Shown: positions 1-25,604 of the stretch, piece by piece
Position numbering within the stretch: position 1 is the first letter of the stretch
How the letters are laid out: each line of letters starts with the position of its first letter
Source: Octopus sinensis
Taxonomy: Eukaryota
DNA: 25,604 bases
Assembly: GCF_006345805.1 (NCBI RefSeq)
Contig: NW_021836030.1
Span: 1-25,604 of the forward strand
Direction: 5' to 3'
Position numbers and translations under genes: made by a program
Notes under the pieces: model-generated
The model's input: only the letters and a program-made list of their open reading frames with translations
Database searches by the model: none
Told to the model about the DNA's origin: nothing

Positions 1-1654
1 CTTTGTCTGAAGTCTTTCAATATGATGTCTGGCCTATTTGCATCTATCTTTCTATCAGTTTGAATGGTGAAGTTCCAGAGGAGTGAGATGTGGCATTTTC
101 AAGCACTGGAGGTGGATTGTGTTCCCCCCAGTTTTTTTTCATGGGGCAAATCCAGGTTTTTGCAGTGAATATATTGTGCAGTTCTATCATGCCTGTTGAG
201 GTACTCTGTAGGCGCTAGAAGACTGCATTTGGAGACGACATTTGGTTCATTTTGTGTCGGCATACACGACATGTTGGCTACTGCCCTTCTTTAATATGTT
301 GGCCTGGTAGTTCTTGTTGGTAGGCATTGATCTTGAGCTGCTATGATAACCCTTCTGTTTCAGATTTTTAGCCAGAGGCCATTAGCCATTGATGGGTCAG
401 GGCTTGTCAATATCTACATTATTCGCTCTCTTTGGGTATTTGCCATAGAGAGATTTTCTTGCCATTTATTGTCAGAATATCTAAGGCCGCAGTTTTTGGC
501 ACGGGTTTTCATGCGCCTAGCTTTTTCTGTGCTTGTTTCTTGTATGTTTATCTCTAATTCCGAAATGGGTTGTATTCGGAATTCACTTAGATGTACTTTG
601 CCTGTTTTGTCACTGAGTATGATGCTTTCGTGTTTTCATGTTTTGAAACAAGTTTTAACATCCAGTCCTCAGACTTTTTCAGGTAGGTGTCTAGGCCATT
701 GCGCAATCTTCATCGTTATTGCCAGTTCAAAAAGACCACGTCTTCCTCTTTTTCTTGGCAGATAAATTCGTTCTGTATCTGCCTTAGGGTGGTGCATTCT
801 ATGCATTGTCAACAGTTTTCTTATTTTTCCGTCAGCTGACATATTTCAGTAATTGACCAGTTAACGATATTGAAACTGTAAGTCACGACTGGTATGGCTA
901 ATGCATTGATCGCTTCGATCCTGTTTCTTGCATTCAGCTCTGTCTTGAGTATTGCTCTCACTCTTCGATAGCATTCTCTCCTGATCATTTCCTTCATCTC
1001 TGAATGCCTTATTCCGTTCCCTTCAATTACTCTAGGTACTTGTAGCTCTCCGCTGGGTCTAGTTCTTTTAGACATTCTGCTGGTCAATGTTAACGTTAGA
1101 TTTTTCTGTCATTTTTCCTTTGATAAAGGGACTTTTGCACATTTATCGAGGCCGAATTGCATTCTGATGTCGTCACTGAATTTTTTTACTAATCGCTAGT
1201 AAGCCCTTGAGTTGTTGGTCATTTTTTGCAAAAAGCTTTAAATCATCCATGTAAATGAGATGATTTATATTTTTATCAAACATTTTATACCCGTACCGCG
1301 CGTCATTGAGCAATTTTGAGAGAGGCATTAAGGCTCAACAAAAGTGGAGTGGTGACAGTGAGTCACCCTGGAAAATGCACACGAAATTTTTACATCACCA
1401 CATTTAGGGATTCATTGTCACTCTTCAGAGTTAGTGTGGTTCTCCATGATCTCATACTTACAGTCAAAAAGTTTCGCAGAGTAGGTGGCTATCTTTCAAT
1501 TTCCAGGCATTTCCTAATCCAGCTATGTGGTAGGCTATCAAAAGTCTTTTTATAGTCTATATAGGCTATTGATGATTTTTTGTGTCGTTTGTGGACAATC
1601 TTCTTAGATCATCTTATTGATGAGTGTAGTTGATCTTTACGCAGTGTAGGATCC
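1..1654 (-). mobile_element. R4/Dong-clade non-LTR retrotransposon fragment D1 (RT to restriction-like endonuclease), degenerate, 5'-truncated, runs off the left edge
   Basis: Minus-strand translation across frameshifts gives KDQL, IDYKKTFDSLPHSWI, IFQGDSLSPL, NHLIYMDDLKLF (YMDD at 1242-1253), MQFGLDKC, MHHPKADTERIYLPRKRG, CRVC...EYLNRHD and ANRPDII (REL). The 5' end abuts the (TTA)n tract at 1655. Confidence 0.93.
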
Positions 1655-1712
1655 TATTATTATATTTGTTGTTGTTGCTGTTGTTGTTGTTGTTATTATT
1701 TTATATTTATTA

Positions 1713-1753
<41 letters not shown>

Positions 1754-1789
1754 TATTATTATATTATTATTATTATTATTATTATCATC
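1655..1789. repeat. (TTA)n/(TTG)n microsatellite
   Basis: Direct inspection; source of the poly-L/I/Y ORF 1630-1851. Confidence 0.97.
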
Positions 1790-2644
1790 GTCATTTACTT
1801 TTAATCTGCATGTTTGATGCAATCACCTGCCGGGGCACACCCAGCGCCTAGGGCAAGTGAAGGTTAAGAGTTGTTGAAATATAGCTGAAAGCTTGGGGAG
1901 GGGAAGTAGAGAAATATCTCCATGTAATACAAACACAAACATTTACATTGATAGGGTTTTTCTAAGGATGTGGGCAGTACTTGTTAGCACAATCTTTTGG
2001 ATTTCCTTGAGACATGGTTCCAGGGATATTTTCTAGGTGTTTCTGACATCCCTTTTTTATCATACCTAGGGCACCTACAATAACAGGAAACATTTTTGTT
2101 TTAAGATTCCACATCTTTTGTATTTCGATTTCCAGGTCCTTATATTACTAAGATTGTCAAATTCTTTACAGATACATTTTATCAGTGGGGACGCTTACCT
2201 CTATTAGTCTGCAGGTATTTTCTTCCCTGTCTTTAACAATTATGTCTGGTCGATTAGCCTTGATCATTTGTCGGTTGACTGGAAAATCCCAGAGGATGGT
2301 GACATCTTTACCTTCAACAACTGGCTGAGGATGGTGTTCATACCAGTTAGCAGGAGTGTCGGATTTGTAGTGTTTACATATCTTCCAATGTATATACTGT
2401 CCTACCCTATCGTGGCGATTTTTGTATTCGTTTGTGTCAGCACAGGACATCCCGAAACGAGATGGTCTATTGTTTCGTCAAATGTGTCGCAGAATCTGCA
2501 TTTAGGGTCAGTACGTTTCGGAGAACGTTAGCCTGGTAATTCTGGTAAACAAGCTTTGATCTTGTGCTGCCATTATGAAACCTTCAGTCTCTGCTTTCAA
2601 TCCTGAATCTTCAGCCACTGAGGGTTGTTGCTTGGTCTACATCA

Positions 2645-2645
<1 letters not shown>
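1790..2645 (-). mobile_element. R4/Dong-clade LINE 3' fragment D2 (CCHC knuckle, REL endonuclease, 3' UTR, TAA tail)
   Basis: SGLKAETEGFIMAAQDQSL, CRFCDTFDETIDHLVSGC, RHDRVGQYIHWKIC, NRPDIIVKD...IEVSVP, PVIVGALGMIKKG, ILRKTLSM* (stop 1943-1945), then a UTR ending in (TAA)n. Several frameshifts. Confidence 0.93.
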
Positions 2646-2683
<38 letters not shown>

Positions 2684-2768
2684 GTTGTTGTTGTGTTGTT
2701 GTTGTTGTTGTGTTGTGTTGTTGCTGCTGCTGTTGTTGTGTTGTTTAGTTGTTGTTGTATTATTATTA

Positions 2769-2799
<31 letters not shown>

Positions 2800-2882
2800 G
2801 TTATTACTATTATTATTATATTATTATTATATTATTATTATTATTATTATTATTATATTATTATTATTTTATTATTATTTTA
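2646..2882. repeat. (TTA)n/(TTG)n microsatellite
   Basis: Direct inspection. Confidence 0.97.
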
Positions 2883-2884
2883 AA

Positions 2885-3100
2885 TAGGAGGCATGTAGGC
2901 AGAATTGTGAGCAAGCCGTTTAAAAATGCTTAGCGGCATATCTTCTGTTTTTACGTTCTGAGTTCAAATTTCTCCGAGATAGACTTTGCCTTCATCCTTT
3001 CAGGCTCGAGAAGATAGGTACCAGCTGAACACTGGAGTCGATGTATCGACTTAGCCTTTTCAGAAACTGCTGACCTTGTGCCAAAAATTTGAAATCAATA
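2885..3100 (+). mobile_element. tRNA-derived SINE (family A), degenerate
   Basis: A-box-like GGCAGAATTGTGAGC and B-box GAGTTCAAATT; colinear with the copy at 3779-3982 (GACTTTGCCTT-CATCCTTT, GATGTA-TCGACTTA, TGACCTTGT); ends in (ATT)n. Confidence 0.8.
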
Positions 3101-3208
3101 TTATTATTGTGCCCGAAACAGAAATTATTATTACCATTATTAATATTGTTATTATTGTTATTATTAATATTATATATTATTATTATATTATTATTATTAT
3201 TATTATTA

Positions 3209-3243
<35 letters not shown>

Positions 3244-3273
3244 TATATTATTATATTATTATTATTATTAATT
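3101..3273. repeat. (TTA)n microsatellite
   Basis: Direct inspection. Confidence 0.97.
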
Positions 3274-3473
3274 TATGTTTGACTTTTGCTTTATATTTGT
3301 ACAAGTGACACCAAGTCACCCAGAGAGACCTCAAGAGACAACAAGTTAGAGTTCAAGTTGTATTATGCTTAGAGTGCATACATTTGGTTTTGTACCTAGT
3401 ATTGTTCTAGAGAATGCTTAAGAAACATAAGAAAATTGTAATGTTTTTAAAACTTGGGGGTTTCCTGGTATCT
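3274..3473 (-). mobile_element. Probable R4/Dong LINE 3' UTR fragment D3
   Basis: Minus strand starts with an IPGNP-like codon run (compare the IPG near the D2 C-terminus), carries the same 3' stem-loop motif class (GAGGTCTCTCTGGGTGAC) and ends ...AAAGTCAAACATAAATTAATAAT; (TAA)n on both sides. Confidence 0.6.
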
Positions 3474-3564
3474 AATATTATATTATTATTATTATTATTA
3501 TTATATTATTATTATTTATTATTATTATTATTATAATTATTATTATTATTATTATTATTATTAA

Positions 3565-3595
<31 letters not shown>

Positions 3596-3626
3596 GTTAT
3601 TATTAGTATATATAATAATAATAATA

Positions 3627-3667
<41 letters not shown>

Positions 3668-3778
3668 GTTACTATTATTATTATTATAATTATTATTTTA
3701 TTATTATAATTATTATTATTATTATTATTAATATTATTATTATTATATTATTATTATTATTATTTTATTATTATTATT
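3474..3778. repeat. (TTA)n microsatellite with a short inverted (TAA) patch near 3612-3628
   Basis: Direct inspection. Confidence 0.97.
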
Positions 3779-3982
3779 AAGGCGGTGAGCTGCCAGAATT
3801 TTAGCACTCCGGACGAATGTTTAGCGGTATCGTCTGCCGCTACGTTTTTTGAATTCAAATCCGCCGGGGTCGACTTCGCCTTTCATCCTTTCAGATCTAT
3901 AAAATAGGTAAACAGTTACGCATTGGGTTCGATGTAATTGACTTAATCCCGCCCCACCAAAACTGACCTTGTTAGCAAAAAT
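3779..3982 (+). mobile_element. tRNA-derived SINE (family A)
   Basis: Starts AAGGCGGTGAGCTGCCAGAATTTTAGC (A-box-like), B-box-like GAATTCAAATCCG, colinear with 2885-3100, flanked by (TTA)n. Confidence 0.82.
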
Positions 3983-4079
3983 TATTATTATTATTATTAT
4001 TATTATCATTGTTGTTGTTGTTGTTGATGTATTATTATTATTTTATTATTATTATTTCTTATTATTATTTTTTTTTTTT
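3983..4079. repeat. (TTA)n/(TTG)n tract with poly-T (tail of D4)
   Basis: Direct inspection. Confidence 0.9.
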
Positions 4080-4520
4080 CTTCTTTCAAATTTGCTTCCA
4101 TTTTGCCGAGTGTCTTCCGACTCCTAGGGCAAGAGAAACTCATAGTGTACATTGGTAGGCCATAAACTAAACAAATGTCGTTCATTTTTTTAAGTTAAAT
4201 TAAAATACATGAGCAGCAACAGTTCTCACACTCGACAATGCTCTTCTCAATACGTTGATGTACCAGTTAAGACAAATCTTTGCACTTCTTGCAGGGTGGT
4301 AAGCCAGGGATATTCTCATATAATTTTCGGTTCCCTTTGATCATTCCTAGTGCTCCTACGATCACTGGTATTGTATCCGCCTTGAGATGCCACATTTTCT
4401 CATTTCAATGAGTAGGTCTTTATATTTTCTGAGCTTGTCAAACTCTTTCGCTGAGATATTATGATCACAGGGGATGCTCATGTCAATCAATAAGCAAACT
4501 TTATTGTTTTGGTCTTTCAA
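4080..4520 (-). mobile_element. R4/Dong-clade LINE 3' fragment D4 (REL C-terminus plus 3' UTR)
   Basis: LKDQNNKVCLLIDMSIPCDHNISAKEFDKLRKYKDLLIE, then after a frameshift KMWHLKADTIPVIVGALGMIKG; the UTR has TTGCCCTAGG as in D2; A-rich/(TAA)n tail. Confidence 0.9.
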
Positions 4521-4530
4521 ATTATTATTA

Positions 4531-4599
<69 letters not shown>

Positions 4600-4600
4600 A
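4521..4600. repeat. (TTA)n microsatellite
   Basis: Direct inspection. Confidence 0.97.
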
Positions 4601-6814
4601 TTGCCTTTGCACAGTTTCTAACACTGGAGATGTACTATAGTGTCAGCTGTTCACTACCAGTGAACTAAGGTAACACCTCTTATTTTTTGTGCACCTTCCG
4701 GAATATTTGAGGGATTCCAAGCAGTGGTCTTTCTGCAAGTGCTCCACCCTTATTGCAGCCCCAATTTCTTCCACGTACTTCTCGAGATTTTTGCTCACTG
4801 TTCCCAGGGCACCGACAGTTATTGGTACTACCGCTACCTTTTTCATCGACCTCAACTGCTTAACTTCCCAAGCTAACCTGTAACATATCTCGACTTTTCT
4901 TTCTACCTTATCGCATATCTCTTTGTCAGCTGGGCATGCTATGTCTATGATCCAGCATAGCTTGTTTTCTTTCCTAATTAAGACTATGGCCGGCTTCCTA
5001 TTCTAAATATCATGGTCGCTCTGAATCATAAAATCCTATCGGATCTTTATATTTCTATTTTCGACGATGCCTTCAGGTTTCTGGTCGTACCAATTTTTTG
5101 CTCTGTCAAGTCCATACTTGTTGCAAAGTGTCCAACGGACAAGCCTGGCTACATTGTCGTGGCGTCTCTTATAATCCTTCTGGGCTAATGGCGTACATTG
5201 GCTGGTAATATGCCATACGGTTTCACCGTTTTGTCCACAGATTCTGCACTTATAACTTTCTGATGTGTTGTCTATTCTGTATTTTATATAGTTTGTTCTT
5301 AGTGCTTGCTTGTGAGCAGCACAGATTAGAGCCTCAGTTTCCGGTTTTAAATCCCTTTTAGTCATCCACAGCCATCTTTTTTCTCTGTCTGTCTTATCTT
5401 CAACATCCCTATGAAATTGTCCATGCATTCTTTTATTTACCCATATATTTTCAGTTTTATTCATTTTCAATTTCTTGTACAATGCTTTATCTTTGCAATC
5501 TTTCATCCTATACAAGCCTAAGCTTTTACTTCTAATAACTGCGGTTCTGTGGCATTTTTTACATACCATGCTATGCTGTTTTCTTCTGCTCTAATGCTGT
5601 ACTCGCATCCAATAAGTCCTCTTGCTCCTTCTTTTTCTTGGTACATACAGTCTGCCTGTGTCACTTTTTGGGTGGAGTCACCCATATCTTTGTCTTTCTG
5701 TCTATGCTGTTTAATTCGCCTATAGTCCATGCGATTACTCCTGCTCCATATCTAAAGAGTGAAACCGTCCAGGTGTTGATAGCTTTGATCTTATTCTGTT
5801 CCTTTAATTTCGACTTTTGGATAAGTCTCAGTCTGTGCAAGTGCTCCACCTTAAGTTTCTCTCTCGTTTCTTTCTCCATCAATTTATTCATTTCCAAAAT
5901 CCTCAAGTATTTATAGCCCGTCTCTTCTATCTGCATCATAACCTCTCCCGACGATATCGTTAGCTCGTCCATACATTTTGATTTTGCCTCTCTTCAAGAT
6001 CAGCATTCCACACTTTCTCAGTCCGAACTCGATTCTGTTATCAGCACTGAAAGTATACACCGTATCAACGAAGGAACTGACTTGGGCTTCATCTTTACCA
6101 TAAAATTTGAGGTCATCCATGAATACCAAATGGTTGATTTTTTGTTGGCGGCGTTTGAACACATATTCAGCTTTCGATTTCCTCAGAATCAGAGTTAGTG
6201 GTATCAAGTAAAGTACAAATATCAGTGGTGACAGGCAGTTCCCTTGGAAGATGCCCCTCCTAATTTCTACTCTCCCTAAACTTCTGTATGCTTCTTCCGT
6301 CCTCCAATTCGCCATACTTTTTCCATGCAATCGCTCAACATTCGATTCAATACCAAATAGCTTCATACACTCCATAATCCAAGAATGTGGGATCATATCG
6401 TACGCCTTACGATAGTCGATCCATGACGTGGCTAAGTTACATTTCCTCCTCTTGCAGTCTTTAAATGCAGGGTTGTCTATCAGGAGTTGATCCTTGGTAC
6501 CTCTGTACTTAGGCATGCAAACCTTCTGCTTATGTGGTAGGAATCCATTTTTTCCTAAATGTTCGTACATTGACTCTGCGAGTATTCCAGTCAATAATTT
6601 CCACATAAGTGGCAAACAGGATATCGGCCTGTAATTGTCTACTGTATTGCTTTTTCGATGTTTTTCAAGCACAGCACTGTCCTACCCAATGTCAACCACA
6701 CTGGTGTTGCTTGGTCTGCATTTAACAAGGTGTTGAGTTGCGCAGCTATTCGGGCATGACATTCACCAAATCTTTTGACCCAGTAGATTTGAACTCAACT
6801 GGTCCCGGGGCCTT
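4601..6814 (-). mobile_element. R4/Dong-clade LINE D5 (RT through REL and 3' UTR), different subfamily from D1/D2/D4, degenerate
   Basis: [107 protein letters not shown] (catalytic D replaced by A), IDIACP, VPITVGALG; multiple frameshifts. Confidence 0.95.
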
Positions 6815-9110
6815 GCTTGGAAGGGGAATGGGTCGACGATGGTACTGGACTTTAGCTCGTACATGGGCGGCTTGCCATGAATCTCAGTAGCTGACGCTAG
6901 GTTATGTGAAAGGTCGATAACAGTCGCTGAAATTCGGGAGGCTAAGAGCGATTGCACTCGATTTGGATGGTCTGCCCGACGAACTCTATGTATTCATGCG
7001 ACTAGCAGCAGAATGGGAGAATTCTTAGTGCAGTTAGCAGAGATGTGATGACACTGCTGAGGAAGGACGCCGACAAAGGGGGCGTACTAAATAATCTTTT
7101 GTCCATAACTCTGCTAAATACCGAGTTTAAGATTTTGTCCAAGATGTTAGCGAAAAGGTTGGCGCATGTCGTCGGTAGTGTGGTCGGAGAAGCACAAACG
7201 TGCGCAGTCCCGAGCAGGTTTGTCTACAACAACTTCCACCCTATGTGATACATCATAGAGAGGGCTGGGACCACAATTGGCTTCCAGGACGCTCTGATCC
7301 ATTTGGATCAATCATAAAGCATTTGATAGAGTAGACCATCACTACTTGGAAGCCGTCCTGAAAGCACGCGGTTTCGGACCAGTTTTCAGAGACTGGACCG
7401 CTGCATTGCACAGCGGCACCTGTTCAGTGGTCAAAATAAAGGCCACTTATCGGAGCCATTTGGTATCACACGCTCGGTCCATCAGGGCTGCCCGCGGTTG
7501 CCTCTTCTATACGTATTGGCACTCGAACCACTGTGGAGGACCCTGGAACAGTTAAGTGGCATCCCTTTCGAACTGGGACAAAGAAGGGCAGTGTCCCCAT
7601 AGGTGGACGATGTCACCGTCATGGTATCGGACTCCTCCGAAGCAGAGACGATCGGCACCATCCTAAAGGAATATGAGTCAGCTGCAGGGGTTAAAATCAA
7701 CGCTGACAAATCGGTTAGTTTGCTGTTGGACTCCTGGGGAGGCTGTACGATGCCATCGTACGGCTTCAGCGGACGCTGGACCGACGGACGAGTTAAAGTG
7801 CTCGGGGTCTGGTTTGGTTCCGACCTTCAAGTTGATAAGAACTAGGACGAGGTGGCGAACAGCGTTGCCAGTCTTACCTAGAAATGGGCTGAGAGGAAGC
7901 TGTCCCTGAAAAGTCGGGCAGTGGTGGCGAATGATTACATCGCCTCCATTATCATTTATCGCCTGACCGTTGTGCATTATCCCGGTAACTGCTTGACCAT
8001 GTTGGAACGTCTCTTATTTAAATTCTTGTGGAAGGGACTCGTTCAAATGGTCAGGCGATCAATCCATTGCTAGCATCCTCTGAGTGGCGGATTAGGTATG
8101 CTGTGGCTCCCAATGCAAAGACCCACGCTTAGGTTACACCACCTGCAGCGATTTCTGGACGGTAGGCGTGTGTGGGCTCCGTTTGTGAAGCTCGTCTTTC
8201 CGCAGCTCGTCTCCTTGACGGAACTGCGGTCCTGGGTGAAGAAAAGACCGTCTGGAACCTAGAATGTCGTTAGGTGGTCACAGCCCTCTTTCAGTCGGGC
8301 AATGGGATCGGTCGATGTACCGATTTACACATTTATAGGAGATTAGTAGTGGGGGAAGTGCGACGACGTTCTCGGGGAGACTCTGGACGCCGACGAGAAC
8401 GAACTGATAAATCTGTTCCGGAGGACTTCCAGTCGGGAACTATTATGGATAATTTCCAGATGCCCTTGGCCTGGCAGTGCTAACGGGGAGCGCTACTGGT
8501 TCGAGATAACCTCTACATGTTCGGAGGTGCTGTCAGACGGACTTGTCCGAGGTGGCGCAGAGTGACGAAACCATTCTTCACGCACTCGTTCAGTGTCCGG
8601 GCATTGTTGTCTTCTGGGATTATGTTGAACAGCTACGGCCACATGTGGGGCGGATCCGTCTGTCGGTCTGTAGTAATGATTGCGGCGCCGCCCTCCTTCA
8701 ATCGGGCAGGCAGGGCAGTTTTCCTTTACTTGGTGGCTGTGGCGAAAGAGGTTGTTTGATGGACGAGGCTGAAAAGCATGAGGACAGACATATTCCAGAC
8801 ATATTGACTTTTTCAAGTTTCCCCTGAAAAAGAAATTGCGAATGGAGAGAGAAATGCTGTCGTGGAATGAGTTTATTGAAAAGTGGGAGAAAGGTGCGAA
8901 AATGGCAACAGTTGATGGCAGGCCTGAGAGTCGGAGACAAGGAATTGGCGAGGGCACTTGGTCTTGGTGTTTCAGAGAAATCTCAGACAGTGGGGTTCCT
9001 CGATCATTCCTAGAGGCGTTCCTGTATCAGGAGGGACACATCTCTATCATCATCCTCGATGCATATGTCCCTAAGCAGCAGCGGCACTTTGTTACCCTAA
9101 GTTCGCTATT
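6815..9110 (+). mobile_element. L1/Tx1-clade LINE copy A (RT, zf-RVT region, partial 3' UTR), heavily decayed, 5'-truncated
   Basis: LDGLPDELY, TLLNTEFKILSKMLAKRL, QTCAVPSR, AFDRVDH, HQGCP..PLLYVLALEP, *VDDVTV (YADD site has a stop at 7600-7602), KINADKS, LAWQC, TCPR..QSDETILHALVQC; colinear with copy B. The 3' boundary is approximate. Confidence 0.92.
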
Positions 9111-9146
9111 ATAACCAGACACTTCCGCTTAAGAGAAGCGGAGGGC

Positions 9147-9452
9147 GCGTGTGTGTATGTGTATGTGTGTGTTTGTGTTTGTGTGTGCGTGTGCGTGTCT
9201 ATTTGTGTGCGCGTGTGTGTATGTGTGTGTGTTGGTATTTGTGTGTGCGTGTACGTGCGTTACTTTCTGTGTTAGTGATCGTGAGTGATTGCGTCAGTGC
9301 GTGTATATGATAGTGTGAATGTGTTTGTGTGTGAGTGTGTGAGTGTGTATGTGCTCGTGTCCGTGTTAGTGAGCGGCGTACGTGTGCGCATCTGTTTGCG
9401 CATATGTTGATAAGTGTGAGCATGCGTATACGTACCAATGTACGTGCATATG
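9147..9452. repeat. Degenerate (GT)n/(GTGC)n microsatellite
   Basis: Direct inspection. Confidence 0.93.
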
Positions 9453-9749
9453 CATTCAGATTTGACTGCTTTGCTTAACTACAAATCCGCCTTCATTGTA
9501 TAGAGAGTTATGATTAAAATACGCTCCGTCAGTGCCCAACTCTTTCCCTAGACGTATCAGCCCCAGCACCACATCATCTAACGTGGGCTTTTCTAAGACG
9601 GTGCAATGTGATTTGATGAGGTTTTCATTGCTATTTCTAGAACATCGAACGCCCACTTAGAGGTCCTCTCATTAATATGTTTGTGCGCGTATCTACGTCA
9701 GTGTATACACTCATGTTGAATTTATATACTAATATAGTTTTCTATCCGC

Positions 9750-9967
9750 TTTTATTCTCTTTCAGTGATTTGACTGTGGCCATACTGGAACACCGCCTCA
9801 AAGGGATTTAGTTGAAGAAATCGACTCAAGGACTTATTCGTTTTAAGACTAGTACGTATCCTATCGATCTGTTTTGCCAAATCGCTAACGTACGGGGCTG
9901 CAAACACACCAACACTGGTTGTCAAGCGATGGTGAGGGGAGACAAACATAGGTACAAAGACACGCGC

Positions 9968-9968
<1 letters not shown>
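9750..9968 (-). mobile_element. tRNA-SINE family B, 3' half
   Basis: Reverse complement of 22590-22776 (TTTCAGTGATTTGACTGTGGCCATACTGGAACACCGCC...AAACACACCAACACTGGTTGTCAAGCGATGG). Confidence 0.88.
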
Positions 9969-10002
<34 letters not shown>

Positions 10003-10110
10003 ATATATATATTAATAATATCAGGGTAGAAAAAATTTAGAGATTTTTACTACCTGTGGCCTAGTGTGCAGAAAAATTAGTCAATAGACTATATATTATT
10101 CATATAAATA

Positions 10111-10349
10111 CAGTGTACATTTAAACACATAAGAGGTATCCACCATAGGATTCCTTGCATTCTAGAACGAATAGCCAAAATCCAAACCTCTATTAGGTAT
10201 AAACTTCGAAGGGAATGAAAAATAGTAAATGTTTTTAGTTTTCCTTCCTTTCGAACTTTATCCCTAATGGTGGTTTGGATTTTAGCTGTTCCTTCTAACG
10301 TGCCAGGAATCCTATGATGGATACCTCTTATGTGTCTAAATGTACACTG
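10111..10349. mobile_element. 239-bp fold-back MITE, Tc1/mariner type, TA target-site duplication
   Basis: TA|CAGTGTACATTTAAACACATAAGAGGTATCC... and ...GGATACCTCTTATGTGTCTAAATGTACACTG|TA; arms of about 115 bp are reverse complementary along nearly their whole length; TA at 10109-10110 and 10350-10351. Confidence 0.9.
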
Positions 10350-10353
10350 TATG

Positions 10354-10386
<33 letters not shown>

Positions 10387-10390
10387 TATA

Positions 10391-10540
10391 CGACGGGCTT
10401 CTTCCGTTTCCGTCTACCAAATCCTCTCTCAGGGCTTTGTTGGTCGGCTTAAGGCGCTAGTAGAAGATACCCAAGGTGTCTCGTAGTTCGACTGAACACG
10501 GAACTATGTGGTTGGGAAAAAAAGCTCCTTACCACACACA
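10391..10540 (-). mobile_element. tRNA-SINE family B, 5' half
   Basis: Reverse complement of 22385-22545 (CGACGGGCTTCTT..GTTTCCGTCTACCAAATCC...TAGTAGAAGA...ATGTGGTTGG...CTTACCACAC). Confidence 0.87.
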
Positions 10541-10649
10541 CACAACTTAGAGTGTATACGAAAAGTATAATGCGTGTGTTTATAAGTAGGTATGATTATT
10601 CAGGGAAAATAAATGAAATTGATACTGTAGACAAAAGGGTTTAAATTTT

Positions 10650-10790
10650 CTTAACTAACGTAACATCGATGACTCTGGAGTTATGTAGGAGTTGATTCAG
10701 GTGCGCTTTCAACGATGAGTGCTCGGTCGTTCGATCCGCTAAGATCCTACCTGTGACATTAGTACGTAAATGACTGAATATTTCACACAT
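10650..10790 (-). mobile_element. Possible Penelope-like element GIY-YIG endonuclease relic
   Basis: Minus strand reads TGRILADRTTEH...KAHLN...H, matching the (YIG)xTGRxLxxRxxEH...AxHFN...H pattern of PLE GIY-YIG domains; the YIG motif itself is disrupted. Short match only. Confidence 0.4.
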
Positions 10791-10869
10791 GTGTGGAATA
10801 ACGTGATTCGAGTGTATAATCATGACACGTTGTGACAAAGCTGCATGTTGGAATTAAAGATACAGTCCA

Positions 10870-11110
10870 GTGAGAGGGAAAGAAGAGGACAAAGAGAGAG
10901 AAGGGGAGATGAGAGTGAGGAGAGAAGAAGAGTGGTAGAGAGGAGAGAAGAGAGAGGCAAGGTGGGGTGAGGAAGAAGGAGAGAAGAGAAGGGAAAGAGA
11001 GAAGAGAGAGGGAGGATGAGAGGAAGAGGAAGATGGGAGAGGGAGAAGGAAGGAAGTGAAGGAAAAGAGATAGGAGAGAGGAGAGTGAGAGAGGCGGAGA
11101 GAGATGAGGC
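10870..11110. repeat. Polypurine (GA/GGA/GAA) low-complexity tract
   Basis: About 240 bp almost entirely A/G on the + strand. Confidence 0.93.
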
Positions 11111-12944
11111 AAGATTACAAATCTAAGATTCCGAATGGTCCCTACATGTTATCTCCCTAGTTATTTATCGACGATGCTGAATGGATTAGAAGCAAAACAG
11201 GGTTTGAAAACAGAGCCGAAACTAAGAGCAAAAGGCATTCTATTCGACACGCAAACAGTTATGTCGATTCTATGTCTACTTGATGACAATAAAAGGACGC
11301 AGGCGTATAGCGAGAATGTTTGCTTCAATCTCACTGCGTAGCAGGTTTTACTATAGCTTGGGCCATACCAAAGTCTTGGTTATAAAACAGAAATAAGTGT
11401 AGAAGATGATCGAGGCCTTGAGTAGCAGGCATCATCTATTGTAATGTTTAACGCCACAATCCAGTTCGTTGGTGCCTTTAGAAGAATCCACTCTGTTTAA
11501 TACCACTAGGTGGTTCTCTGGTTCGTTAGTATCATTCTACTACAAATCTTACAACTACTTCTCCAGTTTGAGAACAACTTTCTCCCTCTTCCTCCCGCCT
11601 TCTTCCCGCCATTTACAAGGATCCTAAATGGAGCATGGATGCTCCTTTTTTTTTATCCCTGACTAAACCGTAGGAAAAGTGATTTGATTGCAGGTTGTTT
11701 TTAAAAGCGTGTGTGCCTTTAATCAAAATCGTCTTTTGACGATCCTAATCCATATGGAACTTCTGAATTGCTACACCAAGATTATAAACTTAATATTCTG
11801 AACTGAAAAAACTTAAGCGTGTTGCATCCCATTCCGCATTTTCTGTGTGCATTTTAGAATACTTTCATTTACTGTTTGGGAACAATCATTTGAATGGCGC
11901 TTCAATCAAGAGCGTTTGAGATTTATATGAAGATGAGGATAATATTGTTGTTAATATTATCAAATTTGTTCCCTCTTTGAGTGGCATTGGTTTGGCAGAA
12001 TAACTGGTGCTTTACTTTCTGTTTTCAAATGGGTCAAACCAAATAGATTGAGTTGAAGACCTTACAAAAGAATAATACGATAGTCTTTCACGCAGCTTCC
12101 GATAAGCTTTCGCACAGTTTCCGTTCACTAACTTTCACTAACAAAACATCACCAAGATAGTAGTTGAAGATAATTACCTACCGTATAGCATGTGCAGTTT
12201 TATCACAGTGGAAACAACTTATTTGCACAGTTAACTTCTTAGCCACGCCACCACATCAACGTAAACTGCTATATTGTCTTCATAAAATTGTATTGCTCTG
12301 TATGAGTTATCCATATCAGCTGTAAATGAAGACAGGCGTTATTTCCAAGAAACAATTTGCAATGGGAAAATGAATGATAATGCACAAGTCTGCCTTCTTT
12401 GTCAAACAGTTGTTTTTATCTTCTATATATTAAATTATTTAGGTTTAGATGCTAGCGATAGCTTTGAATTTAACTTTCACATGAACAGCATCTTCATTTG
12501 TCTTTTACCTTCTCAACACTTATTAAAATAAATCAATGACTAAATACCATGAATAAGTTACTTACTGTTGCACTCTAATCAGTTACTTACACACTTTTTT
12601 TTTTACCTTTTCAATCTCTCACTCTTCTTCAACAGTTGCTGTTGCATCTGCTCCTCAGTGTTGGACCCTTTGTGCGATATACACTCAAGGCAAACCGGGT
12701 TAACTGTCTCTTTTCTTTTTCTCACCCTTGATATGCCACCACCCTCAAGCACGAATCAAACACAACTATCTAATCTTTCCTCTCAAGAATGTCATTTTGA
12801 GGGAATATCTTCCCTGACCATGTTGTAGCTGCAACCGTCAAATTCCTACTATTGGTAAGCCTCTTAATTAGCAACAACACTGATATCTCTGTCTTGAAGT
12901 GACTGACAACAGTATGGCACCAGAATATTACCGGTATTTAGACC

Positions 12945-13012
12945 CTCACACACATTCACACTCACACACACAAGCAAACACACACACACACACACGCGCA
13001 CGCATGCACACA
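12945..13012. repeat. (CA)n microsatellite
   Basis: Direct inspection. Confidence 0.85.
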
Positions 13013-13084
13013 GGCAACTAATTACTAGATGACGCTCGTCACAGCCGCTTGTCAAAATGCGAAACATAAACCTAAATTTTATTA

Positions 13085-13480
13085 GTGATCCGCAGTAATC
13101 GATATCTAACAGCTAATGAACCGCTGTAACAGAATCAGTGAACCACGGAACTATTCTATATTGATACACAGAACTGCAGTAGTCGATATACATTAACCAA
13201 TGATCCAATCTAATCGATATACAATAACCACTGGTCCACTCAATCAATATACAATAACCACTGAACTGCTGTAATCAATATACAATTGAGCCAATGTAAT
13301 CGATATGCAATAACCAGTAAACCACAGTAATCAATATACTGTAACTACTGATCCACAGTAATCGATGTACAGTCTTCACCGATCCATTGTAATCGATACA
13401 CAAATAAATCGTCAATAGCTGTAATCAATATACAGCAACCTGTAAACAACTCGTATCAATGTACGGTAAGAACTGAATTA
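13085..13480. repeat. Degenerate minisatellite, unit about 31 bp (GTAATCGATATACAATAACCACTGATCCACA-like), roughly a dozen copies
   Basis: Recurrent GTAATC(G/A)ATATACA core at about 30-32 bp spacing. Confidence 0.85.
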
Positions 13481-14272
13481 CTGCATGCCTTATTAGTACA
13501 CTAATTATTTTCATTAAAGAAGAAAACTATAGGAATTTTATGAAAACATAAAAGTATATAAAAAAGGTTAATAATTATATCACTAATGATTCGCTCTTGG
13601 TGATCTTTTTTTTAACCAAGTCGGTTACACTTGGCAACTGAAAAATGATCCTTTGACACTCTGATAGTGTAAATTCAAACAATTGATACACTTAAGTATC
13701 CTCTGTCTGGTGGCTCATCATCTACAGTTTATTTCTCTTTAGAAATGTACAAAGGTATCTAAGACAATTTTCGCTAAGTTTATGATTAGAAAGCCGAAGA
13801 TTTAGATGGGAAATATTTCTTCCTTCTACTCACATTGAACAGTAAATATGATTGAACTATAAAACTATTTTTGACACATCTCAAAGTACAATAAACTTTA
13901 TATTTTTAAGGTAAACAAATTAAGGAGTAAAACACAGAAGGAGGAATTATCTCCTCTAAAAATATCGTCCATTAATTGAAATAGTTTTAGTTGGAGAAAC
14001 AAAAACGATAATTGTTAAGAACTCCCGCCGCAAAGGGAGATAATTTGAAGAAATTGTGAATTCATTTCACAAAATGAATTTAAAGGCTACGGGAAAAATC
14101 TATTACATTCCTAATTTGTTTTTAAATTATTACCTTTGGAAAATTCTTTTATGTAAACTACCATCCTATTCTAACATTAAAAATAAAAACTCCTTAGTCT
14201 GCTTTAGTCAATTAAAGCTTTGTTATTGCTTGCCTTTGGTTTCAATAGAGTAAAGCAATATATATATAGCAA

Positions 14273-14345
14273 TGGGCTTCTTTCAGCTTCTGTCTACCAA
14301 TTCCGCTGACAAGTGTTTGGTCGGCCCGAGGCTATAGTAGAAGAA
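14273..14345 (-). mobile_element. SINE family B fragment
   Basis: GGGCTTCTTTCAGCTTCTGTCTACCAA...TTTGGTCGGCCCGAGGCTATAGTAGAAGA matches the reverse complement of 22465-22540. Confidence 0.85.
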
Positions 14346-14449
14346 AAGTTTTTAAAAATAATATTTGCGCAGTATTCAAATACAAGTGGCATTTTCCTTG
14401 TTTCTGTCTATCTCTGTCTCTCTTGTTTACTCTTGTGGGTTCGAGGTCG

Positions 14450-14520
<71 letters not shown>
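14450..14520. repeat. (TA)n microsatellite
   Basis: Direct inspection. Confidence 0.97.
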
Positions 14521-14521
<1 letters not shown>

Positions 14522-15979
14522 ATGAAACTGAAGGTAATCGGTTATATATGTTTACACTATATATATGTTATAAGTAATAATAATCAGTCAATATTTCGGC
14601 GGCGAAATTGTAGTAATGATAATGAAGTACAATTCAATAGGCTTGCACCTAGACTATCTAGTTATATATAGCATCATGAAGAAATATCATCTAGTTATAT
14701 ATGCATATTCTACAGTTGACATTAAACAGCTGAACATCATTAGCCTGAAGAGCTCATTTCAAATACTTTCAACTGATCGAAGTCCCAGCGTTGAAACTGA
14801 ATCTTTGGTATCGCGGATGTTGGCACACCTTTGATGCAAGTCTGATAAAGTGCTTCTCTAACGTCTAAAACCGCAAACATTTCATAAATTTTCATTTCGA
14901 ATCTTTGCGTAAACAGGTGTTGGAAATAGAATCGGTACAGAAGCAATTGTAATGAATCATTAAAGATGTGTTACAGTATTTTCCTTGATTTCTTCTTTTT
15001 ATTTGGTGGGGGTGGGGTGGTGCTGAAACGTTCCTGGCTTTGTGTAAAAGAAACTAGAGGAAGATCAGTTAATTATCATTTAATTCAACTTATTTCTCTC
15101 TCAGATTCACACATTGCAGTGATCCTTCAGTTTTTCTAAGCCTTGTGAAAGAAGTAGGAAGATTGGGCCTCCAACGAGTCTTTTCACGATACTCTTAAAG
15201 CCATAAGCTTTACAGCACCTACCCGTATATATGTGATGGCTAACAACTCGTTTGATGAGTAAGACTATGGCTGACTAAATAAAGTGCGTCACAGATTTAC
15301 ATTTTATGAGAAAGACGATGGCTTTTAAATCTTACAAGCGATTCACAGAACTTGTTACAAATTCAACATTCATACAAATTCTTCTGACTTCTTGGTTATT
15401 CCGGATCATTCTGATGATTTCTCTGTTTATTTCCTATGCACCCTCACATGTATATATTCAAAGTAGAAAGCCAGGAGTTGTGAGAGGCGAAAAGAAATAA
15501 CCACATGACTCATATGATTACAGCCGTTTCGCAACCCGCTTCAAATATTCTCCCAGTCTGTAGAAATGCCTAGTCTGTAAAAAGATTCACTGATTACTTC
15601 ATTTCATGCCTGAAACTTAACCTAGAGATTCCAGAAAAAGAAAACCATAAAATTATAATTACCAGACTTAAAAATTAAATCTTAGGGGTCGTTATGACCT
15701 GTGAAATCGTTGAAGGCGGTGCCCCAAAATATCTATAGTCCAATGACTGAAATAAATAAAAGCGTTATGCTGTGATAAAAGTTTTCCCTGGTTCAAAATT
15801 CTAACAGTAGGGGATGATGATGTAAACTATTAAGATCACAGAGAGAGGAAATACGATATGAGGCTTGAATTTCACACAGAACACTACTAGCTGATATGTT
15901 TCTAGTCTTTTAATTGAATGAGAGGAAACCATTTTAGGGCAAGTAAATGTTTTGAAATATAACATGATATAATAGCCGT

Positions 15980-16078
15980 ACGCACGCACGCACGCACACA
16001 CACACTCATGCACATGCGCACGCACATAGACATACACACATACATACATAGATATATATATGAGCATACAAATATATA
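15980..16078. repeat. Compound (GCAC)n/(CA)n/(CATA)n/(TA)n microsatellite
   Basis: Direct inspection. Confidence 0.85.
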
Positions 16079-16605
16079 GTCGGTTACAAAAGTAGGTGTG
16101 TACTTTGCAGGAAAAGGAGATCTTCGTCGTTCAAGGATGAAGAATTAGTTATACGGCATACTGAATTACCTTCTCCTAAACTTGAAAGTGGTTGACTATT
16201 CCTTAAACACGTGTAACTTAAGGTAATTCGTGAGGAGATTCAACGTGACACGGCGTGTGAGAAGTCTGTACTCTTTTTAATTACGTTCATATATACATAC
16301 ATTCAATCACACATGCGTTCATACAGGTACACGCTCACGCACACACATATATGCATATATATATATATATATATAATTGATGCACTTGTCGTGAACGACA
16401 AACGACGGTTCAGTAAAATGAAGCGTTAATAGTGTTCTGTGAACAGAAATATGTCTCTTTCGGCAAATGGAACAAGTTGAGCATTCAGTTTGCTGAGTGC
16501 TTGCAGATCATTTCCTATGTGTTCTGTTAAGTAGATGGCAAGACCGAAACAAAAAATTATAGTTTATGCGTCTCGAATCAAACCGATAGAAATCTCTAAA
16601 AAATT

Positions 16606-16676
16606 CGTTATTACCGTATTGGTCCAATTTCGGGGTTAATTCATAAGAAATTTCCCCATCTTCAGCGGCAAATACG
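16606..16676 (-). ncRNA. Type I hammerhead ribozyme (left copy)
   Basis: Minus strand: CGUAUUUGCCG-CUGAAGA-U-GGGG(AAAUUUCUUAUGAAUUAA)CCCC-GAAA-UUGGACCAAU-A/CGGUAAUAACG. Stem I UUGCCG/CGGUAA plus CGU/ACG beyond a 2x2 loop; stem II GGGG/CCCC; stem III AUUG/CAAU; predicted cleavage after AUA between 16617 and 16616; extra U after A9. Confidence 0.85.
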
Positions 16677-17184
16677 CCAGATATAAATGAAATACTTACT
16701 CATACCCATGGAAAAAGCAAGCACTAAGCCCCAAATATATCCAAAATAGAAAAATCTTCGGCGCACCTCGAGACACGTTTGATTCGAACTAGAAACTTTC
16801 ACAGAGTGATAGAATCCGGAAGTGAACAGTAATCTATTTATTATTAATATAGGATAAAATTTTTTTCGGGAAAAAATTTTTATCAATGGCCAGCATATCA
16901 AAAAATGCGTTTAAAGGTAAACTTTATACATAATTTACAAGATAAGGGCAGAAGAAAAATTCTGATGCCAAATATGCCGAAACAAAAAATCTTATCCTAT
17001 ATTAATTATAAATAGATTAGTGTTCACTTCCGGATTCTATCACCCTGTGAAAGTTTCTAGTTCGAATCACACGTGTCTCGAGGTGCGCCGAATATTTTTC
17101 CATTTTGGATATATTTGGGGTACTTAAATCTGCTCAGGGCTTGCTTTTTCCATGGGTATGAGTAAGTATTTCATTTATATCTCG

Positions 17185-17255
17185 CGTATATGCCGCTGAA
17201 GAGGGGGAAATTTCTTATGAATTAACCCCGAAATTGGACCAATACGGTAATAACG
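17185..17255 (+). ncRNA. Type I hammerhead ribozyme (right copy)
   Basis: Core CUGAAGA 17196-17202; stem II G-run 17203-17207 with CCCC 17226-17229; GAAA 17230-17233; stem III AUUG(GAC)CAAU 17233-17243; cleavage triplet AUA 17242-17244; stem I UGCCG 17191-17195 with CGGUA 17245-17249, extended by CGU/ACG. All canonical core nucleotides are present. Confidence 0.9.
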
Positions 17256-17427
17256 AATTTTTTAGAGATTTCTATCGGTTTGTTTCGAGACGCATAAATT
17301 ATAATGGTCATCAACAATTCTGCCCTTATCTTGTAAATTATGTATAAATTTTACCTTTAAAGGCATTTTTGATATGCTGGCCATTGATAAAATGTTTTTC
17401 CCGAAAGAAATTTTATCCTGTATTAAT

Positions 17428-18039
17428 TATATATATATATATAAAACTCAACTTGTGTGTCTGTGTGTGTATCTGTCTGTGTGTCTGTGTGTTTAACTTC
17501 CCCAGCACATCTCCTCCTAGCTATTAAATGGTAGAACCACCAAAAATGGGTCACTTAAAGTTTAGACGAATGAAAATTGAACTGCGCTATTTCTGTTCCG
17601 AAATTCTTCTCGCAAGTGCAAAAATCGATAATGTGTTTGTTTAGGCCTTATCCCATGCATTGAATAATGAACTTTACTCAGTCAGCTGTTTGACGTGAAC
17701 TGTGTTCACCACGCGTGCAAGCATGCGTAAATTGCATGAAAAATATTAAAAAAAAAAAGATGTAAAAACGAATCGCCGTAAACATTGTAGAAATTCGGCA
17801 AAGAAATGAATTTTCGGGATGTAGCCAGAAGGGTTTCTTCGTATTAATCGTTTGGACTTTGTGAACACATACCAATTGTTTTCATAACATTTTTAACACT
17901 TTGAATTAAATGTGACCATTTTGCGTTGAGTCTGCAGTTTGAATCAATTTAACCAAATTTTAGCAGGCCGGATTTTTGATCATCACGATACATCGCCAGC
18001 GACTCCCTGAAACTCTCCCATGAAATCCTTGTTGAGAAA
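17428..18039 (+). mobile_element. Non-autonomous Helitron-like segment H1 (5' head plus interior, no 3' terminus)
   Basis: Head TATATATAAAACTCAACTTGTGTGTCTGTGTG... is nearly identical over about 60 bp to 18042-18105; same TATATAAA plus GT/GTCT microsatellite layout as H3; no hairpin-CTAG end. Confidence 0.55.
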
Positions 18040-18105
18040 TCTATATTTATAAAACTCAACTTGTGTGTCTGTGTGTGTATCTGTGTGTGTGTCGTGTGTT
18101 TAACT
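18040..18105 (+). mobile_element. Helitron-like 5' head H2 (truncated)
   Basis: A|TCTATATTTATAAAACTCAACTTGTGTGTCTGTG..., a direct repeat of the H1 head 608 bp upstream. Confidence 0.6.
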
Positions 18106-18156
18106 TTTGGATCTACCAAGTTTCATTATTAAGGATGGAAAGTAGTGTGTAGCAAA

Positions 18157-18555
18157 TCTATATATATAAAGCTGAAGTTGTCTGTGTGTAGCAGGTTTGG
18201 TAGCCTTCAACTAACACTATCTCCTTCGAGACCCTGCAGCGCAAGTTGACCAAAATCGAGAGTATGATAGAAGAAGGTTTGCTCTTCATTCTGTTGAAGA
18301 TAAAATTCAAATCGGATCATGTTAATACCAAAAATTATTTACATCAAAAAGGTGCTTTTTTCTATGAAAATCCCTATTTTTTACGATTTTTGACTGGTGT
18401 GTCACCATTTTTCGGTGTATTTCAACTGGTAAAATGTTCACTTGAAGAGAATAACAAGTTGCATAATGCAAAATTTTTACTTTTCAAAAATTCCAATTCT
18501 AAAAGGTCGAAACAAACCCAAGCAACACCGGGTGCAACACCGGGTGATACTGCTA

Positions 18556-18556
<1 letters not shown>
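18157..18556 (+). mobile_element. Non-autonomous Helitron H3, 400 bp, both termini present
   Basis: 5' A|TCTATATATATAAAGCTGAAG; 3' GC-rich GCAACACCGGGT x2 then GATACTGCTAG|T; inserted between A and T with no TSD. Confidence 0.85.

Positions 18557-18590
<34 letters not shown>
18557..18590. repeat. (TA)n microsatellite
   Basis: Direct inspection; further (TA)n runs at 18708-18738 and 18766-18800. Confidence 0.95.
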
Positions 18591-18594
<4 letters not shown>

Positions 18595-18702
18595 GATGAG
18601 TGTATTTTACCTTGTTAACAATTAACACGGAAAAAAAAAATTTGGGAAACGTGTCGAAAGTAAAAATATTTTATTACACCTGCGTTAAACTCCATTTATT
18701 TA

Positions 18703-18743
<41 letters not shown>

Positions 18744-18767
18744 ATTGTATCGCATTAATCTTTGTTT

Positions 18768-18799
<32 letters not shown>

Positions 18800-18800
<1 letters not shown>

Positions 18801-18970
18801 CGATGGGCTTCTTTCAGTTTCCGTCTTCTTTCAGTTTTCTTTCAGCTTTGGTCGGCCCGAGGCTATAGTAGAAGACACCCGCCGAAGGTGCCACGCAGTG
18901 GGACTCAACCCGGACCGATGTGGTTTGTAAGCAAGCCGCTTACCACACAGTCACTCCCAAGCCTGCATAT
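18800..18970 (-). mobile_element. SINE family B, 5' half
   Basis: Reverse complement of the head of 22370-22545; internal CTTCTTTCAG slippage duplications replace part of the body. Confidence 0.88.
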
Positions 18971-19074
18971 ATAAAATTAGAACTACGATGGTCCCGCTTG
19001 CACCGATCAGCTGAACACCCTGCTTGTAAATTTAAAGTGCAAGCAGTCGAGAACTCTATAGACATGCGTACCCA

Positions 19075-19274
19075 TAAGAGATTCTGCGTGACAAGGAATG
19101 GGACAGGTCTGGCCCTTTGAAATGCAGGTACCACACTGTTTTTTGCCAGCTGATTGAACTGGATAACGTGAAATAGAGTATCTTGCTCAAGGACACAAAA
19201 CGCCGCCTGGAATCGATCTGACGACTTTACTATCGTGAGCCGGATACCCTAACCACTAAACCACGCTCATTCAC
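19075..19274 (-). mobile_element. tRNA-derived SINE family C
   Basis: Minus strand: GCGTGGTTTAGTGGTTAGGG (A-box), GATCGATTCCAGGC (B-box-like), then GTGTCCTTGAGCAAG, the start motif of conserved central SINE domains. Confidence 0.82.
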
Positions 19275-19329
19275 AAACACACACACACAACGCACACACG
19301 CACACATGTATGTAGAAGACTTTGCGCAC

Positions 19330-19900
19330 TGGAAAGTATGCCAACTGTTTACGTCGGCAGATGATTCGATTAAGTGAGGAATTGAAATTTGCTTTGATAT
19401 GTTTGGTATGAACCCAATGAAGACACGTAATCTTCGGAACTGGTGACAGAGAATGATAAGCTGGTGTTTTTTTTTTGGGGGGGGGGGTGATCCTCAAACA
19501 AAAATTCAGACCATGAAATGGCGTCACACTTCTTCTCCAAGGCCTACGACATTCAAGATCTAGCGGTCGATACAGAAAGTCACGGTGATTGCTTTAGCGG
19601 TTAACAAGTACGTCTTTCTCCTCGATTTTCTGGAGTGTGGCTGTACCGTGATCAGTGAAAGGTACCTCAAAAAGCTTAGAGAAATCATTACGAAAAGCCA
19701 GAACAGGAATTTCAGAACGATCCGCATTCAATGTGACTGTGTAGGTGTGACACATTCTTGGCAACAAATAGAGCAATCGGCAAATTGAGTTGATTATTGA
19801 TCTTCCAACCATCGAACAATCTCGATTTTGTACCTTCCGTCTGCCACGTATTCTTCCCAGTGAAAGTCAGTATTTAGGAGACAACGATTTGATTATACAA
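19330..19900 (+). mobile_element. Mariner (DD34D) transposase relic
   Basis: TGD (19445-19447)..SW, DPQTKIQTMKWRHTSSPRP, KVTV, LLDFLECGCTVISERY, xD (19735-19737), QPSNNLDFVPSVCHVF (homologous to HPPYSPDLAPSDFHLF). D2 to the third catalytic position is 104 nt versus 105 for DD34D; stops and frameshifts; no TIRs found. Confidence 0.85.
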
Positions 19901-20159
19901 GCGAAGTAAAAATAGATGTACACAAATAGGTACGACAGAGTACAACTGAATTTTTCCAAGAAGATTTGAGTTCACCAATGGTATAAATGCATAGATTATG
20001 ATGCAGATTATGTTGAGTAATGTTTTTGTGTAGATGAATATATACTCTACCATCATGTGCAATTTGAACAACCTATGTGATTTAATCAAAATGTCATACC
20101 CACTTTTCCATTTTTCCGGTATAACCCGCGTGTATACGCGTGTATAAACACACAATCAC

Positions 20160-20330
<171 letters not shown>

Positions 20331-21900
20331 TGTTTATTTATTAGCCACACAGGGCTGCACACAGACGGGACAGATTACAAAGTAGAGCTTTTCTTTTTGG
20401 GGAGAGAAAAAAAAGGGTGGGTTAGGTTTTCGATCAAAAGGGATTGTAAAAGGGAAAGAAGAAAAGAAAAAAAAGGGAAAAACGATCAATAGGGATCGTG
20501 TATCACAGTATCATGGTGTAAAGTGTAAAGGGAGAAGCAGATAAGGTTTATCCGCAGGAAGAAAAGCCTACGGAAAAGACCACGGTAACCTCGGTCAATG
20601 ATGTTACATGTTACCACACTTGTTTGCAAGTGGGTAACCCTCTGTTTCCAATTTCCGGGTTCATAGGATTATGCTCAAGGTGGCTTCGTCATTCAAACGT
20701 GCCATCCTTGCTACATTCACCCATCTTTTTTTTAAACATTCGCTAGACAAATCTTGCCTCTCTACTCTCACTTTCCTTTTCAAGTGGTACTTGAAGAAGT
20801 TGATGAGAGATTGACCAGAGAGGAAAGTGTTTGTCTCCAATCCTTTCAGACGCGTCCACCAGACACATTCTTTCGCCATAGCCACAAGGATGATGAAGAT
20901 AGCTCTTCCTTCCCGTTTGAAGGAAGGAGGCGTGACAATAGTGACGATAGACTCGGCTGCTGATAAACCGACACGTCCCACACGTGACAGCAGTCGTTCG
21001 ACATAAGCCCACAGGTCGGAAATTGTTGGACACTGCACGAGTGCGTGCAGAACGGTTTCGTCGCTCTGCTCGCATCTCGGGCAGGACGGACCCGTGTTTC
21101 TGGAGCCGTGTCTGTAGAGCTTATTCCGAACGGGTAGCGCTTCTCGGTAGCACTGCCAGGCCAAGGATCTCTGGAAGATGTCCATCTGCCCTGGCCCGAA
21201 AGTCGTCCTGAACAGGCGGGTCAGGTATTTCTCGTCGACGCCCAGTTTCACCCCAAGCTCGTCATCGTACCTCCCCTCCACTAATCCCCTATCGAATGCT
21301 TTGGTTGTGTTGAAGTCACTCAAGGTCGACCCGGGACGGCATAGTTACTTGAGAACAACGCGACATTCGCAGTGCCATTCGCCCTTCCTTTCCAAAAAAA
21401 GCGAAAGAGAATGCGTTCTAGTTTGGTGATGGTAGGGTTGGGACAAGGCACGACGGTCAGGCGGTAGTAGATGACGGACGCGATGTACGAGTTCGCCACC
21501 TCCGCCCGACCTTTTAGGGACAGTTTCCTCTCGGATCATTGCCGGGCGAGAGTGACCACTCTACTCGTTATCTCTTTCCAGTTTTTCTCCATTTGGAGGT
21601 CCGGACCAAACCAGACCCCGAGCAACTCGACCAGACCGTCGGTCCAGCGTCCCACGACGGATGTGCTGGTGTACGGCATGGGCTTGCTTCTCCAGGTGCC
21701 GAGTCGCAATCTCACTGATTTTTCCTGGTTGATTTTCGCTCCTGTCACCGCCTCGTAGTTTTCAGTGTCTCGCCGACCAGCTCGATATGCTCGTGGCTAG
21801 ACACTATGACGGTGACGTCATCCGCGTATGCAGACACGCTCGTCCCGCATCCAAATTCTCGCGATATGCCCCTCAAATTTGCCAACTTCTGCAATAATGG
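20331..21900 (-). mobile_element. L1/Tx1-clade LINE copy B (RT YADD to C-terminus, full 3' UTR), 5'-truncated, internal deletion
   Basis: SVSAYADDVTVIV, GAKINQEKSV, LLGVWFGPDLQMEKNW, FQRSLAWQCYREALPVR, CPRCEQSDETVLHALVQC; stop at 20661; T-rich UTR with AATAAA then (TATC)n. Lacks about 220 bp present in copy A (about 8035-8255). Confidence 0.95.
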
Positions 21901-21969
21901 CCTTATATACCTATAAATGTGTGTGTGAGAGTGTGTGTGTATGTATGTATAAACTACATACATGGGTAC

Positions 21970-22015
21970 GTTATGGGTACGTAAACACACCAGCATCGGT
22001 GGTCAAGTGATGTTG
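21970..22015 (-). mobile_element. SINE family B small fragment
   Basis: ACGTAAACACACCAGCATCGGTGGTCAAG is the reverse complement of 22607-22635. Confidence 0.75.
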
Positions 22016-22185
22016 GAGAAATTGTATATAATGGAGAAATTGTACAAAATGTATAAATAGATGATGAGTAAAGCACCGGCAAAGTTTCGATTCCCTGTTG
22101 TTATCCGTAGATTTACTGCAGGGACTTCGTAGAGGCGGTTGGGTTAACAGTATTAATAAAATAGGAGATGGAATATGTAATAGAC

Positions 22186-22250
22186 TTTATTGGGTGCAAC
22201 ACATGTTTCGACCCTCTCTGCGTCTCAATAAAAATCTCATTAGATATTCT
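22186..22250 (-). mobile_element. Possible Penelope pseudo-LTR end with decayed minimal hammerhead
   Basis: Minus strand: CTAATGAG...GGTCGAAACATGT..(9 nt)..AATAAA. The CTGATGAG/CGAAACATGT/AATAAA order is typical of PLE pLTRs, but the core and stems are mutated. Confidence 0.45.
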
Positions 22251-22369
22251 TGAGTTGACTTACGTACCATCAATTCGAGAATGAGTAAAATCAAGGAAAA
22301 TTTACTGAAATGCAAAAAATTCAAATATGAACGTGGAAAGTATACTATGTATACTATATATACTATAAT

Positions 22370-22776
22370 ATAGGCGCAGGAATGGCTGTGTGGTAAGTAG
22401 CTTGCTAACCAACCACATGGTTCTGGGTTCTGTGTTCATCCCACTGCGTGGCATCTTGGGCAAGTGTCTTGTGCTATAGCCCCGGGCCGATCAATGCCTT
22501 GTGAGTGGATTTGGTAGACGGAAACTGAAAAGAAGCCTGTCGTATATATGTATATATATATGTATGTGTGTGTTTGTGTGTCTGTGTTTGTCCCCCTAGC
22601 ATTGTTTGACAACCGATGCTGGTGTGTTTACGTCCCCATCACTTAGCGGTTCGGCAATAGAGAGCGATAGAATAAGTACTGGGCTTACAAAGAATAAGTC
22701 CCGGAGTCTATTTGCTCGACTAAAGGCGGTGCTCTAGCATGGCCGCAGTCAAATGACTGAAACAAGTAAAAGAGAG
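22370..22776 (+). mobile_element. Full-length tRNA-derived SINE family B
   Basis: Head TGGCTGTGTGGTAAG (A-box) and GGGTTC..CCCACT (B-box region), central CTTGGGCAAGTGTCTT, internal (TA)/(TG) microsatellite, 3' stem-loop CAGTCAAATGACTG and A-rich end; six partial copies elsewhere in the window. Confidence 0.92.
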
Positions 22777-22786
22777 TATGTATATG

Positions 22787-23433
22787 TCCAGAGAACAAGC
22801 TGTCATCATTCCCCTTCTCTCCTCCTTTGTATGGCTACACCTTGAATACTACTGTCCACTGTGGTCTCCCCATACAAAACAAAATATCTCGAAAATTGAA
22901 TCATCCCAGAGGTCATTCACTAAATGAATTAAGGGCATAACTGATCTCGATTACTGGGACCGCCTTAACGCATTGAAACTCTACTCTCTCCAGCGCTGCC
23001 TCGAGCGGTATATCATTTGCACGATGTGGAGAATAAACCGCCAGCATTGTGCAAACGACCTGAACATTAGCTTCAAAATTCATCCAAGGCTAGGACCACG
23101 GGCCATACGTCCCCTACCCAGTTCAGGATCACAACACATAAATACACTACGACACAATTTCTTTTACACAACAGGCCCTTCCCTATTTAACATTGTCCCA
23201 GATGAAAGAGGAAAAGGATCCCATCACCTATAAATGGCATGTGGACAAATTTCTTCACGGAATACCAGATAAGCCACCTATGCCTGGGTACAATTTACTC
23301 AACAAGAACTTGAATGGACCATGATACCACAAAACTGAACTTAAAAAGGATTTAGATAATCCTATCCATTGGTGCTTTTAAGTTAGACATGGCCTGGACC
23401 AATCTTTAGTCCAAACATATCTAAGTTTTCCAA
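22787..23433 (+). mobile_element. CR1/L2-group LINE 3' fragment (post-RT region plus 3' UTR)
   Basis: LHLEYYCPLWSPH...KIESSQRSFTK*I...LDYWDRLNALKLYSLQRCLERY...GPSLFNIVP, then DKFLHGIPDKPPMPGY; ends in (TA)n. Confidence 0.85.
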
Positions 23434-23475
<42 letters not shown>

Positions 23476-23535
23476 ATATATACATATATACATGTTTGTA
23501 TGTATGTATTTGTATGAATGTATATATAAATATAA
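23434..23535. repeat. (TA)n/(TG)n/(TATG)n microsatellite
   Basis: Direct inspection. Confidence 0.95.
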
Positions 23536-24309
23536 ACATTAAACTTTGTTCTATTCCTATAGTTAGCCTAAACTTTAGGCTCTGGTGTACACATTGTCAC
23601 ACTGAGTCATGGAATAAACATTCGGTTTCTATTTTTAACAACACGGCTTTTTGATTCTTTTATTTTAATTTTATTTCTGTTTTATGTATTATTTATCTTC
23701 GCATTTATTTATTTAATATTTTCTTTCGCAGGGTAGGGACATTCCTCGTGGTGTTTGTTATACCAATCTCATCATGGTGATCTTTTACTAAATCTCACAA
23801 CACAAGATTTTTAATTTGCATCATTTTTTTATTTCGTTCTTTTCTGCTTTTCCCCCTCCGGCTTCATTCTGTCATTTTGGATAATCTTTCTTTTCCCCCG
23901 TCCCCACATTCCTCTCTCAACTATAACCACCACAACCACCACCACCACTTCCAACCTCCCTGATTATCAGAGGTACTGATTGTTCTTTGGTGCCAAATCC
24001 TGTTGATCTCTGCAGCTGATATTTTGTCATTCTGGACTGTTTTGTTTTCTGCTAATTGGTTTTGTTGTTGTAGTTATTGTTGTTGTTTTGTTGGATATGT
24101 TTTATGTGTTACTTTTTTTTATTATATATTCTTCTCGGTGGCCTTTTAATTCCTTGCGCTATATTTCTCTGGTAATTTTTTTTCTCTTCTTTTGTTATTA
24201 TTTGCGCTTCTGTTAGGGTGTCTATTTAACGAATTACACAATCCTATTTGGGATTGTCACTGGCTTTAAAAATTGACAAATCTACAAAGATCTGTCACAA
24301 TTAAACCAC

Positions 24310-24520
24310 ACGCGCTTACGCTGCACGTGTGTGTATGCGTGTGCGTGTACAACGTATACATACATACATACATACATACATACATACATACATGTACGTA
24401 TACATACATACATGTACGTATACATACACACTCAAACAGACATATATATATGCGTGTGGTGTGTGCGTGTATGTGTGTGTGTGAGTGTGTGTGTGTATGA
24501 GTGTGTGTGTGCGTACGTGT
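24310..24520. repeat. Compound (GT)n/(CATA)n microsatellite
   Basis: Direct inspection. Confidence 0.93.
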
Positions 24521-24837
24521 AATTATTAATGGTAGTACTCACTGCCTACTTTCAAGTTTCGCTTACAGTGGCTTCTTAAAACTGTTTTGTGAAGCCAGTA
24601 TCAGTTCAGTGTGTCTAGGTGAGTTGTGTAAGTGCTAATGTGATGTGTGTATGTGTGTATTTGTGTGTTAATGGGTGGGGGTGAGTGTGTGCGTGTGTGT
24701 GCGAAATGAAATTGAATTTGAAGAGGAAAACAAAGAGTGGACTTGATAATTTTCGATGGCTCGATGACCATGGAACAAGAACTATTTTGAACTTATATCT
24801 TATTGTGGAGCGGCGAGAAAATCAGAAAAGCCGTAAC

Positions 24838-24975
24838 ATTGGCGGCGGAGGCAGTGGCGGAGGTCGTGGCGGAAGCGGTGGAGGCGGTAGCGGTGGTGGA
24901 GGCGGCGGCAGATACTACGGTGGAGACTGCAGCAGCAGAGATAGTGGAGGTGGTGGTTTTGGTAGTGTTGGAGAG
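24838..24975. repeat. Degenerate (GGC/GGT/GGA)n trinucleotide tract
   Basis: Direct inspection; reads as poly-Gly in one frame. Confidence 0.8.
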
Positions 24976-25308
24976 TAGAATGATTATTTGCTACGTTATG
25001 TGGAGGTAAAAAACCAAGAAAAGGTATTCAATTCGGAGGTGGAAATGCGTTTGAAAAAAAGAGAAACAGAAGATACTTTTGTCGTTCTCATTAAATAAAA
25101 CTGTAAAAAGTTGACTGCAAAATAAATAAATAAACGCGACGAGATTGAGGCAAGGATAATGTCAAAGTTGTCGCCATACATTGATTTTGTTTATATCAGT
25201 TATTTTTGTAGTAGTAGTTGTTGTTGATTAAACACAAATCCTCACAACGGAACCGATCTGTGATTACAAGAATTTCAGCCGTGGCCGTCCACACCCATTT
25301 TCAAATAG

Positions 25309-25485
25309 CAGGCGCGAGCGTGGCTATATGGTAATTATATGGTAATTTTAATCTGCTTCCAGACTACTGCATGTTATCATGGGCAAGTGTTCTCTTTCAA
25401 AACCATGTACCGAGCCAGGCCGACCCAAGTACCGGCTAGGCTTGTGAGTAGATTCGGTACACGGAAACTAAAAGAAGCCCGTCAC
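25309..25485 (+). mobile_element. SINE family B, degenerate and rearranged 5' half
   Basis: AGGCGCGAGCGTGGCTATATGGTAA...GGGCAAGTGT...GGCCGACC...CTTGTGAGTAGATTCGGTACACGGAAACTAAAAGAAGCCCGTC. Confidence 0.78.
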
Positions 25486-25527
25486 ACACATATATGTGTA
25501 TGCAACAACATATTATTTTCTTTTCTG

Positions 25528-25529
<2 letters not shown>

Positions 25530-25580
<51 letters not shown>
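25530..25580. repeat. (TA)n/(CA)n microsatellite
   Basis: Direct inspection. Confidence 0.95.
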
Positions 25581-25582
<2 letters not shown>

Positions 25583-25604
25583 TATATCCACGGTAACTGC
25601 AGTG

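What the first reader, a model, noticed from the sequence alone, without database searches (positions are those of the whole stretch)
16606..17255. Two complete type I hammerhead ribozymes, one on each strand, inside a 750-bp palindrome
Seen: + strand 17185-17255 has the full hammerhead core (CUGAAGA, GAAA, AUA cleavage triplet), and all three helices can form. Stem I is UGCCG/CGGUA plus an internal loop and a distal CGU/ACG; stem II is GGGG/CCCC with an extendable AAUU helix; stem III is AUUG/CAAU. The minus strand has the same motif at 16606-16676, with an extra U instead of G after A9 and a slightly better stem I. The 71-nt motif differs at only about 2 positions between arms, while the arms also differ by a ~14-bp indel elsewhere. 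Established: type I hammerheads occur in metazoan retrozymes and Penelope pLTRs; a single extra nucleotide after A9 is tolerated in a natural viroid hammerhead; palindromic stem III sequences (here AUUGG-A-CCAAU) can support dimeric double-hammerhead folding. Inference: this is a self-cleaving RNA module that cuts transcripts from either direction. No ORF or repeat class in the track explains it.
Basis: partly seen in the sequence, partly recalled or inferred. Interest (0 to 1): 0.93.

Follow-up and report, generated by a model that had tools for sequence, protein, structure and literature searches.

The report
Inverted pair of hammerhead-bearing retroelement copies
Two copies of one short, non-coding, ~410-420-base mobile repeat lie head to head in what looks like an animal genome, and each carries a complete hammerhead self-cleaving RNA motif of the kind already described in Penelope-like retroelements and animal "retrozymes"; this is a good catch but a known kind of thing.

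Summary
A complete type I hammerhead motif lies at 17191-17249 (+) and again at 16671-16611 (-), inside a 750-bp imperfect inverted repeat (16556-17305).

A motif this good turns up about 0.001 times per shuffled window. No Rfam hammerhead model matches it, a model I built from three validated animal retrozyme hammerheads scores it only 5.5 bits, and I could find no relatives elsewhere. So there is no covariation evidence and no evidence of activity.

The palindrome is not a purpose-built two-way module. It is two copies of one repeat unit of about 410-420 nt (34% GC):
- **Minus copy:** unit length, 16558-16976, flanked by an exact 14-nt direct repeat that looks like a target-site duplication.
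- **Plus copy:** about 1.1 units, 16977-17438, with a head-to-tail junction, ending in a (TA)n microsatellite.

The motif's build fits published Penelope-like-element hammerheads. It has a long helix II, a short helix I, an unpaired base after A9 and a small palindromic helix III that favours a dimer. Those hammerheads were also reported as pairs on opposite strands 100-700 bp apart.

A transcript crossing both arms would fold into a hairpin of about -500 kcal/mol that buries the ribozyme.

Verdict: a new member of a known kind, probably a dead insertion. Interest is modest.

The parts
16544..16557 (.). Left copy of the exact 14-nt direct repeat CCGAAACAAAAAAT; putative target-site duplication of the minus copy
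   Evidence: it is one of only four non-simple exact direct repeats of 14 nt or more at 100-1000 nt spacing in the whole window. It abuts the 3' end of the minus copy.
16558..16976 (-). Minus-strand copy of the repeat unit (419 nt, about one unit plus roughly 13 nt of possible terminal redundancy)
   Evidence: Searches give the alignment to the plus copy: 13 mismatches in 314 columns for 16869->16556, and 4 in 88 for 16953->16870 against 17318-17404. Its 5' end (16992->16958) aligns weakly to the unit's tail and junction (3 of 300 shuffles do as well).
16611..16671 (-). Hammerhead motif of the minus copy. Helix I UUGCCG/CGGUAA, core CUGAAGA, unpaired U, helix II GGGG/CCCC extended by AAUUU/GAAUU, then GAAA, helix III AUUG(GAC)CAAU, H17 = A. 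Predicted cut between 16617 and 16616. The distal helix I pairs CGU/ACG extend it to 16606-16676.
16977..16990 (.). Right copy of the 14-nt direct repeat; it is also the first 14 nt of the plus copy
16977..17305 (+). Plus-strand copy, first unit, truncated at its 5' end (it lacks the 87-nt segment that precedes this point in the minus copy)
17191..17249 (+). Hammerhead motif of the plus copy. Helix I UGCCG/CGGUA, core CUGAAGA, five Gs against four Cs in helix II, GAAA, helix III AUUG(GAC)CAAU, H17 = A. Predicted cut between 17244 and 17245. With the distal helix I it extends to 17185-17255.
17306..17438 (+). Head-to-tail junction (12 nt, 17306-17317) and the first 121 nt of a second tandem unit, which breaks off in a (TA)n microsatellite before reaching its hammerhead
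   Evidence: 17318-17438 is the reverse complement of 16832-16953 at 92%, and 17405-17438 repeats 16984-17017 at 85%. This sets the unit length at about 421 nt.
16346..16376 (.). (TA)n microsatellite about 180 nt to the left of the element; context only
17425..17443 (.). (TA)n microsatellite at which the plus copy ends

Best explanation
The locus is a relic of a short, non-coding, hammerhead-bearing retroelement of the Penelope-like-element (PLE) world. Most likely this is an animal 'non-LTR retrozyme', that is, a non-autonomous derivative of a PLE flanking repeat (pLTR).

Shown:
- One repeat unit of about 410-420 nt (34% GC) is present as a 1.1-unit copy on the + strand, with a head-to-tail junction, ending in (TA)n.
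- A unit-length copy on the - strand sits exactly at the plus copy's 5' edge, flanked by a 14-nt direct repeat.
- Each copy carries one complete type I hammerhead motif, on the same strand of the unit.
- The two copies are circular permutations of each other. Their ends differ and neither coincides with the hammerhead cut site.

Inferred life cycle of the family, by analogy with published work:
1. Tandem copies elsewhere in the genome are transcribed.
2. Two neighbouring hammerheads pair through the near-palindromic helix III (AUUGGACCAAU) into a double hammerhead and cut after AUA.
3. The monomer is circularised by a host RNA ligase.
4. A PLE reverse transcriptase/endonuclease copies the circular or multimeric RNA into new sites. 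This produces copies longer than one unit or permuted, with target-site duplications, often next to microsatellites and often with an adjacent inverted copy.

This particular locus has only one hammerhead per strand and forms a long hairpin if read through. It is therefore most likely an inactive insertion, and the palindrome is a by-product of how or where the copies inserted.
For: Motif:
- It is complete and rare by chance: 0.001 per shuffled window.
- All 69 metagenome stretches that share the same core and helix III by chance lack comparable helices I and II.
- It satisfies the strict core rule CUGANGA/GAAAY/RUH used for animal hammerheads (PMC7229834 supplement).
- Its helices are as good as those of three in-vitro-validated retrozyme hammerheads run through the same descriptor.

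Build: it matches the published description of metazoan PLE hammerheads (PMC4209133).
- Larger helix II: here 4 + 5 bp.
- Short helix I: 5-6 bp.
- A small palindromic helix III that favours dimers. The double hammerhead is the minimum-energy fold of two copies.
- That paper also reports pairs on opposite strands about 100-700 bp apart, attributed to truncated PLEs.

Natural precedents: AUA as the cut triplet, an extra base after A9, and a long helix II interrupted by internal loops all occur in natural hammerheads (PMC1636495).

Element:
- Unit of about 421 nt with a head-to-tail junction.
- 34% GC.
- 14-nt TSD-like repeat exactly at both ends of the minus copy.
- A (TA)n microsatellite at the plus copy's end.
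- These fit the descriptions of non-LTR retrozymes (150-450 bp units, under 50% GC, TSDs longer than 4 bp; PMC7229834).
- They also fit PLE insertions (partial tandems, an inverted 5'-truncated copy adjacent at the 5' end, microsatellite bias; PMC8557442).
- Retrozymes have been proposed to be non-autonomous PLE derivatives (bioRxiv 10.64898/2026.07.22.740005).

The arms differ by 4% plus indels and are permuted, which argues against an assembly fold-back artefact.
Against: - No Rfam hammerhead model matches, at gathering score or at E <= 10, even on 91-nt slices.
- A covariance model built from three validated retrozyme hammerheads aligns the motif in the correct register but scores only 5.5 bits. 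That is not significant at window scale.
- There are only two copies, so there is no covariation. Conservation of the motif (1 difference in 59) is not distinguishable from the rest of the arm (12 in 255, p = 0.47).
- No relatives turned up in any collection or in the protein database.
- The hammerhead fold is not the minimum-energy fold of the monomer (-13.8/-13.0 against -15.2/-16.2 kcal/mol).
- The reconstructed circular monomer is not more structured than control pieces of the window (z -1.6 and -2.9).
- Among the ORFs of at least 90 aa in the window, the eight I scanned against Pfam showed no PLE reverse transcriptase or GIY-YIG endonuclease, only LINE-type remnants.
- There is no tandem pair of hammerheads on one strand at this locus.
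- Chance motifs of this quality are expected at tens per gigabase.
Confidence: 0.7

Rival explanations
1. The two arms are the 3' terminal pieces (pLTR fragments) of heavily 5'-truncated autonomous Penelope-like elements in the classic inverted-plus-direct arrangement. On this reading they are not a short non-autonomous retrozyme.
For: PLE insertions are typically 5'-truncated, form partial tandems and often carry an inverted truncated copy at the 5' end. Their hammerheads lie in the pLTRs near the 3' end (PMC8557442; PMC4209133). The build of the hammerhead here is the PLE type.
Against: The head-to-tail junction at 17305/17318 is followed, after only 87 nt, by sequence that also lies about 330 nt upstream of the unit's end. 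The repeating unit is therefore about 421 nt, not several kilobases. The minus copy is unit length with its own 14-nt flanking repeat. No PLE ORF was found nearby.
Confidence: 0.15
2. The hammerhead-like motif is a chance match inside an unrelated inverted duplication or fold-back repeat. It has never been a ribozyme.
For: - No Rfam hit.
- 5.5 bits with a model built from validated retrozyme hammerheads.
- No covariation is possible with two copies.
- Early relaxed hammerhead searches gave mostly false positives (PMC6155905).
Against: - The motif would have to fall by chance inside a ~420-nt, AT-rich unit with a tandem junction, a TSD-like repeat and an inverted neighbour. Scaling the rate gives about 1.6e-5 per unit, both strands.
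- It would also have to show, by chance, the specific PLE-type features: an unpaired base after A9, a long helix II and a near-palindromic helix III that makes the double hammerhead the minimum-energy dimer.
Confidence: 0.1
3. The palindrome is a functional unit in its own right. Either it is a two-way self-cleaving module, or it is a hairpin-RNA locus that yields small RNAs against the repeat family.
For: The arms are 95-96% complementary over about 310 nt. A read-through RNA folds to about -500 kcal/mol, which is the kind of substrate small-RNA pathways use. A hammerhead faces outward on each strand.
Against: - The same hairpin buries the sense hammerhead in read-through transcripts of either direction.
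- The structure is fully explained by two insertions, or one complex insertion, of the same unit, including a 14-nt flanking repeat around one copy only.
- The arms have drifted apart by 4% plus indels with no sign of constraint.
- There is no expression data.
Confidence: 0.04

Closest known systems
Hammerhead motifs of metazoan Penelope-like elements (Cervera & de la Pena 2014, PMC4209133)
   Same: - Type I topology with a strict core.
- Larger helix II and shorter helix I.
[quoted passage not shown]
- A small palindromic helix III that implies dimeric action.
- Widespread single motifs, and pairs on opposite strands 100-700 bp apart.
   Different: - Helix III here can form 4 bp with a 3-nt loop, more than in the 'minimal' variants.
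- Helix II is split by a GA/AA internal loop.
- No PLE ORF was found nearby, and the repeating unit is only about 420 nt.
Animal non-LTR retrozymes (coral, mussel, axolotl; Cervera & de la Pena 2020, PMC7229834)
   Same: - A unit of a few hundred nucleotides (the published range is 150-450 bp), low GC and no ORF.
- One type I hammerhead per unit with a palindromic helix III.
- A head-to-tail junction and a flanking repeat longer than 4 bp.
- Copies permuted as expected from circular or multimeric RNA templates.
   Different: - Only about 1.1 units per strand and one hammerhead per strand, so this locus cannot release a monomer or make a circle.
- There is no sequence similarity to the published hammerheads (5.5 bits with a model built from them).
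- Helix II is much longer than the canonical 4 bp plus loop.
- The predicted circular RNA is not conspicuously rod-like.
Double-hammerhead self-cleavage of newt satellite 2 transcripts and of a viroid with an unstable helix III (reviewed in PMC6155905)
   Same: Helix III is weak as a monomer. Two copies pair into an extended helix III, and that fold is predicted here as the minimum-energy dimer.
   Different: Those cases have tandem copies on one RNA. Here the second copy is on the other strand, so a dimer could form only in trans or in tandem arrays elsewhere in the genome.
Complex tandem/inverted insertions of Penelope-like elements (Craig et al. 2021, PMC8557442)
   Same: An inverted copy lies immediately next to the 5' end of a partial tandem, and the insertion sits next to (TA)n/(CA)n microsatellites.
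   Different: The 14-nt direct repeat surrounds only the inverted copy, which suggests a separate insertion event. No 30-40-bp 'tail' was recognised.

Membership tests
Hammerhead ribozyme (class) | Conserved core: C3 U4 G5 A6 N7 G8 A9, G12 A13 A14, A15.1-U16.1 pair, H17 not G | tested here: met
   Both copies read CUGAAGA ... GAAA ... U-A(H17). They also satisfy the stricter CUGANGA/GAAAY/RUH rule.
Hammerhead ribozyme (class) | Three helices around the core, with helix I open (type I) | tested here: met
   Helix I is 5-6 bp plus a distal 3 bp. Helix II is 4 + 5 bp. Helix III is 4 bp with a 3-nt loop. The fold lies 1.4-3.2 kcal/mol above the monomer's minimum-energy fold.
Hammerhead ribozyme (class) | Site-specific, Mg2+-dependent self-cleavage 3' of H17 | not testable with these tools
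   Needs in vitro transcription of monomer and tandem-dimer constructs.
Hammerhead ribozyme (class) | Core and pairings conserved, with compensatory changes, across homologues | tested here: inconclusive
   Only two copies exist. There is 1 difference in 59 inside the motif against 12 in 255 outside (p = 0.47). No homologues were found.
Rfam hammerhead families (release 15) | Covariance-model score at or above the gathering threshold | tested here: not met
   No hammerhead match at gathering score, nor at E <= 10 on 1.1 kb or on 91-nt slices. This is a detection criterion for canonical sequences, not a definition of the class.
PLE-type hammerhead (PMC4209133) | Larger helix II, shorter helix I, an unpaired base at the 5' end of stem II, and helix III absent or small and palindromic | tested here: met
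   Helix II is 4 + 5 bp and helix I 5-6 bp. U (minus copy) or G (plus copy) follows A9. Helix III AUUGGACCAAU is palindromic except for the central A, and a dimeric fold is predicted.
PLE-type hammerhead (PMC4209133) | Located in the flanking repeats (pLTRs) of an element encoding RT and a GIY-YIG endonuclease | tested here: not met
   No ORF lies between or beside the copies. Among the ORFs of at least 90 aa in the window, the eight scanned against Pfam gave only LINE-type RVT_1 and zf-RVT hits. The paper itself attributes most genomic motifs to truncated copies without an ORF. The rest of the genome could not be searched.
Animal non-LTR retrozyme (PMC7229834) | Non-coding unit of 150-450 bp, under 50% GC, carrying one type I hammerhead | tested here: met
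   Unit of about 410-421 nt at 34% GC, with no ORF that has homologues.
Animal non-LTR retrozyme (PMC7229834) | Head-to-tail tandem array with at least two hammerheads on the same strand | tested here: not met
   One head-to-tail junction is present (17305/17318), but the second unit stops at 17438 before its hammerhead. There is one hammerhead per strand.
Animal non-LTR retrozyme (PMC7229834) | Target-site duplications, when present, longer than 4 bp | tested here: met
   An exact 14-nt direct repeat lies at both ends of the minus copy.
Animal non-LTR retrozyme (PMC7229834) | [quoted passage not shown] | tested here: inconclusive
   Expression cannot be tested. The reconstructed circular monomers fold to -93.8 and -93.3 kcal/mol (z -1.6 and -2.9), no better than control pieces of the window.

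The most novel reading that the evidence does not exclude
The locus may preserve a direct footprint of integration templated by circular RNA.
- The unit-length minus copy has an exact 14-nt target-site duplication.
- Its ends, like those of the 1.1-unit plus copy, lie at different points of the unit, and neither lies at the hammerhead cut site.
- If many such permuted, TSD-flanked single-unit insertions exist in the source genome, they would give genomic proof that animal retrozymes are reverse-transcribed from circles or multimers rather than from cleaved linear monomers.
- The head-to-head pairs would then form hairpin loci that could feed small-RNA silencing of the family.
- The hammerhead would also define a new family in which an internal loop of a long helix II takes the place of loop 2.
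Probability: 0.2. Interest if true: 0.45.

Novelty: new member of a known kind. Interest (0 to 1): 0.27.

Why it matters
If real, this adds an unannotated hammerhead/retrozyme family to an animal-like genome. It also illustrates two practical points. First, PLE-type hammerheads escape the Rfam models. Second, hammerheads that appear on both strands can simply be two inverted copies of one element. The TSD-flanked, permuted single-unit copy is a small piece of evidence on how these elements integrate. It does not open a new question: hammerheads in Penelope-like elements and animal retrozymes, their dimeric action and their opposite-strand pairs have been described since 2014-2020.

Tried and rejected
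- **Rfam release 15.** I searched the whole window at gathering score, 1.1 kb at E <= 10 and two 91-nt slices. There was no hammerhead match. The only notable hit, MIR8562 (55 bits against a gathering score of 211), just reflects the long AT-rich hairpin and is rejected.
- **Own covariance model.** I built it from three in-vitro-validated retrozyme hammerheads taken from the PMC7229834 supplement. The candidate aligns in register but scores 5.5 bits, below nine chance hits in the window. The model is too sequence-specific to decide. A fourth sequence (Ax330) was dropped because MAFFT misaligned it.
- **Same-genome or related copies.** Exact look-ups of two window ORFs found nothing. The 79-aa spurious ORF inside the element has no homologue.
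- **DNA pattern scans.** A strict pattern found nothing in metagenome, viral or prokaryotic genome collections. A loose pattern gave 69 metagenome hits, none of which forms helices I and II comparable to the candidate; several fall in what looks like protein-coding sequence.
- **Literature search for the motif's letters.** It returned only unrelated papers.
- **Organism identification.** The LINE-like RT has relatives at only about 60% identity, one named from an octocoral. The taxon is left as unknown, animal-like.
- **Rod-like circular RNA test.** Not distinguishable from control pieces of the window.
- **Conservation of the motif against the flanks between the two arms.** No statistical power.
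- **Homology of the outer flanks (16377-16555, beyond 17439) to the unit.** None.
- **Six-frame Pfam scan around the element.** I relied on ORF lists instead.
- **Assembly fold-back artefact.** Rejected, because the arms are permuted and 4% diverged with indels.

Full report
**What is there**

The window looks like animal nuclear DNA. It is 38.5% G+C, has many microsatellites, decayed LINE-type reverse-transcriptase ORFs and no tRNA genes.

Arms 16556-16729/17132-17305 are 96% complementary and arms 16729-16865/16984-17120 are 95%. Over the whole 750 bp, identity is 84.6% once indels are counted.

The hammerhead core CTGAAGA...GAAA occurs at 17196-17233 (+) and 16628-16665 (-). I wrote a descriptor that requires the core, the A15.1-U16.1 pair, a non-G at position 17 and all three helices. 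It finds exactly these two sites in the window:

| Copy | Coordinates | Helix I | Helix II | Helix III | After A9 |
|---|---|---|---|---|---|
| Plus | 17191-17249 | 5 bp | 4 bp | 4 bp, 3-nt loop | five Gs against four Cs, so no insertion is strictly needed |
| Minus | 16671-16611 | 6 bp | 4 bp | 4 bp, 3-nt loop | an extra U |

- Helix II can be extended by five more pairs beyond a GA/AA internal loop.
- Helix I can be extended by a distal CGU/ACG.
- The predicted cut sites, after 17244 (+) and after 16617 (-), are in register.
- The same descriptor recovers three of four in-vitro-validated animal retrozyme hammerheads, whose helices are no better than these (sequences from the PMC7229834 supplement).

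**Is it more than chance?**

In 2000 dinucleotide-preserving shuffles of the window, a motif at least this good occurred 0.001 times per window, and a looser one 0.0105 times.

A scan of the metagenome collection gave 69 stretches that share the same core and the same helix III by chance. None of them has comparable helices I and II.

So the motif is rare. At about 0.04 per megabase, though, chance examples must exist in any large genome, and the two occurrences here count as one event.

**Negative results**

- No Rfam hammerhead family matches, at gathering score or at E <= 10, even on 91-nt slices.
- A covariance model built only from three validated retrozyme hammerheads aligns the candidate in the correct register but gives 5.5 bits, which is not significant at window scale.
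- The hammerhead fold lies 1.4-3.2 kcal/mol above the minimum-energy fold of the monomer.
- The two arms give no statistical evidence of extra conservation: 1 difference in 59 inside the motif against 12 in 255 outside, p = 0.47.
- I found no relatives anywhere, so covariation could not be tested.

**Anatomy of the palindrome**

The palindrome is two copies of one repeat unit, not a symmetrical device.

- The segment 16832-16953, in the centre, is the reverse complement of 17318-17438, to the right of the right arm (92%).
- The segment 17405-17438 repeats 16984-17017.

Read on the + strand, there is a 5'-truncated unit (16977-17305), a 12-nt junction, and then the first 121 nt of a second unit. 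That second unit breaks off in a (TA)n run at 17438, before its hammerhead. This head-to-tail junction sets the unit at about 421 nt.

Read on the - strand, there is one unit-length copy. Its first nucleotides (16992->16958) align weakly with the unit's tail and junction (3 of 300 shuffles do as well). That suggests slightly more than one turn of the unit.

This minus copy (16558-16976, 419 nt) is bounded by an exact 14-nt direct repeat, CCGAAACAAAAAAT, at 16544-16557 and 16977-16990. Only four non-simple exact direct repeats of 14 nt or more at 100-1000 nt spacing exist in the whole window, and two of the others belong to other repeats. I read it as a target-site duplication.

The outer flanks show no homology to the unit. 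The arms differ by 13 mismatches in 314 columns plus 15 gap columns. Together with the permutation, that rules out a fold-back assembly artefact.

The two copies end at different points of the unit, and neither end is at the hammerhead cut site. This is what copying from a circular or multimeric RNA would give.

**Comparison with what is known**

Cervera & de la Pena (2014, PMC4209133) describe the hammerheads of metazoan Penelope-like elements as follows:
- a larger helix II;
[quoted passage not shown] - helix III absent or small and palindromic, and therefore selected to work as dimers with low activity in vitro.

They also report pairs of such motifs about 100-700 bp apart on opposite strands, which they attribute to truncated elements. 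The candidate fits every point.

Craig et al. (2021, PMC8557442) describe PLE insertions as 5'-truncated partial tandems, often with an inverted truncated copy adjacent at the 5' end, and biased towards (TA)n and (CA)n microsatellites.

Cervera & de la Pena (2020, PMC7229834) define animal non-LTR retrozymes as non-coding tandem units of 150-450 bp, under 50% GC, each with a type I hammerhead, and with target-site duplications longer than 4 bp.

AUA as the cut triplet, an extra base after A9, and a long helix II interrupted by internal loops all have natural precedents (PMC1636495).

**How it most likely works**

Folding supports dimeric action. Helix III alone is unstable as a monomer (0.0 kcal/mol) but gives -10.9 as a dimer. 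Two 71-mers cofold into a double hammerhead as their minimum-energy structure (-40.1 against 2 x -15.2 kcal/mol).

The family would therefore cleave in tandem transcripts made elsewhere in the genome, be circularised by a host ligase, and be copied back into DNA by a PLE enzyme. These steps are inferred by analogy and are not shown here.

At this locus there is one hammerhead per strand. In a transcript that crosses the palindrome in either direction, the antisense arm is made first, and the sense hammerhead is completely paired to it in a hairpin of -502 or -509 kcal/mol. The locus is most likely a dead insertion. The idea of a module that cuts transcripts from either direction is not supported.

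**Membership**

The class-defining sequence and pairing features of a hammerhead are met. Activity and covariation are untested.

The PLE-type build is met, but a PLE ORF is absent here. The retrozyme unit features and the TSD are met, but a same-strand tandem pair of hammerheads is not. I therefore describe it as a relic copy of a PLE-type or retrozyme-type element, not as an active retrozyme.

**Verdict**

- Observation: confirmed.
- Novelty: a new member of a known kind.
- Confidence in the main explanation: about 0.7. The rivals are truncated autonomous PLE (0.15), a chance motif (0.1), and a functional palindrome (0.04).
- Interest: modest, 0.27.

Noticed in passing
window 17440-17476 and 18048-18084 (wider: 17431-17499 and 18039-18106); third weak copy 18156-18210: A different repeat, TATAAAACTCAACTTGTGTGTC...GTGTGTTTAACTT, starts right at the (TA)n where the plus copy ends. 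It recurs 608 bp downstream (37 nt exact, 69 nt at 94%), with a degenerate third copy. It may be the 5' end of another element family, or a local duplication that could supply an 'empty site' for the right flank.
   Followed up: partly
window 5036-6672 (-), 20661-21323 (-), 8543-8827 (+), 2166-2450 (-): Decayed LINE-type retrotransposon remnants. These are RVT_1 and zf-RVT domains split over several frames. The best database relatives are only about 60% identical (one named from the octocoral Paramuricea clavata), so the source genome and its close relatives seem absent from the protein collection.
   Followed up: partly
window 1666-4602: Nearly 3 kb dominated by trinucleotide microsatellites, (ATT)n/(TAT)n/(TTG)n, in blocks of up to about 100 copies.
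   Followed up: no
window 13179-13403: A 31-nt tandem repeat, 7.5 copies at 71% matches, of unknown nature.
   Followed up: no
window 22198-22227 (-): A sub-threshold match (10.3 bits, E 0.41) of my retrozyme-hammerhead model. It shows a short helix II, GAAAC and a palindromic ACAUGUGU, but the 5' core reads UUAUUGA and no helix I can form. It is either chance or a decayed hammerhead of another family.
   Followed up: partly
window 16779-17070 (-): The Rfam model MIR8562 scores 55 bits (gathering score 211, E 7e-9) on the centre of the palindrome. The match is to the long AT-rich hairpin shape only and is not evidence of a microRNA gene.
   Followed up: yes
window 16320-16384 and 17419-17483: The microsatellites on the two sides of the region mirror each other: (CA)n(TA)n on the left and (TA)n(TG)n on the right, 71% complementary. 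This may be coincidence of simple sequence, or a hint that the inverted structure once extended further.
   Followed up: no
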